NCBI RefSeq assembly: GCF_003918875.1
Contig: NW_025767635.1
Location: forward strand, 806,001 to 870,000
DNA: 64,000 nucleotides
Source of the DNA: Haliotis rubra
Lineage: Eukaryota
Direction of reading: 5' to 3'
Below are positions 1 through 64,000 of this stretch, piece by piece; position 1 is the stretch's first letter; each line of letters opens with the position of its first letter. Position numbers and translations under genes: made by a program. Below the pieces are notes generated by a model. It was given only the letters and a program-made list of their open reading frames with translations, made no database searches and had not been told where the DNA came from.

Positions 1-45
1 TGTACTGAGTGAACAACAGCATTTCTGCTGGAGATTTATACTCAC

Positions 46-3000
46 CTGTGACTTGGTATCAACAGCATTCAGACAGGCCCCAGTGTTGCAGTTCCAGAAG
101 CGAATGTGTCGGTCAGCCGTTCCCCCACCACTTGCCAGCAGGCTGGACTGCCATGGACACCAAGCCACAGCCTGCAACAACAGTATTACAAAACAACATT
201 CATACCTATTTGTAGTGTTGATATTTCACACATTTCTTTATTGTCTTCCTTCAAAACCGAATCAGTATTTGTTGTACACTAATGTAAACTCATAATAGTT
301 TTGTTTGTTTAGTGTTTATTGACGCACTCAGCAATATTCAAGCTACCGATATATGGCGCCAGTCTGTGAATAATCGAGTCTGGACCAGACATTCTAGTGA
401 TTAACAGTATTTATAAGCATTAATATATGCAAATTGGATACAGCATCAGACCTGCTACTTGTTGCTAGATTGTCCTGTGAATAAAGGCAACAGTTGTTGA
501 CAGACCTACACTGCTGCTGGTAGCTAGATAGTCCCGTGAATAAAGGCAACAGTTGTGGACAGACCTACACTGCTGCTGCTGGTAGCTAGATAGTCCCGTG
601 AATAAAGGCAACAGTTGTGGACAGAACTACACTGCTGCTGGTAGCTAGATAGTCCCATGAATATAGGCAACAGTTGTGGACAGACCTACACTGCTGCTGG
701 TAGCTAGATAGTCCCATGAATAAAGGCAACAGTTGTGGACAGAACTACACTGATGCTGGTAGCTAGATAGTCCCTTGAATAAAGGCAACAGTTGTGGACA
801 GAACTACACTGCTGCTGGTAGCTAGATAGTCCCATGAAATCCCATGAATATAGGGCAACAAAGGCAACAGTTGTGGACAGACCTACACTGCTGCTGGTAG
901 CTAGATAGTCCCGTCCCATGAATATAGGCAACAGTTGTGACAGACCTACACTGCTGCTGGTAGCTAGATAGTCCCATGAATAAAGGCAACAGTTGTGGAC
1001 AGACCTACACTGCTGCTGGTAGCTAGATAGTCCCGTGAATAAAGGCAACAGTTGTGGACAGAACTACACTGCTGCTGGTAGCTAGATAGTCCCGTGAATA
1101 TAGGCAACAGTTGTGGACAGACCTACACTGCTGCTGGTAGCTAGATAGTCCCGTGAATATAGTCAACAGTTGTTGACAGACCTACACTGCTGCTGGTAGC
1201 TAGATAGTCCCGTGATAGTGACAGACCCACTGCTGCTGGTAGAATATAGTCAACAGTTGTTGACAGACCTACACTGCTGCTGGTAGCTAGATAGTCCCGT
1301 GAATATAGGCAACAGTTGTGGACAGACCTACACTGCTGCTGGTAGCTAGATAGTCCCTTGAATAAAGGCAACAGTTGTGGACAGACCTACACTGCTGCTG
1401 GTAGCTAGATAGTCCCAGTGAATAAAGGCAACAGTTGTGGACAGTTGTGGACAGACCTACACTGCTGCTGGTAGCTAGATAGTCCCGTGAATATAGTCAA
1501 CAGTTGTTGACAGACCTACACTGCTGCTGGTAGCTAGATAGTCCCGTGAATATAGTCAACAGTTGTTGACAGACCTACACTGCTGCTGGTAGCTAGATAG
1601 TCCCGTGAATATACCGTATACCAGGAAATTTTCAAGGTACTAAAATTTCGAGGTTTGAGACCCCCAGAGCTTTCGAGGTGATTTAAATTTCGAGGTTTGG
1701 GGCCTAAAATATATAAATATTTTAGACAATTTTAATTTCGAGGTTAGAAGAAAGTGGCCAGAAACATGACTTACTGGATTAATACTCACTGAGCTATCGG
1801 CAAAACTCCTAGTAGCCAGTGAAAACTGCCGTCTGACTGTTATAACTACCGGTAAACCAGTCCATGGCAGAAATAATAGTAATGAAAACAACCCTTTGAT
1901 CCTTTGTTGTGATAAATGACCCATGAAACACTCTGTCGGCAGTGTTCAAACATGACGCCATTTTTTCTCAGACGATATTGTTTTTTTAACAACTAACTAT
2001 AGGCATGTATGACGGGTCTCTTCTGAAACTATGTTGTTGTTAGAAAGCTGACAAGTTGACCTCTTTAGCGAAACTGACCAACTGCACGGATGCCTTACAG
2101 CCCCAGGATGTTTGTGTAAACAATCCCCTTAAAGACGCGCATTCATCAAACCTGGCATCGCTGATGCAGTCCGTTTGGCCAGAGAGTGACATCAAGTGTA
2201 TTGACAGTTGGTTTGACTTCACATGTAAGACACTTGATTGAATTACCTATTTTTTGTAATGCATGTTATTCTGGACCAACAATTACAACACAATTAAATA
2301 GTCTCGACACCGCATTTCTGTTGTTTGTTTATTCAGGCCGTTCAGGGTCACTGAACGTTAAGATTAGTTGTAGACAGGCATTAAAGAGTTAATGCGCATG
2401 TCAGGAAGTCATTGGTTGCCAGCAGTTGAAATGCTTATCGATAGGAAATCTAACCCAAAGGTTTGAAGTTCGGAAAAATTCATGGATATAATATTTTCGA
2501 GGTTGCGTTTCTAACCTCGAAAACCTCGAAAATTAGATACCTCGAAAATTTCCCTGGAATATGATAGGCAACAGTTGTGGACAGACCTACACTGCTGCTG
2601 GTAGCTAGAGTGTACCGTGAATATATGCAACAGTTGTGGACAGACCTAGACTGCTCCTTGTAGCTAGATTGTACCATGAATATATGCAACAGTTGTGGAC
2701 GTACCTTGACTGCTGCTTGGTGCTGGGAGAAGGAGTATAAGGGCTGAGTGTTTTCTGTGGACTGGCTACCCATAGCTGCTGACCAGATGTTGAGGATGTT
2801 GTCATTGCCACCGCTGGCGAGGTATTTGCCATCTGGAGACCACTTGAGACCACATACTTCCTGTGCATGCCCAGTGAGAGAGCCCACATGATGCTGAGCC
2901 ATTCTCACATCGTGATGGTGGATGCTGCCACTTCTCGAACCACTGAAACAGGGGGAGCATGAGGAGCTGTGTACAAACTGCCAAACAGGAATGTAGGAGT

Positions 3001-6000
3001 TGAAGAGACAGTTAAAGATAAAGTCGAGAAGAAAATGAGTAACAGAACATGCTGAGTGATCAAGCAAGAGAAAGAGAGTAGGTGGATGGATTGAGTGGGT
3101 GGAGTGAGCGAGTGAGTTTAGTTTAACGCCGCCGTTTTACGCTGCACTATATGACGATGGTCTGTAAATAATCAAGTCTGCACCAGACAATCCAGTGATC
3201 AACAGCATGAGCATTGATCTGTACAAGTGGGAACTGATGACAGGTGTCAACCAAGTCAGCAAGCCTGACCACCCCGATCCCGTTAGTCGCCTCTTACGAC
3301 AAGCATGGGTTACTGAAGATCAATATTCTAACCCGGACCTTCAGGATGGAGCGAGAAGGTAGATGGATTGAGTTGGTTGAGTGAGAGGGTGGATGGATTG
3401 AGTGGGTGAGAAGGTGGATGGATTGAGTGGGTGAAGTGAGAAGGTGGATGGGTGGAGTGAGAGGGTGGATGGATTGATGGGTGGAGAGAGGTGGATTGAG
3501 TGAGAAAGTGGATTGATTGAGTGGGTGGAATGAGAAGGTGGATGGATTGAGTGGGTGGAAAACGTGACAGAGCAAAGTGGTGGAGTGAGTGGGTTTATTA
3601 AGTGAGTGGGTGGAAAAAGTGAGTGAGCGAGTGAGATTAGTTTTCCGCCGCTTTTAGCAATATTCCAGCAATATCACGGCGGGGGACACCAGAAAAGGGT
3701 TTCACACATTGAACCCATGGAAAAAGTGAGAGTGGGTGGGTGGAGTGAGTGGATGGATGAATGAAGTGAGTGGGTGGGTGGGGTAGATGAAGTGAGAGAG
3801 TCAGTTGGTGGATGAAGTGAGTGGGTGGGTGGGGTGGATGAAATGAGAGAGTCAGTTGGTGTGTGGTGTGAGTGAGGGGGTGGATAAAGTGAGGGATTCA
3901 GTTGGTGGATGAAGTGAGAATGACTGGGGTGGAAGAAGTGAGAGTGTGAAGGGGGTGAATGAATTGAGAGTGTGAAGGGGGTGGGTGAAGTGAGCGTGTG
4001 GGTGGGGTGGATGAAGTGTGAGAGTGACTGGGGTGGAATAAATGAGAGAGACGAACGGAGTGTGCACCTGCTGAGGATGTAGGAGTTCCAGGAGAGGCTA
4101 CCAACACGTGCAGCATGGCTCCGCATGCTCCGCAGCTTCTTCTGCTGCATCACATCCCACAACTGAAACACGCATTACAACAGGAATAGTTCAGGGAGCA
4201 TAAGTTGTATCAAGAAATCGCTTATCAAAATTGATCCTGGTATTCCTGTTCTAGTGTTGCTGGAAGTGAGTGCCTGCTCCTCACACAGATATGCAGCTGA
4301 TACTACCAGTCGACAGATACAGAACTTTCTTCAGATTCTTCCCAAGAGTATTCCTACATCATACACATAGGGATACTGTTTCTGTTGTGTGTCCTGTTAC
4401 TTGGTGTTTGCCAAAGGCCTTTGTGGGTACTTGTCAACACTTGGCTCTCTGTACCATTTTCAGTGGAACTAGCTGTAATTATGTACCCTCTGACAAATCC
4501 GCAGTGCACGATAGAAGTCTACAACCCACCAGACCCAGTGTCTGACTGTATACACAATGACTTTGACTGAAGTTGATATGTGACATGTAACACTTGTTTG
4601 CTGTTTATTTTATCTCTGGTTAATAATTTCAAAATATAAGAAATGTTAAATCTGAAATGTGTGTTTAATTTTTATTCCATGGGTCCTGGAATTTTCAATG
4701 GGTCAGACAGACATCTTAAACTTACAGGGTGTCCTCTTTGAAACACCATTCGGAACACTGTAATTAGTGATGCTACACAACAGAACACAACTAACTCAGG
4801 CTTGAAAAATTTTAATCCACAAAGTTATGCTACTATTGTTTTAATACAAATATGCTAAGTCTATGCTAAAGTATGAGAGTTGAGTAGCTGGAAGTCTGAT
4901 GTTAGTGGACTGAGTCCTGTACTGCAGATATGCCTGATATGTTGTCTACAAGAGGTTCTACTCCACTCTGGAGTCACAGCTGCAGACTGACCCACCCACC
5001 TGGACCTCGCCACTACTGGTGCCAACAGCTAGGTAGTTTCCCTCCTTGATCCAGGACACAGCACCAATGTACTCGTCCTGCCCATCCATTTGACACAGCT
5101 GGCTGATGTCGCCGCTACTGGCATTCCACAGGTAGACCGAGCTGCCCAGACACACCGCTAGGTAATTGTTCACTGACCAGTCCAGCAGGTTCAGGTCTGC
5201 CAACATCCAAGTCAGTCAGTGATAGAGTAGGGTTTTAGTTAAATATGAGAAAGATCAAATGATAGATCAAATGCGAAAGCTACTCTGCCATCAGGAATGA
5301 CACTCAGCATTAAACACAGACTTTGTCTACATGACAGACAGTTTCATTGTATAAAATTTGAGAATCTGGAGGATTTCTTCATTACTCCCAGCTACGCTGT
5401 TTTACAGTCCCCGACATTCACACCTTCAGAAAGTGGTTATCATAACCATTTGATCATTATTCTTCACGGCTACAAAACACAGACATCTGTCCCTATTATC
5501 TGGTGTAATGTCTTGTAATAAGTTAGACTCTCTGTAGATCATGACTGATATGATAACTGGTTGGGATTACTAGCTAAACATTGTCAGGGGCCAGCTCAAA
5601 ATAACAAAAGGACATGTACATTTTCCACCATGTTATATCCAACAAGGACAGAATGACACTTAGGAATGAAACTGTCACACTTAAAGCAGCTAATCGGACC
5701 TCGAGGCCAACTATATAAAAAAAACACACACCCCACCCCCCCACCGGATAAATCCAACCAAGTTGCAGTACTCACAATAATCATCTAGGATGTCTGGGGC
5801 ATCGAGGATTCTCTCGGGTACTTGTGGAATGTGTCGTATTGTCTTCTTGGCACTTGCGGTGGTCTTGGTTGTACTGTACAACACCCTCAGGTTGTTGTTG
5901 TAGCCTGGGAACAACCACACAATGTCAAACACAGCAATCATTTCCCTTCTCTTCCATGCTCTCATAAAGCAACACACATTCTAAAACAATTCTAGCTGGT

Positions 6001-9000
6001 TAGACAATCTTCATGGCATTTAGGTGCTGGTAGCATCAGTGAAGGCAGGCTTGACATGCGGATTTCAGTCTTGCTATGCTTTACATGAGACGATTTGGTA
6101 CAAATACTAGCATCTGTACTAAAACTTCCCACTGAAAGAATGAAGTGGTAAGACAGCATCAAAGCAAAAGAAAGTATTTCAAATATGCCAGGGATTTTTC
6201 ATTAACTGCTTTCTTAGCATTATCCCATTCAAATAGGAGCAGTCTGTAAATAATTGAGTCTGCCCCAAAGAATCCAATGATGACCGAGTCTGATCTACTC
6301 AGTAGCCTCAGCTGACTGCCTCAGTTGATGAAACCAGCATTCATACCAGGATTCCACACAGGTAAAATTACCTTTGAATCCACTGATGAGATATATATGC
6401 ATGCCTGTAGTGAGTTGGATGTTGCTGGACAACCCAGGAGTTTCCGTAAGGTGCATACAAAACAAATGATAATCAGGGTGTCCTCTGGTAATTAAAACGA
6501 GAGTAGTCTCCCACTCTGCTTAACACTGATACATCCAACAGGACCGATATATAAGAAGATTAATGATTGCATTAGAACATGTTCAGAGACAACCAATCAC
6601 TGTACCTTCAGGTGCTTGAGGAGCTTTGCTCTTGTAGGCGATGATCTTGCTGTTGAGGAGCTCGCCATTGAGGTTGTCACTCATCACACGCTGGTACTCT
6701 TGCTGAGTTGGACTCAGAAGCTCATTGTCCTCTGGCTTCCCCTCGCTGACAATCTTATAGTGGCCCAACTCAAACTGGGTGGTAGCACGGTTGGGGATGA
6801 ACCGGTCCCCTCCTGTAGGGGTCTTGGGGGCTTTACCGCCAGGAGTGCGATGTTTGCCTGTCATGTGTCACAAATAATATATTCATTTTTCTAAAACTAA
6901 GGTCAGAACCATAATGATACACATGATTAGTGTTCAAAACAAAGGTGTGGCCTTGAAGTTTGTTTTTTAACACTCCATTCAACAATACTCAAGCTTACTG
7001 CTAATGGCGGCCGATAAATACCACACAGTACACACGCCATTAGGATACTAAGTCAACACCCTCTGATCCACACACAACATAGTCCCCACAAACAACAGAC
7101 ACAGCCTGCTCAGACCTGGACTGCCCTGGATTCAATGCAGGTTCCGTAGGGCTTACACTATCTGCATCTAGCATGGCATGGTCCTCTGACATCAGGCTTA
7201 CCACAAGGGGCCATGGACATTCTGAGACTGAGTACCCCATGACATATTTCCACATCTCATCAAACTGCTTCCTTACCTGAAGACTTTGGTGTTTTCTTGG
7301 TCTCTGTTGAAGGTGTTTTGGCTCCGGCACCCATGGATTTGTTGGCAGTCTTCATGGGAGTCTTGGCAGATGTGCTGACGTTGAGAGAGTTGTTGACTGA
7401 AATATTGCAGTCAGCATCCGTCTTCTTTGTCCATCGTGATGTGAGTGGCCCTCTTGTCCCACCAGCGATGGGAGCATCCATCCTCACCAAACTGCTCACC
7501 TCATTCTCCAGGTTGAAGTGAGACACTACATACACAACATGACCCTTTGAACATTACACCTAACAGATATTCACTTCTTTAGTGACTTACAATTTTTATT
7601 TTTATTGTCACTCATTTGTATAGGAATTCTATAGGTTTTAACAGTAACATGAGGATAACCTGCCTGTTGCTTAGTCAGATTGATTTACCTCTGTTATTCT
7701 GTCTGCCTGTAATAATGGGATGCAAGCTAAATGGAACCTATGTGATATCCACAGCAAACCAACCTGTGCTTCACTACACTTCATTTAAAAACATCACTGT
7801 TGGGAGCACCTTTAGAATACAGCACCACACCTTCTCGTGCGGACGATGATCACAAGCCTCATGCTAAATATTAATTTGGGTTTTCTTGTTTGAAATAACA
7901 CTATGATAATCAAGAGATGAGATAAGAACAGGATAATATTTCATTGTATAATGTAATCATTCAATTAAACATGCGTTGAGATAGTTTATATATTGTCCCA
8001 CCCATTGTATTGTATCTTGTGACATTTGTGTCCTTGGGCATATTGAAATGTGTAAAACCATGTCATCCTTTTCCACATTATCTGATGCAAATACGTTAAA
8101 CAGGGCCTTGTTCTACAATGTTGTTAGTATTATTCAGGGCTGTTAACAGTGAAGAGAATATATAGGGTTCACCCGGGCAATACAGGCATGGTATCGTAGG
8201 ACTATATACACTTTTGGACGTTTTCAGACACATCTATCTATCGCCCAAAATGCGGCATCATTTGGGAACTTGCGTGTAACCATAGCCTAGTTGGAGGTTT
8301 CGTTGACATTTACAACACCGATCATAATGCGCTGATGTGAATTGATGCTTGTATGGAGAAAAACATGGTTTTTATGTGCTTTGAGTGCTTAATTTTGAGG
8401 GGTGTTATTCCCAAAGCGGAAGCTCAACAATTACCCGTTCGAGGGATGTACCGAACTTGTATAATGTTTTTGGACAATTTTACTGAAAATCAATGACATA
8501 GATATTCAGTTTTTTTAATGAAACATCTTTTCCTGAACATGATATAAATTTGCATTTTGTCCAAAAAGTTATTTTTTCAAGCTGAGGAGGTTCATTAACT
8601 ATTCATCTCTATGATCATATAAAACCATTTCGTGCGGAAATTGATAGTTTGTGAAATAATTAGAAAAATGTTCAAATATAAAATAGGCAGAACAGCCTAT
8701 AATAGGCCGATCGGTAGGTTTTCCCAACCTGACTTCTGTCCGTCACAACACAGCTTGTCCTCTGGGTACTTTCATTATTGTGTCTCACTTTATGCTTGAC
8801 CCCCAGGTCTATAATCATGATAATAGTCTACGTCATAAGGACGGGTTGGGTTGACAAGAAGCGTTTTCACTGAGAATATGACTTTAGTCACAATTTGTGT
8901 CAATACACAATGTGACGTTAATCAAAATATTACTGTTGGTCCACAACAGTTCACAGATCCGATCGCAGGTGAAAAAACTCTGGTTGGATATCAGACTAAT

Positions 9001-9011
9001 AAATACTCACT
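46..9011 (-). CDS. CDC20: Cell division cycle protein 20 (fizzy), spliced; 3' exons lie outside the window
   Basis: Coding exons with GT-AG borders and consistent phase: 9011 (A of ATG), 7525-7277, 6857-6606, 5904-5776, 5196-5000, 4162-4068, 2942-2705, 171-46. Protein starts [19 protein letters not shown]. It contains TP sites, the C-box [34 protein letters not shown], and WD40 repeats ([51 protein letters not shown]). Confidence 0.96.
470..2700. repeat. 59-bp intronic minisatellite (470-1613, resumes 2565-2700)
   Basis: Unit gtggacagacctacactgctgctggtagctagatagtcccgtgaataaaggcaacagtt; split by a MITE; abuts the CDC20 donor at 2704. Confidence 0.95.
1614..2564. mobile_element. Non-autonomous TIR DNA element (MITE) with TA target duplication
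   Basis: Left end ccgtataccaggaaattttcaaggtactaaaatttcgagg is an imperfect inverse of right end cctcgaaaattagatacctcgaaaatttccctggaatatga. TA flanks both sides (1612-13, 2565-66). Removing the element restores the repeat unit gtgaataTAggcaacag. Confidence 0.85.
3103..3345 (-). mobile_element. SINE-like interspersed repeat (family A) with (ACTC)n tail
   Basis: Reverse complement matches the copy at 55494-55679 (gatcactggattgtctggt.cagacttgattattta.agacc...aaactaaactcactc). Partial copies near 300-420 and 6235-6290. Confidence 0.7.
3345..4050. repeat. Purine-rich GAGT/GGAT/GGGT low-complexity tract containing a SINE fragment (3620-3720)
   Basis: Degenerate tetranucleotide repeats. The reverse complement of 3620-3720 matches the body and tail of the tRNA-SINE at 58687-58830. 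Confidence 0.75.
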
Positions 9012-9134
9012 TTTTTAAGCGTTGATAACTAAAACAAATATATTTTCTTTCATTCGATCTTTCCCGTCTCCCGTTCTCCTGCGTGTCTTAACATGAACGT
9101 AGCTTCGTTCTATGTTTAAGTTTACCGCTTTGTT

Positions 9135-9170
9135 ATTGGCCAATCAATCGACAGAGCGAACGCTGATTGG
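9135..9170. promoter_or_regulatory. CCAAT boxes in the putative bidirectional CDC20/GPX promoter
   Basis: ATTGG 9135-39, CCAAT 9140-44 and ATTGG 9166-70 lie between the CDC20 exon-1 donor (9010) and the GPX ATG (9318). Confidence 0.55.
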
Positions 9171-9317
9171 TTGCTGAACAGGGGAGCTCAAAACAATCTG
9201 TATGAGATCTCAACGGTACTTTCCGAGATTTCCGGTTCCACGTTGTTGACATTTTGTAGGGTTACACGTGTGCTATTCAAGAAAGTGGACCCATTTGTTT
9301 CCAGGGTTGTTTGGACA

Positions 9318-12300
9318 ATGAAAGTGTTTAAAAGCAGTCTATTCCATTACGATATGACACTCATAGTATCGTTAGCGATCAGTTTTATAGCAACATTTCC
9401 AGCTGCAACTTTATGCTTCGAAAATGAACAGGGCAGTGTTGCAGACGACACGAAATTTGATCCGTCGAAAAATTTCTACATGTATGACGTGTATGATCTG
9501 AAAGGAAAGCTGGTACCATTGAAAAGGTATATGGGAAAGGTTGGTTACATTTACGGAATAAGCATGTTAGATAGCTGGCTATGCATTTAGACTTCTACAG
9601 TGAGCTTAGGTCTGTGTTTGTGTTACAGATTTGTGGCATGTGTCAAAGATTTCGGAAACAAATGAGTTTCTTGTTTAATAACATCTAACATCATCAGCAT
9701 TCCGCTGTAATGCATTACGACAACAGAAAGCGAAATCTATGAATGAATGATCCATAAATATATTGTCTCCTAGTTCATATGAATAAACTCGTATTCGAGC
9801 CAAGGCCTACATAGATCTCCCAAATAATGACCAAAGGCCTGATTACGCCCCCAACCCCCTCAAGGTGAAAATATATTCATTTGACTCTTAATTCCAAGGA
9901 ATTTATCAAGTAATTTATTATCATGATTAGACATCAGTTTTAGTCAGGCCAGTCTAATTTTCCTTCCATTTGGTCTTTTGTTCGCCTTTCTTAAATTATT
10001 GCCACTCACATTTCTTTGATAATTAATCTCATCTGAAGATGTAAAGCAGACTAGTACTGATATGTAAAGATTTAGTCTCTCCATGTGATGGTCCATATAT
10101 TTACCTAGTGTCTGTATTTCTGATGCATGCAAAAGTTATAACTAAACTGAAGTAAATATTGCATAGAAATTCATCTTTAGCACAAGTTGTACACTGTGTA
10201 TTGCAGGTATCCCTGGTGGTGAATGTTGTACACTGTGTATTGCAGGTATCCCTGGTGGTGAGTGTGGCTAAAACTGAATGTTGTGCACTGTGTATTGCAG
10301 GTATCCCTGGTGGTGAATGTGGCCAGTGAGTGTGGCTAAAACTGAATGTTGTACACTGTGTATTGCAGGTATCTCTGGTGGTGAATGTGGCCAGTGAGTG
10401 TGGCTAAAACTGAATGTTGTGCACTGTGTATTGCAGGTATCCCTGGTGGTGAATGTGGCCAGTGAGTGTGGCTAAAACTGAATGTTGTGCACTGTGTATT
10501 GCAGGTATCCCTGGAGGTGAATGTGGCCAGTGAGTGTGGCTAAAACTGAATATTGTCCACTGTGTATTGCAGGTATCCCTGGAGGTGAATGTGGCCAGTG
10601 AGTGTGGCTAAAACTGATTATTGTCCACTGTGTATTGCAGGTATCTCTGATGGTGAATGTGGCCAGTGAGTGTGGCTAAAACTGAATGTTGTGCACTGTG
10701 TATTGCAGGTATCCCTGGTGGTGAATGTGGCTAGTGAGTGTGGCTAAAACAATGTTGTGCACTGTGTATTGCAGGTATCTCTGATGGTGAATGTGGCCAG
10801 TGAGTGTGGCTAAAACTGAATGTTGTGCACTGTGTATTGCAGGTATCCCTGGTGGTGAATGTGGCCAGTGAGTGTGGCTAAAACTGAATGTTGTGCACTG
10901 TGTATTGCAGGTATCCCTGGTGGTGAATGTGGCCAGTGAGTGTGGCTAAAACTGAATGTTGTGCACTGTGTATTGCAGGTATCCCTGCTGGTGAATGTGG
11001 CCAGTGAGTGTGGCTAAAACTGAATATTGTGCACTGTGTATTGCAGGTATCCCTGGTGGTGAATGTGGCCAGTGAGTGTGGCTAAAACTGAATGTTGTGC
11101 ACTGTGTATTGCAGGTATCCCTGGAGGTGAATGTGGCCAGTGAGTGTGGCTAAAACTGAATGTTGTGCACTGTGTATTGCAGGTATCCCTGGTGGTGAAT
11201 GTGGCCAGTGAGTGTGGCTAAAACTGAATATTGTGCACTGTGTATTGCAGGTATCCCTGGTGGTGAATGTGGCCAGTGAGTGTGGCTAAAACTGAATGTT
11301 GTACACTGTGTATTGCAGGTATCCCTGGTGGTGAATGTGGCCAGTGAGTGTGGCTAAAACTGAATGTTGTGCACTGTGTATTGCAGGTATCCCTGGTGGT
11401 GAATGTGGCCAGTGAGTGTGGCTAAAACTGAATGTTGTGCACTGTGTATTGCAGGTATCCCTGGTGGTGAATGTGGCCAGTGAGTGTGGCTAAAACTGAA
11501 TGTTGTGCACTGTGTATTGCAGGTATCCCTGGTGGTGAATGTGGCCAGTGAGTGTGGCTAAAACTGAATATTGTGCACTGTGTATTGCAGGTATCCCTGG
11601 TGGTGAATGTGGCCAGTGAGTGTGGCTAAAACTGAATATTGTGCACTGTGTATTGCAGGTATCCCTGGTGGTGAATGTGGCCAGTGAGTGTGGCTAAAAC
11701 TGAATATTGTGCACTGTGTATTGCAGGTATCCCTGGTGGTGAATGTGGCCAGTGAGTGTGGCTACACAGATCCAACAGTGTGGCTAAAACTGAAGGGTCT
11801 GTGTATTGCAGGACTCCATAATGAACTGAGTGTTCACTGAACCGACAGGTTCACTGGTGGTGAATGTGGCCTTGTGGCTAAAACTGAATGTTGTTCCCTG
11901 TAACCAGTTTGGTTCTCAAGAGCCTGGGGTTAGTACTGTCATTAGCTTATGATTGCATGTTGACAATAATCTAGAGCACTGATGCAGTAAGGCACTAAGG
12001 ATCTCCTGACTAAGTGATGTGCATCTAATCAGTACTGTGGTGGCTGTTTGGCCAAGCTTGATCAAGTCATATCTGTGTCACCAAAGTTAAAAACTTTCAG
12101 TTTGTAAATACCCCCACTACATCATCAGGATATGGTAAAATTCCTGAAACTAATTTCTGCCCTTACCCATTCACAACCTGAACACACAACTACATCGTCA
12201 AGTATGCTACATAATGATAGTGCTTTGAATGAAGCTCTTGGGTAAAACAATATGTTGAAATATGAATTTAAAAATAATTCAAAGTATTGTTTTGCATATG

Positions 12301-13653
12301 GAGACAGACTGAGGAGAACATTTCACATTGACAGGGGTTCAAAAAAAAATTAAAAAGCCACTTGCCACAGGGCAAGTGACTTTAAGAAAGTAACTTGTCC
12401 TGACTAATTTTCCACTTGCCCTGATTTTATGACATAATTATGATGATGTAATTATGAAAGAAGAAATCAACATGGTATTTGATGTTAATGTTTACTGGAC
12501 TATTTATTGAAAAGTGATAAATAGCAAAGAAAGATAACTCTACTTTATCATCATTGCGCGAAATTTAATAGCTACATTTTGAGCAGATATGAAATTAAAT
12601 CAAAGTTTATTTGCAGTTTGAAACCATAAGTGGAAATTATCTAGTAGCCCACGGACAAGTAAGATACCATTATTTGATTGCCCGAAATGAAAACTGACTT
12701 GTCCCGGGCGATGGGATTTTTGAACCCCTGCATTGAGACCCAGGTTTTGTTTTAGAGAGATAAACATAAACAAAAAACCGTAAACTGAGCCCTAATCATG
12801 TTGAATTGAAACCAGCTAAACTTGTTTGTTAGCTGATCTCATGTCTGGAGCAAATAAAAACAGCAATAAGTATTTTTCTTATGTAGTGGTGGTGAATTTT
12901 TGTACTTACTCTTCCAGAGCAGTACTGACATCGACCAGTTTGTGAAGCGCAAGTACAAGGTGAACTTCCCCATGTTTGCCAAGGTCAACATCACTGGTGA
13001 CAGTGTACCCGAGGCATGGAAACTGCTTACTGGTAAAATAGATCTTGTCTGTTGCTTGATGTTATTTACAAAAACTATATCAGTTATGCCCACACACCCC
13101 AATCAATTGCTAGTGAACACAGGCATCTTTCCTGATACCATGTTGTTACGGTTAGCATTGCAACAATCACACAATCTTGAGTCAGGTTTGCCAGCTGAGT
13201 ATTTTGTTTCTGCAGATGTTTGTAGTGCCTTTGTTTTGAAATACATGATTGTCAAAGTAGTTCTCATGTCATTTTCAAGTCAGCTTCACACAGTGTGTGT
13301 GTGTAATGGGTTTCCGTTGGTTTCTATTGTACAATGCGAATTTAGCAAGCGTCTAAATCTCATAATTTTAGAGTGTGAAAATTATGACAAGGAACTTAAT
13401 TCTGAAGACTGATTGTGTTGATTAATGCATTGTTATTGTTGATATTTTAGCTGAGGCGGGTAAATCCCCCACATGGAACTTCTGGAAGTACTTGGTCAAT
13501 GGCAAGGGACATGTGGTTGATGCCTGGGGGCCCTGGGTAGATGTTGATGACATCAAAGGAGCTGTACTGGATGCAGTGGAAGAGTTAATGCCCTTTGATC
13601 TTCCGTACCAGGCACACCATGATGACCATGAACACGACCATGAAGAGTTGTGA
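9318..13653 (+). CDS. GPX7: Glutathione peroxidase 7/8-like (Cys-type, ER); exon 2 scrambled in this sequence
   Basis: Exons 9318-9539, ~11727-11928 (disrupted), 12918-13032, 13451-13653. Hydrophobic leader, VSLVVNVASECGYTD (catalytic Cys is TGT, not TGA), FPCNQFGSQEPG, FPMFAKVNITG, PTWNFWKYLV, and C-terminal HEEL* (KDEL-like). Confidence 0.88.
10186..11763 (+). repeat. 68-bp tandem array made from the GPX exon-2 acceptor and first 12 codons (~23 copies)
   Basis: Unit gtgcactgtgtattgcag|gtatccctggtggtgaatgtggccagtgagtgtggcTAAaactgaatgtt. Confidence 0.95.
12332..12730. mobile_element. MITE with CAGGGGTTCAAAAAA terminal inverted repeats (hAT-like ends)
   Basis: caggggttcaaaaaa ... ttttttgaacccctg, flanked by the direct repeat cattga (12326-31 and 12731-36). 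Confidence 0.8.
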
Positions 13654-15828
13654 GGAGATCCGTGTGTGAAACCAGGGCCACAAGACAAACACTGAGTAAC
13701 ATTGTCTTGATGCGTCATCTCATTCCATTGAAATATACAATAGTTTTATTACTATTAACATGGTAACCCAACAATCTGCTCATCAAAAGCAGCAAAATTT
13801 GTATGCTTTAAATGATGAAGGACAGGAAATTGTAATCATTAGTATGAGGTTACAAGTTATTTAATTGGTACAACAGTGGCCTGTAAATTGTAAATGTTGG
13901 GCACCAGTTAATTGTCTGGAAATGTTCGTCTGGTATTATTGTATATTTCTCTGTCACTTATAATCTTTAATTCCAGATGGTATTTTTGAGGGAAACATTT
14001 TACGTCCATGTGTTACTTAGTTTCAGTGTAGATCTTTCCACAAAACTGTGTTCACCAAAACTTACTGAAGATGAATTTGGTGAATACACTAAGTAATTTG
14101 TTTGCTACGAAAGTAAGCATTTAAAATTAAGTTATCATCTGTGAAGTGGGGTTTTGGTAAAACTAGAAACTTGTCTTAGTGTGACCCTTGTAAACAATAT
14201 TTACAAATTTCACAATGACCTCTATAGTGTTGAATATTGACTGTTCCATTAGGGAGAAACTATTTCTTTCTACTCACCATGTTCCAGTTTAAGCAGAAGC
14301 TTGTTCATGAATTACAAATTGAAACCTAGTACAGTGTATAGTGAGAAGTGACATCTGAGTGTACAATGAGGTATTGTTTCTTTGGGGTTCCATGTTTTGG
14401 GACATATGACTTGAATCCTTTTCGTTACTTAGTATTATCATTATGCCACCTATGTAGTCGATAGACTCTGTTGTGTGCATCAACCCAAGGAACGGAACTC
14501 AACAATGATTGAAAGGGATCTTATGTGACCACATTCTGTTGTTGGCACGGTTACTTGTTAAAATTATTTCTACTAAAGTCTTCCCTTAATGTTAAGGCAT
14601 GTTAATGCAAACAATATAAGACAAAAGACTACACCTTTCTACTGAAAAGTCCCATGTATGTTGAGATAATTTCAGGGAATCCATAACTGTTTTTTATGAT
14701 CACTGCCAATCCCATGAAGAGATGAAATAGTTGCTCCATGTACCTTTCCAGGGATGTGCCTTCTGTTTAATTGATGGTGGCATCAGTGGTAGTGTTGTCA
14801 CTGTCAACGCTTGGTGCTGTCTCCATGTTTGTCTTTTCCGTCCATTTACTGCTCATAATCAAAATATCATGTACTAACTTTTGATCCTTTTGATGATTTT
14901 TGTCCTATTATTTGCCTGTTATTTGTCTGATTTTAATAACACACTCATGCGGTGTTGTGATGCTGCTATTTACTATTGCATATTTACTCTAATGGCGACT
15001 TCATTGTGTCCAGTGTATTTCTGGGCACAGTATTTGGTATGTTCATGATGTCAGTATCCTGTTTTATTACATAACTACTTAGTCATATGATAGCAAAACA
15101 GCATTGTAGTACAGCCAGCTGGGGCAAAGTCCATGTTATACTCTGATTTCTGTATTGCACAGCTGCCAGATCTTGAACTTGGCCTTGAACTTGAACACTA
15201 CTTTTCAAAATCATTTTACATGCAATGCAACCTCTAAAGAGTGTCCCAGAAGAAATGAACGATTGAAACATAGTTTATGAATGGAAGTTTATTTGTGTCA
15301 GATATTATTCTGTTGTGTGTCTTTCGTGATCAGAACCTGACACTAGATTGATGATATTAAGCGAGGAATGTCATGTCATATCTACAGGTGTGATACCCCT
15401 TGTGCTGAGTGATACTCAGGTCAGAGTAAATTCAATGCAGAAGTTTCAATAGTACCACTTAGAGTCAGATTGATAGTCTTTGCCATGAACAGGGTATGTG
15501 ATACATATAGAACATCATATCCTAAGATGTCCTGGTAGGAGAGGAACAACTTGTTCATCAAACTCATTGTTCCTCTCCCCCCCCCCATTGCCTCTTGTTA
15601 TTCAATACATCAGGTCCACTAGTATCCTATATATGCAGGCATTGTAGGTGGTGTGTCACAGAAGTACTTATGCAGCCCCCAACACAGTATTATCACATGT
15701 GCCAAATATTATCCTGATATTTTAAGACACATTGATGGTCTATTTACCTAATGTGACTAAAGAATAAATGTTTTTACCTTCATCAATATAGCTTTTTGTA
15801 ATGCTAGCTGTGTGTGTGATCTCTGGGG

Positions 15829-17464
15829 TTATCCCCGGCATGTAATGCAGGGGGATATAGTCGTCGCATCGTCCTTCTGTCCTCCATCCTCCGTAATCTC
15901 TGTCGAGCATCTCGTTGAATATTTTTCAACAAAACTTGGTAGATATATCAAACAAAACCTAAAGTGGTGCCTTTGCTATTTGCAGGTTTATGTCATTTAT
16001 ATTTTCTTGGTTTCCATGGAAAACGTTTTGGACTTAGTCTCAAATATAGTCGTTTCCTCACAACTTCTGTTAAGTATTTGTCAAAACTTAGTAGATATAT
16101 CAAACAAATCCTAAAGTGGTGCCTTTTGCTGTTTTCAGAATTTTTATTTTAATTTTTCTTGGTTTCCATCAGTTGAACTTTTTGTTTCCGGAGCATAACT
16201 CAATCGTTCTTCGACTTGGTAGGTATATCAAACATAAGCTAAAGTGGTTTTTGCTATTTACAGTTTATGTAATTTTTTGTTTTCTTGGTTTCCATGGAAA
16301 TATTTCAAACTTAGTCTCAAAAGGAGGGATTGGTTTCGTTTCTGGAGCACAACTCAAAAACCGTTCAATATTTTTCAACAAAACTTTAGATATATCAAAC
16401 ATTACAGATTATTATTTCATTTTATTTTTATTTTTTCCCGGTTTCATGGAAACGTTTTGGACTTAGTCTCAAAAAGGAGGGATTGGTTTCTTTTCCGGAG
16501 CATAACTCAAAAACTGTTCAGTATTTTTCAACAAAACTTGGTAGATGTATCAAACAAAACCTAAATCATGAAAAATAAAAATGCCAAAAATCTGCAAATA
16601 GCAAAAGGCAATACTTCAAGATCTGTTTGATATATCTACCAAGTCTTGTAGAAAGATATTGAATGGTTTTCAAGTTGTGAACCGAAAGAAACCCATCCCT
16701 CTCTTTTGAGACTATGTCCGAAACGTTTCCATGAAAACCAAGAAAAATAAAAATGCCAAAAATCTGTAAACAGCTAAAGGCACCATTTTAGGTTGTGTTT
16801 GATATATCTACCAAGTCTTGCAGAAAGATAATGAATGGTTTTCAAGTTGTGCTCCATGAAAACCGAAGCTGTAAACAGTTTCACCGCCCTCTTTGAGACT
16901 ATGTCCCAAAACGCTTCCATGAAAACCAAGAAAAATAAAAATGCCAAAAATCTGTAAATAGCAAAAGGCACCACTTTGGGATCTGCCTTATATCTGCCTA
17001 GTTTTGCTGAAATATATTAAGAAGTTTTTGAGTTGTGCTCCGGAAACAAAGCCAACCCTCCCTTTTGAGACTATGTCCGAAACGTTTCCATGAAAACCGA
17101 GAAAATAATAACTCACAAAAATCTGTAAATAGCAAAAGGCACCACTTTAGGTTCTGTTTGATATATCTACAAATTTTGCAAGAAAAAAATGAATGGTTAT
17201 TGAGTTGTGCTCCGGAAACGAAGCCCACCCTCCCTTTTGAGACTATGTCCAAAACGTTTCCATGAAAACCGAGAAAAATAAAAATGACCAAAATCTGTAA
17301 ATAGCAAAAGGCACCACCTTAGGTTCTTGTGTGATATATCTACCAATTTTGATTGAAAAATATTGAACGTTTTTTTGAGTTGTGCTCTGGAAACAACATG
17401 ATTACAGACGGACGAGGCGTCAACTATATCCCCGCATTACATGCTGGGGGTGGGGTGATAAAAA
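15829..17464. mobile_element. Foldback structure: two inverted arms of a modular non-autonomous element with ~180-190-bp internal tandem units
   Basis: Start ttatccccggcatgtaatgcagggggatatag mirrors end ctatatccccgcattacatgctggggg. Internal units (aaaacttggtagatatatcaaac...aaagtggtgcc) switch orientation at about 16565. Confidence 0.75.
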
Positions 17465-17649
17465 TGCTCTGTCGCAGGCCAGCATTTGTAGCTGAGACAT
17501 GGCTTTGTGAAATAAACCTCTCGACTACTTGGGTATTAAGGCCTCTCGACTGCCAACTTGGTTGTCCCTGGCTACTTGACCTCCAGGACTAGTGGTGCTG
17601 CCAAACACCGATTTCAAGCATAAACAAGATTACATTGGCATCAAATGGT

Positions 17650-17655
17650 TTTATT
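17650..17655 (-). promoter_or_regulatory. Candidate poly(A) signal AATAAA of SELENOP
   Basis: tttatt on the plus strand, about 50 nt downstream of the distal SECIS. Confidence 0.55.
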
Positions 17656-17699
17656 CATGAACTCTTACAAAACCTTGAGTCTGTGTCCATTGCATTCTC

Positions 17700-17760
17700 A
17701 CAAGGTGATCAAAACCACCACTCTTTTTCCAAGTTTTGTGATGGCCTCTCATTCTCAGCA
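17700..17760 (-). promoter_or_regulatory. SECIS element 2 (distal) of SELENOP
   Basis: RNA: AUGAG-aggccaucac-AAAA-cuuggaaaaag-a-guggugguuu-UGAU. It has the AUGA/GA core, a 10-bp helix II (with GU pairs), unpaired As and an apical mini-stem cuu/aag. Confidence 0.85.
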
Positions 17761-18186
17761 GATGGCAGTAGCTACAGTCTCATCAGTTTACAACACCACA
17801 ACACAGATGTGGCAACCTGACCCAAACACCTCACTTGTACAAAACAACTAATGATCCTGCAGTGATTGTGACCCAAACTTGATTGTTGGCTGAAGAAGCA
17901 ATATGTATGGGTAAGGTTCTACATCTATTGCACTGCCTTTGAATAAAACCATTCACAAATACTTCAACTCACATTAATAATCAGATCATGTCATAACAGA
18001 GGCACAGTACAAAGCAGAAATATATTTTGGAAATACTTTCGCTACCATTTGTCTTATCAAATGAAAGTTCTATGTGTTTTGTAATGTGCCCCACCTTGTG
18101 ATGAAAGATGAGCATGCATACAAAATTTATGGTGAAGAAAATGAATGATCTCTGCCCTATGTTGTCCCTAGATGTCCAGCGATGCC

Positions 18187-18251
18187 CCAGTTCTAGCTTC
18201 CTGCATTGGGAGACCGCCAGGTTTTATCCCAAATGCTTTCATTTACACTGG
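18187..18251 (-). promoter_or_regulatory. SECIS element 1 (proximal) of SELENOP
   Basis: RNA: ccagugu-aa-AUGAA-agcauuugggau-AAA-accuggcggu-cucccaaugca-GGAA-gcuaga-acugg. Helix I ccagu/acugg, helix II gcauu(u)ggga/ucccaaugc, apical stem acc/ggu. Confidence 0.75.
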
Positions 18252-18371
18252 CCTCTTTCTGGACAGGTAGGAGGGCCATAGTGACAGAGGGAGAAAGATA
18301 CAGGACAACTGATAAGAAGCTTTTATATGTGCGACATTCACTTTCATTTTCAGGCATATGATCGTTTGGAA

Positions 18372-21300
18372 TTAACAATATATAGTGTAGGGTAGGAAAG
18401 TGGAAGATTGTGACAGATTACTGTCATTCTGTGCCTGTTCCAATGGGTCACTGTCAAGGAGAACCAAGAGGGGTGGTCATTGCTGAGGTCATTGTCATGT
18501 GACTCGGGAGCTGAACCAACTACTCTCCGATCACACTCAGGTGGAGGGAGAGGAGACACGTGAGTTGTCACCTTGTCACTGTCAGGATTCTAAACCAGAT
18601 GGTCAAGAACAGGAGATGGGAGAAGAGCTGGATTGCCCTTGTCATTGTCAAGAGCCTGCAAGTCCAGATGGTCAGTCTCAGGACTGTGGCCGAGTCTGAC
18701 ACAGTCATGAAACAGAGCCGGATTCCTGCGCCTGTCACTGGTACAGTGGACCTGGTCCACTAGTGACCTGCCCTTGTCACTGTCAAGATGACCCCAAACC
18801 TGAAGGTCATTGTCAAGATGATGGATTTTGTCCTGAGCTGTGTTGTCACTGTCAGCTACCCCCCAAACCAGCTGGTCACTGTCAAGTGGAGGGTGACCCG
18901 TCAGACGTCTGAAGCTGTCACTGTCAGGAGGACCCTGTACCTGGTCAACGACAGGAAGCTCCTGTTCTTGGTCACTGACAATTGTGACCTCCTTCTTGAC
19001 ACTGTCAGCACTCAGAGCCACTGGGGCAGCTTCAGCGACGAGCAACTGTTGAAGATCATGATCAAGTGCCATGTCTAAAACGACACTCGCAGTCACCGCC
19101 AGAGGCTGGTCAGTTACATCTGGATTCTGAGACTGCGGGTCACTGACAACGTTTCAGTGACAGATCACTCTGCTGACGTCACTGTCACCTGTTCTGAAGA
19201 CGTCAGGGTTTGGATTTAGGAGACTGATGTCTGCAGGCCTGACAGAGACATCTCTCCCTTAGAGCTGGAGGTGGACGATGTCAGGAACATCTCCAGCCCA
19301 CGGGACGACTGTCACCAAGGTCAGCCAGCTGCTGGTAACACGATCATCTCCGGCTCGACTCGTGCGAGGAGCACAGACAATCATGAGTAGGTGTACGGGT
19401 TGTGGAAGGGGCACTGGGTCAGGCTCAGTGCTGCCTATGGCGATGTGCAAAGTTATCTCTGTTATGGTTCAGCCTGTTCTGACGTCGCAGTCTTCTCAGA
19501 ATCCTACACAAAAGGTCTTGACATCTGGGGGATCTCGAGGGTAGACGTTCTACGGTAGGATCATCTCCCTGCATCTGATCATGGGGGTTGGTTTGATGAC
19601 GAGTTGAGGAATGGTCGTGATGGTGATGTCTCCGACCATGATGGCGTTGATAATTGAGCCGACAGTAGCATGGGCTGTCATAGTAGGTGGTCCAGAGTGC
19701 CATCTGGGTGTAGTGATAGCGAAGGATGGTCATTGGGAATTCAATATGGTAGGTCTGTTGTCCACATCTAGAACAAGAAAATAGATTTTACAGTTATTTC
19801 GGTGTTACTTTTAAGTTAAAACAGACGAGTGGTTTCCCAGGTGATCCACAAAGTCGGAGGACAGTTAGTTCCAAGATTCACACGTGAAGTCCAGCAATGG
19901 ATTAATTGGCCAGAAAGCGTTTGGTAATCTAGTTCAACTTTGAACCCAAAATTCTCCTGTTTCCCCATCGGCATTTATATAACAGAGAAACAGCGCCTTA
20001 ACGAAGTCACCAGACCTTCGAGCCGACCCACTCAGTGAATGGTATGAGAGCTGTCATTTCACAATGAATAAGTGTTGGATCAAGTTTCTATAGATTCTTA
20101 TTTCTAATGGCAATGTGGGAAGATAGTTTAGTTGGTTGCCGACCTGTCAAATATGAAGAAATCGTCCTTGTGGCCGCCGTAGACTCGCTCCCAAAGTCCG
20201 AGGTGCGGAGTGTCTTGGTAGACAGGGAAGGTGACCAGTCTGGCCAGCTGGTTGTACATGAGGAGGGAGCCGTTGCTGTAGTCGTTGATGATGATCATGT
20301 TGATGTCGGGCATGCCGTGATCAGCAAACAAACCACGGAGAATTTCCAGACTGAAGGTGAATGAGTGAGTGAATATTCTGTTATCAGCTGTTACACAGTT
20401 CACATACAGGTACACATCATATTCCTACTGAAATTGGGGGCTATAACCTTCAGGCCATAGTGTTAATCCATTGGAGCCAACACCAGCTTCGTCTGGAACA
20501 GTGCAACACAAACGTAAACTTCCAACAAAATTACTCTGACGGGCGTGTAATCGTCTGTGACAAGTTAAGAAAGGTAACGTTGAAGTTGCGGAGAGGCGTC
20601 TGGGGTATTATCAGAAACAAAGCCCCGGCAGAGAGGCGTCTGGGGTATTATCAGAAACAAAGCCCCGGCAGAGAGGCGTCTGTGGTGTTTATCAGAAACA
20701 AAGCCCCGGCAGAGAGGCGTCTGGGGTATTTATCAGAAACAAAGCCCCGGCAGAGAGGCGTCTGGGGTATTTATCAGAAACAAAGCCATGGCGGAGAGGC
20801 GTCTGGGGTATTTATCAGAAACAAAGCTATGGCGGAGAGGCGTCTGGGGTATTATCAGAAACAAAGCCCCGGCAGAGAGGCGTCTGGGGTATTATCAGAA
20901 ACAAAGCCCCGGCAGAGAGGCGTCTGGGGTATTTATCAGAAACAAAGCCATGGCGGAGAGGCGTCTGGGGTATTTATCAGAAACAAAGCCATGGTGGAGA
21001 GGCGTCTGGGGTATTTATCAGAAACAAAGCCATGGCGGAGACGCGTCTGGGGTGTTTATCAGAAACAAAGCCATGGCGGAAAGGCGTCTGGGGTATTTAT
21101 CAGAAACAAAGCCATGGCAGAGAGGCGTCTTGGGTATGTATCAGAAACAAAGCCATGGCGGAAAGGGGTCTGGGGTATTTATCAGAAACAAAGCTATGGC
21201 GGAGAGGCGTCTGGGGTATTTATCAGAAACAAAGCTATGGCGGAGACGCGTCTGGGGTATTTATCAGAAACAAATCCATGGGTAATGGAGGATGCAGTCA

Positions 21301-21558
21301 GACGTCAAGAGATGAACATACATTTTATCACTGTATTGTTGTAACCAAACACAGCGACACTTACCCTGCGGCCTGGGTTCTACAGAAGGATCAGCTGGCC
21401 TTTAGCAGCGCCACCAACGTCACATTGCCGCGCAACTGCTCCATCGGCCGCACACCATCTACCGACCACGACGCGGGTCGGGAGCAGTCGAGGGCCAGGG
21501 CAGGAGGGGCGAGGACGAAGATGGCTGCTAAAGCCAGCAGAGCCCGTGGGCTCCGCAT
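18372..21558 (-). CDS. SELENOP: Selenoprotein P with about 40 in-frame UGA (Sec) codons
   Basis: Exons 21558-21365, 20350-20144, 19767-18372 (598 aa as read). Signal peptide MRSPRALLALAAIFVLAPPALA, then VTLVALLKAS-U-SFC (UxxC, TGA at 21393-91), FPVYQD, GGHKDDFFIFDRCG..TYHIEFP and His-rich RHHGRRHHHHDH. Then 39 TGA between 19427 and 18477 with no TAA/TAG until 18374-72. Two SECIS-like hairpins follow. Confidence 0.95.
20588..21282. repeat. ~40-bp minisatellite in a SELENOP intron
   Basis: Unit ggcagagaggcgtctggggtatttatcagaaacaaagcc(cc/at). Confidence 0.95.
21522..21556 (-). promoter_or_regulatory. Tandem stem-loops at the SELENOP start codon (initiation stem-loop-like)
   Basis: AU-GCGGAGCC-CACG-GGCUCUGC (8 bp) immediately followed by UGGCU-UUAGC-AGCCA (5 bp). 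Confidence 0.5.
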
Positions 21559-23659
21559 AGTGGCGTGGACAACCTGGAGACAAACAGCCATGTTACTCAT
21601 GTCACAAATCACATACATGCTCGTAGTAAACCAAGATCAAGGTAGATCTTACCTTGTCAACAAATACAGGCACAAAGGGACGTGATATCATTGGTATTCA
21701 AGTAGTTTATGTGTGAATACTGAGTACATACTCCCAGTTCGATCTGTGACGTCAGGAGGAGGTCATACTGAAAATTGGATCCGAACCACTTCAATAAGCC
21801 ACGGTGTAACCATTTGTTGTTGGTTCTGGTTCACTGGTTCTGGGTATATCAAAGTCTGATGGTGCTTTAAAATGTATTTGAGATAATAATCGTTCAAGAT
21901 CCAAAAGGTTGGACAAAGACGAAGAAGGATATAAATTGGGTTTACAATTTGAATTTTGTGGCAGCCAAGCTGAGAAATGTATTCCAACCTCTTGAGTTAG
22001 CTGCATCATGGCAGGGACAAGTTTGTGAAGTTGTGAAGTTTCATCTTCACTGGATCGATGGTATCTCACATCATGTTAACAATGCAAGCATTACATATGT
22101 AGCAAATGTCATAAACAAAATAGAGAAACGGACATAAACAGACATACTGGAAATTCGATTCGAGTCGCTTGAAAGTGTGGTGTCGTGGGCAGGGAGCAGG
22201 TTCAGTGGGTCCCCACGGACGGCGGACGGGGTTTAAATTGTCCAGTATGGCTGCTGGCTGGCTGACATATCTGATTTTGGATTGAGATGCCAGGAAGTGA
22301 CGGGTAACTAAATACAGTGACCTTGGAGGACCACCTCCTTCTTAAAGCCGTCCAGCTGCCATACTGAGACTGCAATTCTGATGCCTTGAACTAACTTGAA
22401 CTCCCGTAGAGTAATATAACTCAAGATTTACCACTGACTCTATTGAGAGGTTCACAACGATGGTCCACATAAACTTTCAACTTTTCAGACAAGAGAGGTT
22501 ATTAGTGTAAAGTTACTGCGGTTATCAGTTGTGATAAGATGGAGCTGAGATGTAATCCGTTGGATACTGATCCACTAGGACGTATCTGACCTACATGAAG
22601 TGGATAGACACTGGATACATGTACCAACAACACAACTATATATATCTCATGTTAATGGCAAACAAGCATATATGTAGGCTACATAGAGTATGACACCCAA
22701 ATGCTATTTTGAATAAATAATTGCTTCATGTGAGCTCACTGCACAGGGCTCGAGATCCACGAGGTGTCTCCATGCTGGCAATATTTACTGTATACAGGTG
22801 TTATTTAGGATTGTTGTGTAGATCAGGTCTACCTGTTGGTGGGTAGATCACGTGCACATAGCGTGACCAGGTCAACGACTAGTCAAGGTCATTCTGCAGG
22901 CACTCACTGGATTTTACGAGGCCTGTATCAGTTTCAAGGTTGGTTTTCTTTTATTAGTATGTTTCAACTATGAACGTTTTACAACCGGTTGGCTGTTGAT
23001 TGTGCTTTGAGCAGCACTGCAATGTACAATCATCAACTGTTTGAGAGGCATTCTAGAAGTTGTAAGCAATAGGAATGACAAGTGTTTATGGATGATCAAC
23101 TTCTTTATTGTACAATCAGAGACCATATAATAGATTATATGGTCTCTGGTACAATTGCGTACACCGTTTTCAATAACCAACTTTAAAGAGCCTCGTCTAA
23201 CCATCATCGTGTAGGATATAGCTGTTAAGCGCATGGCTGACTGTAAGGGGGTAAACTAAAGCATGTGTAGAGTTTTCACTGGAACCCAAAATGTTGCATG
23301 TTACAATGAACGAAGGTTCAGGTTGTGAAATGTGGAGAGGGGCAAAATACGGGTCTCGCCTGGAGGGTCCCTCATCCCAGTCGGTTCAGTGAACGCAGGA
23401 CCCGCTTTAAAAGAATGCGTTACTAACTGCTCTTCATGTGACTGGCGGGTATTAATATTCTATAGATTGTTTAGCAAGTTGTTAAGCTCCTTCCAGATGG
23501 CAGCTCTTACCTGTGTGTAGCGCTCGATGTGCCCTTGTTTTCCAGCGACCAACTCGCACGAAATGAGGAGATGATGAGTGCCCCAGCTGATATGTGCTGG
23601 CTGGCTCGTGAACTTTAACCCTTAACCCCTTATCACGGGATCTACTTGGCATCTGGGTC

Positions 23660-24197
23660 TTATATAGAACAGTTGAATGTATGGTATACCACATGTATGA
23701 AATGGTCAAATGTATGTTATATCACATGTATAGAACAGTCAAATGTATGTTATATCACATGTATAGAACAGTACGAATGTATGTTATACCGCATGTATAG
23801 AATAGTAGGAATCCATGTTATAACACACGTATAAAACAGTGCGAATGTATGTTATAACACATATATAGAAAAGCGAATATAACAGTGCGAATATATGTTG
23901 TTCGGCGTGTATATAACAGTGGGAATATATCTTGTTCCACTTGTATAGAACAGTGGGAATATATGTTGTTCCACACATATAGAACAGTGGGAATATATGT
24001 TGTTCCACATATATAGAACAGTGGGAATATATGTTGTTCCACATATATAGAACAGTGGGAATATATGTTGTTCCACATATATAGAACAGTGGGAATATAT
24101 GTTGTTCCACATATATAGAACAGTGGGAATATATGTTGTTCCACATATATAGAACAGTGGGAATATATGTTGTTCCACATATATAGAACAGTGGGAA
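23660..24197. repeat. 34-bp minisatellite
   Basis: Unit gttccacatatatagaacagtgggaatatatgtt; degenerate on the left. Confidence 0.9.
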
Positions 24198-25298
24198 CGT
24201 ATCCGTGTCAGCAGTTAAACAGTCAATGTAACAATAGCTGAGGGCCTCTGTCAGCCTGTGTAAAGGGCAAAGTTGTTGTTGACGTGAAACTAGACCGAAC
24301 ATGCCCGATCAACACTGATACCGTGTCACGGGGGGCGGCCAGTGTGCTGGGGACACCAAACAAGGGTCCAGACAAGGCTACATATTATCCCTTCCACTTT
24401 GAAAAAGATGAAAATAAATTGATAAAAGACCGTATTCGCACATATATTTATGACTACCATACATAAATGTATAGGGTTTTTTGTATACTATACGATATCA
24501 TTGATGAGATTTAGGTGGACAACAGCGGGGCATGTTTACAGGTGTTGCTATAGGAGCCTGTGCTGAGCCTGTGCTGAGCCTGTGCTGAGTCAAACATAGT
24601 CTTCACAACAAGGTAGATCTATCGACTGAACACGATTAATCAGATATCGAAAAGAGAATATAATTTTCTATTCAACGCTACCCTGATATTTCTAAATGAT
24701 ATGTTGTTTGATAGGCACCTCAAAGGGTTGGAAAATGACAAAATAGCAATTGTATGGGTTACAACTTCTTGAATTTTATGTGGAGTCGTTCCGGTATGGG
24801 TCCTGATACCGGTATCAGGCTGAATGATGTGAGAATGGATATACAAGACATCAGATTCCTCAGATTGGTGGGGTTTTTTTTTGCTAAGTCTGAATACATG
24901 TAATAGCCACCCCACACTTTACATATAGCTACTGAATAGACAGCAGTACATCCATTATAAACTAGCTTTTCAATGACTGGACTTTTACGCCTCAGAATAC
25001 GAATTTGCTTATAGAATGTATTTATTATCGGCGTCGTATGTTTGTTCTAGTTCTGTGCGTATTCCCATACAATCACCTGAAGAAAGGGCTAGAAGTAGTC
25101 CAGAAACGTCGTGTAACACAACAAAGAAGAAGTTGCCATCCATATACTCGTCTTAAATTCACTGTTTTGGTTTTGGTTTTCGGTGTAAACGTCTGAATTC
25201 CCTTTTTATAGGATCTGAATAAAATGTTTTTAAAAAACAAGAAAATTCACACAAGGAGTTTGCCAACACAACAACAGCCTTTATTGTTGTGTTTCTGT

Positions 25299-25872
25299 TT
25301 ACTTGAGTCCACAAGACGGCGTCAAAGTCAGTACTTTGTATGGCCACCATTGGCAGCAATTACTGCTCGGCACCGTCTCGAAGCAGTCTTTCTGCAATGC
25401 GATTGCCAGTTGCGGAAGTGTTTGAGGCTTATTTTGACGTTGACGTCCACGTCGATCGAGTTGATCCCACAGGTGTTCTATCGGGTTTAGATCTGGTGAT
25501 CGGGAAGGCCATTGCAAGACAATGGCGTTAGAATGGCAAGGTAGTGGACATACTGAAGTATGTGAAGTAGCGTTGTCATGCTGGAACAACTCCCTCTGTC
25601 GGCCCATAATCGGAAGCATGTGACGTGCAAGGACTTCGTTGACGTACCGATTTGCTGTCAAATTCCCCTGAACCACAACTAACTCAGATATTCGTGTGCT
25701 GGATATCGCACCCTACACCATGATCCTGCCTCCACCGAATCTGTCGACCTGTCGAATGCAATTAGGGGCATTATAACGTTCATTTCTCCGACGGTAAACA
25801 CGCTGTCTTCCATCTCGAAAGGTGAAGAAGAAATCGTGATTCATCACGGAACCGGACTCTACGACACCACGT
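25299..25872 (-). pseudogene. Tc1/mariner DDE transposase fragment
   Basis: WFRDESRF...RVYRR, FGGGRIMV*GAIS, VQGNLTANRYVNEVL, FQHDNATSHT, LQWPSRSPDLNPIEHLWDQL. Contains a stop codon and is truncated by the 42-bp array. Confidence 0.88.
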
Positions 25873-27472
25873 ATGAGAGCAGGTTATTCACTTAGATGTG
25901 CCTTAAAGTCTTCTATGACAGCAGGTTATTCACTTATATGTGCCTTAAAGTCTTCTATGACAGCAGGTTATTCACTTATATGTGCCTTAAAGTCTTCTAT
26001 GACAGCAGGTTATTCACTTAGATGTGCCTTAAAGTCTTCTATGACAGCAAGTTATTCACTTAGATGTGCCTTAAAGTCTTCTATGACAGCAGGTTATTCA
26101 TGTGCCTTAAAGTCTTCTAGATGTGCCTTATTCAAAGTCTTCTATCTTCTATGCAAGTTATTCACTTAGATGTGTGCCTTAAAGTCTTCTATGACAGCAG
26201 GTTATCAACTTAGATGTGCCTTAAAGTCTTCTATGACAGCAGGTTATTCACTTAGATGTGCCTTAAAGTCTTCTATGACAGCAAGTTATTCACTTAGATG
26301 TGCCTTAAAGTCTTCTATGACAGGTTATTCACAGCAGGTTATTCCTTAGATGTGCCTTAAAGTCTTCTATGACAGCAGGTTATTCACTTAGATGTGCCTT
26401 TAAAGTCTTCTATGACAGCAAGTTATTCACTTAGATGTGCCTTAAAGTCTTCTATGACAGCAGGTTATTCACTTAGATGTGCCTTAAAGTCTTCTATGAC
26501 AGCAAGTTATTCACTTAGATGTGCCTTAAAGTCTTCTATGACAGCAGGTTATTCACTTAGATGTGCCTTAAAGTCTTCTATGACAGCAGGTTATTCACTT
26601 AGATGTGCCTTAAAGTCTTCTATGACAGCAGGTTATTCACTTAGATGTGCCTTAAAGTCTTCTATGACAGCAAGTTATTCACTTAGATGTGCCTTAAAGT
26701 CTTCTATGACAGCAGGTTATTCACTTAGATGTGCCTTAAAGTCTTCTATGACAGCAGGTTATTCACTTAGATGTGCCTTAAAGTCTTCTATGACAGCAAG
26801 TTATTCACTTAGATGTGCCTTAAAGTCTTCTATGACAGCAGGTTATTCACTTAGATGTGCCTTAAAGTCTTCTATGACAGCGAGTTATTCACTTAGATGT
26901 GCCTTAAAGTCTTCTATGACAGCAGGTTATTCACTTAGATGTGCCTTAAAGTCTTCTATGACAGCAAGTTATTCACTTAGATGTGCCTTAAAGTCTTCTA
27001 TGACAGCAGGTTATTCACTTAGATGTGCCTTAAAGTCTTCTATGACAGCAGGTTATTCACTTAGATGTGCCTTAAAGTCTTCTATGACAGCAAGTTATTC
27101 ACTTAGATGTGCCTTAAAGTCTTCTATGACAGCAGGTTATTCACTTAGATGTGCCTTAAAGTCTTCTATGACAGCAGGTTATTCACTTAGATGTGCCTTA
27201 AAGTCTTCTATGACAGCAGGTTATTCACTTAGATGTGCCTTAAAGTCTTCTATGACAGCAGGTTATTCACTTAGATGTGCCTTAAAGTCTTCTATGACAG
27301 CAGGTTATTCACTTAGATGTGCCTTAAAGTCTTCTATGACAGCAAGTTATTCACTTAGACGTGCCTTAAAGTCTTCAATCACAGCAAGTTATTCCATTAG
27401 ATGTGCCTTAAAGTCTTCTATGACAGCAGGTTATTCACTTATATGTGCCTTAAAGTCTTCTATGACAGCAGG
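25873..27472. repeat. 42-bp minisatellite (~38 copies)
   Basis: Unit atgacagcaggttattcacttagatgtgccttaaagtcttct. Confidence 0.96.
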
Positions 27473-27659
27473 CTGGGCGCGGTCAGAGATACGGAGGAGA
27501 GAAGCGAAGTGCTGAGTTTGCTAAATGTCACTTTGGGACATTCATTCTTTCTTTCATTATATTCATACACTATAAAATGATTTACATGATGGTGAGTTCT
27601 TTCCTGTTTCATGTAACTTTACCATTAACGTCCCCAGCATGCCTGCACGTACATGGAAA

Positions 27660-29940
27660 AATCCTGCATGTGTTCTGGAGAGAAAAGAATCCTGCATGTG
27701 CTGTGGAGACACAAGAGATGAATACCTGCATGTGTTGTGGAGACACAAGAGAGGACTCCCTGCATGTGGCGTGGAGACACAAGAGAGGACTCCCTGCATG
27801 TGGTGTGGAGACACAAGAGATGAATACCTGCATGTGGTGTAGAGACACAAGAGAGGACTCCCTGCATGTGACGTGGAGACACAAGAGATGAATACCTGCA
27901 TGTGGTGTGGAGACACAAGAGATGAATACCTGCATGTGGCGTGGAGACAAGAGAATCCTGCATGTGGCGTGGAGACACAAGAGATGAATACCTGCATGTG
28001 GTGTGGAGACACAAGAGATGAATACCTGCATGTGGTGTGGAGACACAAGAGATGAATACCTGCATGTGGCGTGGAGACAAGAGAATCCTGCATGTGGCGT
28101 GGAGACACAAGAGATGAATACCTGCATGTGGCGTGGAGACACAAGAGATGAATACCTCTGCATGTGGTGTGGAGACAAAGAGAGAATCCTGCATGTGGCG
28201 TGGAGACACAAGAGATGAATACCTGCATGTGGTGTGGAGACACAAGAGATGAATACCTGCATGTGGCGTGGAGACACAAGAGAGGACTCCCTGCATGTGA
28301 CGTGGAGACACAAGAGATGAATACCTGCATGTGGTGTGGAGACACAAGAGATGAATACCTGCATGTGGTGTGGAGACACAAGAGATGAATACCTGCATGT
28401 GGTGTGGAGACACAAGAGAGGACTCCCTGCATGTGACGTGGAGACACAAGAGATGAATACCTGCATGTGGTGTGGAGACACAAGAGATGAATACCTGCAT
28501 GTGGTGTGGAGACACAAGAGATGAATACCTGCATGTGGTGTGGAGACACAAGAGAGGACTCCCTGTATGTGGTGTGGAGACACAAGAGATGAATACCTGC
28601 ATGTGGTGTGGAGACACAAGAGATGAATACCTGCATGTGGTGTGGAGACCCAAGAGAGGACTCCCTGTATGTGACGTGGAGACACAAGAGATGAGGACAC
28701 CCTGCATGTGGTGTGGAGACACAAGAGAGGACTCCCCTGCATGTGGCGTGGAGACACAAGAGAGAATCCCTGCATGTGGCGTGGAGACACAAGAGAGGAT
28801 GAATACCTGCATGTGGTGTGGAGACACAAGAGAGGAATCCCTGCATGTGACGTGGAGACACAAGAGATGAATACCTGCATGTGGTGTGGAGACACAAGAG
28901 ATGAATACCTGCATGTGGTGTGGAGACACAAGAACTCCCTGTATGTGATGACCTGCGTGGAGACAAGAGAATCCTGCATGTGGAGACACACAAGAGATGA
29001 ATACCTGCATGTGGTGTGGAGACACAAGAGAGGAATCCTGCATGTGGTGTGGAGACACAGAGAGAATCCTGCATGTGGTGTGGAGACACAAGAGAGATGA
29101 ATACCTGCATGTGGTGTGGAGACACAAGAGATGTACCCCTGCATGTGGTGTGGAGACACAAGAGAGGACTCCCTGTATGTGGTGTGGAGACACAAGAGAG
29201 GACTCCCTGTATGTGGTGTGGAGACACAAGAGAGGACTCCCTGTATGTGGTGTGGAGACACAAGAGAGGACTCCCTGTATGTGGTGTGGAGACACAAGAG
29301 AGGACTCCCTGTATGTGAGACTCCTGTGGAGACACAAGAGAGGACTCCCTGTATGTGGTTGTGGAGACACAAAGAGGACCCTGTATGTGGTGTGGAGACA
29401 CAAGAGGACTCCCCTGTATGTGGTGTGGAGACACAAGAGAGGACTCCCATGCATGTGGTGTGGAGACACAAGAGATGACTCCCTGCATGTGGTGTGGAGA
29501 CACAAGAGAGGACTCCCCTGCATGTGTTGTGGAGACACTGTGGAGATGTGGTGTGGAGACACAAGAGAGGACTCCCTGTATGTGGTGTGGAGACACAAGA
29601 GAGGACTCCCTGTATGTGGTGTGGAGACACAAGAGAGGACTCCCTGTATGTGGTGTGGAGACACAAGAGAGGACTCCCTGTATGTGGTGTGGAGACACAA
29701 GAGAGGACTCCCTGTATGTGGTGTGGAGACACAAGAGAGGACTCCCTGTATGTGGTGTGGAGGAGACCCATGTGGTGTGGAGACACAAGAGGACTCCCTG
29801 TATGTGTTGTGGAGACACAAGAGAGGACTCCCTGTAAGTGTTGTGGAGACACAAGAGAGGACTCCCTGTATGTGTTGTGGAGACACAAGAGAGGACTCCC
29901 TGTATGTGTTGTGGAGACACAAGAGAGGATTCCCTGCAGC
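27660..29940. repeat. 34-bp minisatellite with two polarised variants
   Basis: gtggagacacaagagatgaatacctgcatgtggt dominates on the left; gtggagacacaagagaggactccctgtatgtggt dominates on the right. Confidence 0.96.
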
Positions 29941-31157
29941 ACCACACACATACCAAGGTTTCCAGAGTACAAGAACTTGACTGTGTCTATTTCAGAACTG
30001 TGCCAAGCGTACTGATTTAGCCGAATCAATATGCATGCTCCTTTTTCTCTACGATGGTAGGAAGTCATGGATAACTGTTAACAATGAATGCATCATTAAC
30101 TATCCTTAACAAGTACTTTTAGTTTGTCTAGATCTCTCTCACAGACAGATGGCTCACAATACAAGGAGCACAAAACGCTATGTTCAGTCGGACTCACTGC
30201 CCACGCTGGCGCCTCTGTAACCAATATCTACTGCTTGGCGGCATCAGTTGTCAAATATTTTTTAGGTACCAATGAAAGCAGATATGACTTTGGGGAAGGG
30301 GGTTGGGGTTGTCAGTAAGTACTTTGTGTGACAACTGAACACGTTTAAAAAGGTTTTATTTATATGACTCCTTGAAGCCAGAATTCAATAATAAATGGTG
30401 TCCAATACCATTTGACGACTATTCCCTTCCTCCCGTCAGGACATACCAACTCAGTGTAAGAATTCAACAGAGGATATCAGCTAGACAAGACATGTTTGAG
30501 TAACCATGGACCATGATGCACGGGGGGCGATAACACACTATCAAAGAAGCTGTACTAAACAGAAACTAAACTAAAAATAGAAATGTTTACATAAAATATG
30601 AAGAGTGAATGTAACAACTGAACAATAGCATTTAACTGTGTCACGGCCATCCACTGTGAGCATGTACAGTCACACCTGGCTACGTGTCGGCACATCGGGA
30701 GTACATCGCCCCACACCGCTGTACAGCCACACAGATAACGCTATAGATAAGTACGACCCGTGTAACAATTGACATCCCCGTATTCAGTCGCAGGCGTCCC
30801 GCTGTTGTGAGTGGGATTTGTTGTGAGGATGAATCTCACCACCACCAAGTGACAGATCTAGGGGAGACTTCTGCAGGGTTACCGACAGGCGTCGATAGTG
30901 TCACGTATCGATGTCAAAGTTGAAGCAATAAGTTTACCAGAAATCTAAAGAAATTTGGTGTGAAACCAACAAAGAATGACATGTTATACAATTAACAATT
31001 GTAATCTAAACTAACTACATTTAGAGTCAATATGTATGTCCCTACAATGACAATGGCAGTATCAAAGTGAATGGCAGCACAATGGCTGCAGTGGTTTAAC
31101 CAGAAGCACTATGACAGCAACATATCAACTCGCTGCAACAGTAGTTTTGCTTACACA

Positions 31158-31894
31158 CAAGGCCTCGCTGGGCATTTGATAGTCTGCCTTGGATACAAGC
31201 CTCGCTGGGCATTTGATAGTCTGCCTTGGATACAAGGCCTCGCTGGACAGTTGATAGTCTGCCTTGGATACAAGGCCTCGCTGGACAGTTGATAGTCTGC
31301 CTTGGATACAAGGCCTCGCTGGGCAGTTGATAGTCTGCTTTGGATACAAGGCCTCGCTGGACAGTTGATAGTCTGCCTTGGATACAAGGCCTCGCTGGGC
31401 AGTTGATAGTCTGCCTTGGATACAAGGCCTCGCTGGGCAGTTGATAGTCTGCCTTGGATACAAGGCCTCGCTGGGCATTTGATAGTCTGCCTTGGATACA
31501 AGGCCTCGCTGGGCATTTGATAGTCTGCCTTGGATACAAGGCCTCGCTGGGCATTTGATAGTCTGCCTTGGATACAAGGCCTCGCTGGGCATTTGATAGT
31601 CTGCCTTGGATACAAGGCCTCGCTGGGCATTTGATAGTCTGCCTTGGATACAAGGCCTCGCTGGGCATTTGATAGTCTGCCTTGGATACAAGGCCTCGCT
31701 GGGCATTTGATAGTCTGCCTTGGATACAAGGCCTCGCTGGGCAAGTGATAGTCTGCCTTGGATACAAGGCCTCGCTGGGCAGTTGATAGTCTGCCTTGGA
31801 TACAAGGCCTCGCTGGGCAAGTGATAGTCTGCCTTGGATACAAGGCCTCGCTGGGCATTTGATAGTCTGCCTTGGATACAAGGCCTCGCTGGGC
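31158..31894. repeat. 38-bp minisatellite
   Basis: Unit caaggcctcgctgggcatttgatagtctgccttggata. Confidence 0.96.
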
Positions 31895-32267
31895 GTCCAG
31901 GTAGACTAACATCTTGTCTCTGCAATGAACATACTTTACAGACAAAAAGTTCATAGCAAAAACAAATATAATGAAAAGGAGCCCTGAGACTTTCTTCATT
32001 TTCAGAAGCTGTGGAAATCTAGACTTGCCACATTTTCCAGACTTGCATGGGCTTTCTTGGATATATTTGCTTCAGGGCCTGTATGACAGAATAGGCATCC
32101 AGGGTGAAACCTGATCTCCTCACAACTGCTGGCCATGAGACCGACACGAGAGTTCCTCATTACGTATGTTAAAAAGCTTCCAAGAGTTTTCCATCATTTA
32201 TTCAGGCTGCTCTAAAAGCTTCAAGCCAGACCTTGACACGCAATCTGAATACAGTAACAACCACTAC

Positions 32268-33100
32268 GTCAATATGCGTAGTAGAACTACACAAATGTAC
32301 AGTTGTCAATATACCTAGCAGAAGTAGACACAAGTACAGCTGTCAATATATCTAGCAGAAGTATATATATGTACAGGTGTCAGTATACGTAGCAGAAGTA
32401 TACACATGTACAGGTGTCAATATACGTAACAGAAGTATACACATGTAGGTGCACGAAGAAGTATACACATGTACAGGTGTCAATATACGTAGCAGAAGTA
32501 TACACATGTACAGGTGTCAATATACGTAACAGAAGTATACACATGTACAGGTGTCAATATACGTAACAGAAGTATACACATGTACAGGTGTCAATATACG
32601 TAACAGAAGTATACACATGTACAGGTGTCAATATACGTAACAGAAGTATACACATGTACAGGTGTCAATATACGTAGCAGAAGTATACACATGTACAGGT
32701 GTCAATATACGTAACAGAAGTATACACATGTACAGGTGTCAATATACGTAACAGAAGTATACACATGTACAGGTGTCAATATACGTACAGAAGTATGCAC
32801 ATGTACAGGTGTCAATATACGTAACAGAAGTATACACATGTACAGGTGTCAATATACGTAACAGAAGTATACACATGTACAGGTGTCAATATACGTAACA
32901 GAAGTATACACATGTACAGGTGTCAATATACCTAGCAGAAGTATATATATGTACAGATGTCATCATACCTAGCAGAAGTATATATATGTACAGATGTCAA
33001 TATACCTAGCAGAAGTATACACATGTACAGGTGTCAATATACCTAGCAGAAGTATGCATATGTACAGGTGTCAATATACGTAGCAGAAGTATGCATGTGT
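32268..33100. repeat. 37-bp minisatellite
   Basis: Unit gtcaatatacgtaacagaagtatacacatgtacaggt. Confidence 0.95.
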
Positions 33101-33407
33101 ATTGATGTTGCAGGGTTACAGTTGCAGACAGTTGCTGCTTTGGTGTTACAGTCTCTGATGAGATTATGGCTGGTCCTTATATTGTGTAAACATCACATAA
33201 TGTGGTTATCCGCCTGATGTAGTCCATACTGTCCCTGTACGGGTTATCTGTGTAGGTGTGCACGCTATCTGTTATATATGACAGTGGTCCCATGCCTTGC
33301 TGTGTACAATGACAACTTGATACCTTATATATAATCTATGATAACAGGTGTGCATGAAAACCGATACAAGGTTATTCTATTTAAGTGAGAAAGAAACTCA
33401 GTGTAAT

Positions 33408-35680
33408 GCCCATCTCCAGGATAACCCTCCCCATCTCCAGGTTAACCCTACTCACCCATCTGTAGGTTAACCTTCCACTCTCATCTACAGGTTCACCGCT
33501 CACCCCACCTCAAGGTCAACCCTACAATCCCATCTCCAGGTAAACCCTCCCCATCTCCAGGTAAACCCTCTCCATCTCCAGGTAAACCCTCCCCATCTCC
33601 AGGTAAACCCTCCCCATCTCCAGGTTAACCTTCCCCATCTCCAGGTAAACCCTCCCCATCTTCAGGCAAACCCTCCACCCTCTCCAGGTAAACCCTCCCA
33701 TCTCCAGGTAAACCCTCCCCATCTCCAGGTAAACCCTCTCCATCTCCAGGTTAACCCTCCCCATCTCCAGGTAAACCCTCCCCATCTCCAGGTTAACCTT
33801 CCCCATCTCCAGGTAAACCCTCCCCATCTTCAGGCAAACCCTCCACTCCCATCTCCAGGTAAACCCTCCCCATCTCCAGGGTAACCCCTCTCAATCTCCA
33901 GGCAAACCCTCCCCATCGCCAGGTAAACCCTCCACTCCCATCTCCAGGTTAACCCTCCCCATCTCCAGGTTAACCCTCCCCATCTCCAGGTAAACCCTCC
34001 CAATCGCCAGGTAAACTCTCCACTCCCATCTCCAGGTTAACCCTCACCATCTCCAGGCAAACCCTCCGCTCCCATCTACAGGTAAACCATCCCCATCTCC
34101 AGGCAAACCCTCCCCATCGCCAGGTAAACCCTCCACTCCCATCTCCAGGTTAACCCTCCCCATCTCCAGGTGAACCCTCCCCATCTCCAGGTGAACCCTC
34201 CACTCCCATCTCCAGGTAAACCCTCCCCATCTCCAGGTAAACCCTCCCCATCTCCAGGTAAACCCTCCACTTCCATCTACAGGTTAACCTTCCCCATCTC
34301 CAGGGTAACCCTTCCCATCTCAAGGTAAACCCTCGCCATCTCCAGGGAAACCCTCCCCATCTCCAGGTTAACCCTCCCCATCTCCAGGTAAACCCTCCTC
34401 TCCCATCTCCTGGGTAACCCTCCCCAAATCCAGGTAAACCCTCCCCATCTCCAGGTTAACCCTCCACTCCCATCTCCAGGTAAACCCTCCCCATCTCCAG
34501 GGTAAACCCTCCCCATCTCCAGGTAAACCCTCCACTTCCATCTACAGGTTAACCTTCCCCATCTCCAGGGTAACCCTCCCCATCTCCAGGGAAACCCTCC
34601 CCGTCTCCAGGTAAACCCTCCCCATCTCCAGGGTAACCCTCCCCATCTCCAGGTAAACCCTCCCCATCTCCAGGTAAACCCTCCGCTCCCATCTCAAGGT
34701 AAACCCTCCACTCCCATCTCCAGGTGAACCCTCCCCATCTCCAGGTAAACCCTCCCCATCTCCAGGTAAACCCTCCTCTCCCATCTCCTGGGTACCCTCC
34801 CCAAATCCAGGTAAACCATCCCCATCTCCAGGTTAACCCTCCCCATCTCCAGGGTAACCCTCCCCATCTCCAGGGTAACCCTCCCCATCTCCAGGTAAAC
34901 CCTCCCCATCTCCAGGTAAACCCTCCGCTCCCATCTCAAGGTAAACCCTCCACTCCCATCTCCAGGTGAACCCTCCCCATCTCCAGGTAAACCCTCCCCA
35001 TCTCCAGGTAAACCCTCCTCTCCCATCTCCTGGGTAACCCTCCCCAAATCCAGGTAAACCATCCCCATCTCCAGGTTAACCCTCCACTCCCATCTCCAGG
35101 TGAACCCTCCCCATCTCCAGGTAAACCCTCCCCATCTCCAGGTAAACCCTCCTCTCCCATCTCCTGGGTAACCCTCCCCAAATCCAGGTAAACCATCCCC
35201 ATCTCCAGGTTAACCCTCCACCTCCTTCTCCAGGTTAACCCTCCTCATACTCATCTCCAGGTAGACCCTCCGCCCCATCTCCAGGTAAACCCTCCCCATC
35301 TCCGGGTTAACCATCCGATCCCATCTCAAGGTAACCGTTCACTCTCATCTCAGGTTAATCCTCCACCCCCCATCTCAAGATAAATCGTCCATTCCAAGCT
35401 TAAGTTAACCCTCCCCATCTCCGGGTTAACCCTCCACTTCCAACACGAGTTTAACTTTCCCCATCTCCAGGTTAACCATCCTCTCTCATCTACAGGTTAA
35501 CCCTCCACCCCAACCCCCAGGTTAACCGTCCGCTCCCATCTCAAGGATAACCCTCTCCATCTCCAGGTTAACCCTCCACCCCATCTCAAGGATAACCCTC
35601 TCCATCTCAAGGATAACCCTCCACCCCATCTCAAGGTTAACCCTCCACCGCCATTTCAAGGTTAACCTCCACCCTACCCT
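33408..35680. repeat. C-rich 21/26-bp minisatellite
   Basis: Unit ccatctccaggtaaaccctcc, with ccctccactcccatc variants. Confidence 0.95.
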
Positions 35681-37692
35681 TTATTATGTAATCCTTTCAC
35701 AGAACATGCACGGGATAAAATTAGCAGACGCAGAAGAGCTAACTTATCCTGTTGTTGGCGTTGAGCCATTGTATGGCCACTTCACTATCCCCGAGAACCC
35801 ATAAACGCCGCCGAGTGGGCGAGTGAATGTTTTGTAACACCTCAGGCAGCAGTATACCAACGTGGATCAGACATACCAGTGACCGAGCATCGATCCACGA
35901 CCTCCGTGCAGGCACACATGTCCGCTCCTAGAAGCCGTTTCAGTGTTTTTAGGGCGGCGGTTGTCAAGTCATTCTGAGTGTCAACAATTCTGACATCATC
36001 TCGTCGAAATTGACAAACATTGAACTGGTTCACAGCATGCATGCTAATCGTTCGAGGTTATGGATTGTGTGATCACGCCCGCCGACTCCGTTGTTGCATA
36101 GCCTCATATCCTAATTACGTGGATTTATGTAATAAGATGTTAATCACTGGATTGTGTGGTCCAGACTAATGTTTACACACAGCTGAAATACTGCTCACGG
36201 ATATCCAAAAGGTTATCCGTGACGTCACTGGTATCCGGATGTATCCAGGTGTATCCAGGTGTACAACCCAGACTTCCGACACGGCATTACACTTCACCAG
36301 TCTATTATTTAGTCCCAAGTGAAGTCATTGTAGTTTGAACTATACATCTAAAAAGTAACAAGTACAATCATGCTGAAGCCCAGGACAATGCTGAAATTCT
36401 AGAGCGAGCTGTAGCAATCTAAACCCTGCACATCATTCTGTCGAAATGTCCAGGCAACAATAACATCGAGGTACGTCGGAATTCAGTCCGTAAAAGAAGT
36501 CGGTGTAAAACCAACAAACAACATATCTGATTTGATTAACAATTATAATTCCCTAACGAGTCTCCACACAACTGTTGGTCTTTATGAAACGTAAGATGTA
36601 TTGCGAGACGACCAAGGTATGACTAGGCCTAATATAGGCCTTCTGGAACTGCATGTGTGTGTGCAGTTGACATCCTGCTAAGATGAAGAGTGCGTTTGGA
36701 ATCCTAAGGAGAGCTACTCTCATATGTGATTTTTATAGTTGTTCTCAAAGAGAGGATGAAGACGTCATCACTACATTGGGTTGTAGGCTTGAGAACATGT
36801 TATACCAGATAACAGAACACCACTCTATCCCAGAGGAGGAACAGGATGAGATGTTAAGGACTCGTATGTGGGATGGACTCAAGCCTGCATTGAAGGATGT
36901 AAGTGCCATCAACAGCTTTGATGACCTACGACTTTGCTTGAGGGAAATAGAATTTGATTTCAGGAGAGGCCTTTGTACCTGTGAGGAAGCAGTCAGCCTC
37001 AGCTAAGATGGTTACTACCCTGAACTCATCTAGTGCTGCTGCCACGAAGGTGGAAGTCACAGATCGCAAAGTTCAGGCACAATTAAACCAAAAGCAAATT
37101 TACAAGAACCCATCCAGCACTCAAAGAACTCATAATAAGCGCAATAGACGTCCGGGAAACATTTCAAAGCCACAAGCCACAAGAAGATGCTTATCCCAGT
37201 TACACTCCTACAGCATAGGACAGATATTTCCCACCTCAGCCTGCGTTTGGACCTCCCAGCCAGTTTGCAGATCATCAGCAGCAACCAAGACAAGATGACA
37301 CTGATGTACCTGTGTCATTACCCGGTTCATGCTCAAACAGTTACACACAAAATCAAAGCAAGGACCACCTAGATGTTATAGCTTTGGATATCTTGGCCAT
37401 ATTGCGCATGGATGTAGAGTCAGACTGGATCATCTAAGGCACCCTTTAAACTTTCCCAGGCCCATGGGGAAGGGTCACCTAGGTTTACTTGGGAGCCCTA
37501 AGGATAAGCAGGTATCAGGAAGATTAATCGGGACGGCCATGCTTTGTTGGACACAGGAGCCAAAGTATCAGTAATCTCAGAATCATTTTATCCTCAACAC
37601 TTGTAGCATATTCCCACAGAGCCACTGGATGGTGTCTTAGATACTGAGTGTGCAGGAGGTGAGTCTCTGTCGTAATAGTGATTTATAGAAGT

Positions 37693-39143
37693 AACAAAAT
37701 GTTATTTAATTTGGTATGGAATCAAAAACCTGACAGGATAAAGAGAGAAACAATGTGTAGACCAGTTAAGGAGGGTGGATTGGGCATGATTAATATATTT
37801 GAATATGTCAGAGCTTTGAAGATGACTTGGTTGAGAAAGCTGGTTGCTAGAGATCCCAAGTGGAAATATATTTTATATGCTAGTTATTGTAAATGTAGTG
37901 AATTTGATAAACAAGGCAAAGAATTTATTTTTTTAAATTGTCAGAATTTTTTTTAAATCCCTTCTGGATTGACTGTTTCAATGCTTTTTATGATTTTTTC
38001 TAATAAAATTACACCTGATAATTTTACAGATTTTTTGTCTGATCATATATTTTATAATAGCAATATTGCTATTAACAAGAAAACATTTTTTGTGAGGGCA
38101 GGTTTCAAAGGGGTATCTGTCAAATTTGTGATCGTGTTGATGAATATTGCAATTATCTGTCATTGGTTGATTTTAATTAAATGTATCAATTGAACGTAAC
38201 TTTTTTTAGAATACTATGGTGTCATTAGCTCTATAAGAACATATTTTGCTGGCTTGTCAATAGTGAATGAAAACACTGGACAATGTCCAGAAAATACACC
38301 AATTACTCGGTTGTTACTTTCAATTAATAAAGGTTCAAAAGCCTATTACTATATCCTGTGTTCTTCAAATGGGACACCAAGAGCACAGTTAAAGTGGCAA
38401 GAGGATTTTCAGCGTGGTCTTGACTGGAACTGTATTTTCCTAAAATCGTTTAAATCAATACAAGACACCAACTTGAGATTGTTTCAGTACAGGATACTCC
38501 ATAGACTTTTAACTACCAATACATTTCTTCAAAAAATTAAAATAAAAGATTCTGATTTATGTTGTTACTGTGATGAAGAAAAGGAATCTATTTGTCACTT
38601 ATTATGGGAATGTGAATTTATGCAAACCTATTGGTCAATTTTTTTATTATGGTTAACAGAAGGTTGTGATCACATCCATAATCTCAAACTCACTTTGAAA
38701 CTGATAATGTTTGGCTGTAAGAATAATGTTTTTACTGACTCTGTTTTTGACTTGTTCATATTATTGGGAAAATATTACCGTGTACAAATGCAAGCTCAAT
38801 TCTGCTTTACCAAGTATTGCTCAGTTCAGAAGTGAGTTGAGATTGAGATATAGTATTGAAAAATGTATTTTCTTTAACAAAAGCTGCGACGCCGAATTGT
38901 ATTCTAAATGGCTCTTGTATCATGGCTTATTCCAAGACGGCTGATTTAATTATATTCTTGAATAATTTGTTTCATAATTAAAATAATCTTGACAATGTGT
39001 TTCTGTGAATGGTTTGTCTTGTTTCGTAAAAGTTTCCACCTGTATCCCATTAGATTGCTGCATATCTTCTGACTGAGCGGTTCCCTGGCTGCTGTGTCTT
39101 GACTGTAACAGGGATTCAGAAATACATTTAAATTACAAAAATA
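37693..39143 (+). mobile_element. 5'-truncated L1/Tx1-clade LINE inserted in the Gypsy protease
   Basis: FNLVWNQKPDRIKRETMCRPVKEGGLGMINI and zf-RVT-like LFQYRILHRLLTTNTFL..DLCCYCDEEKESICHLLWEC. A-rich 3' end. TSD GATTTATAGAAGT at 37680-92 and 39144-56. Confidence 0.88.
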
Positions 39144-39739
39144 GATTTATAGAAGTTACAGCTGGAGATACAGTTACAGTTACAGGAGATACAGCTGAAG
39201 CTTGAGCAGTTGCCACAAACGAGGAAGTACATTACAGACACAAGGTACAATACCAGAGTCACAGCTTCACTTGGAACCAACATTTTGATATGTTTACTTG
39301 ATGATTGAAGGACGCCTCACAGACACAGGTTTACACAGAAAGCAGCTTTACATACCCCATGGTATATAGCATATCGGAGTATAGTCTTTCATGATAAGGA
39401 TCTTTCACGGAATGATGGCAAGCTGGGATCCCGCAAACAGTAATAGGGATTTTAGAGGATACATTACAAGAGGACTTAGGTCACCGCCCATCTGTGCCCT
39501 TTTACAACCAACTCTAAACTCATATCTGCAAGATAATATTGACATAGCCCCCACCCTCATTTCATATGATGTATCATTGCGACATACAGCCAGTCACTCT
39601 TCAATGTCGAGCATCTGCTCTGCCAGTAGACTCTACAACAGTTATCGAATTCAACTCCTTTCAAGCCATGTACGATGAAGTCCAAACACATCTACGCTTG
39701 GTACCTTTTGATACAGACAGCAAGAAGAATTGGAAGGCA

Positions 39740-40350
39740 CATGTTGGACCATTAGGCCATGCTTACAACTGTACCCGCCATAAAACAACATCACTATCTC
39801 CATGTTGGACCATTAGGCCATGCTTACAACTGTACCCGCCATAAAACAACATCACTATCTCCATGTTGGACCATTAGGCCATGCTTACAACTGTACCCGC
39901 CATGAGACAACATCACTATCTCCATGTTGGACCATTAGTCCATGCTTACAACTGTACCCGCCATGAGACAACATCACTATCTCCATGTTGGACCATTAGT
40001 CCATGCTTACAACTGTACCCGCCATGAGACAACATCACTATCTCCATGTTGGACCATTACTCCATGCTTACAACTGTACCCGCCATGGGACAACATCACT
40101 ATCTCCATGTTGGACCATTAGGCCATGCTTACAACTGTACCCGCCATGAGACAACATCACTATCTCCATGTTGGACCATTAGGCCATGCTTACAACTGTA
40201 CCCGCCATGAGACAACATCACTATCTCCATGTTGGACCATTAGGCCATGCTTACAACTGTACCCGCCATGAGACAACATCACTATCTCCATGTTGGACCA
40301 TTACTCCATGCTTACAACTGTACCCGCCATGGGACAACATCACTATCTCC
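39740..40350 (+). repeat. 61-bp minisatellite made from integrase coding sequence (10 copies)
   Basis: Unit catgttggaccattaggccatgcttacaactgtacccgccatgagacaacatcactatctc, encoding HVGPLGHAYNCTRHETTSLS. Confidence 0.93.
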
Positions 40351-40942
40351 ATTCTGTTTTATGTTTGGGAGACATCCTCGCTTGCCAGTGGACCTGGCTT
40401 TAAGACTTGATATCGATCCATCAAAATCAATGTCAAGGTTGGATTGTACCAGATCTCTAAGGAAACGTCTCAAACATGTCTATGTTTGAGTTGTAGTTTC
40501 CACATCGACCAAGAAAGCCCAGTCAAAACAGTAGACCTATTATCATCATAGGGTCAGAGCTATCACATTAGAGATAGGAGATAGAGTTCTGGTGAAGATT
40601 GTTGCTTTTGGTGGGAGACACAAGTTGACAGATAAATGGGAAGAAGATGTCTATGTCATTTTGGATCAACGTACCCCTTCCATACCAGCGTATGTTTTGG
40701 TAAGGAAAATGGGGACGGGAAGAAAGGACACTACATCAGAATCTCTTGTCACCAGTTGGGTCCATTCCCCATCAGGAAATACCAGTTCCAAAGCTAATGA
40801 AACAAAGCTTCGCCTGAATTTAACACAGATCCAGTAACAGAGACGTCAAAACCAGTTCCAAAGCCAGGGAAACAGGGCAAACCTTCACCTGAACCTAACA
40901 CCAGACCCGGTCATGTCTGATGATGATGGAATATGGAGATGA

Positions 40943-41588
40943 TGAGTTAGTCAGGATCTGTGTACACCCTTTGGGTACTTCAGTGTCTGCTGGCAATCCA
41001 GCTGATAGGTTAACTGAAGAGTTAGTCAGGATCTGTGTACACCCTTTGGGTACTTCAGTGTCTGCTGGCAATCCAGCAGATAGGTTAACTGAAGAGTTAG
41101 TCAGGATCTGTGTACACCCTTTGGGTACTTCAGTGTCTGCTGGCTATCCAGCAGATAGGTTAACTGAAGAGTTAGTCAGGATCTGTGTACACCCTTTGGG
41201 TACTTCAGTGTCTGCTGGCTATCCAGCAGATAGGTTAACTGAAGAGTTAGTCAGGATCTGTGTACACCCTTTGGGTACTTCAGTGTCTGCTGGCAATCCA
41301 GCAGATAGGTTAACTGAAGAGTTAGTCAGGATCTGTGTACACCCTTTGGGTACTTCAGTGTCTGCTGGCTATCCAGCAGATAGGTTAACTGAAGAGTTAG
41401 TCAGGATCTGTGTACACCCTTTGGGTACTTCAGTGTCTGCTGGCAATCCAGCAGATAGGTTAACTGAAGAGTTAGTCAGGATCTGTGTACACCCCTTCAG
41501 TGTCTGCTGGCTATTGGGTTAACTGAAGAGTTAGTCAGGATCTGTGTACAGTGTCTGCTGGCAATCCAGCAGATAGGTTAACTGAAGA
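40943..41588. repeat. 75-bp minisatellite
   Basis: Unit gagttagtcaggatctgtgtacaccctttgggtacttcagtgtctgctggcaatccagcagataggttaactgaa; two more copies at 45180-45330. Confidence 0.95.
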
Positions 41589-43649
41589 TAGAACAGAACA
41601 GGAACCGGACAATAATGTTGTCACAGGAGACGAAGTCAGTGGTGCCGATCATGACTCACACAGACGGAATCCATCTCCAGGAGAAGTTACTAATGCTGAC
41701 AGATACATTATATTGTATATTATAGTATGTACATATTAGATTTAAGTCATTTAATAATTGTATGGATATTTGTAGATTAACAGTTACTTTGCAGTGGCAG
41801 GAATATAATTTCTTACTTGTATTAATGAATGCTCCTTTTATCAACAGGTCTGGTCATTTTAAAACTGACTATACTCATCTTAACAAATGCCTATTAATAG
41901 CTCTATAGTCAGCATCGTTCTAGTATGATTAAGGGTGGTTAGGTAGGACCACCACATTGTTATGTGTCCTGGTTTGATCCAATCTTATTGGATCATTCAA
42001 ATTGTAACAATGAGAGGTACCGTTTATGATGTACAGGTATACCGACAAAGATTTATTTGTTCAATTATAATCCATTCAACACCGTAAAAGACTTCCGCCC
42101 GTATACCCCCTAAATGTTAATGGTGAGGAAAAAGATATATATGTATATTCAGGTAATATGGGTGGTGGTGGGTGGGGATTGGGCGGAAGTCTTTCCAAAT
42201 GATTGGCAATGGGTCCACTTAAAGATTGTCAAAGAGCAAAGTATCGATGTTTCGAGGAAGTTGTCAAACGTACATCTAAGTTACTATTTCCATATTTTTG
42301 TGTGCGATCATGTTATGCAAGTCAAGTGACATCTCGGTTTTAGTCGCCTCGATCTTCATGCTCGGACACGATGTTTAATGTGAAACAAATTGCATAAAGA
42401 AATATTTGTCACAGGTCGCTTTCAAACGATACCCGCCATCACATGAATCTTCTCGAGTGTTTTTCATACGGAGCTTCGAAATCAGAAGCATTTCCCAATG
42501 TTTTGTCGTGTTACCGGCCGAAAAGCCACGACTATCGGGAAATAGGCGACGATACATATTATTTAATTAATCTTTTTATAATAATTTTCTGATTACGTAA
42601 AAATGAAAATATAAAAGAAATAGGCAAGAGGATATAATGACATCTTACAAATGGATTAAAATAGCGGGAGTTTTCGTCTCCTTCGTGGTTTATCTGGATA
42701 TTATATGTGTGTAAACTTGTATTTTATTAGAAATAGACTTTTTAAGTTGAAGTTGTATTATTTGAATAATAAGTTAAAAATACCTTTGGTATTTACCAAC
42801 AGTTGGATTAGACCTAAATTATTGTAGTAGCAATGGTGTTTCACGAGCTGATATTTTCCTTGACAAACGTAGCCTTCTATCTTATTGTTTCATTTTTTTG
42901 TCATTATTCTATTCAGTCTAAAGAAAGTTTACTTTACCTAATGCAGAGAAACTTTTGCCCATCTTGAGTGTTTTGTTAAATCATTTCTTTATGAGAAAGT
43001 GTACCAAACGTCATTCATGAAATAGGTAATGTTAGTAATACTTTTATTCAGAGACATAGGTGCATAAATTATTGTTTTGATTCAAATGTGCACTTAAACA
43101 TCATGTCACATAATTGTGACTTCAATTAATTTTCTCTTGAGTAATACAGATGTGCACAGTAGCTCTGACTCGTTAAATTATTTGAAATTCAACATCCTTT
43201 GGTGTTTATAGAAGTTAAAGTATATAAATAGTATGGGTGGGTTGATGGGGGACGTGGTGAAAGCTAGTTTCAGTTGAATTTGTCACATATATGAAACGGG
43301 AAATCATACGTTTATCTGTGTTAACTTTCCTTTGGACAGCAGTTAAGATTAAGAGAAGACTTGTTGAAAGGTTTTTTATAGGTTTTTTTATAGTAAAGTG
43401 TAGGGCTAGTAATATTTGAAAAGGACTAGTTACATACAAAATCCACTAGCCCGGAGGACTAGTTAAAGTTTTTAGTGAGTGTCGATTCCTGCTGTTTTGA
43501 AATAAGAATATAAACAGAAGAATGTTCTGGTTTTTCCTTCTTCTTTTTTTGCTTTGAAAGAAGCTATACAATGCACAGTGGTTACTCACATATACTGTGA
43601 GTCAGTCTGAAGGTAAAAGAATATTACAAAGTGGACAGATCTCAATAAC

Positions 43650-45179
43650 TGTACAGAAGAGTGTATCACAATATATCGCAAATACAGAAGAGTGTATCGC
43701 AATATATCAGAATAGTGTATCGCAATAGTGTATCGCAATAATACGTATCGCAATACAGAAGAGTGTATCGCAATATATCGCAATACGTATCGCAATACAG
43801 AAGAGTGTATCGCAATATATCGCAATACGTATCGCAATACAGAAGAGTGTATCACAATATATCGCAATACGTATCGCAATACAGAAGAGTGTATCACAAT
43901 ATATCGCAATACAGAAGAGTGTATCGCAATATATCACAATACGTATCGTAATACAGAAGAGTGTATTGCAATATATCGCAATACGAAATTCGGGGCAATT
44001 CGATATAGATAGATAGATGGATATAGACATGTAGAGAAATGGATATAAGTGGATATATGGATATAGATAGATATATGGATATAGATGGATATATGGATAG
44101 AGATATGGATATAGATAGATATATGGATATAGATAGATATATGGATATAGATGGATATATGGATAGAGATATGGATATAGATAGATATATGGATATAGAT
44201 AGAAAGATGGATATAGACATGTAGAGAAATAGATATATATGGATATAAATAGATGATATGGATATAGATAGATAGATGGATATAGATAGATAGATGGATA
44301 TAGACATGTAGAGAAATGGATATATATGGATATAAAAAGATGGATATAGATATGTAGAGAAATGGATATAAATGGATATATGGATATAGATAGGTGATAT
44401 AGACATGTAGAGATATAAATGGATATAGATAGATGGATATCTATATAGACATGTAGAGAAATGGATATAAATAGATATATGGATATAGATAGATATATGG
44501 ATATAGATAGATTATGGATATAGATAGATGATATAGATGGATATTTTATGGATAGAGGTATGGATATAGATGGATATAGGGATATAGATAGATATATGGA
44601 TATAGACATGTAGAGAAATGGATATAAATGGATATATACATTATGGATACAGTTATATATATGGATATAGATGGATAGATAGATATATGGATATAGATGG
44701 ATAGATGATATAGATGGATATATGGATAGAGATATGGATATAGATGGAGATATGGATATAGATATATGGATATAGATATATGGATATAGATAGATATATG
44801 GATATAGATAGATATATGGATATAGATGGATATAGATACATTATGGATACAGTTACATATATGGATATAGATGGATATTTGGATATAGATGGATATATGG
44901 ATATAGATACATTATGGATACAGTTACATATATGGATATAGATCGATATTTGGATATAAATGGATATATGGATATATATGATATATGGATATAGATACAG
45001 TTATGGTTATAGATAAATATATGGATATAGATAGATATATGGATATAGATTAGATATATGGAAATAGATAGATATATCGATTTAGATGGATATATGGATA
45101 TAGATACAGTTATGGTTATAGATAGAGATATGGGTATAGATAGATATATGGATATAGATAGAGATATGGATATAGATAT
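43650..45179. repeat. (atcgcaat)-rich subterminal-type repeats followed by a GATA/GGATATA low-complexity tract (copy 1)
   Basis: Units cagaagagtgtatcgcaatatatcgcaatacgtatcgcaata, then ggatatagatagat repeats. Confidence 0.9.
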
Positions 45180-47394
45180 GAGTTAGTCAGGATCTGTGTA
45201 CACCCTTTGGGTACTTCAGTGTCTGCTGGCAATCCAGCAGATAGGTTAACTGAAGAGTTAGTCAGGATCTGTGTACACCCTTTGGGTACTTCAGTGTCTG
45301 CTGGCAATCCAGCAGATAGGTTAACTGAAGATAGAACAGAACAGGAACCGGACAATAATGTTGTCACAGGAGACGAAGTCAGTGGTGCCGATCATGACTC
45401 ACACAGACGGAATCCATCTCCAGGAGAAGTTACTAATGCTGACAGATACATTATATTGTATATTATAGTATGTACATATTAGATTTAAGTCATTTAATAA
45501 TTGTATGGATATTTGTAGATTAACAGTTACTTTGCAGTGGCAGGAATATAATTTCTTACTTGTATTAATGAATGCTCCTTTTATCAACAGGTCTGGTCAT
45601 TTTAAAACTGACTATACTCATCTTAACAAATGCCTATTAATAGCTCTATAGTCAGCATCGTTCTAGTATGATTAAGGGTGGTTAGGTAGGACCACCACAT
45701 TGTTATGTGTCCTGGTTTGATCCAATCTTATTGGATCATTCAAATTGTAACAATGCGAGGTACCGTTTATGAAGTACAGGTATACCGACAAAGATTTATT
45801 TGTTCAATTATAATCCATTCAACACCGTAAAAGACTTCCGCCCGTATACTACCTAAATGTTAATGGTGAGGAAAAAGATATATATGTATATTCAGGTAAT
45901 ATGGGTGGTGGTGGGTGGGGATTGGGCGGAAGTCTTTCCAAATGATTGGCAATGGGTCCACTTAAAGATTGTCAAAGAGCAAAGTATCGATGTTTCGAGG
46001 AAGTTGTCAAACGTACATCTAAGTTACTATTTCCATATTTTTGTGTGCGATCATGTTATGGAAGTCAAGTAACATCTCGGTTTTAGTCGCCTCGATCTTC
46101 ATGCTCGGACACGATGTTTAATGTGAAACAAATTGCATAAAGAAATATTTGTCACAGGTCGCTTTCAAACGATACCCGCCATCACATGAATCTTCTCGAG
46201 TGTTTTTCATACGGAGCTTCGAAATCAGAAGCATTTCCCAATGTTTTGTCGTGTTACCGGCCGAAAAGCCACGACTATCGGGAAATAGGCGACGATACAT
46301 ATTATTTAATTAATCTTTTTATAATAATTTTCTGATTACGTAAAAATGAAAATATAAAAGAAATAGGCAAGAGGATATAATGACATCTTACAAATGGATT
46401 AAAATAGCGGGAGTTTTCGTCTCCTTCGTGGTTTATCTGGATATTATATGTGTGTAAACTTGTATTTTATTAGAAATAGACTTTTTAAGTTGAAGTTGTA
46501 TTATTTGAATAATAAGTTAAAAATACCTTTGGTATTTACCAACAGTTGGATTAGACCTAAATTATTGTAGTAGCAATGGTGTTTCACGAGCTGATATTTT
46601 CCTTGACAAACGTAGCCTTCTATCTTATTGTTTCATTTTTTTGTCATTATTCTATTCAGTCTAAAGAAAGTTTACTTTACCTAATGCAGAGAAACTTTTG
46701 CCCATCTTGAGTGTTTTGTTAAATCATTTCTTTATGAGAAAGTGTACCAAACGTCATTCATGAAATAGGTAATGTTAGTAATACTTTTATTCAGAGACAT
46801 AGGTGCATAAATTATTGTTTTGATTCAAATGTGCACTTAAACATCATGTCACATAATTGTGACTTCAATTAATTTTCTCTTGAGTAATACAGATGTGCAC
46901 AGTAGCTCTGACTCGTTAAATTATTTGAAATTCAACATCCTTTGGTGTTTATAGAAGTTAAAGTATATAAATAGTATGGGTGGGTTGATGGGGGACATGG
47001 TGAAAGCTAGTTTCAGTTGAATTTGTCACATATATGAAACGGGAAATCATGCGTTTATCTGTGTTAACTTTCCTTTGGACAGCAGTTAAGATTAAGAGAA
47101 GACTTGTTGAAAGTTTTTTTATAGGTTTTTTTATAGTAAAGTGTAGGGCTAGTAATATTTGAAAAGGACTAGTTACATACAAAATCCACTAGCCCGGAGG
47201 ACTATTTAAAGTTTTTAGTGAGTGTCGATTCCTGCTGTTTTGAAATAAGAATATAAACAGAAGAATGTTCTGGTTTTTCCTTCTTCTTTTTTTGGCTTTG
47301 AAAGAAGCTATACAATGCACAGTGGTTACTCACATATACTGTGAGTCAGTCTGGAGGTAAAAGAATATTACAAAGTGGACAGATCTCAATAACT

Positions 47395-49830
47395 GTACAG
47401 AAGAGTGTATCACAATACATCGCAATACGTATCGCAATACAGAAGAGTGTATCGCAATATATCGCAATACGTATCGCAATACAGAAGAGTGTATCACAAT
47501 ACATCGCAATACGTATCGCAATACAGAAGAGTGTATCGCAATATATCGCAATACGTATCGCAATACAGAAGAGTGTATCACAATATATCGCAATGAGTAT
47601 CGCAATACAGAAGAGTGTATCGCAATATATCGCAATACGTATCGCAATACAGAAGAGTGTATCGCAATATATCACAATACGTATCGTAATACAGAAGAGT
47701 GTATTGCAATATATCGCAATACGTATCGCAATACAGAAGAGTGTATCACAATATATCGCAATACAGAAGAGTGTATCGCAATATATCGCAATACGTATCG
47801 CAATACAGAAGAGTGTATCACAATATATCGCAATACAGAAGAGTGTATCGCAATATATCACAATACGTATCGCAATACAGAAGAGTGTATCGCAATATAT
47901 CACAATACGTATCGTAATACAGAAGAGTGTATTGCAATATATCGCAATACGAAATTCGGGGCAATACACAGCCCTAGTCTATATCCATCTATCTATCTAT
48001 ATCGAATCGATATGTAGACAAATGGATATACATGTAAGTGGATATATGGATATAGATAGATATATGGATATAGATAGATTATGGATATAGATAGATAGAT
48101 GATATAGATGGATATATGGATAGAGATATGGATATAGAAGGATATAGATGATATATGGATATAGATAGATTATGGATATAGATAGATAGATGATATAGAT
48201 GGATATATGGATAGATATATGGATATAGATAGAGATATGGATATAGATAGATAGATGGATATAGACATGTAGAGAAATGGATATATATGGATATGAATAG
48301 ATGGATATAGACATGTAGAGAAATGGATATATGGATATAGATAGATGATATAGACATGTAGAGATATAAATGGATATAGATAGATGGATATTGACATGTA
48401 GATAAATGGATATAAATGGATATATGGATATAGACAGATATATGGATATAGATAGATTATGGATATAGATAGATAGATGGATATAGACATGTAGAGAAAT
48501 GGATATATATGGATATAAATAGATGGATATAGACATGTAGAGAAATGGATATAAATGGATATATGGATATAGATAGATGATATAGACATATAGAGATATA
48601 AATGGATATAGATAGATGGATATAGACATGTAGAGAAATGGATATAAATGGATATATGGATATAGACAGATATATGGATATAGATAGATTATGGATATAG
48701 ATAGATGATATAGATGGATATTTTATGGATAGAGATATGGATATAGATGGATATATGGATATAGATAGAGATATGGATATAGACATGTAGAGAAATGGTT
48801 ATAAATGGATATATACATTATGGATACAGTTATATATATGGATATAGATAGATATATAGATAGGTATATGGATATAGATGGATAGATGATATAGATGGAT
48901 ATATGGATAGAGATATGGATATAGATAGAGATATGGATATAGATGATATATGGATATAGATATATTGATATAGATAGATATATGGATATAGATATATATG
49001 GATATAGATGGATATAGATACATTATGGATACAGTTACATATATGGATATAGATGGATATTTGGATATAGATGGATATATGGATATAGATACATTATGGA
49101 TACAAGTACAAAGATGGATATAGATGGATATTTGGATATAGATGGATATATGGATATAGATGATATATGGATATAGATACAGTTATGGTTATAGATAAAT
49201 ATATGGATATAGATAGATATATGGATATAGATTAAATATATGGAAGTAGATAGATATATCGATTTAGATGGATATATGGATATAGATACAGTTATGGTTA
49301 TAGATAGAGATATGGGTATAGATAGATATATGGATATAGATAGAGATATGGATATAGATAGATATATGTATAAAGATAGATATATGGATATATATGATAT
49401 ATGGATATAGATTAGATATATGGATATAGATAGATACAACGATTTAGATGGATATATGGATATAGGTGGACATATGGATATAGATGGATATATGGATACA
49501 GATACAGTTATGGTTATAGATAAATATATGGATATAGATGGATATATGGATATAGATGATATATGGATATAGATAGATATATGGATATAGATGATAGATG
49601 GATATATGGATATAGATGGATATATAGATATAGATGATATATGGATAAAGATAGAGATATGGATATAGATGGATATAGATGATATAGATGGATACATGGA
49701 TATAGATAGATATATGGATATAGATATAGATATTGATATAAATGGATATATGGATATAGATGGATATATTGATATAGATGGATATATGGATATAGATAGA
49801 TGGGCGGATATAGATATAGAGAGAGATAAA
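47395..49830. repeat. Same repeats in copy 2, with a hAT-like terminus at ~47976
   Basis: The array ends ...gaaattcggggcaatacacagcccta (TAGGGCTGTG on the minus strand), followed by the GATA tract. Confidence 0.85.
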
Positions 49831-50314
49831 TATATCGATCTATCTTCTATCATTTCAAAACCTGGGACACAATAACACCAGTATGAAGTATACTACATAT
49901 ACATAGATTATAGGTACGCTTGATTGGCTTGGTGGCGCAGTATTCTACACCCTAGTGCCATACACCGTGTAGGCATTACTTTGTTTTATATGTGTATGCG
50001 GCACTGTGAACTTCATATGGCCTATCTGGGCACGGTTATTCAGATGCCTGTACCTTAACCACATTTATGTCAATTGTATGTCAGAATTAAATCAAGGAGT
50101 GATCGCTTCTTATAGTTATTTGTCTAGAATCTGTATAACTATAATATTACATCTGAAAGATGTAATGACTGACTTCAATTCTTATGTATGACTTTGAATC
50201 ATGTATTGTTTCAGAGTGTGTTGTTATTGAAATGGAACAAAGTTCTCACCCCCGTAATCAGTGTCACGGATTTCATAACATCCAATCACTATCCCGATTA
50301 TGTGTGTGCGTGCG

Positions 50315-51803
50315 CGCGTGCACTGTATGTGTGTCTGTCTGTGAGAGTAAGATATGGACAGCGTGCACTGTGTGTGTGTCTGTCTGTGAGAGTAAGATAT
50401 GGACAGCGTCCACTGTATGTGTGTCTGTCTGTGAGAGTAAGATATGGACAGCGTGCACTGTATGTGTGTCTATCTGTGAGAGTAAGATATGGACAGCGTG
50501 CACTGTGTGCGTGTCTATCTGTGAGAGTAGGATATGGACAGCGTGCACTGTGTGTGTGTCTATCTGTGAGAGTAAGATATGGACAGCGTCCACTGTATGT
50601 GTGTCTATCTGTGAGAGTAAGATATGGACAGCGTCCACTGTGTGTGTGTCTGTCTGTGAGAGTAAGATATGGACAGCGTGCACTGTGTGTGTGTCTATCT
50701 GTGAGAGTAGGGTATGGACAGCGTCCACTGTGTGTGTGTCTGTCTGTGAGAGTAAGATATGGACAGCGTCCACTGTATGTGTGTCTATCTGTAAGAGTAA
50801 GATATGGACAGCGTGCACTGTATGTGTGTCTATCTGTGAGAGTAAGATATGGACAGCGTGCACTGTATGTGTGTCTATCTGTGAGAGTAAGATATGGACA
50901 GCGTCCACTGTATGTGTGTCTATCTGTGAGAGTAAGATATGGACAGCGTGCACTGTATGTGTGTCTATCTGTGAGAGTAAGATATGGACAGCGTGCACTG
51001 TAGGTGTGTCTATCTGTGAGAGTAAGATATGGACAGCGTCCACTGTATGTGTGTCTATCTGTGAGAGTAAGATATGGACAGCGTGCACTGTGTGTGTGTC
51101 TATCTGTGAGAGTAAGATATGGACAGCGTCCACTGTGTGTGTGTCTATCTGTGAGAGTAAGATATGGACAGCGTCCACTGTGTGTGTGTCTGTCTGTGAG
51201 AGTAAGATATGGACAGCGTGCACTGTGTGTGTGTCTATCTGTGAGAGTAGGATATGGACAGCGTCCACTGTGTGTGTGTCTGTCTGTGAGAGTAAGATAT
51301 GGACAGCGTCCACTGTATGTGTGTCTATCTGTAAGAGTAAGATATGGACAGCGTCCACTGTATGTGTGTCTATCTGTGAGAGTAAGATATGGACAGCGTG
51401 CACTGTATGTGTGTCTATCTGTGAGAGTAAGATATGGACAGCGTCCACTGTATGTGTGTCTATCTGTGAGAGTAAGATATGGACAGCGTGCACTGTATGT
51501 GTGTCTATCTGTGAGAGTAAGATATGGACAGCGTCCACTGTGTGTGTGTCTGTCTGTGAGAGTAAGATATGGACAGCGTGCACTGTATGTGTGTCTATCT
51601 GTGAGAGTAAGATATGGACAGCGTCCACTGTATGTGTGTCTATCTGTGAGAGTAAGATATGGACAGCGTGCACTGTGTGTGTGTCTGTCTGTGAGAGTAG
51701 GGTATGGACAGCGTCCACTGTATGTGTGTCTATCTGTGAGAGTAAGATATGGACAGCATGCACTGTATGTGTGTCTATCCGTGAGAGTAAGATATGGACA
51801 GCG
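50315..51803. repeat. 45-bp minisatellite (~33 copies)
   Basis: Unit gcgtgcactgtatgtgtgtctatctgtgagagtaagatatggaca. Confidence 0.96.
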
Positions 51804-51892
51804 AACATACACTACAGACTTCACGATCAGCACTCTGGGTCACAGTCCCAAGTTTCCGCTGTAACGTGGTAGTCTGTTTATAAAGTGATCGT

Positions 51893-52053
51893 ATGTGGGC
51901 TAGACAAACCCATGATCGACAGTCTATCCGTGATGTGGGCTAGACAAACCCATGATCGACAGTTTATCCGTGATGTGGGCTAGACAAACCAATGATCGAC
52001 AGTTTATCCGTGATGTGGTCTAGACAAACCCATGACTGACAGTTTATCCGTGA
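51893..52053. repeat. 40-bp tandem repeat x4
   Basis: Unit atgtgggctagacaaacccatgatcgacagtttatccgtg. Confidence 0.85.
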
Positions 52054-52904
52054 CGGTATGCATAGCTGTATGTCATGTCCCACTTGAGGGTTGGTCATCA
52101 GTCTCGGGCAGCTGTGTGGGTACTCCTTATAGTCAGTCACTCCAGTCACTACGCCAATACTGAGGCCACACGTGAATACCACTAGGAGTATCACAAGAGA
52201 GGTATTTGTTGCAGTGCGGCTCTATAATGTTTTAAATGTCCAGGACGTCCCCAATAAAACATTTTCCTTGCGAAGTACAAGGAATGTGTACATATTTATT
52301 CGTAAAAAGGTCAGCATGACCCCTATTAACACATATATCACATATATTTTAAGCAAACATAAACGTTAGTTACGAGAGAAAATTGGGACAGTGAGTCAGG
52401 CACGAGCAACAATCCAAAATGAGTTCACGAGTATGGCGTTACAAGTGCAGCTTCGTCATGAACCAAGCAACGACGCAAAAAGATGCCTAGCCAACTTTTT
52501 TCTGAAAGTTTTGGACCCCTGCTTAACTACTTACAACTTGCGTTTGTTGTGAAAACACCAACGATTTATCATCTACGAAGGAATTAATGACAACACAAAG
52601 ACTGCAATGTTTATTCTCAAGGATGGAATGTTGGCACAAAAACTCAGACGCAGATTAGTCAAAATAACGGTGTTCTTTGTGTATGTAAGAAACAGCTGAT
52701 CGATGTAAACAATACCACGTGATAACTGCACATGGCCGACGAAGAAATATTAACCAATGAAAACACGCATCATGATACCAATGACCAACCGCTGCGCTAG
52801 GAAAAATACGGCCCGTACATCCAGCTACCTGATTTACATATGTTTATAAACAGTGCGCATTTTCTCATACAAAAGACCAAAGAAAGTAGGAGATTTCGTG
52901 AATA

Positions 52905-55900
52905 ATGCCTTTTCTTGGTCGCGACTGGCGATCGCCGGGCGACGAATGGGTTCGGACAGCCAGTGGATGGGAAAGACTCAAACTTTGGAGGCTTAAAGTC
53001 TTTGAAAATCTCAACGAAAATGTGATAGCAAGGTTTGTTTTGATACGGTAGTCGCGGGACTTCTCTTCCGAGGCTAGTTTCGTTATCTACGTGTAGTCTA
53101 ATCAAACGCATGTCGGGTTAAATCTTATCAGACCTCACCAGCCAATCATTATGTACATTCATATGTCCCGTTGAGATCAATTAGTAATAACCAACACGTG
53201 GTACGGCATCAATATTGCTGTCCCCATATGTAGCGGCTTGACTGGACACACTGACGGCAGCCATGATAGCTAACAGTTGCATGTGTCATGGCCTGAAATA
53301 GCAGATTGCTTGGTAAACCCAGGGCATCCCGCTTTATTGAACGGTAAACCGGTTATTGTGCATGGCCATATATGGCTAAAATAGTCACGACGAGTCCATG
53401 TTTGGATGTGCATTGAACGTGGCCAACACAGCGTTATATTAGTTTTTGTGATGACACAGACAGGTACATATATCCTGAACCATTCACTCTCTGTTGTGTA
53501 TTGTCAGGGAGCAGAAGGATCGCACCACCACCCTCACATAATATAGGTAGGAGAACAGCTGTACACGATGTTTTCATATAGTTTTAATATTTTTTTATTC
53601 TAAGAGTAATCTATGTCAATATTTTCATCCCATGATCAGCAGATGAAATGCTAAGAAAGCAAGCCCATCTCTCACTGTGCAGCCAAAGGTGCATGGCGCT
53701 CATGCGAGTCACGGGGCCAGAGTGGAAATAACATTAAGCAGTGTGAAAATATTCAGCAAAATGGAAATTACATAATATTAACATGATTGTAATTGTTTAC
53801 TGAATGAAAACTATACATCAACATGAGAGAGTACCAACTCCTTCTGTGCTGTGTGCTTTATCCCAGCACTGTCAGTATTTGCCATCCATCATCTTTTTCA
53901 CCATTTTCTTTCATTGTCAACATGGTCAATGATGAGGGAATACAGTATTTGCAGCTGATCATAAGCGCACTTGTCACAAGAAGTATTTCAGTACAAACAG
54001 AATAAAAACAAAATGTTGGGAACCATTGCTAATAATTCTTTTCTTAACAACTATTGCCTTTATTGATCCTCCAGTGTGACTCAGTGTGGTACTGGGGGAT
54101 CGCAATGGTGAAAACATCTGTGTGAGGAATCATTTGTCAACAATGAAACTGAACAAGTTTCAAATTGGCGATCCAGTTCCAAGTCATTGAGATTATATAT
54201 TCATCATGTAGTTACAAATGTGCACCTTTTATTGCTTTGTTGATTCAACCCACTGGAATGCTGAGTGTGGGCCAGATTTGTCTCCCCTTGTGTTGGATAT
54301 GTTTGAATGTTTGATTCTTGTTACTCTCGGGCGTGTTTTACTCCAGTTGCATAGTTCTGATGTCCCTCTCGTGTGGGAACATATTTTCTCAATTCACATA
54401 AAGACAAATAGACATCCCATATGTACAAGAAACTGCTGACATGTTTTTGTCATGCTTATTGAATTCATTTAGTATTTACAAATGATTTATCCCATATTTA
54501 ACTCAGGTTTGTTTCCCAACTAAAACCTACATCCTGTAACACTTCAAGATATATTGGTGGTGAAGTACCATGAGTTGAAGGTAGTACTTGTTACACATCA
54601 TGTCTTCGGAGTTAAAATGAAGTCTCAGAACAGATAATTAACCATAAAACGTAGCATTGCCAGTGCCAGCTGCTTGATGGGCTGACCTCTCCTTCCTGCT
54701 TGACAGGTTGATCCGACTTGCCCTGGTGGACATGAGCCAGAGAGACGTAATGGAGAGGAGACAACCCTTCATTCAGTACCACCGCGGGACGTCCAAGGAG
54801 GTGAGATGAACAGAAGAGAGACATTCGTCTGGGACAGGTTAAAAAAAAAGACAATTTGTTGGTTACATGTTTCAGATAATTAACATCCAGATGCAAGTTA
54901 GTGCTGAAACTAATCCTTTTGATACAAATGTGTTAGAAGACAAGACTGTATAGCTTCTCTCTGTAAGTTGACAGGTAGACATATCACGGGGGCAAGTAAC
55001 AGTGAGCTTTGAACATTCAGTTGTGTCACAGTATTGCAGATCAATGTGGGACAAATGTTGTACACCTTGAAGCCCTAGGTGACAGACCCTGGGTAATTTG
55101 CTCATAACCTATCCAAGCCTAGTATTCAAATCCATTGCCATCCATTCCCCTCAGTAAAAAGACTAATCACAGTGTGATGTCCACCAGATGCCCATAACAC
55201 AGAGTAGGCCGGGGCAGGGGACCGAGGGTCAGGTCCTGTTGCATCCACCTGCGGCCATGTGGCCTCATAACTTTCATGTCAGCAGTCAACACAATACAAA
55301 CCAAACTTTCAAATCACCAACTACACGTTATGGTGCTACATTCTGTATGTCATGTTTTGTGATTAATTCTACCAGCTGGAGCAGACATCGATTAGGATAG
55401 TTAAGTCGTTTGCGTCTGATGCATGTTCCTGCAACATGTAATGTGTGATGTCACTATGCGTTTAGACATGGCCTGTTCCTCCCAGATACACCAGTGAAGA
55501 TCCAGGTTAGAATTGATCTTCACATGCTTGTTGTATGAGGTGACTAAGGGGATGTGTGGAACTATGCTCATGCTGTTGATCACTGGATTGTCTGGTCCAG
55601 ACTTGATTATTTATAGACCGCTGCCATATAACTTGAATATTGCTGAGTGTGGTGTAAAACTAAACTCACTCACTCACACTTCCCAGATACCACCATCTTG
55701 GCCAGCAGATGCCATGACAACCATTGCAAAGGGAAGTAACTCCTAACTTACCTAGTTCCTGGGTATATGGTTCAGCCTGGGCAAGTGAGCTCTGGGTAAC
55801 CAGGTATCAGGCTTCTTACAGTCCCACCCTAAGTAGTACCACTTCCTGATGCAGTAGAGCCATGATGTCCAGGTAACACAATGTGCTTATTCCGCTTGTC

Positions 55901-58900
55901 CGACATTGTTACAGCGGAAGGAACTGACCAGCATCAGTGATGCCTTCATCCGTCTGGACATGACCGGGGCTGTCAAGGATATCCGCAGATTTAACTATGT
56001 GTGTAAGGTGGGTGAAGTGTACACATGTACAGGGTACACATGGCCAACATATAGAAGACCCTGGTGGTTACACCAATAATCAGGGTACACATGGCCAACA
56101 TACAGAAGACTCTGGTGGTTACACCAATAATCAGGGTACACATGGCCAACATACAGAAGACCCTGGTGGTTACACCAATAATCAGGGTACACACGGCCAA
56201 CATACAGAAGACTCTGGTGGTTACACCAATAATCAGGGTACACACGGCCAACATACAGAAGACTCTGGTGGTTACACCAATAATCAGGGTACACACGGCC
56301 AACATACAGAAGACCCTGGTGGTTACACCAATAATCAGGGTACACACGGCCAACACACAGAAGACCCTGGTGGTTACACCAATAATCAGGGTACACACGG
56401 CCAACACACAGAAGACCCTGGTGGTTACACCAATAATCAGGGTACACACGGCCAACATACAGAAGACCCTGGTGGTTACACCAATAATCAGGGTACACAC
56501 GGCCAACATACAGAAGACTCTGGTGGTTACACCAATAATCAGGGTACACATGGCCAACATACAGAAGACTCTGGTGGTTACACCAATAATCAGGGTACAC
56601 ACGGCCAACATACAGAAGACCCTGGTGGTTACACCAATAATCAGGGTACACACGGCCAACATACAGAAGACCCTGGTGGTTACACCAATAATCAGGGTAC
56701 ACATGGCCAACACACAGAAGACCCTGGTGGTTACACCGATAATCAGGGTACGCATGGCCAACATACAGAAGAACCTGGTGGTTACACCAAAAATCAGGGT
56801 ACACACGGCCAACACACAGAAGACCCTGGTGGTTACACCAATAATCAGGGTACACACAGCCAACATACAGAAGACCCTGGTGGTTACACCAATAATCAGG
56901 GTACACACGGCCAACATACAGAAGACCCTGGTGGTTACACCAATAATCAGGGTACACATGGCCAACACACAGAAGACCCTGGTGGTTACACCAATAATCA
57001 GGGTACACCCGGTCAACATACAGAAGACTCTGGTGGTTACACCAATAATCAGGGTACACATGGCCAACACACAGAAGACCCTGGTGGTTACACCAATAAT
57101 CAGGGTACACATGGCCAACACACAGAAGACCCTGGTGGTTACACCAATAATCAGGGTACACATGGCCAACACACAGAAGACCCTGGTGGTTACACCAATA
57201 ATCAGCGTACACATGGCCAACACACAGAAGACTCTGGTGGTTACACCAATAATCAGGGTACACATGGCCAACACACAGAAGACTCTGGTGGTTACACCAA
57301 TAATCAGGGTACACACGGCCAACACACAGAAAACCCTGGTGGTTACACCAATAATCAGGGTACACACGGCCAACATACAGAAGACTCTGGTGGTTACACC
57401 AATAATCAGGGTACACATGGCCTGGTGGTTACACCAATAATCAGGGTACAGAGAGACCCTGGTGGTTACACCAATAATCAGGGTACACACGGCCAACATA
57501 CAGAAGACCCTGGTGGTTACACCAATAATCAGGGTACACATGGCCAACACACAGAAGACTCTGGTGGTTACACCAATAATCAGGGTACACACGGCCAACA
57601 CACAGAAGACCCTGGTGGTTACACCAATAATCAGGGTACACATGGCCAACACACAGAAGACCCTGGTGGTTACACCAATAATCAGGGTACACATGGCCAA
57701 CATACAGAAGACCCTGGTGGTTACACCAATAATCAGGGTACACATGGCCAACATACAGAAGACTCTGGTGGTTACACCAATAATCAGGGTACACATGGCC
57801 AACATACAGAAGACTCTGGTGGTTACTGTGTTCCACATGTAGCTGTGAGAATGTCCAGTGTAGTGCTAGGGCTGTGTTCCACATGTAGCTGTGAGAATGT
57901 CCAGTGTAGTGCAAGGGCTGTGTTCCACATGTAGCTGTGAGAATGTCCAGTGTAGTGCTAGGGCTGTGTTCCACATGTAGCTGTGAGAATGTCCAGTGTA
58001 GTGCAAGGGCTGTGTTCCACATGTAGCTGTGAGAATGTCCAGTGTAGTGCTAGGGCTGTGTTCCACATGTAGCTGTGAGAATGTCCAGTGTAGTGCAAGG
58101 GCTGTGTTCCACGTGTAGCTGTGAGAATGTCCAGTGTAGTGCAAGGGCTGTGTTCCACATGTAGCTGTGAGAATGTCCAGTGTAGTGCTAGGGCTGTGTT
58201 CCACATGTAGCTGTGAAAATGTCCGGTGTAGTGCCAGGGCTGTGTCCCACATGTAGCTGTGAGAATGTCCAGTGTAACGCCAGGGCTGTGTTCCACATGT
58301 AGATGTGAGAATGTCCAGTGTAACGCCAGGGCTGTGTTCCACATGTAGCTGTGAGAATGTCCACTTTAGTGCCAGGGCTGTGTTCCACATGTAGCCGTGA
58401 GAATGTCCACTTTAGTGCCAGGGCTGTGTTGTAGGTGCTGCATCTGATCCTGGACTCGAAGCTGAGTGGCCTGAGTGGGACTGCCCAGAAACAAGTGATC
58501 AGCATCCTTGAGGCTACCTCCGAACAAGGTGAGCTCATTACCCTTTCTTTATTTTGAAAAGAAGATCTTGAACTCTTTTGTCCAGAATCTGTTTATTTAT
58601 TGTCTAAATACAGTATTTGCCATATTTTGGTCTCACACCCATGAGTTTCCCTTGACCAACTTCAAAGCAAATCTGTAAATATTCCTGGGGCTGTGGGGTA
58701 GCCGTGTGGTTAAAGCGTTCGCTGGTCACACCGAAGACCCCGGTTTGATTCCCCACATGAGTACAATGCGTGAAGCCCATTTCTGGTGTCCCCTGCCATG
58801 ACAAGTGGTGTAAAACTAAACTCACTCACTGAAGAAAATTGTAAGTAATCCTGGAAAGTGTGGTTGCTAAGTACATGATCAATTTCATGGTAAACTTTTG

Positions 58901-61406
58901 TGTTCAAGTATTGAAGACTGAGTGCAGTCTGAGCACGCTCCGTGAACTTCTCAAGACAGCAGACCTGGCCCTCCAGCAGGGGAAGACGTCCCATATCGGC
59001 AGTGCAAGGCTGTGGATGCTTCACCAGCAGAAGGTCACGAAGATGAACTCAAAAGTGGATGCCTACAAGATGACAGAGGTACATGTCACACTCAGCCCTG
59101 GCATCTACCTTATGTGACATGTTAGAAATCCAGCATGAAATATAGTTCCACAAGAGATTTGTGCACGTCACTTGTCTACCTCCAAAGTAGGAGAGTTATA
59201 CATCGTTTGGTATGTGTCACTTGTCTACCTCAACAGTAGGAGAGTTATACATCGTTTGGTATGTGTCACTTATCTACCTCAACAGTAGGAGAGTTATACA
59301 TCATTTGGTATATGTCACTTGTCTACCTCCAAAGTAGGAGAGTAATACATCATTTGGTAGGTGTCACTTGTCAACCTCCAAAGTAGGAGAGTTATACATC
59401 ATTTGGTATGTGTCACTTGTCAACCTCCAAAGTAGGAGAGTTATACATCATTTGGTATGTGTCACTTGTCAACCTCCAAAATAGGAGAGTTATACATCAT
59501 TTGGTAGGTGTCACTTGTCAACCTCCAAAGTAGGAGAGTTATACATCATTTGGTATGTGTCAGTCTTGTCTACCTCCAAAGTAGGAGAGTTATACATCGT
59601 TTGGTATGTGTCACTTGTCAACCTCCAAAGTAGGAGAGTTATACATCATTTGGTATGTGTCACTTGTCAACCTCCAAAATAGGAGAGTTATACATCATTT
59701 GGTAGGTGTCAATTGTCAACCTCCAAAGTAGGAGAGTTATACATCATTTGGTATGTGTCAGTCTTGTCTACCTCCAAAGTAGGAGAGTTATACATCGTTT
59801 GGTATGTGTCACTTGTCAACCTCCAAAGTAGGAGAGTTATACATCATTTGGTATGTGTCATTTGTCTACCTCCACAGAGAGAGAGTGACGGGAAGCTGAC
59901 GATGATGGACCTACCAGAGGACTGTATCCGGGGGATCCTGAGCTGCCTGGCAGACCACAAGGACATCCTGCATTCCTCCCAAACCAACCACACTGTCTAT
60001 GAGCTGTCACAGGAAGCACAGCTCTGGAAGCAACTCTGCTTCTTCCATTTCACAGACAAACAGCTTGTGACCTTTCTACCTGTGGCCATCAACCAGCCTA
60101 CCATTGACTGGAAGTACATCTACAGAAGATGTTTCAAGTAAGATAATTGTTGACAGTTTTTACAAAATATCCCCTGATGTCAAAGAAAAACCCAGTGTGA
60201 CACAAGCAATGGCTTGTTAGTGACCATATCACGGTTCACAGTTCAGATCTGTATGCTGTGTATGTCAAGGTCACATGAGCCCAGTTCAGATCTGTATGTT
60301 GTGTATGTCAAGGTCACGTGTCCAGTACAGATCTGTACGTCAAGGTCACATCTTCCCAATACAGATCTGTGTGTTGTCTGTCAAGGTCACATCTGCCCAA
60401 TACAGATCTGTATGTTGTGTATGTCAAGGTCACATGCACCCAGTTCAGATCTGTAGGTTGTGTATGTCAAGGTCACATGCGGCCAGTACAGATCTGTATG
60501 TCAAGGTCACATCTGCCCAGTACAGATCTGTGTGTTGTATATAGTTCAAGATCACATCTGCCCAATACAGAACTGTATGTCAAGGTCACAAGTGCCCAGT
60601 ACAGATTTGTATGGTGTATGTCAAGGTCACATGCGGCCAGTACAGATTTGTATGTATGTCATGTTTCTTTTGTAAGTAAATATCATCACTGATGTCATTG
60701 TAGGCGATTTGGGAAGAAAGACAGTTATGCTGACATGTTGGCCTTGTGTGGGAACTGCAGCAATATCTTCTGGCAGGTAAGACATCATCCCTCAGTCAGT
60801 TGAAGACTGAGTTATTGCTACAGCAACCACTGCTGCCCTTGAAGACAGAGAATCCCAAAGTGTTTTCTAGTATGTGATAATTAGGACTGCGAGTTGTTAA
60901 ACCATTATTCATGAATGATGCCTAATCTCACATCAAAAGACATGAGCTTGAGATTCTATTCATCATTGAAAATTATTCTTCAAACATGTAAATTTTGCAA
61001 AAAGTAATGACCACCAGTGTCTTGTGTAAATGTACACAGCTGCTGATTTCGATTGTGACATCATCAGATAAGTATCAATGGTCTGCGAAACCTTGCTCAA
61101 GCTATATCTCCTGTGAAATCCAGAAGATAAGTGACACTACTAAACAATCACACATTTTAACTCCAGTGTCCATCATCATTCCAGTGTGTTGATACAGCAG
61201 TCATGACTTGCTCAGGTCCCATCTCACCCAGATCACCACTGGGAGCCAAGAGACATGTCAGTGTTCAAAATGCAGAGTGAATTTGCTTATTTGTGACGAT
61301 ACATCTGTTTCAGTCCCTGGGCCACCCATGTTACAGCGAAGAGCCTCCAGCATTTACACCTCTCACTCCTGAAGAGTTCCTCAAGCTTTTCTCCCTGTAC
61401 ATATGA
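52905..61406 (+). CDS. FBXO32: F-box only protein 25/32 (atrogin-1/MAFbx family), 334 aa
   Basis: Exons 52905-53032, 54707-54800, 55915-56007, 58435-58528, 58909-59078, 59878-60137, 60704-60776, 61314-61406, all in phase (1005 nt). Motifs [49 protein letters not shown]-box [53 protein letters not shown]. Probably co-orthologous to vertebrate FBXO25 and FBXO32. Confidence 0.92.
55494..55679 (+). mobile_element. SINE-like repeat (family A)
   Basis: Homologous to 3103-3345; ends gtgtaaaactaaactcactcactcac. Confidence 0.7.
56029..57826. repeat. 51-bp intronic minisatellite (~35 copies)
   Basis: Unit cagggtacacatggccaacatacagaagaccctggtggttacaccaataat. Confidence 0.96.
57826..58430. repeat. 46-bp intronic minisatellite running into the exon-4 acceptor
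   Basis: Unit ctgtgttccacatgtagctgtgagaatgtccagtgtagtgctaggg. Confidence 0.95.
58687..58830 (+). mobile_element. tRNA-derived SINE (family B)
   Basis: A-box-like TAGCCGTGTGG, B-box-like GGTTTGATTCC, tail aaaactaaactcactcac. Diverged TSD-like flanks aaatctgtaaatattcctgg / aaattgtaagtaatcctgg. Confidence 0.75.
59167..59877. repeat. 49-bp intronic minisatellite ending in the exon-6 acceptor
   Basis: Unit gtcacttgtctacctccaaagtaggagagttatacatcatttggtatgt. Confidence 0.95.
60238..60660. repeat. Degenerate 33/43-bp minisatellite
   Basis: cagatctgtatg(ttgtgtatg)tcaaggtcacatctgcccagta. Confidence 0.85.
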
Positions 61407-62032
61407 ACTGTCTCGTCATGGGCCCGGTACCATCAGCATTATGTGATACAGGCTTTCGTTGTTTGTGACAGTGTCAACATACAGGCTCGTGTCATGGGTC
61501 CAGCATCACCTCACACAACATGGCTTATAGCAACACCATATTGACAGTTTCTATGTGATCAGTGATGTTAAGTACAGTCTACTGGGCAGGTAACGTGGCT
61601 TGGATGGATGGATGGATTCTGGGAATCTGGTGCATGAGGAAGGGAGTCCCTGTAACTCCATCTGGTGATCAGGCAGGGAAACACACGACCACAAATACAA
61701 GCCCAGTTCATGACTTGGCTGCACATACGCCATGTTTGTACTACATCATATTTTAATACTGCAGCCAGGTTGTGAGTTCTATGTGTGCTGGTCACCTTGT
61801 GATGTAATGCTGCTGTAGGGAATCTCATGATACTTGTCAGTATTTTTCACAGATGAGATATGATATGAGCCGTATATTCTCAAGTCCTTCAAAGCCAGTA
61901 ACTTACCAACCTTTTGTCACAAGAATTTACTTTCCACCAAAGACCATTGTATTATCAACTTTAATCTGTGACTGCACAGATGATCAGTTTAGTGAACCTC
62001 ATGGTGAGTATTACAGCACAACAAGGACACTA

Positions 62033-62176
62033 TGACCTGGACACTACGACATGGTGGCATGTGCACAGGCCGACATGGACACTACGACATGGTGGCATGT
62101 GCACGGGCTGACATGGACACTACGACATGGTGGCACGGGCCGACATGGACACTACGACATGGTGGCACGGGCCGAC
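62033..62176. repeat. Short 31-38-bp tandem repeat
   Basis: gacatggacactacgacatggtggc(atgtgc)acgggcc x4. Confidence 0.8.
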
Positions 62177-62977
62177 ACATGTATACAGAAGACTGTGATA
62201 CCAGGAGCACCAACTCCACACACACACATATATATATAGTTTGGGATGAACTGAAAGTAGGTTCTTGCCCCCCAGTTGAGTTATGCGTCATTGCCGTAGT
62301 TACTATTTTATGAGTACTTCAATCACTTTTGCTTAATCCAAGTGCCATGATTCATCTGAATGTTGGCTCACAGAGGTCTATCAACTGTGATATGTGCTAA
62401 GTCTGTTGTAAGAGATCTGAAGCTATATGCTGTTAAACAAAGTAATGAACGTTTGTCCATGACATCATGGATACTATGCAAGTCAATGCAAGACTGTAAC
62501 TGTGTGGTGAATGTGTTACAGTTTAACAAAGGAAGTTCCTTGTTGGAGGAAAGCATGAAAGACTGTTTTATATATCCTATTTTGTGCTATATCCATGTAC
62601 ATATATTTGTATGTATTTTATTCGGACTGTTTACTTGTGTTTTATATTGTATTTTGTACCATATTTATTTCCTACTATTTTATGATTGAGTATGTGTGGT
62701 TGTTCCTGTGTGAGATAGGCCTCTGGTGAAGTTCTACACCAAATTGTCTTTGTGACAATCAAAGTTAAAATAGCAGTCGAATTTAAAGTGTCACTCCTGT
62801 AGGCCTCAGATGTTGATGCACCAAGACATTATACAAACACTAAATATGACATGACAAACTTATAACAGCCATTGGAATGGATGGGGGCTCCTGTTGGCAG
62901 GACTTGGTTGTACAACCTTACAGTTTCTTGTCTCTCGTGCTGCATTTACCACATCATATTTGATTTCCCCTGCGAGG

Positions 62978-63860
62978 GGAGATCACCCACCTTTTGGCTT
63001 CCATGTGGTGGAAGGGCAGATCACCCACCTTTTGGCTTCCATATGGTGGAAGGGCAGATCACCCACCATGTGGCTTCCATGTTGTGGAAGGGCAGATCAT
63101 CTACCTTTTGGCTTCCATATGGTGGAAGGGCAGATCACCCACCTTTTGGCTTCCATGTGGTGAAAGGGCAGATCACCCACTATGTGGCTTCCATATGGTG
63201 GAAGGGCAGATCACCTACCTTTTGGCCTCCATATGGTGGAAGGGCAGATCACCCACCTTTTGGCTTCCATGTGGTGAAAGGGCAGATCACCCACATTTTG
63301 GCTTCCATGTGGTGGAAGGGCAGATCACCTACCTTTTGGCTTCCATGTGGTGGAAGGGCAGATCACCCAACTTTTGGCTTCCATGTGGTGGAAGGGCAGA
63401 TCACCCAACTTTTGGCTTCCATATGGTGGAAGGGCAGATCACCTACCTTTTGGCCTCCATATGGTGGAAGGGCAGATCACCCACCTTTTGGCTTCCATGT
63501 GGTGAAAGGGCAGATCACCCACCTTTTGGCTTCCATGTGGTGGAAGGGCAGATCACCCACCTTTTGGCTTCCATGTGGTGGAAGGGCAGATCACCCATCT
63601 TTTGGCTTCCATGTGGTGGAAGGGCAGATCACCCAACTTTTGGCTTCCATGTGGTGGAAGGGCAGATCACCCAACTTTTGGCTTCCATGTGGTGGAAGGG
63701 CAGATCACCCAACTTTTGGCTTCCATGTGGTGGAAGGGCAGATCACCCAACTTTTGGCTTCCATGTGGTGGAAGGGCAGATCACCCACCATGTGGCTTCC
63801 GTGTGGTGGAAGGGCAGATCACCTTTTGGCTTCCATGTGGTGAAAGAGCAGGTCACCCAC
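62978..63860. repeat. 38-bp minisatellite (~23 copies)
   Basis: Unit gtggaagggcagatcacccaccttttggcttccatgtg. Confidence 0.96.
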
Positions 63861-64000
63861 AATGTGACTCTAATTTCTGCTGATCATGCACAGTTGATTC
63901 CAACTTCCAATTTTGTGCACCCTGTAATTTTTGCGAAGCTGTTTTATTTGTGCTTATCAACCAATGTGTCCCTGAACACCAGATCTTCCCAGACACTCCA

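What the first reader, a model, noticed from the sequence alone, without database searches (positions are those of the whole stretch)
17650..18251. Two SECIS elements plus a poly(A) signal complete the SELENOP recoding cassette
Seen: a proximal hairpin (18251-18187; AUGAA...AAA...GGAA) and a distal hairpin (17752-17708; AUGAG...AAAA...UGAU with a 10-bp helix II), both with apical mini-stems, then AATAAA at 17655-50. Known: vertebrate SELENOP is distinctive in having two SECIS elements with different roles for the first and later UGAs. This independently supports the Sec reading. The proximal element has an A.A mismatch next to the core and may behave differently.
Basis: partly seen in the sequence, partly recalled or inferred. 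Interest (0 to 1): 0.75.

Follow-up and report, generated by a model that had tools for sequence, protein, structure and literature searches.

The report
Two SECIS elements of abalone SELENOP
The 3' untranslated region of the blacklip abalone selenoprotein P gene carries two conserved hairpins with the hallmarks of selenocysteine-insertion (SECIS) signals, followed by a poly(A) signal; this is the layout already known for selenium-rich selenoprotein P genes, so it is real but ordinary.

Summary
The gene is SELENOP of the blacklip abalone Haliotis rubra, a mollusc and not a vertebrate. Spliced RNA contigs cover the last exon and the 3' UTR down to 17677, so both hairpins lie inside the mRNA.

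Both hairpins match the published SECIS core consensus UGAN/KGAW. Each has unpaired adenines 11-13 nt from the core, and each folds with a 3-bp apical mini-stem (type 2).

Comparison with H. asinina and H. rufescens:
- The proximal element has 59 of 65 columns invariant, against 50% in the intron. It is the most conserved non-coding block of the gene.
- The distal element has 80% invariant columns and two compensatory base-pair changes.
- Conservation collapses about 10 nt after the conserved AAUAAA.

Formal scoring is weak. Rfam SECIS_1 gives the distal element 26.6 bits (threshold 35) and never reports the proximal one. The proximal element has 2-3 purine-purine mismatches between the G.A tandem and helix II.

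Two SECIS elements downstream of a multi-Sec SELENOP are described as the usual arrangement across animals. This is a new, unannotated member of a known kind. An earlier scan note on this same window covers the coding part. The true stop is probably TAA 18420-18418, because the window lacks one base there.

The parts
18187..18251 (-). Proximal SECIS (SECIS 1), type 2. Helix I is CCAGU/ACUGG. The core is AUGAA (18242-18238) / GGAA. Purine-purine mismatches sit above the G.A tandem. Helix II is 9 bp plus a bulged U. Unpaired AAA is followed by a 3-bp mini-stem.
   Evidence: Sequence; fold. 59 of 65 columns are invariant in 3 Haliotis species, including a 32-nt invariant run at 18235-18204. It lies inside RNA contigs. 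It is not reported by Rfam SECIS_1.
18170..18266 (-). Extended basal stem around the proximal SECIS (UGUCCAG/CUGGACA, 7 bp)
   Evidence: RNAalifold consensus. One pair changes U-A to U.G in H. rufescens; the other pairs are invariant.
17690..17768 (-). Distal SECIS (SECIS 2). The core is AUGAG (17752-17748) / UGAU (ends 17708). Helix II is 10 bp. Unpaired AAAA is followed by a mini-stem CUU/AAG. Helix I is weak in H. rubra (a U.U mismatch).
   Evidence: Rfam SECIS_1 gives 26.6 bits, E 0.013 in 1.3 kb, and 19.9 bits in H. asinina. Two compensatory pairs (C-G to U-A in helix II; U-A to C-G in helix I) and five compatible one-sided changes. A 1-nt A-run length polymorphism at 17724 falls in the apical loop.
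17650..17655 (-). Poly(A) signal AAUAAA, 52 nt after the distal SECIS core
   Evidence: It is the only canonical hexamer in the UTR and is invariant in 3 species. Three-species invariance falls from 85% (17689-17642) to 14% after 17641. RNA contigs reach 17677 and there is no RNA depth at 17527-17635.
18418..18420 (-). Probable true stop codon (TAA) of SELENOP, hence the start of the 3' UTR at 18417
   Evidence: RNA and DNA contigs of other H. rubra runs carry one extra base after 18469. The corrected frame ends ...PIGTGTEUQ-stop, as in H. asinina and H. rufescens. In the window as it stands the frame runs on to TAA 18374-18372.
18418..19767 (-). Last exon of SELENOP with the Sec-rich tail served by the SECIS elements. 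It holds 39 in-frame TGA in the window's own frame, and 42 once the extra base seen in other H. rubra runs at 18469/18470 is counted.
   Evidence: The splice 20144/19767 is shown by spliced contigs in two runs.

Best explanation
Both hairpins are functional eukaryotic SECIS elements in the roughly 780-nt 3' UTR of the Haliotis rubra SELENOP mRNA. Each folds into a kink-turn core: tandem sheared G.A/A.G pairs formed by AUGA on the 5' side and GA on the 3' side. By analogy with other animals (inferred, not shown here), a SECIS-binding protein of the SBP2/SBP2L family binds this core and recruits eEFSec with Sec-tRNA(Sec) to ribosomes paused at UGA. The roughly 43 in-frame UGAs are then read as selenocysteine. 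The mRNA is cleaved and polyadenylated shortly after the AAUAAA at 17655-17650, just 3' of the distal SECIS. By analogy with mouse and human SELENOP (inferred), the distal element mainly serves the first UGA (the UxxC site) and the proximal element supports processive decoding of the tail UGAs. Shown here: position, motifs, transcription, conservation and covariation. Inferred: protein binding, recoding activity and the division of labour.
For: 1. Gene identity. A 113-aa stop-free piece of the last exon is 100% identical to NCBI 'selenoprotein Pb-like [Haliotis rubra]', Pfam SelP_N. The last exon has 39 in-frame TGA and no TAA or TAG before the stop. H. asinina and H. rufescens each have 42 TGA in the tail.
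2. Both hairpins are in the mRNA. Run X1 has contigs spliced at 20144/19767 with no intron depth, and contiguous contigs from 19767 down to 17677.
3. Both cores fit UGAN/KGAW (UGAA/GGAA and UGAG/UGAU), the published consensus (PMC3753652). Unpaired A-runs lie 13 and 11 nt after the core.
4. Conservation. SECIS 1 has 59 of 65 invariant columns and SECIS 2 has 63 of 79. The comparisons are 50% in the intron, 62-67% in the rest of the UTR and 14% beyond the poly(A) site. The SECIS 1 window ties for the best 65-nt window in 3.3 kb.
5. The distal element has 2 compensatory and 5 compatible pair changes.
6. Rfam SECIS_1 gives the distal element 26.6 bits, E 0.013.
7. Among the seven AUGA tetramers in the UTR, only three are conserved in all three species: these two and one at 17989. 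Read by eye, the third lacks a complementary 3' strand for helix II.
8. The layout (about 151 / 97 / 401 / 79 / 54 nt) mirrors the human SELENOP UTR (254 / 83 / 358 / 81 / 63 nt; PMC9337670).
Against: - No hit reaches Rfam's gathering score anywhere in the window.
- The proximal element is never reported by SECIS_1, even at E up to 10 in 111 nt.
- The distal element of H. rufescens is not reported either.
- The proximal element shows no covariation, because its stems are invariant. Its structure therefore rests on conservation alone.
- The proximal element has mismatches directly above the core. SECISearch3 penalises this when grading (PMC3753652).
- Folding energies are not exceptional.
- The three species are close relatives.
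- The exact poly(A) site was not seen, because contigs cannot show ends.
- There is no functional assay.
Confidence: 0.85

Rival explanations
1. Only the distal hairpin is a working SECIS. The proximal hairpin is a conserved structured element with another role, such as a binding site for a regulatory protein or an mRNA stability element, and it merely resembles a SECIS.
For: Rfam SECIS_1 never reports the proximal element. It has 2-3 consecutive non-Watson-Crick pairs between the G.A tandem and helix II, plus a bulged U. It shows no covariation. Other non-SECIS blocks of this UTR are also conserved, at 18098-18072 and 18020-17956.
Against: AUGA, GGAA, the AAAA run and their spacing are all invariant and fit the SECIS consensus. 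It is the most conserved non-coding block of the gene. Multi-Sec SELENOP genes are reported to have two SECIS elements (PMC13134290). The chance of a loose SECIS-like pattern in this UTR is about 0.06.
Confidence: 0.08
2. Only the proximal hairpin is needed. The distal hairpin is a decaying or auxiliary copy with little activity.
For: In H. rubra, helix I of the distal element carries a U.U mismatch. H. asinina has a C.A mismatch in helix II. The distal element is less conserved than the proximal one (80% against 91% invariant columns). In human cells SECIS-1 alone is reported to be sufficient for full-length SELENOP (PMC9337670).
Against: It has a canonical core (AUGAG/UGAU). Two compensatory changes indicate selection for pairing. 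It has the only SECIS_1 hits. Its conservation is well above intron level.
Confidence: 0.04
3. Neither hairpin is a SECIS, and the matches are chance features of a conserved UTR. The true SECIS lies elsewhere, or the UGAs are not decoded.
For: There is no Rfam hit at gathering score in 64 kb. The loose pattern occurs about 10 times per 128 kb by chance.
Against: There are 39-42 in-frame TGA and no other stop type, conserved in three species, which demands a SECIS. The mRNA ends about 50 nt after the distal hairpin. No other conserved AUGA in the UTR can form the structure.
Confidence: 0.02

Closest known systems
Vertebrate SELENOP 3' UTR with SECIS 1 and SECIS 2 (human, mouse, zebrafish)
   Same: There are two SECIS elements in one 3' UTR downstream of a multi-UGA ORF. 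The poly(A) signal lies just 3' of SECIS 2 (PMC5133445). Segment lengths are very similar: abalone about 151/97/401/79/54 nt against human 254/83/358/81/63 nt (PMC9337670). Both elements are predicted to be type 2, as in fishes (PMC5133445, section 4.4). Non-SECIS UTR sequence is also conserved.
   Different: The host is a mollusc. The tail has about 42 UGAs against 9-21 in vertebrates. Tetrapod SECIS 2 is type 1. The proximal element has extra purine-purine mismatches above the core and escapes the Rfam model. No sequence homology to the vertebrate elements was tested, because no vertebrate sequences were available here. The division of labour is untested.
Multi-Sec SELENOP genes of invertebrates (Baclaocos et al. 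2019, J Mol Biol 431:4381; molluscs with up to 132 UGAs)
   Same: It is a mollusc SELENOP with tens of UGAs in a modular C-terminal tail. [quoted passage not shown]
   Different: I could not read that paper, so I cannot say whether Haliotis or these two elements were included. The NCBI annotation of H. rubra truncates the protein to 170 aa, which stops at the first UGA of the tail.
Rfam RF00031 SECIS_1
   Same: The distal element aligns end to end with the 64-position model: AUGA, helix II, AAA, mini-stem and UGAU.
   Different: Scores are 26.6 and 19.9 bits against a gathering score of 35. The proximal element and the H. rufescens distal element are not reported at all.

Membership tests
Eukaryotic SECIS element (structural definition, as in SECISearch3) | Kink-turn core with tandem G.A/A.G pairs; consensus UGAN on the 5' side and KGAW on the 3' side | tested here: met
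   The proximal core is UGAA/GGAA and the distal core is UGAG/UGAU. Both are invariant in 3 species. The consensus is taken from PMC3753652.
Eukaryotic SECIS element (structural definition, as in SECISearch3) | Conserved unpaired adenines in the apical loop or bulge, at a constrained distance above the core | tested here: met
   AAAA lies 13 nt (proximal) and 11 nt (distal) after UGA and is unpaired in the predicted folds. It is invariant in 3 species.
Eukaryotic SECIS element (structural definition, as in SECISearch3) | Helix II of constrained length between core and apical adenines, without mismatches at key positions | tested here: inconclusive
   The distal helix II is a clean 10 bp with one compensatory change. 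The proximal helix II is 8-9 bp plus a bulged U, with an A.A mismatch above the core. The next pair is G-C, A.A or G.A depending on the species. SECISearch3 itself could not be run.
Eukaryotic SECIS element (structural definition, as in SECISearch3) | Helix I below an internal loop | tested here: met
   The proximal helix I is 5 bp, with a further 7-bp outer stem. The distal helix I has up to 7 pairs, with a U.U mismatch in H. rubra and U-A or C-G in the other species.
Eukaryotic SECIS element (structural definition, as in SECISearch3) | Located in the 3' UTR of an mRNA with an in-frame UGA | tested here: met
Eukaryotic SECIS element (structural definition, as in SECISearch3) | Binds SBP2/SBP2L and supports UGA recoding | not testable with these tools
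   This needs a binding assay or a reporter assay.
Rfam RF00031 SECIS_1 (score-based membership) | Bit score at or above the curated gathering score of 35 | tested here: not met
   The distal element scores 26.6 bits. The proximal element gets no hit. There are no hits at the gathering score in the window. I therefore do not claim Rfam-model membership; the SECIS call rests on structure, context and conservation.
Two-SECIS SELENOP mRNA architecture | SelP_N thioredoxin-like domain plus a multi-UGA C-terminal tail | tested here: met
   PF04592 is recorded on P0001-P0003. There are 39-42 tail TGA.
Two-SECIS SELENOP mRNA architecture | Two separate SECIS elements in one 3' UTR, with the poly(A) site after the second | tested here: met
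   The exact cleavage site was not observed.
Two-SECIS SELENOP mRNA architecture | Distinct roles of the two elements (first UGA against later UGAs) | not testable with these tools
   This is known only from mouse and human work (PMC5133445).

The most novel reading that the evidence does not exclude
The proximal SECIS is a distinct core variant. Above the G.A tandem sits a conserved stack of two to three purine-purine pairs (A.G, A.A, then G-C, A.A or G.A by species). This variant is invisible to the Rfam SECIS_1 model and is the most conserved non-coding block of the gene. It may be tuned for highly processive decoding of about 42 consecutive tail UGAs, possibly through altered affinity for the single invertebrate SECIS-binding protein.
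Probability: 0.12. Interest if true: 0.45.

Novelty: new member of a known kind. Interest (0 to 1): 0.22.

Why it matters
It completes the gene model of an abalone selenoprotein P that public annotation truncates to 170 residues. That model comprises about 43 UGA codons, two SECIS elements and a poly(A) signal. It also shows that the two-SECIS layout, down to its segment lengths, is shared between a gastropod and human. It gives a concrete case of a probably genuine SECIS that the Rfam model misses, which is useful as a caution for automated selenoprotein annotation. It does not open a new question, because the architecture is already described for multi-Sec SELENOP genes.

Tried and rejected
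- Rfam at the gathering threshold on the whole window gave nothing.
- Rfam at E up to 10 on the proximal hairpin alone gave only a meaningless HIV_GSL3 match.
- Rfam on the two whole orthologous loci and on their UTRs gave only a 19.9-bit distal hit in H. asinina.
- My own SECIS-like descriptor was either too strict or too loose. The strict version missed both H. rubra elements. The loose version gave about 10 chance hits per 128 kb. It serves only as a rough chance estimate.
- A covariance model built from the three distal elements (R1) finds only those three elements and not the proximal one. With near-identical training sequences it is too sequence-specific to test shared architecture.
- Two word-based protein searches found only the three Haliotis proteins, so no more distant orthologous UTRs were obtained.
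- Baclaocos 2019 and Shetty 2018 are not held in the library.
- I first took the gene for a fish SELENOP because of Tc1-like remnants in the window. The earlier scan note and one search corrected that.
- I considered the conserved AUGA at 17989 as a third SECIS and rejected it on reading the sequence by eye. It has no complementary 3' strand for helix II.

Full report
**What is there.**

The proximal hairpin spans 18251-18187.
- Helix I is CCAGU/ACUGG.
- An asymmetric internal loop follows. The 5' core is AUGAA and the 3' core is GGAA.
- Helix II is GCAUU(U)GGGA/UCCCAAUGC, with an A.A mismatch just below it.
- An unpaired A-run is followed by a 3-bp mini-stem.

The distal hairpin has its core at 17752-17708.
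- The core is AUGAG...UGAU.
- Helix II is 10 bp with three G.U pairs.
- Unpaired AAAA is followed by a small mini-stem.

AATAAA sits at 17655-17650 and is the only canonical poly(A) hexamer in the UTR. ViennaRNA reproduces the stems, but the energies are not unusual.

**Which gene and which animal.** The minus strand encodes selenoprotein P.
- The last exon (19767 downward) carries 39 in-frame TGA codons and no TAA or TAG until the terminal TAA.
- The stop-free start of that exon is 100% identical to the NCBI protein 'selenoprotein Pb-like [Haliotis rubra]'. That record is 170 aa with Pfam SelP_N, an annotation that stops at the first UGA of the tail.
- Orthologous loci were fetched from H. 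asinina (L001) and H. rufescens (L002). Both tails have 42 in-frame TGA.

**Are the hairpins in the mRNA?** Yes.
- Two public runs contain contigs that join 20144 to 19767 with GT..AG ends on the minus strand, and they have no depth in the intron. They are therefore RNA.
- In run X1 the contigs continue without a gap from 19767 to 17677. That range includes both hairpins.
- There is no RNA depth at 17527-17635, whereas a DNA run (X11) covers that stretch.
- Contigs cannot show the exact end. However, cross-species identity is 85-96% up to 17642 and falls to 39-64% immediately after, then to about 25-34%.
- The AAUAAA and its flanks are invariant.
- The transcript therefore almost certainly ends a few tens of bases after AAUAAA, just 3' of the distal hairpin. 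This matches the main human SELENOP site (PMC5133445).

**Do they score as SECIS?** Only weakly by Rfam.
- Nothing in the 64-kb window reaches a gathering score.
- In a 1.3-kb search the distal element aligns end to end with SECIS_1 at 26.6 bits (threshold 35; E 0.013).
- The H. asinina copy gets 19.9 bits, and the H. rufescens copy is not reported.
- The proximal element is never reported, even when searched alone at E up to 10.
- A loose pattern of my own occurs about 10 times per 128 kb in shuffled sequence. The motif by itself is therefore not significant, and its expectation inside this UTR is about 0.06.

**Why I still call both of them SECIS.**
- Core: both fit the published eukaryotic consensus UGAN/KGAW (PMC3753652). 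They read UGAA/GGAA and UGAG/UGAU, with the A before UGA. The unpaired adenines lie 13 and 11 nt downstream.
- Need: an mRNA with more than 40 conserved in-frame UGAs must carry a SECIS. Of the seven AUGA tetramers in the UTR, only three are conserved in all three species. The third, at 17989, has no partner strand for helix II when read by eye.
- Conservation against an internal neutral standard:

| Segment | Columns invariant in all three species |
|---|---|
| Intron | 50% |
| UTR outside the hairpins | 62-67% |
| N-domain exons | 66-71% |
| Distal SECIS | 80% |
| Proximal SECIS | 91% (59 of 65) |

The proximal element contains a 32-nt invariant run. Its window ties for the most conserved 65-nt window in the whole 3.3-kb region.

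- Covariation: the distal element has two compensatory changes, C-G to U-A in helix II and U-A to C-G in helix I. It also has five compatible one-sided changes, against three single-species mismatches.
- Polymorphism: a 1-nt length difference at 17724 in another H. rubra individual falls in the apical loop, not in a stem.
- Gap: the proximal element gives no covariation because its stems do not vary. The only compatible change is U-A to U.G in the outer stem.

**The odd feature of the proximal element.**
- Above the G.A/A.G tandem the next layers are A.G and A.A.
- The third layer is G-C in H. rubra, A.A in H. asinina and G.A in H. rufescens.
- The pair that closes helix II in H. rubra is therefore not conserved. 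The element carries a run of two to three purine-purine oppositions, plus a bulged U in helix II.
- This probably explains why the Rfam model misses it. SECISearch3 would mark it down in grading, because mismatches just after the core are penalised (PMC3753652).
- I cannot tell whether it changes function.

**Mechanism (inferred).**
- The kink-turn cores would be bound by the SECIS-binding protein. [quoted passage not shown]
- That protein recruits eEFSec with Sec-tRNA(Sec), and the UGAs are then read as Sec.
- The proposed split is the distal element for the first UGA and the proximal element for processive decoding of the tail. This is taken from mouse and human work (PMC5133445) and is untested here.

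**Comparison with what is known.**
- Two SECIS elements downstream of a multi-Sec SELENOP are described as the usual arrangement well beyond mammals. PMC13134290 says so for lamprey 'analogously to other SELENOP genes', citing Baclaocos 2019 on molluscs with up to 132 UGAs. I could not read that paper.
- The abalone UTR layout is about 151 / 97 / 401 / 79 / 54 nt. Human is 254 / 83 / 358 / 81 / 63 nt (PMC9337670).
- Both abalone elements are predicted to be type 2, as in fishes (PMC5133445).
- This is a new, unannotated member of a known kind.

**Side result.**
- The window lacks one C in the run at 18473-18470 (minus strand). The comparison is with both RNA and DNA contigs of other H. rubra runs.
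- With that base, the frame ends ...PUQUPIGTGTEUQ followed by TAA at 18420-18418. This matches the C-termini of the other two species.
- The tail then has 42 UGAs.
- The 3' UTR therefore starts at 18417, not 18371.

Noticed in passing
window 18469-18473: The window has a run of four C (minus strand) where RNA (X1) and DNA (X11) contigs of other H. rubra runs have five. With the extra base the SELENOP frame ends ...PIGTGTEUQ-TAA at 18420-18418, as in H. asinina and H. rufescens, which gives 42 tail UGAs. It is probably an assembly indel or a rare allele.
   Followed up: partly
window 18418-19427 against 19428-20351: The Sec-rich tail is more conserved at the nucleotide level (82% of columns invariant in 3 species) than the exons of the thioredoxin-like N-domain (66-71%). 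This is unusual for a tail described as fast-evolving.
   Followed up: no
window 18072-18098 and 17956-18020: These are strongly conserved non-SECIS blocks between the two SECIS elements: a 27-nt invariant run, and 58 of 65 invariant columns including pyrimidine-rich CUGUGCCUCUGUU. They may be protein-binding sites, by analogy with PTBP1 sites in the human interSECIS region.
   Followed up: no
window 17724: There is a one-base length polymorphism in the A-run of the distal SECIS apical loop (A5 in the window; A4 in another H. rubra run and in both other species).
   Followed up: yes
window 17200-17420: A very high-copy repeat lies just downstream of the gene. Summed contig depth is about 10^5 in DNA run X11, against 16 for the gene, with many rearranged joints.
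   Followed up: no
L002 8806-8877: In H. rufescens a tRNA-like sequence (Rfam tRNA, 31.3 bits), probably a SINE, sits about 40 nt after the SELENOP poly(A) signal. This is where alignment with the other species ends.
   Followed up: no
L001 10701-12908; L002 11833-12947: A glutathione peroxidase gene (PF00255) lies tail-to-tail downstream of SELENOP in H. asinina and H. rufescens. An earlier scan note reports GPX exon-like copies on the same side of SELENOP in the window, but I did not check that gene here.
   Followed up: no
window 20460-21344: There is a minisatellite in the intron upstream of exon 20351-20144. It reads as long repetitive pseudo-ORFs on the plus strand.
   Followed up: no
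window 25299-25676: A Tc1/mariner-type transposase remnant is present (motif ...SPDLNPIEHLWD...). It first misled me toward a fish origin.
   Followed up: no
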